A stretch of DNA of 64,000 bases from Adineta vaga (lineage: Eukaryota > Animalia > Rotifera), in the NCBI GenBank assembly GCA_021613535.1, contig CP075492.1, forward strand, positions 5,146,001 to 5,210,000, written 5' to 3'. Positions 1-64,000 of the stretch are shown piece by piece (the first letter of the stretch is position 1; each line of letters begins with the position of its first letter). The translations under genes were made by a program, and so were the position numbers. The notes beneath the pieces were generated by a model. The model worked only from the letters and a program-made list of their open reading frames with translations, ran no database searches and was not told the origin of the DNA.

Positions 1-47
1 TTTCTTCACGATTTATATATATATATATACAATCTATTTTTTCCGAC

Positions 48-275
48 ATGTTTCTCATATTAATCATCTGCACAATTATTTTCTTGTTTTTCTATTTTAA
101 AAATAACTATTTCACTCTTCATAGTCCAATACATGGTTTATCACCACAGTTTCTTTTCAGCAATTTTATTCAATCTGATATGATGACGCAAGGTAAATCT
201 CTATCAAAGACTTTCTTGAACTTCAAACAACATTATGGCGATATATATCGGTTTTGACTATGATTTGGGGACATT
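48..275 (+). pseudogene. Cytochrome P450 N-terminal fragment
   Basis: Signal-anchor followed by a Pro/Gly hinge (SPIHGLSP) and KQHYGDIYRF, then TGA where W is expected (F*L*FG). No downstream P450 motifs follow. Confidence 0.55.
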
Positions 276-1411
276 TGACAACGAAATCTCAGATCAAAAT
301 AAACTGCTGACTATTATCGGAAGTCTTTGTTAACATTCGTTGTTTTCTTTTTGAAATGTGCTACATTTCTCTCGTAAAATATTGGCTTTTTCTAATAAAT
401 TCTTATTTTAGTTTGTTTTACCGTTTTTTTCTCTTCATACTTATTCTCAATTTTAAAACGTATAATCAATGGAATTAAAGATAAATTGGAAAGAAATCTA
501 GTTAAAATTCATTTTAGAATCTTAGATTAACATATTAAGTCAAAATATTATATCTAATCATGACCGTAATTATTTTAATTATATTTATCTAAAGAAAATC
601 GTTACAAAGAATAACATGATCGATGCCAGTTACATTAAAGTATGTTCATTTTTATGGTAAGCATGTAAACAAGAAAAATCAGAAAATTTTGTCTGTTAAA
701 TTCCACATTTTTATTCTATATATTTATGTAGAAAAGAAATTATTTCAAGATTGTTCAATGAGCAAAATTACGAGATATAACTTGAATGTACATGTATGTT
801 AAAAATTCATTTCTCTTATTTATCAGATAATCCATTCAACACTTTCAAGATGGTACCAAGATGTCCTCATACGATTCATTAGTACAAATATTATACGGCA
901 TTTTCCGTCTGTTTACAGTTTATACAAGTACGGAAATAGCATTGATATCTTGATTTGCCTAGAATTACTCGTATGACGTGTCTTTCCCTTCAGATAAATG
1001 TCGACGGAAGAAAAAAAAAGAAGACGAGTTCTAGAGAGACAAATGGTAATTAATAATACATAAGGCTATAGATGGTACTATCCAAACTATTGCATGCCAA
1101 GGAAGCGATGCAGATATTAGAGGTCACTACAAAAAAATAAAGAGAAAAAGACCATATCTATCTTGGTGGTTTCTTTTTCTCCTTCGTTTCTGTTCTCTCC
1201 TTCTCTCTGTCCCTCTCTTTCCCCTCTATATGTACAAACGAGTAATCTTTTCTTTTTCTTTCTATCGCGGTTACGTCCTGCTTGCTCGTTGAGCATAGTG
1301 ATATAAATACGTTGCATTTGCACCAGTATTCATCATTCGACATATATACAACTCGCTCTTTTATCTTATCTCCTGCATACTCGCGTCGATACTATTATAC
1401 AACGAGAAAAT

Positions 1412-2264
1412 ATGGCTGCACGCAATAACCTACTTGATTTGGCAATTTTTATGAGTTTTGTCTGCTGTTGGGCAACAATAACGATTGTTGAATTACCAAC
1501 TGACAGCAAGAAAAACGATTCAACAACGATGGGTATTGGTATTAAACTATTAGAAAAACAGTAAAAATAAAAATTAGTAAAATAAATATTTAATTTTGTT
1601 CATGTTTAATTATAGTAATGGAAAACATTTGAATTATGCTCGTTTGTTAGATGGTCAATGTTTTAATTGTTCAACGTATAAATGTACGAATCACAAAGCA
1701 AATATGGGTGGTTCAGAATGGTGTATTATGTTGTTTCAAGATGCTCTCAATCATTGTGATTCGGATCCAAATTGTGGTGGTTATACAATGACAACAGCTC
1801 GATGGTTTCATGAACAATATGATAAAAAGGGTCAAGTCGCTGTTCATTTAACAAAAGCAGGAGAGAAACCATTCAATTGTTCATTCACCGAATGGAGTAG
1901 TTATGAAAAACAAAATTCGATTCGTGATACTCCTGTTGTTTATGGCAAAACGACTTGTCCAAAGACAAGTAATTTCGATTATGTATTCGATAGTAATTCA
2001 AATACAAATAATGTTGATCAAGTTTATTCATGTAAAAATCATCCGCAAAATCAAGATGATACAAATGTTCACTGTATTTTATCAATTAATGATGGTATAA
2101 CTTATTGTAACTCAGATGAAAAATGTCAAGGATTTACATTAAATACAGATAATGAATGGCAAGAGAAATATTCAAAAAATGGTGTTCAATCAGTACAATT
2201 ATTTGGACAAGGTGCAATTTCTACGCCCAATGAAATGTGGCGTAGTTATAAAAAACAATCTTAA
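1412..2264 (+). CDS. Secreted cysteine-rich protein with two PAN/apple-like repeats (2 exons)
   Basis: ATG 1412 with hydrophobic leader (MAARNNLLDLAIFMSFVCCWATITIV). GT-AG intron 1561-1615 joins in frame to ORF 1596-2264. Repeats HCDSDPNCGGY and YCNSDEKCQGF. Confidence 0.75.
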
Positions 2265-3039
2265 TTTAATATTTCATTTTGGTTTTGCTTTTTTTGTTGT
2301 CATCTGTTTTTCTATTTAGATACGCTCTGACATTTTCTGAATGAATTTGCAGCGCGTATCGCGCATGCTTCTTATTTGATTATATATTTAACTTCGACAA
2401 TTGTCGGTAACTATATCAATTCTTTTCTGGCAGATGTAGATTTATGGTGAAAAGAAAAACCAAGGTCAACAGATGGGATGCTGATAAATGAAAGGAAATC
2501 TATGAATACATACATATGTGATCATATGATGTAAGTACGGCGAATATAGATCAGTAAAATGATTTTGATCTTTATCATTTACTTAGATATTGTATGTGAT
2601 ACTAATTATCAGAAGTGAAAGAATATAAAAATGAATGTCGATATGTTATAATCTTCGACGAGAGATATTAGGTATGTATGTACTAATCAGTTAATGTAAA
2701 ATTCATAGAGAGAGATACTTTCTGTTCTCTTAATAATGGATTTGTTTATATGCAAAAGAAATAAATATAAATTTTGAACTATCATTGTTTTCATCATGTT
2801 TTTAAAAAAACCATTATTAATAATATGTTGGAGTCTTACTCTTACACATGCAATAGTATATTCTGTAACGATCTACTCTGTTAATCGATAAGAGTTTCAT
2901 GACTTTTATCAAGTGAAAATATTACAAAGGAAAAAGAAGTCAAAGAACCGATAGAAAAGTTCTATAAATATTTCAAATGAAAGTATGTTGATCTCACAAT
3001 ATAATACAAGCTTTGGATTCGGGCTTTTTAGATATTGGT

Positions 3040-3880
3040 TTATGTTTTGGATTAGGTGTCTCTTCATCATTCCAATCTTGTTCAAATTATCGATTGCTTT
3101 TATTTAAATGAGTTCTAACGTTAGTTTTGTAACTTGGAAGAGCGAATAAGGAGAAAATAGATATTCTTCTTCTTCTTGCGGAAGGAATGAAATTGTTGTG
3201 ATGTCTCTTACTTGTTGACATCCAGCATAAATGAGAATCTTAAATAATGCTGTACCGAATTTTTTGGCAGCATCCATAGATTTGAACGTTGATATAAATC
3301 CTGGAAATCGAAAAACTGTATTGACTTTAAAGAAACATTTTTGTTTGAAGTTGAGATCAATGCCACGATAGACAATGCAGTTTTGATTTGGAAATCTATT
3401 GTTTATTTGACTAGTAGCTCTATACGAATCAATGGCATTAGTTTAGCAACTATCTGTTCGTCGTCGTTCATTAGTTCTTAATTTACGTATACATAAAATG
3501 TTTGCAAACCAAATTTAATATTGGAACTATATGTACGAATCACATCGTGAACTTCTTGTTCTTGTATATGATTGCTGTATATAATTTATTAGCATTAGCA
3601 TACCTGTGCGGTAAACATTTCAGTGAATTAATGACCGTTTGTTTGTCTGGGTATCGTTCTGTTTTCTTGTAATATTTGAGAAATTTAGTTTCTATAAGAA
3701 ATCGTTTTGAGCAACCATTGGTATTTCAACGAAAAATCTGTTCTCTCTAAGGCCAGACATAGTTTTCTGGAGACAATCTAAATAAAAATATATATCGCGA
3801 GCAGAAAATTCTGATTTTATTTGTACAACAATGACAATCGTAGATATAAAACCCTTTTCGCTCGAATTGCTCACTCATTT
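3040..3880 (-). pseudogene. Degenerate ADP-ribosyltransferase (R-S-E type) gene
   Basis: Minus strand reads CIVYRGIDL...FRFPGFIST...QEEEEYLFSPYSLFQV, with in-frame stops and a frameshift upstream. Confidence 0.7.
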
Positions 3881-5329
3881 TATCATTTTATTCTGAGTAG
3901 TTACACTGTGTTACGGTTGCACAATGTATTTTGGAATCGATCCTCATTCTATATACGAAATCCACATGACATCAATAACAGTAGTTAGTGGGAAAATCGA
4001 ACTCTAGTAGGTCTCCAAGTCAACTAACTATATTTCATTCAGTTTTAAATTGGTATGACTGCTACGCTGAAGAAACATTCAAAAGATTAACTTATGTTTT
4101 GCCACGATGAGTTGACAGATTGTCTTGTTTTTTTCCTTTTTTTCCATTCATTTGATATTTCATCGAATTCTTATACGATGAAATTGTTGAATATTGACAT
4201 AATAGCGTTGCAAAAAACTTTTAAAAAAAGCACTGTTTTATAGCTTTTTCTTTGCGATGTAGTTTTGCTTGTGATAGATTGTATTATTGGTTTTATGTCA
4301 ACCGTAAAGTGTAATCCGACTATATTACAATATGTAGGATCCTTTTCTAGTTTATTCATGAAAGCGTAACATTTGCAGAGAATTTCTTATGAAAGTAAAA
4401 TTTTCTAGATAAAGCGAATCATTTGCTTTTGGACACGTTTCATTTTTGTCATTCTCACATTTCATTGTGATGATTCCATCATCTTAACATCATGATAAGC
4501 ACCTTGACAAAAGAAATATGATCTGTTGATAAAATCTAGCTGTTCTATATCTTTGCATGAATCAGAAATAAATAGATAACCTGTATTTATTTTTATTTTC
4601 TTACATTGTGTTGTCGCCGAATTAATTTTTTTCTGAGCAACAATGTAGTATTGAATAACGAGCGAAGTTTCATAAAGTACTATTTACACTATATTATTAT
4701 CAGTTAAAACTTTAGTGTATAATCTTCTTATCATAGGAAAATAGAATTTCCCAAAATCGGTTTATTAGCATCAGATTTTGAAATCCAGAACATGAGAAAA
4801 ATACATGAGTGAATCGGATGGTGAAACTGCATCGATTACAGGGATTCAGAAAGTATTATAGTTTTGCTGTTGCACAATGAAAACTTGTTGACGTAACACG
4901 AATACATGCACATATGAAGATATATGTTGTCTTAGCAAGCAATTCTCTATAAAACGAGCTTGATTACATGTTTTCTTCTAAGTTTTAATGTTTATATTCC
5001 CTAGACTGAAAGGATATAGGGTCTAGAAACGAAAATTCATTCAAAACATGTCAATAACATGGTCGAAAGTGATTATTTTTTGCAGAAACGACCATTTTTA
5101 TGGCATAAGGTGGCTATCTCTTTGGTGAAACTCACATATTTTTCCAAATAAAACTAAATGAATGTAAGTTTTACGTCTAGTTTCTATATATTTCCTTCTC
5201 AGATCCTTACAGCAAGTTTTCACTGTAGACGGAGTCCCAATAATAACTTAAAATCATCGCAAATGAGCTATATAATTTCCACATTTTAGTCTCAGAAGGG
5301 TTGTGCTGAATAGCTTTTTTAATAAAAAG

Positions 5330-6240
5330 GAGTGAAATATCCTGCCTAAAAAATCAGTAGAATATGTGTTTTTGAGGTAATGAAATCTTGAAAATCTTCA
5401 AAGCTCGTTCAAAATGTATTAATGCCTCGGAATAATCTTTCATATTCTGATAGACAAAACCAATGTTATTGTAAGATCTTTAGAAGAAAGACATTTTTCT
5501 TTTATATCTAGTGTTTTTTCTTAATATTTCGTAGACTTCACACAATTACCTGGATGATTTTTGACACATCCAAGCTGACTATAATAAACTGCTCTGCCTA
5601 GCTCGTCAGATGATGCTTCAAGTAGTACATGGTACAATTCTTCAGCGCGCTTAAAATGGTCTATTTTAAGCGATAAATTACCTAACCGTTCCCATCTTGT
5701 ATCACTTGCAGCCTGTTCATGAATTCGTTCCGTAAGTGTTCGAAGTTCTACTTAATAAAGTGAAGCATTGTTTTCCAACTGTTTTATCGTATCTATCCGA
5801 AAAACTGAGTGCATTGAAAACATGAACAGGATGACTATCACATCTGATTTGACCAAGACATACTCAGTGAAACCGAGAGAAATGTCACGTTTTGTGTTGG
5901 TGGAAAGGAAATTATTGAAAGACATTCCACCATCTTTGATTTTTGTTAGTTTTTCGAAATCTATTTTCGAAAGAATTTGTCGATGAAGATGACGCATGAA
6001 AATACTCATCTTAATGATTGTATCTGATTCCAAATTACGAAGGGCTCGATTGAGCATTTGATAAGTAAAATACTCACGTGTATACGACCATATTGGTTGT
6101 TTTTACAATTTTTCAACTCATAATTACTACGAACAGTGAAACACATTTGTCTCTCTAATACACGTCCTTTGTTTTTCACTCATTTTTTGACCCATTCTTC
6201 ATGTTTGGAACAAGATGTTGACTGATATATCCAAACGTGA
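5330..6240 (-). pseudogene. Degenerate ART + TPR protein gene
   Basis: MLNRALRNLESDTIIKM...SFNNFLST followed by TPR-like helices. Internal deletions and stops. Confidence 0.65.
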
Positions 6241-6585
6241 TGATGAGAGTGTGTGTAAGTATAGTGTAAATCTTACATTCATATTGATACTGTAAAGAAA
6301 GAAATAGGATGCAGGTAATATGATACTATAATCATTCATGAATCATGATTCCGTCGAAGTAGCTTTATGTTAATAGTAAAATTCGTCGACTAGAATATTA
6401 TCAAAAGAATTTATCGTAGAAGAATGAATGATGTTTCATAAAGAATGGATGATAACATTGTCAAATAAAGATTAGATACGTGATCTTTAGTCATCGAAAC
6501 AAACAGAATTCCGCGAAATCGAATAGCAACGTATATATTGTTTCTTATAAAGTATTCCTATAACCAAAACTGAAGAAATAAAGAC

Positions 6586-7341
6586 ATGGGTAAATTGGAT
6601 GGTAAAATTGCATTGATTACAGGTGGTTCAGAGGGTATTGGTTTTGCTATTGCACAACAATTTATCACTGAAAATGCAGAACATGTTTTCATTACTGGAC
6701 GTCGACAAGACATGCTCGATGAAGCTATAGCAAAGATGGGTAGTAGAAATGTAACAGCAGTGCAAGGTGATGTGTCAAATATGTTCGATTTGGATACTCT
6801 CTACGATATTATTCGTCGAGAAAAAGGTCGATTGAATATTGTTGTTGCTAATGCTGGTATTAGTCCAATTGCACCACTTGGTTCGATCAATGAAAGTGAA
6901 TTTGATGAGACGTTTAATATCAATGTAAAAGGAGTATTATTTACTGTTCAAAAAGCTTTACCAATGTTAGTCGATGGTGCAGCGATTATTCTGATTGGAT
7001 CTGTTTCTTCCATTAAAGGTCATCCAAGTGCAAGTGTTTATAGTGCATCAAAAGCCGCTGTACGTTCTTTTGCTCGATGTTGGACAGCTGATTTGAAACA
7101 TCGCAATATTCGAGTCAATACTCTAAGTCCAGGATCCATTGAAACAGCAATGTTCAAACGTGTTGCTAGTAGTGAAGGAATGAAACCGACTTTCGTGTCG
7201 GATATGATCTCTAGTATACCAATGGGTCGTTTCTGTACTACTGATGAAACAGCTAAATCAGCTGTTTTTCTTGCTTCAGATGATAGTAGTTATATTACTG
7301 GTATTGAACTGTTTGTTGATGGTGGAAGAGGACAAGTTTAA
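6586..7341 (+). CDS. Classical short-chain dehydrogenase/reductase, intronless, bacterial-like
   Basis: TGGSEGIG cofactor motif, NAG, YSASK catalytic motif, IRVNTLSPG, C-terminal YITGIELFVDGG. Confidence 0.93.
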   Translation: MGKLDGKIALITGGSEGIGFAIAQQFITENAEHVFITGRRQDMLDEAIAKMGSRNVTAVQGDVSNMFDLDTLYDIIRREKGRLNIVVANAGISPIAPLGSINESEFDETFNINVKGVLFTVQKALPMLVDGAAIILIGSVSSIKGHPSASVYSASKAAVRSFARCWTADLKHRNIRVNTLSPGSIETAMFKRVASSEGMKPTFVSDMISSIPMGRFCTTDETAKSAVFLASDDSSYITGIELFVDGGRGQV

Positions 7342-7562
7342 AAACTTCTTTTTCCCTTTATAATTCTTTTTTTCTTTCAAATAAAATTCTTTCATGATAC
7401 GTATATAATCGAAATTTGACTTTCTTCGAAAGATTTTATCTTATCTTTCAATTCTACTCTCACAGAAATGCACTTAATGATAAAAATGACGATATTTCTT
7501 GAAGAGTATATAAAATGAAACATGATACATGTTATTTTCATTCTGTATTTTGTCTCTAAAAA

Positions 7563-10500
7563 ATGAATAATCATAATTCATCACGGAAAGATCTCTCAAT
7601 GTCAATATCCACGAATCAACGAAAACCTTGTCGATTAGATTGGGCTGAATCGTCGTGTCTACGATGGATATATGTTGTATTTTGGTGGTGGTTAAATCCG
7701 ATTTTAAAAATTAGTTCTCAACGTCAATTAACCGATGATGATTTATTTGATTTATCATCAAATGATGATTGTTCTTGTTTATTAAATAAACTTGAAATTG
7801 TATGGAACAAATACGAAAATAGATATCAACAGATTAATACATGGAAAATCATTGCAAAAACCTTTTGGAAAGACACTTTACAAACAGGTCTTATTCTATT
7901 TCCATATTTTCTTGCAAAAGTTGCTCAACCTTTACTTTTAAAAGGTATTATTAACAACATTAACGATTCAAATGTACCTTCCTATGTCAGTTATCTATAT
8001 GCCATTGGTTTAGGACTCGTAAAAACTTTTCTTGTTTTATTACATCATCAATTTTTCTTTCGTACAACTCGTATTGGTATGCAAATACGTATTTCACTTG
8101 CAGCATTGATCTATAAAAGATTATTATCATTATCTACGAATGCTATTCAAACAATGACTACAGGTCAATTAGTTAATTTAATTTCTAATGATGTTAGTAA
8201 ATTTGAAATTCTTTATGTTTATATTCATTTTTTCTGGGCAGGACCATTACTAGCATTAGTTGTTTTTGGTTTCATTTGGAATGAAATTGGTATTCCAACT
8301 TTATTTGGTTATACTATTCTATTACTTCAAATACCATTGCAATCATATTTTAGTAAAAAATTTCGATTGTATAGAAAAAATACGATACAATGGACAGATG
8401 AACGTGTAAAATTAACCAATGAAATGTTAACTGCTAGTCAAATGGTTAAAATGTATCGATGGGAAGAAGCATTAGAAAATACGATTATTAATATTCGAAA
8501 AAAAGAATTTCAAAGTATAAGAAAAGCAAATCGTATTCGTGCAATTAATATGGCCATTCATTTTTTCTCATCATCACTCGTTTCATTAACGACATTCGCT
8601 GGAAGTTGGCTCATGGGCCAAACATTATCAAATGCAAACATATTTACTGTTCTCTCTTTTTTTGGTATTATGAGAGATCCATTAACAATCGGTTTTCCTT
8701 ATGCTATTGAAACGCTCAGTGAATGTGCTGTAGCATCGGAACGAATTAATCAATTTATAAATCTATCGAAACAAGTTTCTGTGCATGAACAGTCGAAAGA
8801 TGGTCATCGAGGTATTCGAATAAATAAAGCTTCATTTACATGGAATTCTTGTCAAATATCACAATTGATTGATATTAATTTGAATGTAAATCCTGGTTCA
8901 TTCGTGGGAATTATTGGACCTATTGGATCGGGTAAATCATCACTATTAGCAGCGATTCTTGGTGAAATGTCCCTTGTTAAAGGTCAGAGAAATGTCAATG
9001 GTAAAATTGCGTATGTATCTCAAACACCATGGATATTTGCAGGAACAATTCGTGAGAATATTTTATTTCATCAGCAATATAACAAAGATAAATATGAACG
9101 TGTATTGAAAGCATGTTGTTTATTATCTGATTTACAAACATTTCCAGCTAGTGATGCAACTATTCTTGGTGAAAAAGGAATTAATCTGAGTGGAGGACAA
9201 AAAACTCGTCTTTCACTTGCAAGAGCTTTATATATTGATGCAGATATTTATCTATTTGATGATCCTTTAGCAGCAGTTGATTCCATAGTAGCACGAGCTA
9301 TTTTTGAACAATGCTTTAGTCATAATAGTATTCTAATTGGAAAAACACGTGTTTTAGTTACACATCAAATACAATTCTTATCAGAATTTGATCATTGTAT
9401 TTTATTAGATCATGGTCAAATAGAAAAACAAGGTTCATTCAATGAATTCTTTAACATAGATACAATAAAACAAACTCATCAAAAACAAAATGATCTCAAT
9501 ACAAATCATGAAAATCATATCGCAATAGATCGATCTTCAATTGTAGACAAGAACAGTATCGTTAAAGAAGAAATATCTTTGAACGGAACAGTGAATGGAT
9601 ATGTTTGGTTGAAATTATTGACTTCGAGCTATGGTTGGATGGGATTAATCTTTCTAATAATCTTCATGTTATTAGGTCAAAGTCTTTATGATGCAACAAA
9701 TAAATGGTTAAGTGTTTGGTCATCGACATCGGGAGATGAACAACGTAAGATTCATTATCTCTATATATACTTAGGACTAGCTATTAGTACATGTATCATT
9801 GCTCTATTTCGTGCTGATGCTTTTTTTCATATTGTATTACGTGGTGCATCGGTATTTCATGAAAATATGTTAAAAGGTGTTCTATACAGTTCAATGAGAT
9901 TCTATGAAAGTAATCCAGTTGGTCGTATTTTGAATCGAATTAGTAAAGATCAACAAGTTCTCGATGAATTATTACCAGTCGCATTTTTCGACGCAATACA
10001 ATCGTTATTTATGGTTTTAGGAAGTATTGTCATTATTGCAACGGCAAATCCTTGGATACTATTAATACTATTAATAATTATTCCGACATTTGTTTGGTTA
10101 CGACGAATTTACTTACGAATAAGTCGAGAAGTAAAACGATTGGATAGTATTACTCGTAGTCCGATCTATGCATTATTTTCATCATCGTTGAATGGTCTAA
10201 TGACAATTCGAGCATTTCAAGTCGAAGAACATTTCCTACATTCATTTATGGATCAAATAAATGCAAATACACGTGCATTATTCATATTTATTTGTTCAAG
10301 TCGATGGTTTGCTTTACGATTAGATTTATTAACTTGTTTTTTAACATTTTTTATAGCAATTCTATCAGTTATCTTACGAAAGAGTATAGATCCTTCATCT
10401 CTAGCATTAGGCCTAGTTTATGTGATTAATCTATCGGAATTATTTCAATGGGGTGTACGTCAATCAGCTGAAACAGAAAATTTTATGATAAGTGCAGAAA

Positions 10501-11354
10501 GAATCAATGAATATTCATATCTGCCACCTGAGTCAGGTTTTTATGAAGAAGAAACCGAACCACCATTGAATTGGCCAACGAAAGGAAACATTGAATTGAA
10601 AGATTTTCAATTAAGATATCGTCCTGAACTTGAACCAGTCTTGAAAGATATCAATCTAAAAATTGAATCTCGACATAGAATTGGTATTATTGGTCGTACA
10701 GGTGCAGGAAAATCATCTATTTTCCAAGCACTTTTTCGATTTACTGATAAATCAACAATTCATGGTCAATTATTCATCGACGATATCGATATTAATCGAA
10801 TTAGTCTGAATACGTTACGCTCAAAACTAAATATCATTCCACAATCGCCTGTCTTATTTAGTAATACACTTCGATACAATTTAGATCCATTTCATCGCTA
10901 TACAGATCAACAATTATGGGATGCATTAGAAGCAGTTCAATTGAAGACAAAGATTGAAAATTTAAAAGATCAATTAAATACACAAGTAGCTGAATATGGA
11001 AATAATTTTAGTATGGGTGAATGTCAATTGCTGTGTATTGCAAGAGCACTTTTAAAACCAAGTAAAATCTTATTAATCGATGAAGCAACAGCACATGTTG
11101 ATACAAAAACAGATCAATTAATTCAACAAATTTTACGGGTAAAATTTCAAAATCATACGATTTTAACAATTGCACATCGTCTGAATACAATTATTGATAA
11201 TGATCGAATCGTGATCATGAATAATGGAATTATTACACATTATGGAACACCACATGAATTATTAACTAAAAATAATGAATTGTTAATGAAGATGAACGAC
11301 GATGATGAGGATAAAGAAGAAGAAGAAGAAGAAGAATCAGATACCTATTTGTAA
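7563..11354 (+). CDS. ABCC4: ABCC (MRP4-like) full ABC transporter lacking TMD0, intronless
   Basis: TMD-NBD-TMD-NBD. Walker A GPIGSGKS and GRTGAGKS, signatures LSGGQ and FSMGE, Walker B LFDD and LIDEAT, TIAHRL. Confidence 0.9.
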   Translation: MNNHNSSRKDLSMSISTNQRKPCRLDWAESSCLRWIYVVFWWWLNPILKISSQRQLTDDDLFDLSSNDDCSCLLNKLEIVWNKYENRYQQINTWKIIAKTFWKDTLQTGLILFPYFLAKVAQPLLLKGIINNINDSNVPSYVSYLYAIGLGLVKTFLVLLHHQFFFRTTRIGMQIRISLAALIYKRLLSLSTNAIQTMTTGQLVNLISNDVSKFEILYVYIHFFWAGPLLALVVFGFIWNEIGIPTLFGYTILLLQIPLQSYFSKKFRLYRKNTIQWTDERVKLTNEMLTASQMVKMYRWEEALENTIINIRKKEFQSIRKANRIRAINMAIHFFSSSLVSLTTFAGSWLMGQTLSNANIFTVLSFFGIMRDPLTIGFPYAIETLSECAVASERINQFINLSKQVSVHEQSKDGHRGIRINKASFTWNSCQISQLIDINLNVNPGSFVGIIGPIGSGKSSLLAAILGEMSLVKGQRNVNGKIAYVSQTPWIFAGTIRENILFHQQYNKDKYERVLKACCLLSDLQTFPASDATILGEKGINLSGGQKTRLSLARALYIDADIYLFDDPLAAVDSIVARAIFEQCFSHNSILIGKTRVLVTHQIQFLSEFDHCILLDHGQIEKQGSFNEFFNIDTIKQTHQKQNDLNTNHENHIAIDRSSIVDKNSIVKEEISLNGTVNGYVWLKLLTSSYGWMGLIFLIIFMLLGQSLYDATNKWLSVWSSTSGDEQRKIHYLYIYLGLAISTCIIALFRADAFFHIVLRGASVFHENMLKGVLYSSMRFYESNPVGRILNRISKDQQVLDELLPVAFFDAIQSLFMVLGSIVIIATANPWILLILLIIIPTFVWLRRIYLRISREVKRLDSITRSPIYALFSSSLNGLMTIRAFQVEEHFLHSFMDQINANTRALFIFICSSRWFALRLDLLTCFLTFFIAILSVILRKSIDPSSLALGLVYVINLSELFQWGVRQSAETENFMISAERINEYSYLPPESGFYEEETEPPLNWPTKGNIELKDFQLRYRPELEPVLKDINLKIESRHRIGIIGRTGAGKSSIFQALFRFTDKSTIHGQLFIDDIDINRISLNTLRSKLNIIPQSPVLFSNTLRYNLDPFHRYTDQQLWDALEAVQLKTKIENLKDQLNTQVAEYGNNFSMGECQLLCIARALLKPSKILLIDEATAHVDTKTDQLIQQILRVKFQNHTILTIAHRLNTIIDNDRIVIMNNGIITHYGTPHELLTKNNELLMKMNDDDEDKEEEEEEESDTYL

Positions 11355-11472
11355 TTTTTCTCTCTTTCTGATTTCTTTCATTTGAATATAATGTGAGTGA
11401 GTCTTACAAAGATATTCGTTTTGTTTGTAGAATAATTTTATTAAAAAGAAAAATGATGTATGATACAAAAAA

Positions 11473-12292
11473 TTAGCATCTACCAAGAAGAACATTATTT
11501 GGAAATTGACCTTGAAAATTACCTGCAGGTGAGTACTGAGCGACAACATATACTCCTTTACGATCACTAGTGAAAGCAAATCCAACACCAAGTCGTTGAG
11601 TCGCTTTCCAAACTACTTGTGTAAAATGACCGGTGCCCATCGAAAAACCGGGACGATTGAAATTGTACTTCTTTACTTCATCATACCAATTTGTAGTGGC
11701 AGTACTACCTGTTATCATATATAGTATAAAACGAATTAATGCTAAGACAAAATCAATAAACTTACCATCAATATTATTTAACTTAGCAGAACTTGACATC
11801 ATCCAAAGATTCTCTCCCACATTTGGTGTCCTACTATGTACCATTTGATTCATTCTGGCTAGTTTATTGGCATAATCTTGAGCTGAACGACTTAGTGCAT
11901 TATCAAGTTGAAGACTAGGTGCACAATGACGTGCACGATAAGTATTATGTGATTTTAACATTTGTTGTTGGTATTTAGTTTGATCAGTTGTAAAACTTCT
12001 TCTATTACGTTTCAATAGTTGCGAAACAAAGTTTGAATCGGAATGAAAGTTAATATTAATGAGTGGATCAATAAATTCTTTAACATCTATAGTAAAAAAC
12101 ATCTTTCTAAATATGAACTGAAGTGAAAATTGGCATAGTTTATTCACCTGACAGCAAATAGGTTTCAATGTCTTGTAGATGTCCCAGATTCAGTTCTGTA
12201 TCATTTCCATTAAGCAATGGTATACTGTATGTTGTTGCTATAAAGATGGCAAAGATGCATACCGAAGAGATTTGGATTTGTTTGTACATCAT
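11473..12292 (-). CDS. Secreted CAP/SCP (GAPR-1/PR-1-like) protein, 3 exons
   Basis: HNTYRARH, GENL, WYDE, GHFTQVVW, YSPAGN motifs. Signal-peptide exon from ATG ~12292. Introns ~12107-12147 and 11709-11765. Confidence 0.88.
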
Positions 12293-12639
12293 ATGATATC
12301 AATGATTCGTAGTATCAATCTATATTTATATGTTCTGGTTTTGATCGTAGGAGTTATGATCCAATGACAAACGATTAATCTGTAAGATGGGGAAATTCTC
12401 ATCATGCACGATGCTCATCCTTCTATTTTTCCCATTCTTTGTTTTGTTAATATACGTCATGGTGTCAACTATTCATCATAAGTATTAATAACAAATACAG
12501 AACGTACAGGTGTGTGAGTATAAGCATCATATATGACATCACATATATTATTTATTAGTAAACATATGAGTCTATCAGTTTAAAACTTATATTGATTGTT
12601 TTATTGAAAAGAATAATGATATGCAATACAAGAAACTAG

Positions 12640-13420
12640 CATTCAGCAGGAAGGACATTATTTTGATATTGACCTCGATAATTTCCTGTGGGAAAATAAT
12701 GAGCAACAACATATACTGCTTTACCATCATCAATCAATGCAATTCTGATACCAATTCTGTTGGTATTTTTCCAAACGACCTGAGTAACATGACCAATGGC
12801 TTTTGAAAATCCAGGATAGTTAAAGTCATATTCTTCGATTTCATTATATCAATGATCCGTAGCTGCACCACCTACAAGCATGTAGAACAATGACGTATCG
12901 TAACATAAGAGTTGATTTGATTTACCTTTGATTGTTTTTATCTTTGCTGAACTTCTTATTCTCCAAAGATTTTCTCTCACATTTGGTATATCACTATGTT
13001 CAAATGAGTTTTCTCGAGCTATTTTCGTTGCATATTCTTGAGCTGAATGACTTAATGCACTATCAAGTCGATAAGACTAGGTACACAATGTCGTTCTCGA
13101 TATGTATTATGTGACTCTAGCGTAAAGCGTTGATATGTATCTTGAAGTTTTGTAACACTTCTTCGAAATCTATTCTGCGATAAGTCAGAAACAGAAAAGA
13201 AATCTTCACCCATGAGTTGATCATTATCTAAGACAATTAACACGTTTTAAATGAGGTATCAAAATCGAAAGTTACATTGCCTAAATATCTGGTTTGAAAT
13301 ACGGTTGAGGATTAGTACTATTTTCTACGAATTTACTATTTGTGGTTACCACATATAGATGAAAAAGATACTCAGTAAGAAGATTGCCAATTGTTTGGAT
13401 ATTGTGTATTGATTGTTTTA
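12640..13420 (-). pseudogene. Tandem CAP paralog, disrupted
   Basis: RFRRS...HNTYRERHC, plus remnants of the YDFNYPGFS and GH..QVVW motifs, with frameshifts and stops. Confidence 0.75.
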
Positions 13421-13973
13421 AGTATCGCGAGTAACTGAATGTACTTATATAGTCTTCTTTTCTTTATTACATGAGTTATGAATCAATGTCAAGTAGATAG
13501 AAATGTTGGGCTTGGGAGAAAACTACTCACTGTATAAGTGGTTTGAGTTTCTTCTTTTCCCACGTTCTATCTATTTGCATATAATGTACTTACCATATTC
13601 TGTATCTTGTGGGTCAACTTTTTCTTTATATATACTACTTACTAATACAAAAATAACGAGAATGAATATCTCTTATCGATCCTCATGCTGGAAAATGTCT
13701 TATAATTCATTATTGTAATTCATCCATTCGAAATGAGTTATAAAATATAATCGAAAGAGTTGCATTCTCTTTATCACTTAAAGAGTTATAAATATATTTT
13801 CATATCTTAAAAATCATGTAACTTTTTTTAAAGATATTATTAAAAATTAATGATAAAAGCATATAGTACCTATCGAAAAGAATTTTCCGCTTAATAATTT
13901 GAAGAAAAACAAGAAAAAAATATTTCTTCAACATAATCTCGTTAATCTATGAATATGAAAGATACATCATAAA

Positions 13974-14927
13974 ATGTCGAATTCATCGAGTGAAGCTGAA
14001 CGTTTATCTCTCATTGCAAATTATGTTTTAAGTATAGGTGGTTTACCTATTTTCATTTGTGGTATCATTGGAAATTCCCTGAATTTTATAATATTTTTAA
14101 ATCGTTCTCAATTGAATAAAATACCAACATCCATCTTTCTCCTAACATCATATTCTGGAAGTTTTATGACATTGATAACTGGTCTATTACCACAATTAGT
14201 TTATCGATTAACACGAATTAATCCGCTTGTTAATTATTTAACTTTGTGCAAATTACGATGGTTTCTTGGCGTTGGCACAGCAACTATTGCCATACATTCA
14301 TTATGTTTTGCTGCTTTTCAACAGTATTTAGTAACAACAAATTCTATTCGATGCCATCAATTCATAACAAGACGACGAGCAATAATTCTTTGTATATTTA
14401 TTTACTTTTATTGTGCAATATCAGTGAGTCCAAATCTATTTTATTATACACATGTAAAAAATGCAATTAATCAAACAACGTGTGATGTAACTAATCCAAT
14501 TGTTTCTTCATATAATGCTTATAATGCTTTAATCTTTTACACGTTGATTCCAATGTCTATTTTATCCTTATTTTCCATATTGATATTAAGAAATATTCGA
14601 AAATGTTTAATTCGACGTCCATCATTAGAACAAAGTGTAACAAGTATGTTATTGGCACAAATTATTATTGTTCTTATTGCCACAGTTGCTTTTTGTATTC
14701 GAAGAATTTATATTTTTTATACGACAGATTTACGAAAAGATTCTATTCGTATTGCTCAAGATGATATTATTACAAATGTTTCAACATTATTTGGTTTTAG
14801 TATACATGGTTTTACATTTTTTATCTATCTAATTATATCAAATGCTTTTAGGAACAATATCTTTAGTTTATTTTTCCCAAGAAGACATCGTATTGCAATA
14901 CATATTCCTGCACGGGCTATTACTTGA
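13974..14927 (+). CDS. Class A (rhodopsin-like) orphan GPCR, intronless
   Basis: Seven hydrophobic segments, TM1 GIIGN, TM3 LCKLR, ECL2 Cys, TM7 FFIY..S..FR. Confidence 0.8.
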   Translation: MSNSSSEAERLSLIANYVLSIGGLPIFICGIIGNSLNFIIFLNRSQLNKIPTSIFLLTSYSGSFMTLITGLLPQLVYRLTRINPLVNYLTLCKLRWFLGVGTATIAIHSLCFAAFQQYLVTTNSIRCHQFITRRRAIILCIFIYFYCAISVSPNLFYYTHVKNAINQTTCDVTNPIVSSYNAYNALIFYTLIPMSILSLFSILILRNIRKCLIRRPSLEQSVTSMLLAQIIIVLIATVAFCIRRIYIFYTTDLRKDSIRIAQDDIITNVSTLFGFSIHGFTFFIYLIISNAFRNNIFSLFFPRRHRIAIHIPARAIT

Positions 14928-15025
14928 AAATACAGCGATAACACGAACGTGACGTTTCTTTTTTGCTTTGCCTTGCATACTTCAATATCTTCGTTAAATA
15001 GAATCTCTATTTATTATAAATTTTA

Positions 15026-16944
15026 TCATTTCAAAGATCTCATAGAACAATTATTTAAAAAAATCTCCAAAATTTTATAAGACAGTGATGTAACAGCAAT
15101 ATCCATTCGTCCATCTCTATCAAAATCTACAATACCAACTGCGACAAGTCCAACTGTAGTGTTCATCCTTATCTCTGTTTGAAAGACACCATTTCCATAT
15201 CCTAATAATATGCTTACAAAATTGTTCATATAGTTAGGAATGATTATATCCATATACGCATCTTGATTTAGATCTACAACAGTAACGCTTTGTGCTCCAG
15301 TACTAACTGTATAGATTGCTTGAACTTGAAACGTTCCGTTACCACGATTAAGTAACAAATATATTGTATTATTATATCTGTTAACACTGACTATATCCAT
15401 GTATGTATCACTGTTAAAATTTCCAGTAGTAATAAAATTCTCACTAGCTCCTACTGAATAACGATCGCCTGAAAGCGGAATTTCATCACCTCGACCAAAA
15501 TATACAAATACTGAGTCACTATAAACACTTGTAATTGCTATATCTAAGAAGTTATCTCCATTAAAATCGACAATAATCACCGATAATAAATTTGATGGTG
15601 TACTCAAATACCTCTGTGCACGAAAACTTCCATTACCATATCCAAACAACACACTAAGATAGCTTGAATCTAAATTAGCAACAGCAAGATCTTGAAAAGT
15701 ATCTCCATTTAAATCACCCACATCAATCCAAGTTGGAGATTCACCGACTGTTATATATGATTGAGTTCGGAAACTTCCATTATTAAATCCAAGTAATATT
15801 CCTAAACGATTTTCTTCACTAATAGCAACGATAATATCATTAAAATGGTCACCATTGATATCTGCTACGAGGACATAACGAGGATATACACCAACTGATA
15901 TTATGATTTGTGATTGAAATCTTCCATTAGCATACCCAAAATAAAGTCCAATTGAATTGTCATAATAATTAGCAACGACAAGATCGATAATATCATCTCC
16001 ATTTAAATCACCTTTAGCAATTGACATAGGAAGTACTCTAGTACTATAGGAAGAAGGTGAAGTAAATGACAATTGTTCACATGTTTGATCTTAAAATGAA
16101 AATTAGAGAACAAGTTCATAGAAACTAGGATACTTTTTCTCCTATCTAGTATTTTTGATTATAATATACTCACATATTGGAAAAGTTGAAGGATTTGCGA
16201 CAGAACTGCTGCTGATTGTCACACTTGATGAATTTACTGTGAATATACCGAAAAATTAATGTTCAAATAGAAAATATTGAACGAGAAAAAAGGTCGAAAA
16301 TAAAAATGTCAATTAGGGGTCTAGAGTATGGTTTCAATTTAATATCCGTGTCGAATAACTGGATAACACTCATTTCTTTTAACCACTATAATTTTGTTCA
16401 ATAAGATGCGACGAACATTTCATGCTTTCAGATAATAACAATTTCTACTAATTCGAATTTTTTGGATGCATTCTTTTTCTCGTTCGATATTTATTTTTTC
16501 GACGTTTTCAACACATACTATTTGATGTAATAGTTGTTGCCAAACTTGTTCTTGTATTTATTGGCAGTATCTCTATGAAAACATCGTTCATGAAAATGAT
16601 ATAATTTATTAAATATATTGCGGGTAAGAGTAGAAAATAAGTTCATACTCTTATAAGACTTTTTCATACATACCATCTGTATCATCTGTTAACATCGGTA
16701 GTGGTGTACTCTCATTAGATTTTTTCAAAAGCAATGGTAGATAAATAGTTACAGCAACACCACACATGCCAAGAAAACATATCAAAATAATCAAAGCTTT
16801 TTTCTTTGTTAAAACAAATCGTCTATGAAAATCGGAATTGACAATAGACATCAATGATGCATGAAATTGTACATACTCATTTACGATTACTCTTGCAATT
16901 GATACTGATGAAGGATAAACACCTATTCTGTTATTAATTCTCAT
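15026..16944 (-). CDS. Type II membrane protein with S/T linker and FG-GAP/VCBS beta-propeller (4 exons)
   Basis: TM ALIILICFLGMCGVAVTIYLPLLL. Repeated D(L/F/I)NGD..D(L/I) and G.GNG.F motifs. Exons ~16944-16674, 16572-16520, 16236-16174, 16089-15026. Confidence 0.8.
16272..16492. mobile_element. MITE/foldback-like insertion in an intron of the FG-GAP gene
   Basis: Imperfect inverted repeats AATATTGAACGAGAAAAAAG and CTTTTTCTCGTTCGATATT. This intron is much longer than the local norm. Confidence 0.45.
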
Positions 16945-19104
16945 GATTGAAATCTTATATAAATAGAAATGTAAATTAATGTGTCGTTTTATATTTTCTC
17001 ATATTGTATAAAACTATAAACTATCATATGATATATATTAGTTTTTCAACAACTCGTCCAGTCCTTTTCTTTTCAATTATTTTACGGAAGCATATTTTTC
17101 TTAATTTCCCCAACAACGACAGAAACAACATCAGCTAATGAATATTTTTTGCCAAAATATGCGTCAAATATTCAGACGAAAAACGTTTTATCAAGAAAAG
17201 AAGCATGACTTTTTCCATTATAAAACTATTTATAGCAAGACGATGGATTGTTGGTAATAGTTTTAATAGAATAACTTTCGTTCATATTACTAATGTTTTT
17301 AATAACAATATCCTTTTTTTCTAGTGAGTACTGTGACGTCAGTTACTTTAGTTTAATTGCTGCAAATATCAGGCACAGGGAACGAAGCATAAGCACATCT
17401 ATGATTTTATGTACAAAAAACGATCATTCCTTTGTTTTGATATTCTTCTGTTCAGTGTTTGATCAAAGGTTGTTGTATTCAACTTGCATGCACAACTTCA
17501 TCACAATTTTCCAAGTTAATTATTGTGAATAATTAATGTTTCTTTGCTCATTTTAGTCAAAATGAGCAAAGAAATAGACAAGCGATAGATCAGTGAGAGA
17601 AAGTGTCTTGCAGTTAGCCTGAATGGTGCAGTTGTTGATGCAGGTCTACTCCTGGTTGCTGTTCGATAATGTGTTCGAAAACTGGACAAGGGACAGTCAC
17701 GTGAACCCATCGTCACATGATTAAAGTGTTAACAAATCACATAGAAGGTGGCAACACTAACAGAGAGAACGTAAGGACGATAGACTTTCTGATTACTTGC
17801 ACGAATATCATCTAATTCAAATTTCGATTTCAATACTTCCTTCGAGTTCGTATTATCATGAACGAATCATGGGCATTACACGTCAATCAAAACATAATTT
17901 TGATTATTTTCTCCAAATCTAACAACTCTATTCTCTTGTCATCTATGCAATGAGTTACTGAAAGTTTAAGGCACCTAAGGTTTACTTCTGCTATAATCTT
18001 TTTCAGGAAAACCAATCTTTAATTGTATAGAAGATTAATTTTTGATTCTTGTATCGAGTCAACACTTCACAATATCTTTTGAAATGCATAATCTTTGACG
18101 TGTGATTTAAATTAATGTCTTGTGATTAAATCCTATAGAACATTATTTTATATATTAACTTATGATAACTCTAACGTTATATCTAAGAACTATTTTCGAT
18201 CAAAAGTATCATTAAAAATGACTAAATCCTCGAATAATCATTTTGTCTATATTTTCTTGGTTATTTGTTTCGACAAGCGACATTGCTTTGCTTTTCTTCG
18301 TACTTTACTTTGTATCAATGGACGTTGACCGCGTGGTGGGTTAAAGAAAAACAATGAAAAAGAAAAGGAAGAAAATCTTCTTCGTATATATCCATCTTAT
18401 GATCTCTTTCTGAGATTGTGAGAATGTCAAGGCGAGTTAATATCATTGAATTTGATAAGAACGTTTTGAAAAAGATAAAGAGAAAAGGAGAAAAAAATCT
18501 GAATTGATAGAGAGACTCAGAACCTAGAGAAAAGAAAGGAAGGTTATATAAGGTGGTTCATTTTTTTTTCTTTTGTAATAGTTGGTTTTGATATTATTAA
18601 AATAAAAGATTGCATTTTGCAGTTGTACGACCATTGTACAATTTCGAATTAACCAACATCGAAATGATAATGTATAACATTATGATTTGCATAAGATCAT
18701 GTTACACTTGAAAATAGTGGATCATATTGATTCAAACAATCATATATTGAAGAATATTATCATAACTTTTGTAAAGATGATAAACAAGACTTACATTTAT
18801 TTTTCAACATAAACTTCCTATTATTCTTCTCTATAATGAGAAATATAACATTAAAAATAAACAAAGACTCGTTTTAAATCACGTCGTGATAATGTGTCAG
18901 GATAGCTCGTAAAGTAAAGTCACATTGATGTATTGAAATGAGGAAAAAAGCATGATGACTGTGACATGATCGTCTTCTATGTTTTGTCTTGCAAGGATAT
19001 TTGATTCATATAGGACTAAGTCTCTTTTAATATTGATTTTTGATTTTTTAGTTTGAAATTTTTCAAAAGATATCGCTCTAAAAAGTTCTATAATTTTCTA
19101 ACGA

Positions 19105-20070
19105 TCAATCGTAATCACGATCTATTTCTTTCTTGATATACCATATATTTTTTATCACATTTGGTTTAACACCAACACTATCAGCAAATCGAAGTAGATC
19201 ACACTGAACGGCTATCCATTTCCAATCATCTCCGACAAGAATACCACCAGGCTGTAATAATTCCCAATACAATTCTAATTCAACTAATGTTTCACCTTGT
19301 AAATGTGCACTATCCAAAAAGATTATTTGTGGAAATAATTTATATCGAAGTAAAATTTGTGCACCAACTAATGATGGTGTAGATAAAGGCAGAACAGTAT
19401 TAGTCAATTCTGCTTCAATCATATTTGCAAGAAATTGTTCATAAATCGTCGGTCGTCCGAACTCTATACCAATCAAAGGTCGTTCTTGAATCCAATGTTC
19501 AACACTACCTAACCATGTATCAATACATAATAATACAGTTTTGTCAGCCCATGCTGGATTATTTTGAATGACACGTCCAATATTAGATGATGATTTACCA
19601 ATAAAGCTACCAATTTCAACAACTAAATGGAGAGGAATACTAAGTTCTTGTGCTATTGATTTGAACACTAGTCGTGTCATTGATGTATACGGGTAAGATC
19701 TATTAAAATGCTTTTTATGATAATTAGGCCATGATTTATAAATATTTTTTGTATTTGAACCGTAAAGTAATGAATGTAATTGATTAAATGATATTGAATA
19801 GATCGGACGACGAGCAATCCATTGTGGATTTTTTAGAATTTGAAAATATTCTTGAAAAAGATCTTTCGCTTTCATATGTGGATCATATGGAAGACAACCT
19901 TTATGTTGTTTAAGTAATGGTCTTTTCATAGGAATAAAAACATTTTCACTTGACCTTTTTGGTGATAAACAAGGTACTGTTGTTCGTGATGTATTCATAT
20001 TGAAGATGATATAAAAAACAACACCGGCAACACACATCCATACTGGTATTTTGTATGATAACAAATTCAT
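19105..20070 (-). CDS. Class I SAM-dependent methyltransferase (Methyltransf_24-like) with N-terminal membrane anchor, intronless
   Basis: VVEIGSFIGKS, CIDTWLG, IFLDSAH, LQPGGILVGDDW. Hydrophobic N-terminal segment. Confidence 0.85.
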   Translation of the reverse strand: MNLLSYKIPVWMCVAGVVFYIIFNMNTSRTTVPCLSPKRSSENVFIPMKRPLLKQHKGCLPYDPHMKAKDLFQEYFQILKNPQWIARRPIYSISFNQLHSLLYGSNTKNIYKSWPNYHKKHFNRSYPYTSMTRLVFKSIAQELSIPLHLVVEIGSFIGKSSSNIGRVIQNNPAWADKTVLLCIDTWLGSVEHWIQERPLIGIEFGRPTIYEQFLANMIEAELTNTVLPLSTPSLVGAQILLRYKLFPQIIFLDSAHLQGETLVELELYWELLQPGGILVGDDWKWIAVQCDLLRFADSVGVKPNVIKNIWYIKKEIDRDYD

Positions 20071-21108
20071 TAAATTTTCAACGTATATTTACTATATAAA
20101 GATAACTTTTATCGATGGATGTTAAATAGAAAAATGCTTCCCAATGATTGTTTGGTTTGTAGAAATGATTCGATATAGACATATAGCCAACGAGAGAAAA
20201 AACAAGGACAACATTTGTGTTTATAAAAATCTAGTATGAAATCAGTCATGTATAACATATAATTATACAGGATATAATTTCTATAAATTGAGTCATTCTA
20301 TGTGTATATAAATGTAAATAATATCGACGATTTTACTATTTGAGTGCCATGATAATTGTACTTGGAGACAACGAATGAAGAAATTGTGTTATTTTATTTA
20401 TGTTCATACTATAATGAACTGTTTTCTTTTTCCTGTATTTTAACGTTCTTCATAAGTGTAAATATACGTATATTTTTGGTTCACTGCTTCTCTTTATGCT
20501 TCGTAATCCAAAGTAATCATGGAAATGAGTTTACCACACTCGTCAATATCGAATTAGTCGCACCAATGTAGATCATACGGTGTTATTGAAGCGGAAGTAA
20601 CTATCAGTGAGAATTCAAAGATCTTCATTTACAACTGGTTGATAACAGTGATCTTTCACTCAATCAGAGCTTGTCTCATATGTATAGTATTGTAAAGAGA
20701 ATGAATTAATTGGAACATCACAAATACATATATTTCATGTACTACTCGGTTATTCATCTTCTTTCTTGGTTTTATATTATTGAATTATGGGAAGAAATTA
20801 GTATTCTGTTTGCAATGCATACTATAACTAATCTCAACATTGCGAGACGATTGTGTGTTTTTTACTTATATTCACTACGCAAAAAAATGTAAGAGATTCA
20901 TTTCAAACATTGCTCAAATGCTATATACAACATCGGAAAGACACATTGAAAAATGATCAGGGTCAGTATTGACAAAACTTTATAGAAAAATACTGTTCTT
21001 TCCAAAATCTAATATATTGATGCATACAGAGGATATTTCACGTATGTTTGTGCTCATTAATTCATTTCAGCTTGTCTATGTTGGCATATAAAATCATTCA
21101 CAGAAGAT

Positions 21109-22261
21109 ATGTCTTCCACAAAATCAACAGGTCTGGATAAAGTTACGCCACTACTAGTAAATGAATGGATTGTTGTTGAAGGTGATCCTTCGCTTTATGC
21201 ATCGTTCAATCATGAAAGTTTATGGCGATGTGGGACTAATGATGAATTTCAGCGATTATGTCATGGGATTCGACAACAATATATCAATGAGAATGGTCCT
21301 TTAGCTAACGTCAAACTTATCGACGCAATCCGTTTGTATTTCGACAGAGCACTTCAAAATAATGATCCAGAAGAGGTTGTCCGCGCTTATACAGCACAAA
21401 CGGGCTTCTATACACGACTGAATGAAGATCTTTCTCAAATGCCGACACACTGGTCAGGAACGAAACATGAACGAAGTATTGTTTCGATACTTTTATTTCA
21501 TCCTGAACTCCAACAATACAAGTATACAGGCGAAACACATCGTGGAATGATCATGTCATCGGATGTAGGTACTATATTTATGAACAAGTCTTTATTGAGC
21601 TCGTCAGAAGAATCAGAAAAAGCTCAAAGCTTTATGAAAGATCCTAAATCCTTTGTGAAACATGCGGTTATCTGCACGTATCGAATACAAAATGATAGTA
21701 CAGCTCTAAATATTGAAAGTCTTTCGATCTTTGAAGAAGAGAAAGAAGTTCTCATACTACCTTGTGTAACATTCAAAGTGAAAAGTATTAGAAAATCAAT
21801 TCGAAAGAACAGTGACGTCATCAAAAATCGATATGGAAGAAGGAGAAGAGCAAGATGGATGGAATGTAAAAATTTCGCGCCAAACACCACCTAAACATGG
21901 TGTATTGATAAAACAGATAAGTAGTAATAACACTAATAATGATGCTTGTTTTGGGAAAATGTTCAACGATGCGGAAGAAACAGGTAAAATTGACCCAGCT
22001 GATCTTGCTAAATGGAAGCAAAACGTTTCCGGAATCAATTCTTCTCGAGATAGTTATGAAAAGATATGGAATGATGCAAAGAACGGTAAATTTGATAGAC
22101 AAGATTTGGGAAATTGGAAGAAAGACAATAGTAGTGCTTCAAATGCCGGCGATCTTAATGATTTTGATGTGAAAAGTATTGATGATGGAAATAAGTCGTC
22201 TATTTTCACAGCATCTAATCAGCAATGTTATGCGGCATCAAACAAACCTGGCTCACATTAA
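21109..22261 (+). pseudogene. ADP-ribosyltransferase paralog without ankyrins, with +1 frameshift at 21823-21827
   Basis: THRG, LLSSS, EEEKEVLILP. ORFs 21109-21894 and 21812-22261 join into a full homolog of the 23190 gene if one A is removed from the A5 run. Confidence 0.75.
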
Positions 22262-23189
22262 TTATTTGAAATAAAAAAATTTTCAGCAAAGGATTTGATG
22301 ACGATTAAAGTATCAAGAAACAATAACAAACTTTTCTCAAAATGTTAATTTTTTATGACTTATTTGGCGTAGAAATGTGTGAGCGAATTGCTCTTTTATT
22401 CGTGTATTACATGATTAAGCTCAAACTTGTGATATTCAAAGTAAAATTACGGTCATTCATATAGAGATGTGTTCATTTAAGAACGAGAGAAAATGATTGA
22501 ATATTGAGATATAATCTTCTATTCGACTGTCTTTACTTTTTGAATAGCAACTTGTACAAAATATACAAAATTCCTTTTTCCGTCGGCGCAGAATCATTTG
22601 AAAATCGTGCTTTTTAATTACTTTTTATCGAAGAGTTTTGAAAAAGAATGTTAACACTTGAGACTAGATTGTGTATTTTGTATGGAATCTGCAGAAAAAC
22701 AACGTACACATTCTCTTCGAGTATTACACATCTACCACTCATTCCATTCACCGAAAAAAGTCGTTGCAAAAAAGCAAAGGTAAATATTATCTCGATGTTG
22801 TTTCTGTCTCCTACTTTTCGAGAATGTTGATAAATGCATCACAACGATATAAGTATCACATTCATGCTGGTAACCTCATATCATTTTTTCCATTATTGAC
22901 ACAGAAGTGTCTTCGCAACTATATTTGAATTGTTGTAATAACATAAATCCGCATTTACTTTTGAGGATAGAGATTCGCATCCATGACAACGACTATAGAG
23001 TTCATTAGAATTTTCCAATTCATTTATTATCGAAACATGCCTCTCATAGTACGAAACTGATTGTTGGTTTACGAGTGTTTTTTGTCATACCGACATAAAA
23101 TGAACCTTTTTTATATTCTCATATAGGTATTGAATGTATTCGTATATTTTAGTTTGTCTATTTCGCCACATAGCATTGTCGACGCAAAC

Positions 23190-24734
23190 ATGTCTTCAAC
23201 AACAAAATCGAAGTCAGTTCACACCGTGAAGCCAGCGGTGCAACTTAGTAAATTCTATATGGCTTGTCGCAACAATGATATCGACACAGTCACTCAAATG
23301 TTACCATCCTTAACACTCGATGATATTGATCAAATGGAACCTAACGGTTCCACAGCTCTACATGCTGCAACTTATTATGGACACAAAGAAATAGTCAAAA
23401 TGCTTTTAGCAAAAGGTGCTCAGCGTACAATCAAAAATCGATATGATAGTACACCATTTGATGAAGCACAAACGGATGACATCAAAAAACTCTTTCGCCG
23501 TTCTGACAGCACTGGATCACCAACCAAAGATCGATTCGTAGGTAAGAACGGCTCATCCTTTGAATGGATCTTTGTCAAACATGATCCAGCAAGTTATGCA
23601 TCGTTCAATCGTGAGAGTCTCATGAAATGTCGAAATGATGAAGAATTTCAGCGATTATGTCATGGAATTCGACAACAATATATCAATGAGAATGGTCCTT
23701 TAGCTAACGTCAAACTTATCGACGCAATCCGTTTGTATTTCGACAAAGCACTTCGAAATAATGATCCAGAAGAGGTTGTCCGTGCTTATACAGCAGAAAC
23801 GGGCTTCTATACACGACTGAATGAAGATCTTTCTCAAATGCCAACACACTGGTCAGGAACGAAACATGAACGAAGTATTGTTTCGATACTTTTATTTCAT
23901 CCTGAACTGCAACAATACAAGTATACAGGCGAAACACATCGTGGAATGATCATGTCATCGGAAGATCTGAAAGAGTATGTTGTTGGTACCGTATTCATGA
24001 ATAAGACATTTCTGAGTACATCGAAAGACCCTAAGAAAACTGAAACGTTTATTGCATGTGCTCAGTCAGCGAAAAAATTAAAAGTCATTTGCAAGTATTC
24101 GATCAAACACAAAGAAACAGCGTTGGATATTGAAACGCTTTCGGAATTTGGACACGAGAAAGAAGTTCTCATACTACCATATGCTACATTCAAGGTGAAC
24201 GATATTCGAAAATCCACTGGAAAGAATAATGACATCACCGAAATCGATGTGGAAGAGATTGACGAGCAGGTGAAATGGACAAAGAAAAGCTCGTATCAAT
24301 CTTCACATAGTCATGTTGCATCGAAGACAAAAACAAATGCAAACAAAAATGCTGCTACGGGTGATGATGATGATAGTTACGATAAAATGTTCAAAGATGC
24401 ACAAGAAAAAAGTCACATTGATCCAGCTGATCTGGCTCAATGGGGAAAGAGTAGTTTTGGCACTGATTCTGGTGCAGATACATATGCAAAGATATGGAAT
24501 GATGCCAAGAAAGGGAAATTTAGTAAGAGTGATGTGGCAAAATGGAAGAAAGAAAGTGGTGCTGTTGGAAATGGGGATGATTCTGATTTAGATAGTTATG
24601 ATGGTGACAATGATCCATCTGTCTTTACCGCCTCGAATGAGCAAAGTTATGCAACGTCGAAGAAATTCAGTTCAAATAAACCATTTGACATGAAAAAGTT
24701 GATGTCGCAGATCGACGACGATAGTGATGATTAG
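23190..24734 (+). CDS. Ankyrin-repeat ADP-ribosyltransferase (R-S-ExE) with acidic repeat tail
   Basis: Ankyrin GSTALHAATYYGHKEIVKMLL. ART motifs THRG, FLSTS, EKEVLILP. First ATG at 23190. Confidence 0.88.
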   Translation: MSSTTKSKSVHTVKPAVQLSKFYMACRNNDIDTVTQMLPSLTLDDIDQMEPNGSTALHAATYYGHKEIVKMLLAKGAQRTIKNRYDSTPFDEAQTDDIKKLFRRSDSTGSPTKDRFVGKNGSSFEWIFVKHDPASYASFNRESLMKCRNDEEFQRLCHGIRQQYINENGPLANVKLIDAIRLYFDKALRNNDPEEVVRAYTAETGFYTRLNEDLSQMPTHWSGTKHERSIVSILLFHPELQQYKYTGETHRGMIMSSEDLKEYVVGTVFMNKTFLSTSKDPKKTETFIACAQSAKKLKVICKYSIKHKETALDIETLSEFGHEKEVLILPYATFKVNDIRKSTGKNNDITEIDVEEIDEQVKWTKKSSYQSSHSHVASKTKTNANKNAATGDDDDSYDKMFKDAQEKSHIDPADLAQWGKSSFGTDSGADTYAKIWNDAKKGKFSKSDVAKWKKESGAVGNGDDSDLDSYDGDNDPSVFTASNEQSYATSKKFSSNKPFDMKKLMSQIDDDSDD

Positions 24735-25379
24735 AGTAGCACAATACTAAAATAAACTTCTCTGTAAAAACATTCATTTTTTTATAATACGTATCTTGGA
24801 TTAGACAAGACAATGACTTTTATTTTAAAAAATTCTTATAGATTGTTCATGAAATTATCAGCGTGTTACTAGTCACAAGAAAATTAAGCCAAATTAAATA
24901 ATAAAAGTTTTTTTGGATGCACTATGTTCACAAACTTGTTTTCCTCGAACAACAATTTCATGCAATGTATAAAATTCAACAAATGAATATCCTAATACCA
25001 CGAAGTATAAATTTTAAGGAAATGGGCAACATCCAGTATAATTGGCACATATTCTTTCACATTCAATAAGACATACTACAAGAAATAGCAACATTTTAAT
25101 GTTTAATAGAGTTCATGACATTCACTCTAACGTAAGTTTCTTGCAATAAAGTAACGATTAAATAACTCATTTTGAAGAATGACTGATCGCAACGGAAAAT
25201 GATTACATGGGTGTTTAATATAATCCTATATGTGTGTAGTAACCATGATATAAACAGATGACATATGATCTACGCTTGAAAGGAAGAATGATAAACATAT
25301 AAAAATGAGCTTCAGAAAATAATGCGCATATATAGACTGGATGAATACGAACATTATATGAATAAGTAGTAATGTTCAG

Positions 25380-25710
25380 ATTTTATTAATAATGAAGTAT
25401 ATGACAGAACAAAGGTATCCCAGTCTTCAATAGCGTGACTGTATTCGAAGGCTCTGCTTTGAATTTTATTGTAAGATCGTCCATCGTTCTTAGGATAACT
25501 TTCATCTTTTAAAATATAACGAGTGAATAACTAATTCAAGACTGATATTATCTACGTATAGATTATATATAGACAATTTGGAAAGAGTACTGCTTTCTTT
25601 ATATCTTACGTGTTTGTTGGCAATTTCCTTTATTGACATTTATTTTCATACGCATTTTAGAATCGTGTTGTTGATATTTGACGGCACGTGGAATGAAAAT
25701 ATTTACAGAA
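25380..25710 (-). pseudogene. Ubiquitin-like domain gene remnant (copy 1)
   Basis: ILRTMDDLTIKFKAEPSNTVTLLK. Nucleotide similarity to 26255-26640. Confidence 0.45.
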
Positions 25711-26254
25711 GGGAGGAAAAATAAAAGGCGACCAAAAGGAACTTGCAAAATTTTTTCAACAAGAATAATTTATTACTACCCAATTAAATATATTAACCGC
25801 TAAACATCCAAAAAGTAGATGATCCTAACTGGCATAAAACTCTTTTGCTTTGACCGATGAATTAACTTTTAACTCATTACATTTTTTGTTTGATCTGAAG
25901 GCAATGATGATCAAGATATAAATACTAATATCAGTAAGTGTATGTTGGATGATAAAATCGATACATGTTAAGATCCACTGGAATTTGACTAAATTCACAC
26001 AGCGATACTTCATTCGAGCACATCAAATTTTACACATAGCAAAATGTCTTAAACTCTAAAAGATTCCGGTGGTTTTTGAGAAATATTAATATAATACGAA
26101 TTAGGCTTATAGAAATCTGCAAAAATTCGTTGAATCTACGAAAGTTTTCAATTAATACAAAATATGGATTCTCTCAGTCTATCAGTTGTGAAGATCCGCT
26201 TTCCCTCTCGATATCATGTCTCTCACAGAAAACTTATAAATATAATGATCAGAT

Positions 26255-26640
26255 TTGATTAATAATGAAGTACTCAACTAAACAAAAGTACTTCAGTCGA
26301 ATTTTTCAAACTTCGAGTTTACGATCATCAAATAGTAAGTGTTGCTTCTCATGTGTGAAACCTACTGTATTCTGAATCTTATCTTTTAATGGTTCAACTG
26401 TATACGAAGGCTCTAAGTCAAACATTAGTGCAATATTATCCATTGATATCTGGATAACTTTCATCTTCCAAAATAATATTACTATCTATTAATTGTAAGT
26501 TATGATAAAAATATGCAAAGAGTACTACTTTTTTATATGTTAACTATTTGATGGCTATTTCCTTGAATGGCAATCGTTTGCTTTACCGTTATTTTAGTTC
26601 TGTTGCTGCTACTTGATGACATATGAAATAAAAACATTCA
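26255..26640 (-). pseudogene. Ubiquitin-like domain gene remnant (copy 2)
   Basis: FDLEPSYTVEPLKDKIQNTVGFTHEKQHLLFDDRKLEV* aligns with ubiquitin [35 protein letters not shown]. Contains stops. Confidence 0.6.
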
Positions 26641-27306
26641 GGAAAGAATCTTACAACATTTGAATAACAACAATGATTTGCTTCTAGTTAACTTTGAAAA
26701 AAAAACGTTTTGATGCCAAGGTTCCATATAAATAAAGTATCTTGTGATAGATGTTAATCAGTAAGAAGATTAGCAGTAAGAATAGAGATGGTCTATATAT
26801 TATGGTTGGTATAATCCCAGCATTGTTAGCATAAGCACTGATATTATTTAAACCTGATGCTGTATGTTGTTGTTCACTAGAATAGGTACATTCAGCACAT
26901 TTCGCATACTTGAGTTAATGAATACTATGATTCAGTATGACTGATCATCAGTATTTATTCTGCTAGCTTTGTCAAGAACGACTAAAACTATATATGCCAT
27001 TTGATACAGGAGCTTCTTCACTCGTACCTGAATGTTCAAAATGTGTTTCTCTTTCGAATCGTTTCAAAATGTAATGGTGATGGTCATTAAAGGAGAAAAG
27101 AATTCAAGGAACTTTATTTCATTGTATTTTTTGCGTTGTATTTATTATTTGATATTCTTTTATATAAGCAAAGATCTATACCTTTTTTCTATCAGTTTTA
27201 GAAAGAGATTAGTTAAAGTAACTGTCGATAGTAATAAACTAGTTCTTTAGAAGCATTATGTTTCAAAAAATCGATTAGGAAACTATATATATTCATCAAA
27301 AGTAGT

Positions 27307-28299
27307 TTATTGAAAATAAACTTTTCGTAACATTTCTCCAAATGTAAAATTATAATTCACAATCATAGTTTCATTGAATTCCGGATATTTTTCAAAATTT
27401 TCTTTAAACATATAACTTCTATGATCAATTAATACATGCATCGCGTAATAATTCTTCCACTCACTCCAATTTTTTGTAAACAGATACGAAGCAAATTTTA
27501 GATCAGCACCAAATAACAATTTAACTCGATGAATAAGATGAGGATATTTATCAAGTACAGCTGTTGTTGGTAATTCTCCACCATTATAATACCATAGATC
27601 AGATCGATAATCATGAAATGTATCTAACCACAGACGTAAAAATCTTGCATCTTTATGTGCAAGAAGCACTTGACTACCCATAAATTGTCCTTCATCCCAA
27701 TTTAAAACCATTTCATATTTTCTAAAACGATCTAAACTTTGTATAACATAAACATCACAATCTAAATATATGCCACCATATTCAGACAGAATTCGTGCAC
27801 GTTCTATATCCGAAGCATGATGTAAATTATATGAAGTATTTAATGGCCGACCATAGATTTCAACAGGTACAGAACGAGGTTTGATTTGAATAAGTTTATA
27901 TGTATCCGGCCATTTTTGTTGTAGTAGAAGCCAATATTTACCTTGAAATTGATCGACATTTGTATGAATATAGATCGTATCAGGTTGTTGTGCTAAATGA
28001 ACAGCACGAATATTAATAATTTCAGTGAATGAAAAATTTGTTTGATTAAAACGAATAAAATGTATGATATTTGGTATAATTAATGAATCAACGCCGGTTT
28101 CATTATTAAAACCATCGAAATTGTATCGTCCTGAAAGATGATTACTCGTCAATCGAAAACTATCATAAATAAGAATTATTGATATAAAACAAATTATAAA
28201 CGATCGAATCTATATTTCATCAGTCACAATTATTATATTTTCTTTAAAAAAAAGAATATCACTTACCTTTTTACGTGATAATAAATTTATAAGCATCAT
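27307..28299 (-). CDS. GT32-type DXD glycosyltransferase, type II membrane (2 exons)
   Basis: IPNIIHFI, SDIERARILSEYGGIYLDCD. Exon 1 28299-28267, intron 28266-28210, in-frame TM segment. Confidence 0.85.
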
Positions 28300-29282
28300 T
28301 GAAGGAAATGAAACTATAGTCGTATAAATCAGAATAAACAATCTTTATACATGGAAGATATATAAAATCGGTATCTGAAAAGCTAAATAGAATACATATG
28401 GTTACTTGTTTTAAATTAAGATACAGTTTTTGTAACTAGTATACCGTATGGTGCATGAATAAATTATACAAAGAATAATTTGTTGACTCTTCCTTGTTTT
28501 TTTTTTATCGAAATGTCAGTTATTTGATTAATCTTATAATTATAGAGATAAGAATTATAATCTCATACATAGGTAGTTATTACTTTTCAATATTAATCAC
28601 TATTGAGTAAATATTTAAAGATTGTATTTATTGTCATTTATTGAGAATGTTTTGTTATGAATTTATTCATTGATTAGCGTATATCTATGTATCATATCTT
28701 CGTGACAATGAAATATATGAAAAAATCTGTTACTCATTTCTTTTTCTAATGAAAAAACGAAAAGAAACTTTGATTCTACTTTTATTTTATATCAATATTC
28801 ACAACTGCTAAGCTTTTTCACAAAGAAATAATATGCTCTTGTTACATTTTTACATCACTAAGATTATGAACAAAGATTGGTTTATTTAAAATCTCATCGA
28901 GTACATGATGTTGTTTGTTGTCGTCAACGAAATTTTTTGCTTTGTATGATTTAATAACAAGTTTAGAAAATGGAAAATATTTATCAATGCACTTCTAGTT
29001 TACTTGAACTATATCATGTTGTATATGTGTTAGCTGCGTACAATTTTTTTTCTTCTTAGCAACGATCGTGATTGACAAGGATCACTCTGTATGTTCTCTC
29101 TCTCTCTCTCTTTTTCCCAAAGAAAGATATATTAATCAATAACTATATGAGTTAGTGACTTATTCATGTATTTTATTAGAAGATAGACTTTTTATACAAG
29201 CAGAAAAATAAATTTACGGAATTGATCTGAAACACTTAATCAAAGTAATAAGAAAATAGATGACTGATATATATACATATAT

Positions 29283-29888
29283 TTAAAAGACATGAGGAAT
29301 CAGTTTAGCCGGTACTTTTTTTGCATACTCAGCATAAGCGGATCCAAAATGTGCTCTTAATTCTTTTTCTTCAATATAAAGTCGATATAGAAAGACGAAT
29401 GTTGGTGGTATTACAATACCAACTAAACCAAGCCAATTATTAATTAATAATCCTAAACCAGCGAAAATCATCAGCATACCAGTATAGGATGGATGCCGCA
29501 TTTTTGCATACCATCCTGATTGAATTAATTCTTGTTTATCATTAATACGAATTTTTAATGTAAACCATTCACCAAGTTGTTGTATAGCTTGGTGTCTTAG
29601 GATACGACCCATGATAATCAAATATAAACTTAATGGAAGCGAAATGATATATCGAGAGAAAGTATTAAGGAATATTTTGAATCCATAACCTCGACGAACA
29701 TAATGAACGGAAAGAGTCATAGAACACATGACAATAAACCAAATGAAATAAAATGTTCCATGATCTTTGGATTTCGATCGTGTATTCGTTTTATTCAATG
29801 ATGATTTCGAAACTAAAGTATATATTTCAAATAGAAACCCCGGAATTCCGAATACAAGAAAAAGCATTACATCCAAATCGACAACCAT
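29283..29888 (-). CDS. Isoprenylcysteine carboxyl methyltransferase family (ICMT/PEMT) membrane methyltransferase
   Basis: LGEWFT, ELIQSGWYAKMRHPSYTG, EEKELRAHFGSAYAEY. Multiple TM segments. Confidence 0.88.
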   Translation of the reverse strand: MVVDLDVMLFLVFGIPGFLFEIYTLVSKSSLNKTNTRSKSKDHGTFYFIWFIVMCSMTLSVHYVRRGYGFKIFLNTFSRYIISLPLSLYLIIMGRILRHQAIQQLGEWFTLKIRINDKQELIQSGWYAKMRHPSYTGMLMIFAGLGLLINNWLGLVGIVIPPTFVFLYRLYIEEKELRAHFGSAYAEYAKKVPAKLIPHVF

Positions 29889-31279
29889 TTCTTTCACAAA
29901 CTCGAAATTTAATTTTTAAGATCTGATATGATATAAGAGATAAATAAATACCTGCTGTCCATAGTTTACCGCTTCTACAAACAGATGAGAGATGTCAGAA
30001 GTATCAAATAACAAAATGTCGGGACTTCTCGATAGATTTTAATTGAAAAAAAAGATCTTTTCGAAAATTAATGCTAACTTTCACATTGATATGATAATTT
30101 ATTTTACAATCCACTTATTGAATATGTCAACGGAGAAAAATAAAATGGAAATTCATATGCTATTCAGAGTGAGATATGCTACAATCTGGCAAGTTACAGT
30201 GGATAACAATTATGTTATCTTGCAGATAGAATAATTTAACTGATTGACAAGATCATTTGTTTTTTATTACGGACAATATTGTGGCGAATGTGTTAGTTTT
30301 ATAAAGTATAAAAATAACGAAGTGTCCGACACGAAATGCTTTAGTATGTACTCAAGATTATCGTAGGACAAGTGCATGGGAACAAGGACAGCAGGTCAAT
30401 CTAAACGAAATTGGATGATTTAGATTTAAAGTTCATCTTTTTTTTGTATAGGTTAGAGATGTACGGATTTTGCAACATAGCAGTTGCTACATTTTCTAAT
30501 GGTAAGAAAATTTGCGTGAAAATATTAACATTATTTGTGATGATACACTTTAGGAATATATTCTGGCCATGCTGCTATCTATATAAGTCAGAATAATCAA
30601 GGTATTCAAGTATGGGATCAATGGCGAGGTCATCCAGTTAGTCAACGAACAATTCGTTGGAATAGATCAAGCACTTCAAATAATGGAAATTCATTTTATG
30701 CTATTGATTGATATTGTTTAATAAAATCTCGATTCTTTTCTTCAAAAGGGTTTTTTTCTCGATTGAATAAAAGAATAAGATTTCTATTCTATATACAGTA
30801 TAATTTATTGAATAGTAAAAATACTTTAAGATTATTACTTATATCTTATCGGCTCGTTTAACCAGGTGAAGTATATTCAGGGGTGTCATCAGTAAGGAAA
30901 GGTGACCCCCCTTAATTTACCAAACACACATATCTTCTAATCTCTTTGCATTAACTCTATACCATAAAATCAAAGAATTCTCTATGTATTCTTTTGATAA
31001 AAATAAGTGAAGAAACAAAAAAAGTATAAGTATAAAGATTAAAATATCAATACATATACATTCAGTTGATTTTAAATAAGTAGTTAATATTTTTGTTGAT
31101 TTTACGAGCTTACTGTTAAAAGTCATAAATTCTTAGATGAGAATTTTCTTCGTTGTAAGATTGATCGAAGTACGAGTAATATAAATTTTCAAAAGGTATA
31201 TAAATAACAATGTACAATAGCTATAAGTGAGATATTCGTAGGTATAGAATATGTGTATATAGTAAATTTTATATTTTAG

Positions 31280-32358
31280 ATGGCACAAATCGAAGAAGGT
31301 ATCGAACCGACACGTATTGATGGTTCATGTGATTTAAAATTAGATGATCTTCAATGTGTAATATGTAAGAAAATCGTTCGCAATGTAGTTACTTGCAAGA
31401 ATTGTGGAGCACTTTTTTGTTCGTCATGTGTTCTAAAATCAACTGATCAATTATCTGAAAAATGTGTGAATGGATGTGAAACATTTGTTCAAACACAATG
31501 CCATCGATTTATAACTGAACAATTAGCTAGATTGAATATTGTATGTATTAATCAAGCACGTGGTTGTAATGCAGTAAGTAAATTAGTATACGAACGACGA
31601 TATCATAATATCTATGTTGTTCGATAGATTATTCATTATGATGATCTCGAAAAACATGAAATAGAATGTGAGTATCAATTACAAGAATGCCATGGTTGTC
31701 ATGAGTTGCAATTGAAAAAAGATCTCAATGAGCATATTGAAACATGTCAGATGATTGAAATGACATGTTCAAAATGTGATATGAGGTTTACGAGAGGTGA
31801 AGCTACATCACATACGGAATGTCAATGTCTTATAGAACAATTAAGAAAGGAATTAAATGAACATAAACTACAAACAGCTGAACAATTTAAACAAATTCAA
31901 CAAGAATCAAAAACAAATGAAGAATTACGACAACTTCGAGATGAATTCGATGAATTTAGACGACAAGTTGGTGATCAAATAAAACAAATCGTAGAATTGA
32001 ATTATAAATTACAAGAAAAAGTCGAAACTAATAAACAACAAACAAACCAAGACGTTCGTCAGTTGCAGCAACATCTACAACATAACAAACAAGAACTTGA
32101 TGCAGCAAAAGTTCAAAGAATGATCAAGACAATTGATCGTATAAATACGAAAACTTATTTTCATATTGATCTCCGTTTTTCTTTTCTTTTATAGTCTATA
32201 AAAAAGCGGATATTCGTTGCTCATGTGGTGGCCACTTTTGCCGACGTTGTGGTGGTTGCCGTGATTGGAAACGCGATGGTAAAGACTGGAAACGTATCAG
32301 TGATGGTTGTCGTTTTCATCCGAACACGAATGCCGTTGACGTTTGTCAATGTAATTGA
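31280..32358 (+). CDS. TRAF-like RING + zinc-finger + coiled-coil protein with Cys-rich C-terminus (3 exons)
   Basis: CVICKK..CKNCGALFCSSC RING-like region and TRAF-type zinc fingers. Introns 31574-31627 and 32139-32193 restore the frame. Confidence 0.8.
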
Positions 32359-32659
32359 AAAAAATAGACGAGAAACATTGTGTCCATTCATTTTAATCAA
32401 CTACAAAACTAAAAAAACCCTATAGTTTAGATTATATATTTTTCAATTAATTTCTTTTTTTCTATTTCACATCGTTTTGAAAGATTAAAATCGAAGTAAA
32501 AGTACAAAAAAAAAGCGTAGGTCTTAACTAAAACCAAATAATTTTCTACAGAATCATATCAAATTTCTTCTCGAACTTTCGATTTATCTATTCGGTATCA
32601 TTTATTGAAAAACGATTTCTATAAAACCAAAATAGAAATCAAACGATGAATACATTTCA

Positions 32660-33978
32660 ATGCTTTCATATATCATATTACTCGTTCTCATTAGTTTTTC
32701 ATCAACTTTTACTCTGATTCAGCCACGTCAGAGTTTAATTCTCAATGAAATCGATTCATTAATTAGTTCGGAACATTGTCAATTTTATACATCATTGAAT
32801 AGAAAATTTCAATGTGGACGGAAATCTCATTTGCTTCAATATTCATATAAATATTGTCAATTACTTCTAAATATTCGTGATACATTTGACAATTCACGAT
32901 ATCAAGACAGTGTTCGTGTTTGTTTACAACAGAAACTTATTACTAAAATAAAACAAATTGGTGAAACGAATATTAAATGTGATAGTTTGAAACAAATTGA
33001 TCTTGAATCACATGGAAATTGTTTTTCTCTTGGATTTAAAGAACTCTCCGCACACGATATCAAACAATTTCTAACTACTTTCAAAGATACAACTATTAAT
33101 TATTCTCAATTATGTAAAATGGCAAATAGCTTTGCTGGACATTGGAGTATGTCAAGTGTTCATAATCACTTGTAAACGAGAAAGCATATTTTATATTTAG
33201 GTCAACTCGTCAAAGGTGATTTGATGATATTTATCAAAACACAATTGAAAGAAATCTTTCCTGATGGTGATATTACACAATGTACGATTAAAGAAAGAGA
33301 AATCATTGATGAAATTGATGAAGTCATTTTACAAATGACAAGTGTAGTAGAGAAATTGAAAGAGGCTAAAGATGTTATTGTGTTAATCATTGACAAATCG
33401 AAAATAATTCATGATGATTTAAGAACTATTCGAGATATCATTGAAGGAATGAAAAGTGGAACAATTTCACAAATTGATGGATTAACGATCATTCTTGCTA
33501 AAAGTGAATCAATCGTAGGTAATGCAAAAATAATCATTGAAATCATCAAAAATCTGAATAAAGAACAATTGCATTCGGAAGATAGAGAAAAAGGTACGAA
33601 AATATTCTAGAAATGAGAATGCAAAATTCAAAAGATTTTATTTTAGAAAATGAAATGGATACGATGGATCTCATGCAATTTCAACTTGCACAAATCCTTT
33701 CACAATTTGATATCTTAAAAGAAGAAATCTATAAGATCATCACTAATGTCGATGTAATACGTGATACAATGAACGAAATCAATAATGGAGAAAAAGATTT
33801 AAGTAATGGTTTTAGTGAAATCATGAATATGGTGGTTGAACCAAGTATTGATCATATCTATTCAATAATGACTATGTCGCATACATTGAAAGAATCTATT
33901 ATTGAATTAATTGATTCATTTGCTAAAGGTTTAGAAGGACTCATCAATATTGATAAGAAAACAATTGATTCAATTTAA
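32660..33978 (+). CDS. Secreted stanniocalcin-like domain plus helical C-terminal modules (3 exons)
   Basis: Signal peptide. CQFY...CG...Y.YKYC...VRVCLQ..L...C..L.....SHGNCF pattern. Introns 33147-33200 and 33594-33646. Confidence 0.7.
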
Positions 33979-34796
33979 ATTAGAGCATTCTAAATAACAT
34001 TTTCGAATCATGTACGTTCTGTTTTCTTAAGAAAATAATAAAAGAGAATGGACGACATCATCTTTTATTTTGAAATAGCATTGCTCGGAGCTGGATTCGT
34101 TTGTTTTCAAAATGTGTATTTTGTATTATTCATAGATATGCTGCTCAATAATGAGCGAGACAATTTTATCATCGCCGTAGAATTATTTTTGTTCATAGTA
34201 CTAGTATATTGATTTCTAATGATCTTTATAAGTATATTTATGCATCTAGATGATTCCAACAAACGAACATGAATCTTTCTCAGCAACAGTTGTGTAATTC
34301 ATTTTTTTAGTGTAAAAAATATATTTCATGTATTGTTTTCGGATTTTCATATCAACCATATTCTTTCTATCTTATCTATATTAAATATCAGAACTAGAAT
34401 ATGATTTTATTGTTGCTGACATTAGATCAAGCGAATCAATGTTCGAAAAAGTAGACCGAAGATCTTAGCCGTATTCATGATCCAAATTACTTTTTTATAC
34501 CACCAAATAATCTCAATTTTATGGTCTCGTTGAGACAGTAACGATCAATGGTATGACGACTATACAAGTAAGCACTTGTGCATTACAGGAGAATTCACAA
34601 ATACTAAAGCACATACATTTTGTATGATATGAGTGAAAGAGTAGCAAATCTTATTCAAATGAATTTTCAAAAAAAAAGGTCAACGATATATTATAATTTT
34701 ATTATGATCATATAAATAATCCGTATAGAATAATTTCATGTAAAATAAAAATGTGTGAAACTCTAAGGTTCACAGATATGAAGAATAATTATTTGA

Positions 34797-35930
34797 TTAA
34801 CATTGAATGTTTGGATTAACACGCATGATTTGATTATTACCACAATCAGATAAGTACATAATATAATTGTCGATAATTTTCATGAAAGAAACAGAAAAAC
34901 CTGGTGTCGTATAATTTCCGAGAAGAACACCCTGTTGACTAAAGATGAAAACAGTATTCGTTTCTTGAGGAATCCAAAATCGACCACATTCATCAATCGT
35001 CATACTGGTAGTACCACCTGTCGAAGTCAATGTAGACATATTGACAATTAAAGCTTCATTCCATTTTCCATTTGTATTATTTTTACTGTAACCATACAAT
35101 GATTTGGTATTGTAAGACGTGACATAAAAATACGAATCATTAACATACCACATACCATGTGGACTATCATATTGAACAATTTGAGAATAAGTATATGCAT
35201 ATGTAACTGGTAGAAGACTTGTTCGGTTGAAAAATAGAAGAGTTTGATTTTTGTTTGATGTGACAACCATTGTTTGACCATTATTTAAAAATATAATACC
35301 ACGCGGATCTTTGACTGTTGTCATAGTTATATTCGATAATGTTGTTAAATTTGCACTGTCAATCGCAGCCATAGTGGCGGCATTATTTGGAGCAATGAAA
35401 TATGTACCTTGATTGTATGCTATCGACATTTGATACGAATTTTGAATGGAAGTACGACTAATTGTGTTGAGAGTTACTGCATCAACACGACGAAGATAAT
35501 TTAATGACATTTCAACTGTAACTAAAAAACCAAACTGATCAATAATCATTTCACGAGGATTGGATATATTCGCAAGAGTAAGCGTAGCCAGTTGTAATTT
35601 ATTTAATAAATAATTCAAATCTGGCATACAACATAAACTAGCATTCGGATATATCTTTTGTGGAAAATAAAGACGAGCACCAACGTTTGTTTCAATTTGA
35701 TAAGTTGGTGGAAAAGCATAGAAAATTTGGCAAGTATTATTAGGAAACCAATTGATGACTGGATAAGATAACGATGATGCACAAAGACATTCAGCGATTG
35801 TTCGATTATTGAAGATTGTACTGTTCGACGTGTATCCTGGTTTGAGAAAAACATTATCAATATAAGGTATTTGACGAAGATTCACCGGAATAATTGGCAA
35901 AATCAAACAATAGATAACGAAGTATATCAT
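34797..35930 (-). CDS. Secreted protein with small Cys domain and NHL/SGL-like beta-propeller
   Basis: Signal peptide, CLC..NTCQ..CC module, propeller blades (NPREM, DPRGI, SPHGM, IDECGRFW). Confidence 0.7.
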   Translation of the reverse strand: MIYFVIYCLILPIIPVNLRQIPYIDNVFLKPGYTSNSTIFNNRTIAECLCASSLSYPVINWFPNNTCQIFYAFPPTYQIETNVGARLYFPQKIYPNASLCCMPDLNYLLNKLQLATLTLANISNPREMIIDQFGFLVTVEMSLNYLRRVDAVTLNTISRTSIQNSYQMSIAYNQGTYFIAPNNAATMAAIDSANLTTLSNITMTTVKDPRGIIFLNNGQTMVVTSNKNQTLLFFNRTSLLPVTYAYTYSQIVQYDSPHGMWYVNDSYFYVTSYNTKSLYGYSKNNTNGKWNEALIVNMSTLTSTGGTTSMTIDECGRFWIPQETNTVFIFSQQGVLLGNYTTPGFSVSFMKIIDNYIMYLSDCGNNQIMRVNPNIQC

Positions 35931-36415
35931 AATGTAGTTTGCTCTTATATATTGAAGAAAAAATTCTTATCACTGCTATATGTGAAAATATTATATATTA
36001 AAAAAGAAATAATAGCTTTTTTGTTTCCTATTAAGATGGTAATTGAATGACGAAGGAGAAAGAGAGTCGATGTTGAGTATGCATTAAAACATCTCATTCG
36101 AGAAAATCATAGCTGATTGAATGAGACAAAATCAGAGATAAAATCAACTCTTTGAATCTTAACAACAATAATGCATTGTTAAGGCTCTTGAAGAGTTTGC
36201 CCTTTAAAATATAACATTTTGTTATAAGTACTTTGTGTATAAACAGAAAAATAAAAAAATAGGTATCAACATACTTCTAAGATGTGAATTGAAATCTGAA
36301 AAGAACACTTTTAACTGTTTGTTTTTAATATTTAAAGAAACTTCTATCGATAATGTTTATAGTTGTTAGAAAGTGTGACATCAATTTCATTTCTTTTTAT
36401 TCAAGAATAAGGAAT

Positions 36416-37835
36416 TTAAGACAGTTGAGGTACACCACTTATTGTTAATGGAACCAAATCAGGATAGTTGCCTGTTAACCATGAAAGATAAACCATATCA
36501 TTACCGATAAGAATAGGACAGAATGGAATTGTTATTTGTTTCTCAGTTACAATAAGATCCATTCGTCGAAGAATCTTACCTGTATCAACATGTACAGCAA
36601 TGAGAAAAAGTTTGAAAGATGTTTTTGTTGATCTAACCAACACGTAAAGAATACGGGTTTGTTCATTAAATGCTGTACATTCGGAAACGAGATCAAAATC
36701 ATTCATTTCATCTATAGTCACCATATCGATTTGCCAACGAGGAAGACCAGTGTTTATATTCAAAGCAATAGCATTGGGTAAATTAACAAAATAAATAGCA
36801 TCATTTTGATTATCTATTACTGGTGGTGTACAATCCATATTTATATAAGAGCTATTCCCTTTTTTCCATTGCCAACGTTCGTGTAATCCATTTTTTTCAA
36901 TATTCCATCCCGAAACAATCAGCGGCCAATCATGATCTGATAAATTTTGCCATGCACGTACTATTATTTGTCGTTGACTATCGAATGCAAAATAACGATT
37001 ACCACCTGAATTGGTATCATTGATAAACAAACGTGTGCCATTAGCATTCATCTTATACATATCATCATCGCCACCAATCCAATAAATATCACCTGTACGT
37101 GAATCGATTTTGTAATCAGTAGATGCATCGGAACCCATCGTCTCGGCAGAAGTCCATACCATTTCAAATGTTGTTATATTAAAAGCAGCTGGTGCATTTT
37201 CAATCACGGTTGTGATGAGAAGATCTGCTTTGGTATTCAATGCAAGTGGTGCTAAGAAATTGGAACTAATTTTATAAGTATCCATACATTCTTGTGCAGG
37301 ATGATGAGTATCGGGATAGAAAACTCGACATATTTTTGATATGAATGTTCCCGAATCAGCCCAAGATGATGTATAATACAGAAGATTATTCTTTTGATCA
37401 GAAACAATATTAGATACACCAACATTGATCTTTAATGAAGGAGATTCTAGATGTAAATGCCATCGAATCTCTCCATTTGTAGTAAGACAAAGCATGTAAT
37501 CAGCTAAATATCAATGAAAAACAAATTTCCAGAAAGTTCGAGTTGAAACAATATTTACCAGAAGAATAACGTGAATCAGTAAGAAAAAGATATAGATCAC
37601 CGTTAATGCCAGCAGCAGTACCGAAGACTGTACTATCTTGTGATGATGAGTTAAAGATAGATGTCCATGTTGTACCATTGTATTCAGTAGATACTGATGG
37701 AATTAATCGACGAGTATTGTGCACATTACCCATTGTTGTTGTCCATGAAAGTTCATCATTACTATCGTTGACTTTTGCTTCTATTTTATTGATTGATATC
37801 AACAAAAAAGTAAGAATAAAATTACTGTACTGCAT
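36416..37835 (-). CDS. Secreted PQQ-like beta-propeller protein (2 exons)
   Basis: Signal peptide, WTTTMGNVHNT, blades GEIRW, ALNINTGLPRW, AVHVDTGKIL. Intron 37558-37504 joins in frame. Confidence 0.7.
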
Positions 37836-39044
37836 TCTTGTATGTTTCGAGCAAGCATAAAATATGTTTCTTACTATTTTATATGAAATTTATAGCACAG
37901 GTGTGATGATTCTCATCGTTATTCAAAAGAGAAATGCGATCCGATCAGCATTCTAGTGCGTTGTATCCTTTACTGATGAAAGAGTACATCAACAGTGTCC
38001 TTTGTCCTTGAAAAGTACATGGTATGCAACGACCGTAATTTAATATCGCCTGATAGGCGTATTAAACGATATACTTTTCTATTTGAAAATTGAAAGAGAT
38101 TAATGTAGTATTTGCCTATCAAATTATCAACTATGATTAAATATATATATTCGTTATTTCATTTCAATTTTTATTATATTTTACTGTTTTTACTTATACA
38201 AGTTTGCTAATCATTATCTTCGATTTATTTATCAAGTCGAATTCTTTCTCCAATGATATATGGATGATTATTTACGCGTTAATTCGATGAATCCTGAAAT
38301 ACTTCATATACTTTGCTTCTCCTGAACTCACATTCTGGTCGCTGAGAAACTATTTATATCAATTGATTTTCAGAAATATTTCTTTTTGAAGAAAAACAGA
38401 CATTTACAACATGTAGATGTTTTCCGTTTTTTTTGACATCGCATAATGGTTTACACAAATAATAAAAATTTCCTCTTTCTCTTCAAAATCATTCATTTAT
38501 ATTCTTATGTGAAATTGGAATACAGCTTAAACAAATGTAAGGTTATTTTTAAATGAAGAGACGTCGATCATTTTTAACAAAAGAATAATATATTTGACGA
38601 TTTTCTCCGATAGAATTATGATGTTTGCTCAACGTTCGGGTAAGTTTTTGTTAAAATACGTCGAACATATCGATCTATTTTTTTATTAAAGTTTCTATTG
38701 TACAATAATCAGTCAAATGCAAAGAAAAACGGTGAACTTGCTGTCTAACCAGATTCTATATTCGATCATCTTAAATGTGATCAATGCATCACGAGCTAAT
38801 GAAAACGACAAATTGTGATGTTTTTTTATTTATTTCGAGTTTAATAGATGAGATCATTGAAAGATATAGTCTTTGATAAAATGTCATTAGTGTATCTCAA
38901 AAGTAGTTACAATAGCGCAGCTACTGTTTTCTCTGAAGTTTTCATTTCATCTCTACTTTTTTCTTCCATGTGTTTTGTATTAATTAATCTTATTCTTTAT
39001 AATTGATGTTTAAAAAATCAATATGAAAATTGGTTTTTATTTAG

Positions 39045-41121
39045 AAGTGTCTTACAATCAACCTAAATTCGGTCTCTGTCCAACTTGGGATTTCAATGCT
39101 ATCACTTTTGTAAATCTTAGTGTATTCTCTTCAAATAATGCTAGACAAATGTTTATCAACACTGAGAACACCCTTTATGTTACTATTGATAGTTTGGGTG
39201 AACTTTTAGTATGGTCTGATGGAAATAATACCTTAGAACGTCACATAACGATCAATTCAAGTAATCTTTTTGGTGTTTTTGCCACTACGAATGGTGATAT
39301 TTATTTTGCCAATGGTCTTCCAAGACGTGCAGTCAATAGATGGTCATCGATTGGAACAACTTCTGAGAAGGTGCTGAATGTTAATAGCAGATATATCGTC
39401 TGTTTGTTGATATAAATAATACCCTATATTGTTCCCAGGATACAGAACATCAAGTGATAAAGAAATCACTTGAAATCAGTTCAAATAATGTCACAATCGT
39501 GGCTGGGAACGGCAGTAATGGATCAACATCTTATTTACTTGATGATCCTCAAGGAATCTTTGTCGACACCAAATTTAATTTATATGTAGCTGATTATGGA
39601 AACGATCGAATTCAATTTTTTCCATCGAATGAATTGAATGGAACAACTGTGGCAGGTACTGGTGCGCCAACAACAATTACACTCGACGGACCAACTAGTA
39701 TTATTCTCGACGGAAATGAATACTTGTATATAGCTGACTCTCGCAAGCACCGTATAGTTGGATCAGGACCCAACGGTTTTTGGTGTGTGGTAGCTTGTAG
39801 AGATGGCCAGTGGTCTCCTAGTCAACTGTATACTCCGGTTGATCTTCGCTTCGACGATTATGGCAATATGTTTGTTCTTGATCGATTTAGTGATCGAATT
39901 CAAAAGTTTTTTTTTTAAATCAATCTTGTTCTATGTCTTTAATTAATCCTCTAAGTCAATGAGATGTGCATATTTCGTTTTGATAAGTGTAATATCAGTC
40001 TATTTAACTTAAATTCGTTTAAGCTTAACAAAAAAATTCTAAAAGATATTTTTTTTCTGAACATGATATCTTTTAGGCAAACATACAACTGTTGAAAACA
40101 CACCAACGTCACGTTCTACTATAGGTAATATTAAGTTCGACTTTTATCTCATTTACAGATGATTTTACTTAATAGTGACAGCATCGCCAGTTGATACTGA
40201 ATTAATTACTTCATCATCATTTGCTATTTCAACGTCCACCTTATTAACTACATCGCAAATTATATTCATCTCAGCAACCAATTCATTAGCGTCTACAACT
40301 ATTTCAGTTCAGAATGGTAAAGACAGCTTTTTTACTAGATTTATATTTGAATGAACATTTTATTTATTTCAAAAAGGTGTGCAACCATCATCGTTGTTTT
40401 TACCATCTCTTTGTTCAATACCATGGTTGATGGGTGTAAATTGCAGTTTATCTGCTCTTCTGTGCGACATTCTTGTACCATGTCATAACAATGGTACTTG
40501 TGCGAATGAGAACACTACACTTCGTGGTTATAAATGCAATTGCGCGCCTGGTTTTAGCGGTAATGAGTGTCAATATGATAATCGACCTTGTCAAGCAGAT
40601 ACTTGTTGGAATAATGGTATATTATTGAAATGAATAACTCAAAAAAGTATAGATTTCTTTTTTCTAGGTGTATGCAATCAAACATCAAATACAACTTTTA
40701 GTTGTATATGTGCAAGTGATTGGCAAGAAGATCATTGTCAAACAAAGATTGATTATTGTGGAAATATTACATGTTATAATAATGGTATTTGCGAATCTTT
40801 AACACTTAATTATACATGTCGCTGTATTGGTGAAAGTTATTCTGGTATACATTGTGAAATAACCTGAAGTAAAATTGTTTTTCGTAAAATAATTTCCAAA
40901 TAATTTGCTTATGTTTTGCTATTACTGGTCTAGTTACTGCTGCATTATTTATTGTAATAATGGATATAACAAAATATATATTTGGTATTGATCCGATTGA
41001 ATCCATACGTCGAGAACGACGATCGGTAAACTATAAAAACTATAAGAAGTCAAATAAATGTATCGAAATTCAACGAGTTATTTATGTTGAATCAAACAAT
41101 ATATCGGAGAATAATATCTAG
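39045..41121 (+). pseudogene. NHL-repeat + S/T stalk + EGF + TM protein gene, disrupted
   Basis: NHL blades (PQGIFVD..NLYVADYGNDRIQ), EGF repeats (CHNNGTC..CNCAPGFSGNEC), C-terminal TM. Frameshifts near 39390 and 39910, in-frame stop near 40865. Confidence 0.75.
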
Positions 41122-41455
41122 TACGATCGAAATAAATATATAATTACGCACATTGTTACTGATTTTATTCTTTTTGAAAATTCTAAAACACTGAAAATCA
41201 AATTACTATCGATAATATTCTGTCTGTTTCACATTCATATATTCGTAAGAATATCAGAAAATATACTTTGTTTTGATGAAAATATTTAATAAATAAGAAC
41301 GTGAAAATAAAGTTTGATCTAGATTAGTTATCAAATCAATTTGCGCCTTAATGCATATTTGACCAGCTGATGTTTTTCTCCTGTATTTTTATTAATTACT
41401 TTTCATAGCAAAACCTATAAATACTCGGTGTTTTACTGAAAAACATATACAAAAA

Positions 41456-43035
41456 ATGGTTCGATCAATTCATTTCTCAGCATGTTGTTTGATTCTTCTA
41501 TCACTCTTACAATCGATCTATACTATCAATAGCGTTGAAAAAGAAGAAGAAGAAGAAGAAGAACAACAACAACAACAACAATGGATGGATTATATTCATC
41601 GTTATGATAAAAACTATGTAACAGAAGCCGAAAGTCAACTGCGTAAATCGATTTTTCTTGCTAATTTACATGAAATCGAACGGCATAATAGTCAACTCAA
41701 TCAAACCTATACAAAAGCTATCAATCAATTTTCAGATTTCACTCAATCAGAATTTGAAATACATATTCTGACACCACAACTCGCTTTTGCTCCAATTCCA
41801 ACACCCATGCCTATATCTGTTCTCAGTCGCTCTTTGTCAACAGCTGGTACAGTACCGATGAATTGTCGTCGCGACGGAAGCAATTGTTGTATTTCATCGT
41901 CTGATCCAAATGCTTGTTGTTTAGCTCTTGGTTTAGGTGGATGGAATCGACGTCAATGTGACTCTGGTAATGGTAATGGTGGTGTTGTGCCCAATAATTG
42001 TGTTCATCATGATTCCCAATGTTGCCGATCATCATGGAATCCTACGGAATGTTGTGCCGCACTTGGTTTTGCATCGTGGGATGGTGGTTGGTGTCGTGGT
42101 GCACATTCAGCTAATGTACCAAATGGATGTCAAGCGTCGAATAGTCATTGCTGTTCCGACAGTACAATGCCACAGAAATGTTGTGAAGTTTTTGGTTTTG
42201 AATATTATGATGGAGCCTATTGTCGTCATTCAGCATCTTGGTATCCAGCTGGTGAACGTTTATCTAATGGTTATCCAAAAGATTTCGATTGGACATCATT
42301 AACTTATCGTGTTATTACTAATGCTAAAAATCAAGGTGGATGTGGTACATGTACATTCTTTGCGTAAGTATAGACATGAAGTGCAATGATATTTTCATAC
42401 GATGGAACTTATTTTCTCTGTATAGAGTCGCAGCTGCTTTGGAAAGTGCTTATGCAATTCGACATCAGCGAGATGCTGTTCCTCTTTCGGAACAACAATT
42501 GATTGATTGTTCTATTTCAGGTAAAGGTGGCTGTTGGTCATCAAATTTTGATGATTCAATCAATTATTTGATACGATCACCGAAAACTGCTCTAGCAACG
42601 GAAGCTCGTTATCCATATCAAGGTCTTTCTGACACCAGTTTTAATTCTCATGCATGTAATGAACGATTCTTTCAACGTATGGAAGCTACTCATTTCTTTG
42701 ATAGTAAAGAAACTTATCATGATGCATGGGATACGGTCAATGATGATTTACTTATGCGACTTGTATCGAAAGGTCCTATTGCGATTGCTATCAATGCTGA
42801 TTTTATGGGTGGTTATGGAGGTGGTGTTTATCGTGGACCATGTGAACCGCATGTCAATCATGCCGTTCTACTAACTGGTTGGGGTACAGATGCACAAACG
42901 GGTGTGCCATTTTGGCGTGTAAAAAATTCATGGGGTGCTGGGTGGGGTGAAAATGGTTTTGCGCGATTTGAACGTAAACCTGGCGTGAATCAATGTTTCA
43001 TTTATCATGAAGTTGCTCGTCCAATGGCTATCTAA
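41456..43035 (+). CDS. Secreted cathepsin L-like C1A protease with I29 propeptide and inserted Cys-rich repeats (2 exons)
   Basis: Signal peptide, ERFNIN motif (ESQLRKSIFLANLHEIERHN), NQFSD, QGGCGTC, LSEQQLIDC, NHAV, KNSWG. Intron 42364-42425. Confidence 0.9.
41540..41582 (+). repeat. Coding (GAA)n(CAA)n microsatellite encoding poly-E/poly-Q
   Basis: gaagaagaa...caacaacaa directly visible. Confidence 0.9.
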
Positions 43036-43788
43036 AATAATTCTAATGAGTTTAGTTTATGACACAGAAGAAAATACTTGTAATAAAGTAAACTAACATA
43101 AAAATATCGGCAATTGTTAACAATTTATGAGGAATCAGTTTTAGATAGTTATATCTATATTTTTCTCTATAGATATTTATGTAATCAGTAGAATATGCAG
43201 TGACATATTGATGCTCACATTTTTCCTTTGTGAAGAGGTCATGCGTCTTATGAATCTGAAAGTAATTTAAGACACATTGTATTGAAATATTTTTCTGTGC
43301 CTATTTCTTACAAGTTATAGTACGGCTCTTCATACATCTTCCATATAGTCAACTGACAGCTTTAATATTGTCTTTTTATAATTATGCGTTCGTAGCTGGA
43401 ATGCATTCACTAAAAAGAGAGTGACAGAAGATATAAAATAATTCGAATGGTATTATATTAGAACTGTCAATTGTGACGATTTGAATTAAGTCAGAGAAAA
43501 TAATTCATCGTATTTTTTGCATCATAAAATCAATCGTTTATCAATACTCTTTTATATGTAAATAATGAAGATGAACCATCAATGGTTTCCTTTCTATTCT
43601 GACTTTTCAAGTCGAGCAATCTTGCACTGTTGATGATGGTTTCTATCTTCTTGTAGTATATGTTACTTCGCTGATATACATCTGGTTATTTAATTACTTG
43701 AAAATATGTATTTCTCCTGCTTTCGTAAGTTCATATCGTTACCAACCGTTCCTATCTACTGATTCTGAGACCATGAGAAAAGCATTCT

Positions 43789-43808
43789 CACCCACACCCA
43801 CACCCTCA
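43789..43808 (-). repeat. Short interstitial telomere-like tract (TGAGGG TGTGGG TGTGGG)
   Basis: cacccacacccacaccctca on the plus strand. Confidence 0.55.
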
Positions 43809-43949
43809 AGATCAACTTGATATTTTTCGTCGTTTGGCTTTTGCCTGTTCTGTTAGAGTTTTTAGTTGACGTAGTGTCTTATTGTTGACGAAATGCTGTA
43901 TCGAGGAAGTGACGTGTCGACGAAAATTTGTCGACCAAAAACATAATTA

Positions 43950-44140
43950 TCGATTCAATGTATATCCACAGATTTTTTGCTTTGAATGCCTCTTCAAATT
44001 GGTTAATCGCTTGTGTAGCTTTTGAGAGAACCACGGTTATTATTCAAGACATATGTTCTAATTGATCGAGAAATAGACTAATAGTTTGACGAGTATGCTT
44101 TATTTTTTTGTCAACATCGTGCTTATATCTATAATGCATC
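43950..44140 (+). pseudogene. GPCR TM3 fragment
   Basis: QCISTDFLL...NWLIACVAFERT, disrupted frames. Confidence 0.45.
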
Positions 44141-44683
44141 GTGTATCATTTCGAGAAGCTACACAGAAACACATTTTAAAAGGATTCTCTCGAAACAAAT
44201 TATCAAATCATTCTAAATATCGCTTTTGCAGATTTCATATCGTACTAAAAATACACTGATTTTCGTTGGATTCTACACTATAGTAAAACCATCGCAAACA
44301 ATGCCAACATCTCAATTAGTAATCGTTGATATCCGTGATATGCATGTCAATAGTGAGTCGTTTAGAGTTTTAGCAAATGATTTAGAAGATCGATTTCCAA
44401 AATTAGTTATCCAACGTGGCCAAAAACTTCACTTTAACTCTCTAGAGAAGAACGATGGTAGATATCTGTTATATTTAAAAATTTGACTGCAAATAGATAA
44501 AAAAAATGCTTATCAAGATGAATACGTATATTTTATGTTGATGTTTTCATAAATAATAAATTACAAGGTTAAAATTTTCAAATAGTATGCAAAATTCTGC
44601 TTGATATTCACTTCTAAGAAAAATCGTTTTTATGAATGAGTGATAAATTGAAGGAAAAGTAGAGTCTTTTTTTTATTTGAAAT

Positions 44684-45021
44684 TTATGTGGTAATACTGG
44701 CGAGAACAGCGAAGAATATGATTAAATAAATCCATCCAATCACACCACCGATCGTTGCCAAAATATTAAATACTAATGCCAAAATGCTAAAAGTTCGAGC
44801 ACCTGAAGCATCATTACTGTTCTTGTGACTACGGCACACAATAGAAAAATCAGAGGCAAGAGGCCACCACCCCATCCAACGAATATATTGATAATAGACC
44901 AAATAAGCCAATCATGAATCTGACTTGCATCACCTGCACCCATATAAACTGGAGCAGGAGCTACATAAACAACACTTGGTTGTGAGCCGCCATAGGGTGG
45001 TGAAGCGCTGTAAGTTGCCAT
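44684..45021 (-). CDS. CD225/dispanin (IFITM-like) membrane protein with apparent 1-nt frameshift
   Basis: Pro/Tyr-rich N-terminus, DWLIWSIINIF..G..PLIF, then in the other frame SIVCRSHK..ND..GARTFS plus a TM segment. Adding one T in the run at 44845-44849 joins them. Confidence 0.75.
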
Positions 45022-45399
45022 ACCGTTTGAAACTTGTTTGTGAATAGATTTTCGTTATAAAATGCCCCTTCATATATAAATGCGTCGTAGATAAGATAAT
45101 ATTCCTCTCGAATTGTTTGCAGTGTGTCATGTCAACAATGCGTTTGTTAGCATTACTAACAATGACGTGTTGTGCAATAACAACGAAAAGTCAATACATA
45201 TACATATATACGTTTTTTTACAGGTAAAGACACGCAGTGATACAACCAATGAATGATTATCAAGAATATAATATTCTCATGATACTTTATACAGAAAACG
45301 ATTTTCGTTTGCAACAAGCTATTTTAAAATAAACTTCTTTTTATTATTATTTTTGTGTCTTAAATCAAAATAGAAAAAGTTTTCATTTGATACTTGTTT

Positions 45400-48300
45400 T
45401 TATAAAAAAACGTCCCAAACAGATTGTATTGGTGCATAGGATGGTACGTATTCATAATTAGAGAATTCATAACCAAATGCTTTTAAACCAATATGTTGAA
45501 GAGCATGTGATGTTGTTAAGGGTTGTGGTGCTGGAAGAACAAGTACTGAAACTCGATAACCATATTTGATTGTTTCCGTTGAAAGTGGTTCAGCAGTATC
45601 TTGTTCGACAAGTGTAATCAAATCAGGCACACTGGCGAGAATTTCACCATTTTCATAACGTGCAACAAGATTTTCATTTTGAAAATCAATAATCAGAATT
45701 CGTCCTTGTGCCTCAATAGAAACATGACCACGAACGAATCCAGACGTAGTATTTCGTTCTACATTGATTATTTTACCGTTAGAAAGAAGAACACGACCAT
45801 GTCCAGCACGTGCAACAGCTTGAATAGTATCTTTGGTATTATTGAATTTAGCTTCGCCTTGTTTCATAAAAAAAAAGAGAACAAAGTTTTACACACGAAT
45901 CGAAAAATAATTGAATCAACACTTACCGATAAACCAAGCTCGAGAAAGACTATGAGGTAAAGTATATTTACGCAATTGTTCACCCATCATTGGAGGTAAA
46001 CAAACACCAATAATGAGACCACGTTTTATACATTCTTCTCGAAATGTATCTTCTAATTCTTTTGGAGTAGAAATCATATCTTCGGTACACATGACAGTTT
46101 CGCCATGGATATCACATAGAGAAGCAGGTGCTGGAGGAAAACCTTCGATAAAAGCTAATGTATGATTTAGACAAGGAAAAGCTCTGCCAAGGCCATCTGC
46201 ATCAATACAAAATACGTCCTTATTTGCAGCAACAATAAGACCCATAAGGCCATTCGCACCACCAATCTCTCCACTATAAATACCAACGATCTTTTTCGAC
46301 AGATAGTTTTCCATCGCTTCGACAGCCACTGCACATTCATATCCACTTGGCAACAATTCATGAGACACCGTTGGTGCACCCATAAAACCAACATCAGCAA
46401 CTAAATCCGAAGAGGAGGCAAAGAATGATGGTGGTACAACATGCATCTTATGCTTTCCTTGTCGAAGAACTTCAAGACACCATAGTTTACAATGATATGC
46501 TTCACCACCACCACCGCAACCTAAAATAAAATTTCGCCATTGTTTTTCGATGATAACATGGTAGAATCAAGAATTATTTACCAAGAATGCCGGCTCCATA
46601 AGCAATATATTCAATATCAATAGCATCAATACACCAAATACTATTTTCATCAAAATTTGGTTTTTTTTTTTTATAGTCAATATGTGCGGGCAGCTTGATA
46701 TCTGTTGATAACTCCTTCTGGATATCGAACGAAGATTTTTGCAATGATTTTCTTTCTTGATTCTGTTTGAATTTACTTAGATCTAATTGTCCAATTGCAG
46801 TTAATTGAACTCGATGTTTATTACCACCTGAATGATAAGATAATGGTACTTGTTCTAATTCTGTTAATTGAATAGTATTTGATCGAGCACCATTTTGTTC
46901 ACATTGTTCACGAACTTGAAGAATCAATCGATCCATTTCACGTTTACGTTGTTCTCCACCATCGACTGATGATGGAATTAGATCGGTGATTAAATCAAGT
47001 GTTGCGCTAACAGAACATAAAGCAGCACCGACAGCATTACAGACAGCGAAATGATCAGGACGTATCATCTCAAAAAGATTATTTATTCGTTCATTAAAAT
47101 ATAGAAAGATAATGTATTACTTTTGTTACACCAGGATATGATTGATTACAGTCAACAAGAATAGAACCACCACCACACAAGATAACTGGAATCGGTTCTG
47201 GATTTGTTTTCATTCTATCAACACCCTTTGTTATTGTTTCTTTCACATAACTAAGTACTTGTTCGATAATTTCTGTCGACACGTTGACATCACAATGACC
47301 AATCTGAAACTCAACGTAGATTGATCAAATACTTAATTAAAAGCTTTATTTACCCCAGATACCAAGCCAGCGGCTAGAGCCACATCAGTAGTAGTCATAA
47401 TTTGTCCACCAAATGCTAATGCTTGTTGTTCAAGTTGATAAGCGACACTATCTGGTCCGACTTGAACAGATTGATCATTTTTGTTGATATGAATAATTGT
47501 TCCACCACCCAATGCTAGAGAATGAGTATCAGCTACAGTAACATTTACTCGAATATCATCGATCAATTTCACATTCTGACATTGAAAGAAAGGACTATGA
47601 GAATGATCTACGAACAAAAAGAACTTACTGCATGTGTTTGTCTTGGTCTACCGTCGATAATAACACCAAAATCGATTGATGTTCCTCCAATATCAATAAC
47701 AATACCATTCTTAATACCACTTAGATAGGCAGCACCAATCATCGAATTAGTTGGTCCACTGGCAAAAGTAAAAACTGGCCATCGCGTAGCATCTTCGGAG
47801 GATAATAAAGTACCTGTATTTCTCGTAAGAAAGAAAGGAACATTAATAGGAAGCGAATCTTTCAATGCTCCAATAGTTTTGATTGCCAATGGTCGAAGAC
47901 AAGCATTCAGTATTGAGGCATTTTCTCGTTCCGATAAACCAAGACCGGCAATTTCATGAGAAAGAGTAATATATGCGGTAGTTGATTCTTCACGTATGAT
48001 TTCTTCTACGCGTACTTCTTGATCGATTCGACATGGTGAAAAAACACCACATACACAAAATGTGCAAATATCTAAAGCAAGAGCACGACGAATAATCGAA
48101 CGAATTTCTTCTTCGTTCAATGCCTCTATCTCTGATCCATCAAAAAGATAACCACCAGAAGCAAATACAGTTAAACCATTTACCTATCCACATCGAAAAA
48201 AATACAAATAATCACGAAAGAAAATTGATGAAGTTTTTCTATTACTGCATCTTTTAAATCTTGTGGCCAATTTGACATTGGTGAGATGGCGCGTGTTGCC

Positions 48301-48680
48301 GGTCCACAAAGACGTATGATACATACTTTGGCAAGTTGCCGTCTTTGAAGTAAGGCATTAATAAAATGTGTTGTACCAACCATAATAGCAGTTATTTCAT
48401 TATCATTAATAACTTGTTGAACAGAATTTATCATGCCCGAAAATACATCTGCAGTTGTTACTGTTTTGATAGTAGCGACTACCTTCGGCACTATAAATTA
48501 TGAATGAATGAATAAATGAACACTGATAAATGGTGCATAATTACAATAACTTACATTGATCATGTTCGATCCTTAGTAGAACCGCGTCTACAATAAGAAG
48601 TCACAAATATTCATGATAAGTGAAAAAAACACATGTTTACCTGTGTTTGTCCCACCAACATCAACACCGATAATATGCAT
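45400..48680 (-). CDS. Hydantoinase/oxoprolinase-A + DUF917 fusion protein (9 exons)
   Basis: IGVDVGGTNTD, GTTHFINA, SGPTNSM, DIGGTS, LGGGT, NAVGAA, then GCGGGG, MGAPTV, EIGGANG, DADGLGRAFP, FQNENL, PDLIT. Eight frame-preserving GT-AG introns traced. Confidence 0.9.
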
Positions 48681-49097
48681 TGTAACCACTTCATCACGTT
48701 CTACCGAGCATATACAGGTATCTACGAAGCTTATCGTTCTCTTTCGTTTTGTTGCGTGAATAAGAATAAATATTTGTAAGTACATGGTGATGCAGTCATG
48801 CGCAATCACTTTCAATACAAAGAACAAAAATTGAAACTGAGCAACGCGTTGCTTTATTTAACAAACTTCCACACGATGTATTGCTCATCGAGAGTGTGTC
48901 GTTCGTATATTAATATCTCTTTCAGTCAATTTAATCGTAAGAGTTAATTAAGTTATTATTTCTAGTTATTTGCAAATTCTATTTATGTGATTTCATTCTA
49001 TGGTTTGTTTGATGCTATTTTTCTTTGATACTTGATTATAATAAGTACGATAAAACTATAACATTCAATTAAATGAAATAGTCTATATAGTCAAGTT

Positions 49098-51002
49098 TTA
49101 TAGATATTGTAGAGAAAATTGTTTTGTGTTATAATTACAGTTGAACGTCAAGGAAAGAAGACGTTGATCCATATTTTGTAGATAGATCATGATTTGCTCG
49201 ATCTTCTTTTTGAATGATTTTTCATCAGAATTATTATATAATCGAATATTGACTGAGACAAGACGTAAAGATGCAATTTTTGTAAAAAGCGAAGCAAGAA
49301 TAGATGATAAATTTCTCACAGATAATCCTATATGAGAGAACGAAAATATTGATAAATTCGGAAGATGAAATATCAAATTATCGATCGATTGAAAATCGCA
49401 TTTATACAAATCAAGTCGTTTAATAGATGGTAATGGGTACCATATATCTTCAAACGGATCAGCGGACGTAATAAGATAATTTAAACGCGGCATTCGATCA
49501 ACTAGCTGAAAAAGAAAACTATGACAAATACAAATAGAAGAGATACATTGTAATTTGTAGCGAAGGATACGAACATGATTAAAAATATTTCGATCGAAAA
49601 TAATTGGTGAAGAATTGATTTGAAGACCATGAATAAACGACAAACTACAATCGACTGAAGTGAGATATGGCATATATCTTCCTAATGATATAAATGAAAT
49701 AGGACAAGCAAGAGTCATATTAGTTAGATAAAGATGACGAATACTAGAAAATGAACAACGAGAACTAAGTTGAGAACACGAAATAAATCCATGAAATTGA
49801 TCGAAACGAAATGGTAAGGAATAAATATGTATATAAAAAGTTTTCGATTCTAATGAATTTATATCTTCAATGTAATAATCAAATTGATCATTGAGAGATG
49901 AAAGAATTCTATTTTTGGTAATTTCATCCTTTATAATAAATGATCCATAGAAATCGAAGCAATCAAATGTATTTTTATATCTAATAATAGTTGACCACAT
50001 ATCTTCATCGAATATGATATGTTCAAATTTTAAAATAACATGTTTGAGAATAATTGAATCAGGACAATAGTGTTCAATAAAAATTTGAATATGATCAAAT
50101 GGTAGATATTCATTCTGTTGTAGATCATTTGATTGTTGTTTCGTACTGACAGACAATTGATTAATTTTACTTAATGGACAACTATTTTCTGTCGGTAGTA
50201 ACTTAAAATGATCTAATTCTTTGTTGTTTATCTGATAAGAAGATTGAAAAAAATTAGCAAAAGTAATTGATAAATGTTGAATATTAGGTGTTCGTTTGAT
50301 AATTTCTAATAGTTGAATAATTGAACAAACTGTTATATTTAAATCAATTAGATTCATATGAAAAGCATCTTTATTGAGTAAAATATTTGTCGAAAATCGA
50401 ATAATCGATTGTGGTATAGATAGTTTTTCATTCGAATAATATTTATCATCATCATCATCAAATTGAAGAACCAGATTTTTCAAGTTCATATGAGCTACAA
50501 GATTCATCCAATCACTAATGTTGATAAGATGAAGTGAATGAAGTTGAGCAAATCGATTGTTAACCTGACGAATGCTCTGTTGCTGTTGAGATAATTTTGT
50601 TGTTTTTCTTGTACAAGAGAAAAACTTCGATGTAATAGAAGAAAATGAAGGTTTTTGACTATAATTAGATGAAATTCCATGTTTTGGATTATTAGAATTC
50701 CTTATTAAATGAATATAATGTTGATCAACTTTCAACATTTGAATCGATTGACAAATCCATTCGAATTGTTGATGATCTCCACACCATCCATTAGTAAGAT
50801 CGATACTTTTGAAATAAAATCGAACAAGATTATCGAATCGAAAATTTAATTGTATAAATGTTCCAAGAATATCATTGATAGTCAAGTAATCAAAAATACA
50901 ATAAATCACTTCGTTTGGAAGTATAATGAATGAAGTGTGTGCTGTTGACATATATGATCTAGAGATTAGAATAAACTTTGAACATAATGATGATTTCATC
51001 AC
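49098..51002 (-). CDS. F-box + degenerate LRR-like protein, intronless
   Basis: LPNEVIYCIFDYL..DIL..F..LN.RF F-box signature, HIYSLPF motif, Leu-rich repeats. Confidence 0.8.
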   Translation of the reverse strand: MMKSSLCSKFILISRSYMSTAHTSFIILPNEVIYCIFDYLTINDILGTFIQLNFRFDNLVRFYFKSIDLTNGWCGDHQQFEWICQSIQMLKVDQHYIHLIRNSNNPKHGISSNYSQKPSFSSITSKFFSCTRKTTKLSQQQQSIRQVNNRFAQLHSLHLINISDWMNLVAHMNLKNLVLQFDDDDDKYYSNEKLSIPQSIIRFSTNILLNKDAFHMNLIDLNITVCSIIQLLEIIKRTPNIQHLSITFANFFQSSYQINNKELDHFKLLPTENSCPLSKINQLSVSTKQQSNDLQQNEYLPFDHIQIFIEHYCPDSIILKHVILKFEHIIFDEDMWSTIIRYKNTFDCFDFYGSFIIKDEITKNRILSSLNDQFDYYIEDINSLESKTFYIHIYSLPFRFDQFHGFISCSQLSSRCSFSSIRHLYLTNMTLACPISFISLGRYMPYLTSVDCSLSFIHGLQINSSPIIFDRNIFNHVRILRYKLQCISSICICHSFLFQLVDRMPRLNYLITSADPFEDIWYPLPSIKRLDLYKCDFQSIDNLIFHLPNLSIFSFSHIGLSVRNLSSILASLFTKIASLRLVSVNIRLYNNSDEKSFKKKIEQIMIYLQNMDQRLLSLTFNCNYNTKQFSLQYL

Positions 51003-51199
51003 TCACAGTCTCACACATAATAATTTTACGTCTCGATGGAAAACTCTCTGGAATTGAACAAAATAATATACGAATCTCTTTTCAATGTCGAAGGTGTCGC
51101 CCGTATGCGTGATTACTTGAAAAGAATGATGCAGTGAGGGTTGTGCTTGACGAGGTTAGTATCTTACTCCTAAAATTCTCTCACTTCCGTGTAAGACAA

Positions 51200-51432
51200 T
51201 CAGACCAGTGTGAAAACGTAATAATAGATAGATTCACTAAAGATCGATCAAATGAATTAATCGAAATTGGATTAAATTTCAATCAGCTCCCGTCTGCTTT
51301 CAACTTCTTCCTGTACATACGAAACTGTCATTTATAGTTTGGTGACCGTAGCTATTACAGGGACTGAATCCATAACGAACAAACAGACAAACATTCTTCC
51401 TTACATATGTAGCATATGTAGAAGATAGATAT
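51200..51432 (+). mobile_element. 3' end of a non-autonomous Helitron/HINE-like element
   Basis: Ends with acgaacaaacagacaaacattcttcc...atagat, resembling the ACAG/ACAA microsatellite tail of Lep1/DINE-1-like elements. Confidence 0.4.
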
Positions 51433-51781
51433 ATAACTACCATGATAAAACAAAATGTATTAAAGCAATGCTTTCTTTTTCTTAAATTTCCATTTCATAA
51501 AAACTGTTCCTGTATGATGCTGTTCAAGCAAATATGGAATTATAGTTGTATACAATTAATGTACTCTAATTTTAGCATATTTTCAATTCGGAGAAAATCG
51601 ATAAAATCAAATTCTCTTATGTTGATTTTAGAACAAAATAGTGAATATTTCTCTAATAGTAAACGGATGATGCCTTTCCAGATAAATTATTTTTATTTCT
51701 TTATAAACTAAAGAAAAATTAATTTGAAAAGACTTTCAAAAGCAGTTTTTAAGCAGTTTCATGTTCATGAATTGAATGCGC

Positions 51782-54700
51782 TTAGTATTCACGATTTGTT
51801 CGTGGAATGATATTTAAACTGTAATCTCTTATTTCGGCATAATTGGTATGACCACACTTAGTCTCATATTCACTACTGGGCTTGACAATGATGCGCATAT
51901 GATGTACTTCATTGCCTCGATAATGAGCATTTCCACTGGGTGGTGTATGAATTTCATAATCATAAAGGCCCGATGGAATTGAGCTACGTAATGGCCAACG
52001 ATTTGGAGTAACGGATTCATTTTCTTGATATGTGTTGTCATTGTTTTGATCAATTAAAATGTTGACATCTTGCATCAAGTTGCAGTCACTTCGCAATGGT
52101 CCTCTGCTAGATATCATTTCACAGTCTAGCTGGATACGAATACGATAATTTGTATTTTCCAAGAGAGTAACTGCCATATGATGGCGATTCTGATATTTGC
52201 TTATGATAGTATTGTTCGGAGTATTATCGCGAATTTCAGTTCCTTGTTCTCCAGCCATGATGACCAGTACAACTCGACCATGACTCTGAGTACATACGCG
52301 ATCACTTAATTGCAAGTAAGGACCACCGAGTTCACCTACGATAGAGAATCATTAGCAAATATATTAACTCTTATCTAAACGCATAATTACTTGATTGCAC
52401 AGTATGTGAAACAACAGTGACTGTATAGTAACGTGCTCTTCGTAATCATTTATATTGCATTTTTTACGATAGCCCTCGTTTAATGTGACAACCAGTTTCA
52501 TACTATGAGGGCCACTTTTGATCTTCCTACCATCTATTACCGGCACCACAATTTGTAAGTCGTATACCCCTTGGGGTAAATAACTTGTTAGTGGCCATCT
52601 ATAAGACGTCGCACTTTCCGATTCATCATAGCGACCATTATCATCAAGGTCTATCCAAGCACTGACCTCATGAGGTAGATGACAATTGTTTTCTACTGAA
52701 TTTCGTTGATGGCCAATTCATTCAAATTGCAAACGTAATAAATAGGTAATATCCTCACGTAACATAATGGACAAATGTTGTTGATTTTCCGCGCTTGTAC
52801 CTAATAATGCATTAGTTGTTGGATCGTCGCGTATTTGTGTGCGATGTTCCCCGCCCATAACTACAAGTATAATTTTGCCGACTTGTGGCGTACATGTGAT
52901 GTTATCATATGCCGCGTATGTTGCTTCAAGATTGTTTGGTGCTAGAATAGATATGAACAATGTATTAAGACATAATGCAAAGTTAAAAAAAATAAGAATA
53001 CGAATAAAAGTATGAATAAAGTCAATAGTTTCACTCAAATTCACTTATTTTCTTATATTCAAGTTTTCGTTAAATACGTATGTGAATATAAAGCGATAAG
53101 AGAAAGAATAACAAAAGTGGGAAAATATTACAATTCTTATCTTTTTAAAGCCGAATACCCTCAAGATATAAAACAAAAACAAATACGTACGTATAAAACT
53201 TGTCTTCGAAATGATGTTCACATAATAATTTCGTTCTTCCGTATAATCACTCTTGCCGCATATACGTCGATAATGGTCGCTTGGCGCAACTACAATGCGC
53301 ATACGATGTTGACGAGATGTGACATAGCGATCATCCAAATACGGTATATGCACTTGGAGATCATAAATGCCGTCGGGCAGGTAGCTAGTAACCGGCCATC
53401 GGTGCGGCGCACCGATTTCAGCCGAATCATAGCGTCCATCATCGTTTAAGTCTAGGAAGACGTTGACATCTTGTGCCAAGTTACACCCTGTTTCAGTTAA
53501 TTCCGTCTTCAGCTGAGACGGACAATCTAACTGTATACGTAATAGATAGATTGTATGTTCGTAAAGAGTCACAGCTAAATGGTGTTGGTTTCGATGATCG
53601 TTTGTCAAAGTATTTCTAGCTAGATCATCTCTAATTTCGGTGCCCTTTTCACCGGCCATCAAAACCAGATTCACCTTTCTGAATTCGACCGAGCACAGTG
53701 GGTTTCTGTAGATATAAGGAATTGTCACTGGAGCTACTACAATGAAAAGTGAGAATCATTTTTTCCCTTCTTAAATTTGTACTATAAAGATATACTTACC
53801 GATGTGTCTAGCTTTTCGAACGATGTTCACCGAATAGTCCCTCTGTTCCTTGTAATCCATGGCACCACATTGAGTTTGGTATTCATGACTGGGTGATAAA
53901 GTAATTATCATTTTATGTTGACCCACTCTTGTATTTATATCATCTATTATGGGTATATAGACGTCTAATTCATATGTACCAGTGGATGTGCCATCAGTTG
54001 GCCAAGATCGACGTAGAAGTCGACCTTTTCCATCATCGTAACCATTGTCGTTGTAATCAATCCATACATGTACACTTAACGAGTTACTGCAAGGGCTATC
54101 GGATAAATGTTCACCCAAATGTCCAACACAGTCTAACTGAACATTTAGTTTATGACTAGAGTCTTCGAATACCGTCAAGATGAAAGCTCGTCGATAATGA
54201 CCATTATCATTATACGTTCGAATGTCATCTTGAACATCTGATCCATGATCACCGTTCGTTTGAACGAGACCAATTCTATTCAAACACAGAGCACAATGCC
54301 CTTTTTTTGATGTCATATATGGATCATTTTGATATGTCGAATCTAAAATGGATATGAAATATCAATTTTCATATTTATAACAAGATTCGACTTCGTTTTA
54401 ATTAGATATACTCACAATGTCGTGTTCTTTCCGGTACAGGCGCCCATGCTGGTGCTTCTACTGGTGTCTCTATTGGTACTTCGACTAGTACTTCGGCTGA
54501 TACTTCGACTGGTACTGTTGTTGTAGTAGTTCGTCTTCGTCTTGGTCGTTGTGTTGGTGCAGATGAGACGATAGGTTCTTCTCGGTAATCTGAATAAATG
54601 AGACGTATTTCAGTAAATTTAAGATTCACAATCTTACCATCAATACTTTCAACATTACATAATTTGATATTAATATCATTCGAATCATCGTCATTTAGTT

Positions 54701-55472
54701 GAACTGGAAGGGCAAAAGTAGACAAACGGTGAAACATCGTACGTAACTGTTTTGAAATGCGACTCTTGCAAGTCGTATCTTCTCGAGAGGTACATTGTCG
54801 TGCATATGCAGGAATAATACTTAGCTCAAGTGCATTTCCAGAGAGAGCATCTTCACAACTGGTTCTAAATTAAAAAAGTGAAAAGTTATTTACGCAATAA
54901 ATTTCGTAATACGATACCCTTTCGATTCATATTCGTTACGAAATGAACCACTAATGACACGAATTGATTTTCCATTGAATTTACTCGTTAACTAGAAGAG
55001 AAGAAAAAACAAAATAACATGAGTAAATCATATATAAGATATCAAACTTCGTCCGTAATAGCATTAAGATTTTTTATATTGAAGGGTTGATTATCATCGT
55101 TTAACGTAAGATCTGTCGTGAATATTATTTTGAATAGCATCTCTTCCATATCTAGATTTTAATTTTCCACATTGTTAATTTCAAAAATATATGCATATGA
55201 ACACTCTTTTTTTTCCGTAGGACTGCTTGATTTCTGTACATTGGGTGCCAAATGAAAAATTGCAAAGGCAGCCGCTAGAGAGATAAAAGCTAGCAGAAAA
55301 CAACCTGCGCTCGCACGTATCCATGTTAATTTCCACACACTTCAAATTATAAGAATAAATAAACGATTGAAGATCTGTATTTCGTCTTTACTTACCGACG
55401 TCCATTTCGCTTGCGCATGTTCACGCTTTGATACTCATCATCGACCATTGCGTCTAGTTCCATTTGATCCAT
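51782..55472 (-). CDS. Type II membrane protein with four tandem GEVED-like domains (third exon disrupted)
   Basis: ATG 55472, TM (GCFLLAFISLAAAFAIF), Thr/Pro stalk, and four ~180-aa repeats with (W/F/L)xDxNxDG, GxY(D/E)L, H.MRI and E.RDY.VNI motifs. Exons 54342-53800, 53736-53191, 52941-52391, 52335-51782. Confidence 0.75.
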
Positions 55473-56924
55473 CTGAACTAAACTATTCTAGTCTATAATG
55501 ATACACAGACAATAATTCAACTAATTCCGATAGTCACAGGTCTAAACATGATGCACAAGAAGAAAAAAAAATCCTTCATAGATAGCTACTACAATATGAA
55601 TGCAATCAAACTAAACACGATGGTTCTTCCACATTATAGATGATCTCATAGTACAAAAGAAATGACATAGCAGACTTTACAAATGAAGCACTTATATACG
55701 AAATTGAAGGTCAAGTAAAAAATAAAGTACTAAAAGTGGTTTCTTTTTTCAAAACATAATTGAATACACAATCTTAAGTGTCTTGTATGTGCTCAAGTTT
55801 CTATTTGCAAGGTTTTTTCCCTTTTCAATAAGGAGAACAATGTTATCTATTAAAGCTATCTATCGCAATACTCAACCCAATTGAACGAATTGCATTGCGT
55901 TTTGAAAATATCCAGAGGGTTTTTCTTTTTGATAACGTATGCATCGCAAAGCGTTTCTACACAACAATTTTCCCATGTGAAATTGTTCTTCTCATAAACG
56001 CGTTTGAGAGTTACATGGGAAGATATGCTTGTGTTGATATAATGAATTCTTTTCTTTAGAGATTTTCTCTCTTCCCCGAAGACTTTCGGCAATATGCCTT
56101 ATGAACATTCATCAATTGGAAAAAGTCTTATGGAAGAACAGCGGGTAAGGCTTTTTACAGTATCTTTATAAAGATGGGTGTTCTGAGGTGGGCAAAGTTT
56201 TGCCACTTGTGTGTCAAGATTCTAGTTAGTTTTGAGTTTAATTGCTGATTCAAATAAACTCTAATAACAATACATTGTTAAATAATAACACTATCATCTT
56301 TGCCAAGTTCACTAGTTTATTATACGCTTTATTTTCCTCTATTATAATATTTGTTCCTACATATTCTTCAAAATGCATGGCAGAGATATACATCGCGATT
56401 GAGAATGTACCGCTGTTGCACCGCGACGGTAATCAAGAAAAAGCTACCACTGCCGCGCCGCCATGGACATCTCTGATGAATGGTCAACACGCAAACGCAC
56501 AAAATTCCTTCTAGAAAAAAATATTGTAAAGTACATGGGTAATAAACGACCAGTTATTCGTAATCGTTAAGTTTGATGTTTGCACACCTGTCTAGCATCT
56601 GGAAGAAAAAAAAGCCTTTCTGATTCGATTCTCATTTTTATCTACATGATCATATTAATATTCTTTGATGATAAGGGTTAAACTGATGGTCGCTTATCTT
56701 CAAAAGCAGGTTTTGTAAACTATCGGTGATTCGGAGAGAGAAAGGGTGAATGTAGGTGAACTATACGAGAATGGATGCAATACGCTTACTCGCTCAGTGA
56801 TCTTTGATACGCGTATTTGCGTTTTACTTTATTTTTTTACAGGAAAATCAATACTAAATGGTAAAAATGAATAAAATTTTACCGAACTCATGCGCATAAT
56901 TGTAAGATTTTAAATCTATATTAC

Positions 56925-57680
56925 AAACTAGCGGAGATACCCGCTGCAAAGAAGACACAATTTACGTTTTTCATCTACAACAGTGCTTTCCTCATCACCC
57001 ACCGGACCTCTCTGTTGATATTAACCCGTCGTCTATCAAAAAAATCGATTTACTGCCCAAACGTCGAAAAACAAAATGTCGAACGAAAAAGGTGTGGGTG
57101 TGGGTGTGAGTGAGGTTGAAGAGAAGAGTATTACCGTCAACCACACCCACCCACACCCTCAGCACTAAAGCCTCTTTTATCAAAGTCATTCTCGGTTTGT
57201 TAATTGGTGAAAAATCTAGGAATTCATTTAAAACATAATTTCTTTGAATTTGAAGGCCTCAGATGAACATAATCCAGGTATCAACACTATGGTATTGATA
57301 ACAGATTCAGAACCTTGTACTTTTTCAAGTGTACGGAAAAAATGAGCGCATAAATAGAATCAATCGATGTATCCGTCCATCGGTTCGTTTACACGATAAC
57401 TCCCGAAAGGCTAATCCGATTATGATGAAATTTGCTAGAGTATTGTCACATCAACATCTCGCTCGAGTTCAAAGATGAGCCTGATTGAACAAGCCATTGA
57501 TGAGTTTCGAAGTTTCCGCATTTATTTCAATGATTTTCTACCAAAAAGTACCTTTCGATATTTACTTTTCGGCCTTTCACCTTGTCGACGTTTTTCACTA
57601 CAGACTTTCTTCTAACTCACTTATTTTGCTTCGACATCAGCTTTTCGACATTTTATTTCGATATATTGTCTTTGGAAAAT
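56925..57680. mobile_element. Cluster of non-autonomous transposon fragments (foldback-like GTCGAA/TTCGAC arrays, HINE-like core, TGTGGG tracts)
   Basis: Left arrays aatgtcgaa (57060-57090) and right arrays ttcgac (57550-57670). Segment gtccatc..acacgataactc..ccgatt..atgaaattt at 57370-57435. Confidence 0.45.
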
Positions 57681-57899
57681 GGATTTTGAGTAATTGTCAA
57701 AAATCGAAAGTGGTTTGATGTCTTTCAATAACTTTCTATCCATCAGCACGAAACCTAACGTTTCTGGAGAAGTCCAGGCATTGTCGGCATTTTCTTTGTG
57801 ATGTCGATTGATCCTAGTCTGTAGGAAGAAATGCTTTTCTCCATGCTTACCGTTTTTCGCGTGCGTACAATTATAAAATAGAAAGAAAACAAGAATTTA

Positions 57900-58420
57900 T
57901 AATAAGTGAAACTTCAGCTGACAAATGATGTTGATGATAAAGAATTCAGAAAACTTACAGAACGAATTTGCATAGAAGATAAGTGTGATACAGCATGAGA
58001 GCGACTGGGTACTTTATTACTGCAAATAGATCATTTTAATCAAACTGAAGAAGTTTTCAGCACGGTTCTCGAGCAATCAACTTGGAAGCGTTAAATGTAA
58101 GAAAGGTGATAATGGACAAGCAATCAAGTATTTCAAAGAAGAACTTAAAATATTTGAAAAATTCTTCCTTCTAATCATGTTTCTTTGGCTACTCCCCGCA
58201 ATAGCATTGGTTTCGTGTATAAAAACGTAGGAGAGTATTTGAGATCACTGTCATATTTTGAAAAAGCACCTGAAATTCGAGAAGAAATTCTTCTGTCTAA
58301 TCATTCTGATGTGACTATTTCCCAAAGGAACATGGCACTTGTTCATCATAATATGAAACGTTATTCAAAACATATGAATTATTCATATCAATCGAATTGT
58401 CGCATTAACATAATCTAAGC
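57900..58420 (+). pseudogene. TPR-region fragment of ART-TPR family
   Basis: VKLQLTND...RKLTERI...RLGTLLLQIDHFNQTEE and NSIGFVYKNVGEY. Similar to the 5630-5750 remnant. Stops and frameshifts. Confidence 0.65.
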
Positions 58421-58831
58421 TATTCTAGAGATACATCATTCTATATAAATAAAACTATTGCATTGTAATCACACGTACTGAAATTACAAAATACATCAGC
58501 CTTGATTATATGACAATGCAACAGGTATTTCTTTTTAAAGTTTTTTTTGTTTAATCCATATTTATCAACGAATATTTCACACTTGTATCAATATGTTCGT
58601 TTGTCTATCCTTAAGAAATTGAAATATCAAGTAAATCACATGATAACTCATAACTACACCATATAAAATATGTATAAGGAAAAAAAACCACGTCAAAGAA
58701 CGAAAGAAAATAAGATATGATAAGTCCTTCTGCATATCACCTTGTACATATTTTTCAGTTATAATATAAAGGGAAGGACACGATTTGTTTTCAAAATTAT
58801 GTACAATATTAACGAAAGACAAGAAATCACT

Positions 58832-60547
58832 ATGTTTGAATCGTTACCAAATGAAATTTTTATTGAATCTTTTGAATATCTCAATTCTATTGATATTTTA
58901 AATGCATTCTATGGACTAAATAATCGTTTCAACCTGCTAATTCGAAATCGTCCATTACATTTAAATTTTCAACATCTACAACAATCGAAATTTCAACATT
59001 TATGTACAAAGATATCATCCGATAAAGATCTTCAAACACAAATTTATTCATTACACTTATCAAATGAAAATGCATCTTGGCAAATTCAACCATTTCTTTC
59101 GTGTTTTTCACTTCATCAATGTATCTATCTTCAATCATTACGATTAAATGAAGTTAGAGAACAAAATATTGAGTTAATCAAATCAATATTACCATTACTA
59201 TCACAAATATCTTGTTTTCAACTAACTGTAGTTGAAGATATCACAAATGATATTCTATCTTTATTACCAATGACTAAAATGAAAACATTATCTATATCAA
59301 CTGTTCCAAACAATCGAGCAGTTCTTGATAAACTTTCTTCTATTACAAATTTAACAATTTCTTCCTGTAGAATAAGTCAAATAATCTCTATAATGAAATA
59401 CATACCTCATCTATATTATTTAAAGCTGGGAATATCTGATAATAGATGGGAAAACACTAGATACAATAGTTCTTCGAATCTTGCTCCACATCTTAAACAA
59501 TTGAATATCACATCATTTGATGGTTATGTTCATGCACTTATTTTTTTGTTCAAACACATACCAAACTTAACAAATTTAACGATATTTATGAAGTATATCA
59601 ATTCTGCAGTTGATGCTAAAACATGGGAAAACGTAATAAATACGTTCTTACCTCATTTAAACATTTTTAAATTCAAATTCGCTTGTTATGGCATCTTTCC
59701 TAAAGATGTTAACAACTTATTGGAACAATTTCAAAATGAATTTTGGCTAAAAAAACATCACTGGCGTATTGGATATTTTACATCGTTTGGTTATTCAATG
59801 GTGTATACATTACCATATATTTCACATACATTTACCATAGTTTCACGTATTGAAAGTTTTCATCCTGGATTCATAAATTCTGATAATGAATTTAATCATG
59901 TAACTCATCTGAGTATTAGACATGCAGCATTAACAGAGAAGCATTCGTATTGTTTTCCTCATGTCACATCGATTGATTTACAGAATCATCGTGATGACAC
60001 TCCATTGTTAGGAATCGAACAAATTGAATCTTTAAAAATGATAATTAACTTATCGAAACTGACAGAATTGATCATTTATAATGCTTCTGAAAGAATACCG
60101 CCGGCAATACTGTTCCAAATATTACTAGAAGCACCACATATCACATCATTGACCATTGATCAAGATTATTTATTACAATTATTTTGTGATGATGAATTAT
60201 GTATGTATTTGAATAAAATGATCAAAAAATTAGAATTAAAACACAAATCAGACAAATCATTTGATAATTATGATCTATTACAGAAGCTTTGTGATACATT
60301 TTCAAATATCAATCAACTTCGATGTATTATTGCAGATGAAAATTTTCTATTATCGATCATACAACATTTACCTCAATTAGTCTTGGTAAATCTCCCAGTA
60401 TCAAACAAATATAGCATCTACCATGATTCAAGACTTCATCAATTTGATTTCTCGCGCCTCGAAGATGAACTTCGAAAACTAAGAGAAACAATTATTGTTA
60501 ATTCTTCTGATATCATGAAAATCTATCTCTTTCGTTATGATGACTAA
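58832..60547 (+). CDS. F-box + LRR-like protein, intronless
   Basis: FESLPNEIFIESFEYL..IDILNAFYGLNNRFN, LPHLNIFKF, VYTLPY. Confidence 0.82.
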   Translation: MFESLPNEIFIESFEYLNSIDILNAFYGLNNRFNLLIRNRPLHLNFQHLQQSKFQHLCTKISSDKDLQTQIYSLHLSNENASWQIQPFLSCFSLHQCIYLQSLRLNEVREQNIELIKSILPLLSQISCFQLTVVEDITNDILSLLPMTKMKTLSISTVPNNRAVLDKLSSITNLTISSCRISQIISIMKYIPHLYYLKLGISDNRWENTRYNSSSNLAPHLKQLNITSFDGYVHALIFLFKHIPNLTNLTIFMKYINSAVDAKTWENVINTFLPHLNIFKFKFACYGIFPKDVNNLLEQFQNEFWLKKHHWRIGYFTSFGYSMVYTLPYISHTFTIVSRIESFHPGFINSDNEFNHVTHLSIRHAALTEKHSYCFPHVTSIDLQNHRDDTPLLGIEQIESLKMIINLSKLTELIIYNASERIPPAILFQILLEAPHITSLTIDQDYLLQLFCDDELCMYLNKMIKKLELKHKSDKSFDNYDLLQKLCDTFSNINQLRCIIADENFLLSIIQHLPQLVLVNLPVSNKYSIYHDSRLHQFDFSRLEDELRKLRETIIVNSSDIMKIYLFRYDD

Positions 60548-60728
60548 AGATATTTTCTTACATACAGACGAAATAGACTAAACGAATGAAAAAGAAAGTT
60601 AAGAAAAATATGATTGGCGACTATAATCACAATAACATTAGTCATGCATGTTTTTCTCTTTATTTTCAGATATCTAACCTTTGTATAAATTGAGTTGGTT
60701 TTTCTGTCAGTATTCAAATAATCAGACG

Positions 60729-62279
60729 ATGTCATTGTCAAATCATATTTCGAATGCAAATGATAAAGCAACGCTGAGTTGTTTAGCTCGTTATGTTGAC
60801 ACGAACGATGATGTTCCTAAATTATTTATGCCCGAACAACCACTGACTGAACAAGTTGCATCTTCAATTATTCGCAGTGAATTAAGACTCGATGGTAATC
60901 CTGATTTAAACTTAGCGTCATTTGTTACGACAGAAGTAGATGATGCATGTCTTGATTTGATGGTGAAGAATTTAAACAAAAATTTAGTCGATACAAGTCA
61001 ATATGCACATAGTAATGAAATTCAAGATCGATGTATTAATATTTTAGCAAATTTATTTCATGCACCTACAAATGAACAAGATCGTGCTATTGGTACTTCC
61101 ACTGTGGGTTCAAGTGAAGCAATTATGTTAGGTGGTTTAGCTCTTAAATGGCGTTGGCGAGCTAAGCAAGCTGTTAAACAAGGGAAAAAAATAGAAGAAA
61201 TAACGAATCGATGTAATCTGATATTTAGTGCTGCTGTTCATGTTTCCGTTTTGAAATTATGTCGATACTTTGACATCGATGCTCGTATCATACCATTAGA
61301 AGATAATTGTTATACACTCAACATTGATCAAGTTATCGCAAAATGTGATGAAAATACATGTGGTGTACTCGCTATTCTTGGTACAACATTGACGGGTGAA
61401 TTTGAAGATATTAAACAATTGAATATTGCTTTGTTGAAATTAAAGAATGAGAAAGGATTAGATATTCCTATCCATGTAGATGGTGCTTCTGGTGCTATGA
61501 TTGCTCCATTTATTTTTCCTGATATTGAATGGGATTTTCGATTAGAACAAGTGCGATCGATCAATACGAGTGGTCACAAATATGGATTAGTATTACCAGG
61601 CCTAGGTTGGATTATTTGGCGTAGTAAAGAAGATCTTCCTGATGATATAATTTTTCATGTAAATTATTTGGGTGTGGATGAACCAACATTTAATCTGAAT
61701 TTTTCACGTTCTGCTGCGAATATTATCGGACAATATTATCAATTTCTTCGATTAGGTATGGAAGGTTATCGAAGAATTATGCAATTATCAATAAATAATG
61801 CAAAATATCTGGCAGATAGTTTAACATCAATGTGCGAAGGATTATTTATTATTCGTAGTCGAAATGATAAACCTTCCTTACCTATGGTGGCATTTTCATT
61901 GAATCCTGACAAAAAACTTCAATTCAACGAAACAATTATTGTTCGATGTCTAAAAGAATGCGGTTGGATTTTACCTGCTTATACACTCGCTGCCAATGCC
62001 AATCATATTACAGTCTGTCGAATTGTCGTACGAGAGACGTTTACGCGTAATATTGCTTCGATTCTTCTCGAAGATATCCGACTTGTACTACTTCGCTTAG
62101 CTAATGAATATGGACATCAAGACTTAATTGATTCATTGCAAAAAGCACGTGATGATAAACATCAACATCGACGATCGAAACAACATCGGGAACAAGTAGC
62201 ATTAAGTGCTGATACAAATAAAATGCAAGATAATAATCAAAAGAAGAAGGAATATCCTACTGTGCACATTCTCTGTTAG
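60729..62279 (+). CDS. gad: Glutamate decarboxylase, bacterial/plant/fungal (GadA/B) type, intronless
   Basis: DGNPDLNLASFVTT, TVGSSEAIML, HVDGASG, PLP-lysine motif SGHKYGLV, LNFSR, YYQFLRLG. Confidence 0.92.
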   Translation: MSLSNHISNANDKATLSCLARYVDTNDDVPKLFMPEQPLTEQVASSIIRSELRLDGNPDLNLASFVTTEVDDACLDLMVKNLNKNLVDTSQYAHSNEIQDRCINILANLFHAPTNEQDRAIGTSTVGSSEAIMLGGLALKWRWRAKQAVKQGKKIEEITNRCNLIFSAAVHVSVLKLCRYFDIDARIIPLEDNCYTLNIDQVIAKCDENTCGVLAILGTTLTGEFEDIKQLNIALLKLKNEKGLDIPIHVDGASGAMIAPFIFPDIEWDFRLEQVRSINTSGHKYGLVLPGLGWIIWRSKEDLPDDIIFHVNYLGVDEPTFNLNFSRSAANIIGQYYQFLRLGMEGYRRIMQLSINNAKYLADSLTSMCEGLFIIRSRNDKPSLPMVAFSLNPDKKLQFNETIIVRCLKECGWILPAYTLAANANHITVCRIVVRETFTRNIASILLEDIRLVLLRLANEYGHQDLIDSLQKARDDKHQHRRSKQHREQVALSADTNKMQDNNQKKKEYPTVHILC

Positions 62280-62422
62280 AACTTATTATTATTTTATTCA
62301 GTTGTAGTCATCAATTATGTATTATTCTGAAAAAAAAAATAAAAATAAAATTTCTTTCGATCTGTAGTCATAAATGTGTTAAATCTAATCGATTGAAGAT
62401 GTACGATGATGTTGATGATTAT

Positions 62423-64000
62423 TTATATATGCGTATCTTCAGTAGTAGTTGTTGTTGAACTCTCGGGCAAAGTCTTGTCGCTACGCTGTAAACCAAATGA
62501 TGAGCTACGTCGACCAACAGATTTCTTTTCTTCTGTTGGAACATGTGTGGAATTTACAAGTGGGGTAAAAGATATAGCTCGATCACGTATTTTATCATTT
62601 GTTTCAGTGGAAGGCTTAATACTTGCTTCCAATTGATAAACACAATCAGCTTTTTCTAATTCTTGTGTCAAAAAGTCAATTTGTTTACCGCCAGGTTTGG
62701 GTATTGATGGAGGTCGATCAGACTTTTGTTTCTTTTCCAAAAAATCTGCACGAACAGCTGCTAACCAATGTTTTCGACGAATACGTAAAATTTGCAAATT
62801 TTCACAAACTCGCAGACCAAAATCGGGTACAAATGGTCGAACATGATGATCTTTAGCATGTAAAATACCTTCGACTTGATTACTTGAATCCTTTAAAAAG
62901 AGACACATTAATTTCAAATGACACTAAAATGATCATCAATAATACTTACACAGAGTAATGCGCTTACACCAAAATAAGAAAATGGACCAACTATACTGAC
63001 AATTTTCTCTTTCCCAGTTACTAATTCGGCTTGTCCATTGAGAATCAGTACAAAATAATCAACTGGTTTTCCATATTCATAAATGTAAGTAGGATTATCC
63101 TTTTTATTTTTGTCTTCATCATAATCAAATTGTTGATAGAAATGTGTATTTAATAAACGAATAAGAATATCGGATGACATGAATCGTGAAGTAAATGGTT
63201 GAACAGCTTTAGAAAAAAGATTTCATTACCGATAGAGTATAGAATGATATACATTCGACTAACTTACTTATTGAAAGAAATTGAAAAATAGCAACTTTCA
63301 TTTGAGCTGATACATTCGTTGTATCATCTGTTGCATCCGGTTGACGCATGAATGCCGAAAAGTTAGGCGCTTGCGACAAAATATTTCGTACTCTACGACG
63401 ATTATCAGCTGTAATAGATTTCAATATTTCTTTATCAAATGATATCTGATAAGATTCAATAACTTACTAAAGACATCGGTTTCATCGACAATTTCTTCTT
63501 GAATCATTTCCTCAATAATATCTTCCAATGTCACAATACCAATTGCTCCTGGTTTTGGATCTTTTTCACTACTCGTATCAAGTTCAACAACAACACCCAT
63601 ATGATACTGTTCTAAAATATTTCATGATATTAACATAACACTGATCCTTACTGATATTACCTCGTTTAAGCGTACTAAATATATCATAACACGACTCATC
63701 GGGTAGAATCATTTTGGCATAACGACGATTGTAGAAAGTCATTACATTTCTTACTGTAAATTTCCCAAATTCGGTATCAAGTACAGCAAAATCACGAAAA
63801 TTTACTAAACCAATAATATTTTCACTAAAAAAAAACAGATCGATACACACTATTTTAATTAGAAAAATATATTTGTTCGATTTTTTACCGCTGTTTGTCA
63901 TACACTGGTATACGTGAATATCCATAACCATGTACAGTTAAAATTAGTTCATCATCAACAATTTGATCAGCTTCAAGCATGAAAACATCAATTAAATTGG
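62423..64000 (-). CDS. CNNM: CNNM-family metal transporter, 3' part (CBS pair + cNMP-binding-homology domain), multi-exon
   Basis: [46 protein letters not shown]. The 5' end lies outside the window. Confidence 0.88.

Follow-up and report, generated by a model that had tools for sequence, protein, structure and literature searches.

A ten-exon gene for a predicted surface protein

We analyzed a window of 64,000 nt from the bdelloid rotifer Adineta vaga (contig CP075492.1). The minus strand of the window carries, from 55472 to 51782, a 10-exon gene that corresponds to the published A. vaga gene I4U23_012290 (Table 1). The gene belongs to the host chromosome and is not contamination: it lies on a 20.35-Mb contig of the six-contig assembly G000 (100.8 Mb in total), and spliceosomal introns, rotifer neighbor genes, and the existence of four paralogous loci are further signs of a genuine chromosomal gene. 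As judged from its sequence, it is most likely one of four A. vaga paralogs in a bdelloid family of type II single-pass membrane proteins.

The exon and phase map was checked against four published proteins (P0170, P0007, P0166, and P0001), and the exons of the window gene were searched singly. The published gene models of both copies on contig C3 proved faulty. In the published model of the window gene, exon 2 is shorter, and exon 3 is absent, although three paralogs have an equivalent exon of 104–110 nt and the encoded segment is conserved in P0002, P0007, and P0166. We placed the end of exon 2 (donor GTTCAT) from the homologous region of the paralogs, where the exon has 140 nt and the intron 51 nt. 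For exon 4, the donor KFIA/gtaaat was rejected because the paralogs and P0170 favor ESKG/gtatcg.

Four exons encode one repeat each (R1–R4), and all four have GT..AG borders. An initial annotation of this DNA had given the sizes of the first three, which were exact, and had also placed every bordering junction in phase 1. The latter holds for R1 and R2 but not for R3, whose 551-nt exon cannot be 1-1; R3 departs from the pattern only because of a 1-nt deletion, and for the R3/R4 junction phase 1 applies only if each repeat is read in its own frame. Across the four A. vaga paralogs, each repeat is a single phase 1-1 exon of 540–555 nt (save for the deletion in the window's R3), with the equivalent intron points lying ∼7 residues past the VNI strand and 13–15 residues ahead of the first Cys.

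Table 1. Features of the window gene (window coordinates) and copies of the module elsewhere in the A. vaga genome
Feature	Position	Strand	Description
Exon 1	55396..55472	-	77 nt, phase out 2; start codon and acidic/basic cytosolic tail (predicted) MDQMELDAMVDDEYQSVNMRKRNGR; agrees with start of published model P0170
Exon 2	55203..55339	-	137 nt, phase 2 to 1; predicted TM helix AGCFLLAFISLAAAFAIFHLA after RRVWKLTWIR
Exon 3	55048..55151	-	104 nt, phase 1 to 0; start of conserved juxtamembrane module (MEEMLFKIIFTTDLTLNDDNQPFNIKNLNAITDE)
Exon 4	54918..54991	-	74 nt, phase 0 to 2; juxtamembrane module continues
Exon 5	54638..54864	-	227 nt, phase 2 to 1; juxtamembrane module, conserved Cys (TSCEDALSGN...CTSREDTTCK...KLCNVESID)
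Exon 6	54416..54589	-	174 nt, phase 1-1; Pro/Thr/Glu/Val-rich stalk
Repeat R1 exon	53800..54342	-	543 nt, phase 1-1
Repeat R2 exon	53191..53736	-	546 nt, phase 1-1
Repeat R3 exon	52391..52941	-	551 nt vs. 552 expected; broken in this assembly
In-frame TGA	52718..52720	-	R3, at conserved Cys C71 of alignment A1; TGT in paralog; Cys in all other repeats
1-nt deletion site	52435..52436	-	R3; one A more on the minus strand in the paralog and the other reads (gag-aca-cgt)
Intron R3/R4	52336..52390	-	55 nt, GT..AG
Repeat R4 exon, terminal	51782..52335	-	554 nt including TAA
Paralog	C3:6.24 Mb		I4U23_012660; repeats 77%–87% identical to those of the window
Paralog	C5:12.94 Mb		I4U23_026095; five repeats
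Paralog	C1:12.69 Mb		I4U23_004143; nucleoredoxin-type N-terminal part
Decayed single unit (relic)	G000:C1:14.85 Mb

Transcript evidence came from assembled run contigs. A spliced 578-nt contig of X2 joins 52391 to 52334/5 and differs from the window at 22/251 and 10/325 positions, where the paralog would give 21 and 16. By these differences the contig is probably paralog mRNA, so it supports the homologous R3/R4 junction and not a transcript of this locus. RNA-type contigs of the window locus itself lie over R4 in part (X2, 52084–52253, 3 differences; X9, 51956–52090, 2 differences), and a contig of X1 runs unspliced through intron 3/4 and represents DNA or pre-mRNA. No full-length transcript of the locus was found among the run contigs. 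Two Logan run assemblies contain contigs of ∼3.06–3.10 kb that encode an uninterrupted four-repeat homolog of 961 aa.

Upstream of the repeats we recovered the transmembrane anchor and stalk of the initial annotation, namely a TM segment behind a basic stretch and the Pro/Thr/Glu/Val-rich exon at 54589–54416. Positive charges N-terminal of the TM helix mark the inside and hence a predicted type II orientation. The most likely order from the cytosol outward is a short tail, the TM helix, a Cys-containing juxtamembrane module, a Pro/Thr-rich stalk that is probably glycosylated, and the four tandem repeats. The basic N-flank of the helix, the Cys pairs, and N-x-T sites all suggest that the repeats are extracellular and displayed at the surface.

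A similar layout is known from type II transmembrane serine proteases and other type II membrane proteins that bear an SEA module next to the membrane and a mucin-like stalk. The window protein resembles these in its N-in TM helix, its Pro/Thr-rich stalk, and a juxtamembrane module of ∼130 aa whose protein-atlas look-alikes are SEA clusters (at 0.86), a lead only. Unlike them, it carries GEVED repeats in place of a distal protease, and in five family members the juxtamembrane module had no Pfam match at E ≤ 10, SEA (PF01390) included. The module is possibly SEA-like.

Relationship of the repeats to bacterial GEVED units

The four ∼180-aa repeats reported for the minus strand are all present. 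Their alignment (A1) bears out the motifs noticed earlier, (W/F/L)ID.N(D/N)(D/N)G, G.Y(D/E)L, H(R/K)M(R/K)I, and E.R(D/N)Y.(V/L)NI, together with four conserved Cys (C14, C71, C84, and C160). We compared the repeats with the Pfam GEVED profile (PF20009), which has a gathering cut-off of 24.4 bits. R1, R2, and R4 scored above it, if only just (25.3, 25.1, and 29.9 bits), whereas R3, with a match shortened by its frameshift, stayed below (22.0 bits; 26.9 for R3 of the paralog). The predicted GEVED match was thus found for three of the repeats but not for the fourth. The A. vaga genome as a whole has 16 Pfam GEVED matches over the cut-off, the best at 61 bits.

Searching in the reverse direction, we compared a profile of the rotifer repeats (A1) with protein collections and obtained 2244 proteins at E ≤ 1e-3. 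The best non-rotifer matches (P0040, P0080, and P0095; E 1e-33 to 1e-52) each have six to eight Pfam GEVED domains (E 1e-69 to 1e-108) along with Big_2 and Por_Secre_tail. The contig of P0080 has a bacterial gene neighborhood, and another match, P0057, comes from a Chitinophagia bacterium. We identified these nearest non-rotifer relatives as giant Bacteroidota proteins with predicted type IX secretion (T9SS). With the Pfam matches of R1, R2, and R4 on one side and a reverse search that reaches bacterial multi-GEVED T9SS proteins on the other, the designation of the repeats as GEVED-type is upheld.

GEVED is a bacterial surface and adhesin domain, in line with the initial annotation, and its C-terminal motif was conserved in >88% of the sequences analyzed (PMC10952558). 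CshA_NR2-like domains occur together with GEVED-like ones in extracellular polypeptides of bacteria, and these polypeptides are found widely among the bacterial phyla (PMC10952558). When set beside bacterial examples such as the NR3 region of Streptococcus gordonii CshA and the Bacteroidota T9SS proteins, the rotifer repeats are homologous over the whole ∼165-aa unit (profile positions 5–169) at 20%–31% identity. The shared features are WID.N.DG.F, HRMR, and C....YGE.RDY.VNI, the N-half motifs GE.GT.I.D and Y.(D/N)R..L.VTL, and the outer Cys C14 and C160. Both sets also form tandem arrays on extracellular proteins, by prediction in the rotifer.

The two sets also differ. The rotifer units have an extra inserted Cys–Cys loop (C71–C84), no CshA_NR2 partner domain, and a gene with introns in an animal host; they are predicted to be anchored by a type II TM helix at the N terminus, whereas bacterial proteins use a C-terminal domain of the T9SS type or LPXTG. 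In the rotifer, the GEVED motif mostly has other residues in place of the Gly and at the acidic fourth position (E.R(D/N)Y): the window repeats read KEQRDY, TEERNY, (EE-RYY), and AEIRDY, with only E..(D/N)Y kept, and the R5 units of the paralogs read GEVRDY and GEARDY.

An AF2 model of R2 (pLDDT 83, pTM 0.79) has an all-beta sandwich core. Structure searches (Foldseek vs. PDB with two models; VIA-align wide) returned Ig-like/E-set sandwiches but no specific relative, only generic RhoGDI, filamin, macroglobulin, and transglutaminase domains; the top match, endo-beta-N-acetylglucosaminidase HS, had Z 9.5 and rmsd 6.3 across a discontinuous range. Comparing the profile with PDB sequences produced no significant match; dockerin Ca2+ loops appeared at E of about 0.9, a hint at most that the DxNxDG loop may bind Ca2+. 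The modules are most likely beta-sandwiches of ∼165–180 aa, homologous lengthwise to the GEVED-containing units of bacterial surface proteins. Two disulfides and the putative Ca2+-binding loop would stiffen each module, and the modules together would form a rod-like ectodomain for cell-surface adhesion or recognition. The architecture suggests a receptor or an adhesin.

A stop codon and a frameshift in R3

As assembled, R3 is interrupted by an in-frame TGA and a 1-nt deletion, neither of which had been noticed in the earlier reading of the sequence. At the deletion site the paralog reads ...EETRYYTVTVVS, and the window lacks one base between 52436 and 52435. The open frame ends in R3, and R4 is then out of frame with eight stops. 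Among the four A. vaga copies only that of the window has the stop and the frameshift; R3 of the paralog is intact. Window positions 52718 and 52435/6 correspond to G000:C3:5198718 and 5198435/6, and a tract at 52715–52460 shows 95%–100% identity between copies. Either the assembly is in error at the two sites or one haplotype carries the lesions.

If they are real, the copy would be a decaying pseudogene or null allele, with function left to the intact paralog 1 Mb away. At most it would then yield a protein truncated after R2 or, because R2 and R4 are both phase 1, a three-repeat form made by skipping exon R3. We take this reading seriously while leaning somewhat against it. The TGA and the 551-nt exon stand in a polished chromosome-level assembly, the published annotation cuts around both lesions, and the locus gave only low-depth RNA-type contigs, none of them over R1–R3. 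Against decay, the gene has no stops elsewhere, and dN/dS relative to the paralog is low in each part computed (R1, 0.15; R2, 0.06; first half of R3, 0.07; second half of R3, 0.12). Nor does either lesion occur in any contig of X3, a run of the same species: A 202-nt contig has a single difference, T>G on the plus strand at 52718, which restores TGC (170.5/170.5 depth), and two contigs have a T inserted behind 52435 (334/334 depth). The X3 contigs differ from the window by 1%–3% along the locus, as an alternative haplotype would, so the assembled haplotype may truly differ from that of the reads. Contigs also lose minority variants, and these reads therefore do not decide between a pseudogene and an assembly error.

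The TGA falls exactly on a conserved Cys codon (TGT in the paralog, TGC in the other reads), a placement that could suggest selenocysteine. We rejected this reading as exceedingly improbable. The frameshift follows ∼280 nt farther downstream, the other reads have TGC, and the Cys is presumably part of a structural disulfide loop in an extracellular module; moreover, neither SECIS nor any other Rfam family matched at E ≤ 1 in 50900–55700 on either strand.

Confinement of the module to one gene family

A six-frame search of the whole A. vaga genome located 17 units in four paralogous loci and one decayed relic. The window gene shares its exon plan, phases, TM helix, juxtamembrane module, stalk, and repeat order with its three paralogs and with bdelloid UniProt entries named 'GEVED domain-containing protein'. 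It differs from the paralogs in having four repeats and no terminal unit of the R5 type, the most GEVED-like of all (61 bits).

Metazoan extracellular proteins are known for class 1-1 mobile modules, spread by exon shuffling in Patthy's sense. The rotifer repeat resembles these in occupying one symmetric phase 1-1 exon per module and in its predicted extracellular, disulfide-bonded, repeated setting. It is unlike them in belonging to one gene family of one animal group, in having bacterial relatives, and in showing no spread to unrelated genes in the A. vaga search. The view of the repeat as a shuffle-competent module therefore found no support in this genome. Two apparent fusions were rejected as cases of shuffling. 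The Kelch plus GEVED model of A. steineri (P0182) seems to combine two genes, as it contains another TM segment with a distinct Kelch gene behind it; in P0171 the DUF7151 match is under the cut-off. Duplication within the gene is shown by our data; shuffling into other genes was not encountered.

Proposed origin and expansion in bdelloids

All eukaryotic matches with a named taxon were bdelloids (Adineta, Rotaria, and Didymodactylos). Most of the 2244 matches carried no taxon name, and the full-length units among those all fell on the rotifer side of the tree. The protein-atlas neighbors of the repeats were Rotifera or Bacteria. Several small single-unit matches (P0081/P0190, P0076, and P0186) were considered as bacterial or other eukaryotic relatives and rejected: their contigs contain F-box, 7tm_1, or more GEVED exons at 31%–39% GC, which marks them as rotifer DNA in metagenomes.

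An unrooted tree sets 42 rotifer units apart from 14 bacterial ones (SH-aLRT support 100), with a long branch of about 1.5 changes per site between them. The rotifer units were nested in no donor clade of the sampled bacteria, and no donor was identified. Within the rotifer part, each repeat position forms its own clade across genera (support of at least 96 for R1, R2, R3, and R5, and 94 for R4), so the array is older than Adineta, Rotaria, and Didymodactylos. Monophyletic repeats, with positions that predate the bdelloid genera, fit the proposed multiplication within the animal lineage.

The taxonomic distribution suggests a transfer, probably from bacteria to bdelloids. Overall, we find it likely that the window encodes a bdelloid GEVED-type surface protein built from an acquired bacterial unit by exon duplication, with R3 interrupted as assembled. 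A bacterial GEVED unit would have entered the bdelloid lineage before the three genera split and would have come to sit on an exon between phase-1 introns; tandem exon duplication would then have produced an array of four to five modules behind membrane and stalk parts of animal type. More specifically, we propose that the bdelloid stem lineage took up just one bacterial adhesin unit, in the form of a single symmetric phase-1 exon. Placed behind TM, SEA-like, and mucin-like parts of animal type, this exon would have grown by tandem duplication into a surface family confined to bdelloids. We put this forward tentatively, as a scenario with somewhat less than an even chance of being right.

A different history, in which a whole multi-GEVED bacterial gene was transferred and introns were gained later at every repeat boundary, seems unlikely to us. 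Bacterial relatives do have five to 10 tandem units, and repeats of one bacterial protein also cluster together in the tree as closest kin. A multi-unit transfer would likewise yield a monophyletic rotifer set, so monophyly cannot separate it from capture of a single unit. It is also known that bdelloid genes of foreign origin can gain introns. Yet this history needs four to five independent intron gains at homologous positions, all in phase 1 and conserved in four paralogs. The stalk exon and a small exon ahead of R5 are 1-1 as well, as expected under symmetric-exon duplication, and the Big_2 and PKD domains that lie between bacterial units are absent from the rotifer protein.

Vertical descent of an ancient eukaryotic or animal module, lost or unrecognized elsewhere, would dispense with horizontal transfer altogether. 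The position of the rotifer clade outside bacteria on a long branch, the many matches without a taxon, and the animal-like look of the rest of the protein would fit such descent. We nevertheless hold it to be very improbable, given that bdelloids are the sole named eukaryotes in searches over billions of proteins, that atlas neighbors are confined to Rotifera and Bacteria, and that bacterial extracellular polypeptides combining GEVED-like with CshA_NR2-like domains occur widely among bacterial phyla (PMC10952558).

We found no paper on the bdelloid GEVED family, whose orthologs bear only the automatic UniProt label quoted above. Bdelloid rotifers are the animals best known for foreign gene uptake, and the documented cases are mostly whole enzymes. 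What we propose as foreign here is instead a structural module of the cell surface, which lies on symmetric exons and has been multiplied and joined to membrane and stalk parts of animal type. It links two topics that are usually separate, horizontal transfer and the growth of animal extracellular proteins by exon duplication. Single-unit capture, if true, would show foreign DNA being turned, naturally and at a datable point, into a new extracellular module of class 1-1 in an animal. The family also offers a eukaryotic setting for GEVED, with no counterpart in the PDB sequence search, in which to seek binding partners. Finally, the decayed single unit on contig C1 could be what is left of the first insertion, or else of a second.

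Repeats of the window gene are GEVED-type

The window gene (I4U23_012290) lies on the minus strand and has four ∼180-aa open stretches in a common genomic frame, as seen in the ORF listing and the three-frame translation. The initial annotation had called these repeats (R1–R4) GEVED-like, and Pfam matches together with a profile that retrieves multi-GEVED bacterial proteins show the call to be correct. R1, R2, and R4 scored above the Pfam GEVED cut-off (PF20009, 24.4 bits; the model spans only the final ∼80 residues of each repeat), with 25.3, 25.1, and 29.9 bits, respectively; R3 scored 22.0 bits, below the cut-off, its match shortened by a frameshift. The whole A. vaga genome had 16 matches above the cut-off, the highest-scoring (61 bits) falling on repeat five of the C5 copy.

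A profile built from 16 A. vaga repeats matched 2,244 proteins at E ≤ 1e-3 among 1.84 billion representatives. Ranked below the rotifer proteins were giant proteins (2,000–7,600 aa, up to 28 matched stretches), several of them matched over profile positions 5–169, which is the whole unit. Three of the giant proteins (P0040, P0080, and P0095) each have six to eight Pfam GEVED domains together with Big_2 and a T9SS sorting domain (Por_Secre_tail); the gene neighbors of P0080 are bacterial housekeeping genes (e.g., GrpE, DnaJ), and P0057 comes from a Chitinophagia bacterium. In the alignment, rotifer and bacterial units have in common the N-half motifs GE.GT.I.D and Y.(D/N)R..L.VTL, as well as WID.N.DG.F, HRMR, and C....YGE.RDY.VNI, at 20%–31% identity. 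Unlike the bacterial units, those of rotifers have an extra Cys–Cys loop (C71–C84 of the profile alignment), and from their version of "GEVED" the Gly and the acidic residue at the fourth place are mostly gone. The NR3 region of CshA, a fibrillar adhesin of streptococci, served to define the domain, which the same work describes as a stalk/tip-associated adhesin domain that occurs across bacterial phyla (PMC10952558).

An AlphaFold2 model of R2 (120-sequence alignment; pLDDT 83, pTM 0.79) predicted an eight-beta-strand sandwich plus short helices. Foldseek and VIA-align searches with the repeat models matched only generic Ig-like/E-set sandwiches, and the profile matched none of the solved structures by sequence. 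The sole hint on the DxNxDG loop is a non-significant sequence resemblance to dockerin Ca2+ loops.

Exon structure and published gene models

In the assembly (100.8 Mb, six contigs; the window is C3:5146001-5210000), the published protein P0170 (881 aa, "hypothetical protein I4U23_012290 [Adineta vaga]") matches the window exon by exon; the gene is already annotated, without function. The P0170 model is faulty: It lacks exon 3, and its R2 and R3 are distorted, with some of R2 read in a different frame and mini-introns cut around the R3 lesions. For the exon map given here, the published proteins of the four paralogues were placed on their own loci, with every GT..AG junction resolved, and the window was then checked arithmetically. 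This yielded ten exons, and the exon sizes initially reported proved exact.

Exons of the window gene
Exon	Position	Strand	Length (nt)	Phase	Encoded part
1	55472-55396	minus	77	out 2	cytosolic tail
2	55339-55203	minus	137	2 to 1	TM helix
3	55151-55048	minus	104	1 to 0	juxtamembrane module
4	54991-54918	minus	74	0 to 2	juxtamembrane module
5	54864-54638	minus	227	2 to 1	juxtamembrane module
6	54589-54416	minus	174	1-1	stalk
R1	54342-53800	minus	543	1-1	repeat
R2	53736-53191	minus	546	1-1	repeat
R3	52941-52391	minus	551		repeat, broken by TGA and 1-nt deletion
R4	52335-51782	minus	554		terminal repeat, TAA included

The short 5' exons encode MDQMELDAMVDDEYQSVNMRKRNGR, a hydrophobic segment AGCFLLAFISLAAAFAIFHLA preceded by basic residues, a region with Cys, and a part rich in Pro, Thr, Glu, and Val. 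Three paralogues (C3:6.24 Mb, C5:12.94 Mb, C1:12.69 Mb) share the exon plan, with a TM exon (140 nt) followed by exons of 104–110, 74–83, and 218–227 nt, a stalk exon, and repeat exons of 540–555 nt, every one phase 1-1; there are five repeats in the C5 copy. Kept across the family is a Cys-containing juxtamembrane module of ∼130 aa between TM helix and stalk (window 55151-54638). It matched no Pfam family; among the named protein-atlas clusters, SEA-domain proteins come nearest (0.86), a similarity that we take as a lead only.

The R2/R3 intron (53190-52942) is 249 nt, ∼4–5 times the length of the other introns of the gene (48–73 nt); the matching intron in the C3:6.24 Mb paralogue model is 422 nt, but that model (P0007, I4U23_012660) truncates R2. 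P0007 also truncates R1 and leaves out R4, and the genome has four open repeats there. The published 1,700-aa model of the C1 paralogue (P0001, C1:12684600-12692600) places as 18 exons and combines two thioredoxin-like regions with the TM, stalk, and four GEVED exons. An adjoining single-exon ORF (634 aa, window 49098-51002, minus strand) gave no Pfam match at E ≤ 0.01.

Lesions in R3

The window copy is broken in the assembly by two lesions that the initial annotation overlooked. An in-frame TGA (52720-52718) stands exactly at the Cys conserved in all other repeats (…LRLQFECIGHQ… in the C3:6.24 Mb paralogue), and one base is missing between 52436 and 52435 (gag-ca-cgt, vs. gag-aca-cgt in the paralogue), which is why the exon is 551 and not 552 nt. 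The deletion changes …DYEETRYYTVTVVS to …DYEEHVTIQ…. Taken at face value, the reading frame terminates in R3, and R4 is out of frame. Selenocysteine at the TGA is not a serious reading, since Rfam finds no SECIS element.

A 2013 run with the same species label (X3) covers the whole stretch unspliced and is therefore DNA. Its 202-nt contig (52688-52889) differs from the window solely by T>G on the plus strand at 52718, giving TGC (Cys); it comes from the window locus, because the paralogue would differ there at 35 places and has TGT. The extra base at 52435 is carried by all X3 depth (two contigs). As X3 shows neither lesion, they are either assembly errors or confined to one haplotype. Along the locus, the contigs of X3 diverge 1%–3% from the window, as expected of an alternative haplotype, and assembled contigs lose minority variants.

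dN/dS against the paralogue was low in every part computed (0.06–0.15; R1, R2, and both R3 halves). Identity to the C3:6.24 Mb paralogue, ∼1 Mb off, is 60%–67% in the 5' exons, ∼80% in R1/R2, 95%–100% in the second half of R3, and 87%–94% in R4, with dS down from 0.8–1.6 to 0.155. The high-identity stretch (window 52715-52460 and on to R4, against C3:6243.9-6244.7 kb) looks like a gene-conversion tract beginning directly after the TGA codon.

Expression

Two independent run assemblies in Logan have ∼3.06–3.10-kb contigs whose 2,886-nt reading frame is unbroken and encodes P0174, a 961-aa four-repeat homologue with 39% identity to P0170. The uninterrupted frame points to cDNA, and thus to a family transcribed and spliced in another bdelloid. 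In A. vaga, a contig of run X2 passes from 52391 straight to 52334/5, with a 55-nt GT..AG intron spliced out; judged by its differences, it is probably the transcript of the C3:6.24 Mb paralogue. Parts of R4 are represented in X2 and X9 by contigs that show only two to three differences from the window, and none of the public runs compared yielded a full-length transcript of the window locus.

Distribution and origin of the family

Querying with P0002, a relative from A. steineri, gave 33 proteins, many automatically labeled "GEVED domain-containing protein" by UniProt. All named ones were from Adineta, Rotaria, or Didymodactylos, and thirty further look-ups turned up no eukaryote outside the bdelloids; the unnamed single-unit matches examined came from metagenomic contigs that carry animal genes or resemble rotifer DNA in composition.

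In an unrooted tree of 56 units (IQ-TREE PMSF), 42 rotifer and 14 bacterial units fell on opposite sides of a single branch (SH-aLRT 100); with respect to the bacteria sampled, all rotifer units thus trace to a single ancestor. A FastTree of 120 units had the same split, with all unnamed units on the rotifer side. The connecting branch is long, and the unrooted tree identified no donor clade. Rotifer units clustered by repeat position over three genera (R1 97, R2 97, R3 99, R4 94, terminal R5 type 96), so the array predates the divergence of Adineta, Rotaria, and Didymodactylos.

Units within one bacterial protein also group together, and rotifer monophyly alone thus cannot tell capture of a single unit from transfer of a whole multi-unit gene that gained introns repeatedly. 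Against the latter, inter-repeat introns have identical phase and equivalent position in all four paralogues, for which duplication of one symmetric exon would be the simpler explanation. We read the gene as a bdelloid gene of probable foreign derivation, made up of GEVED modules of the bacterial adhesin type. The initial interpretation, a foreign domain made into a shuffle-competent animal module of a receptor or adhesin, was reasonable and its observations largely right, but it went beyond the evidence on shuffling, donor, and function: Intragenic duplication is evident, whereas six-frame searches of the whole A. vaga genome (profile and Pfam GEVED) revealed the module in no other gene architecture.

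These searches found 17 units in four loci and a single decayed unit outside them (C1:14852562-14853120, plus strand). Its N-half lies within a 69-aa ORF (…INNFILNSELGTQINDLNT) and its C-half is MRATLAYETMSNPCSTSSIYGETHDYIVNLLP, with stops between the halves. It ends in YGE..DY, more bacterial-like than the window repeats, and may be what remains of the original transfer or of a second event.
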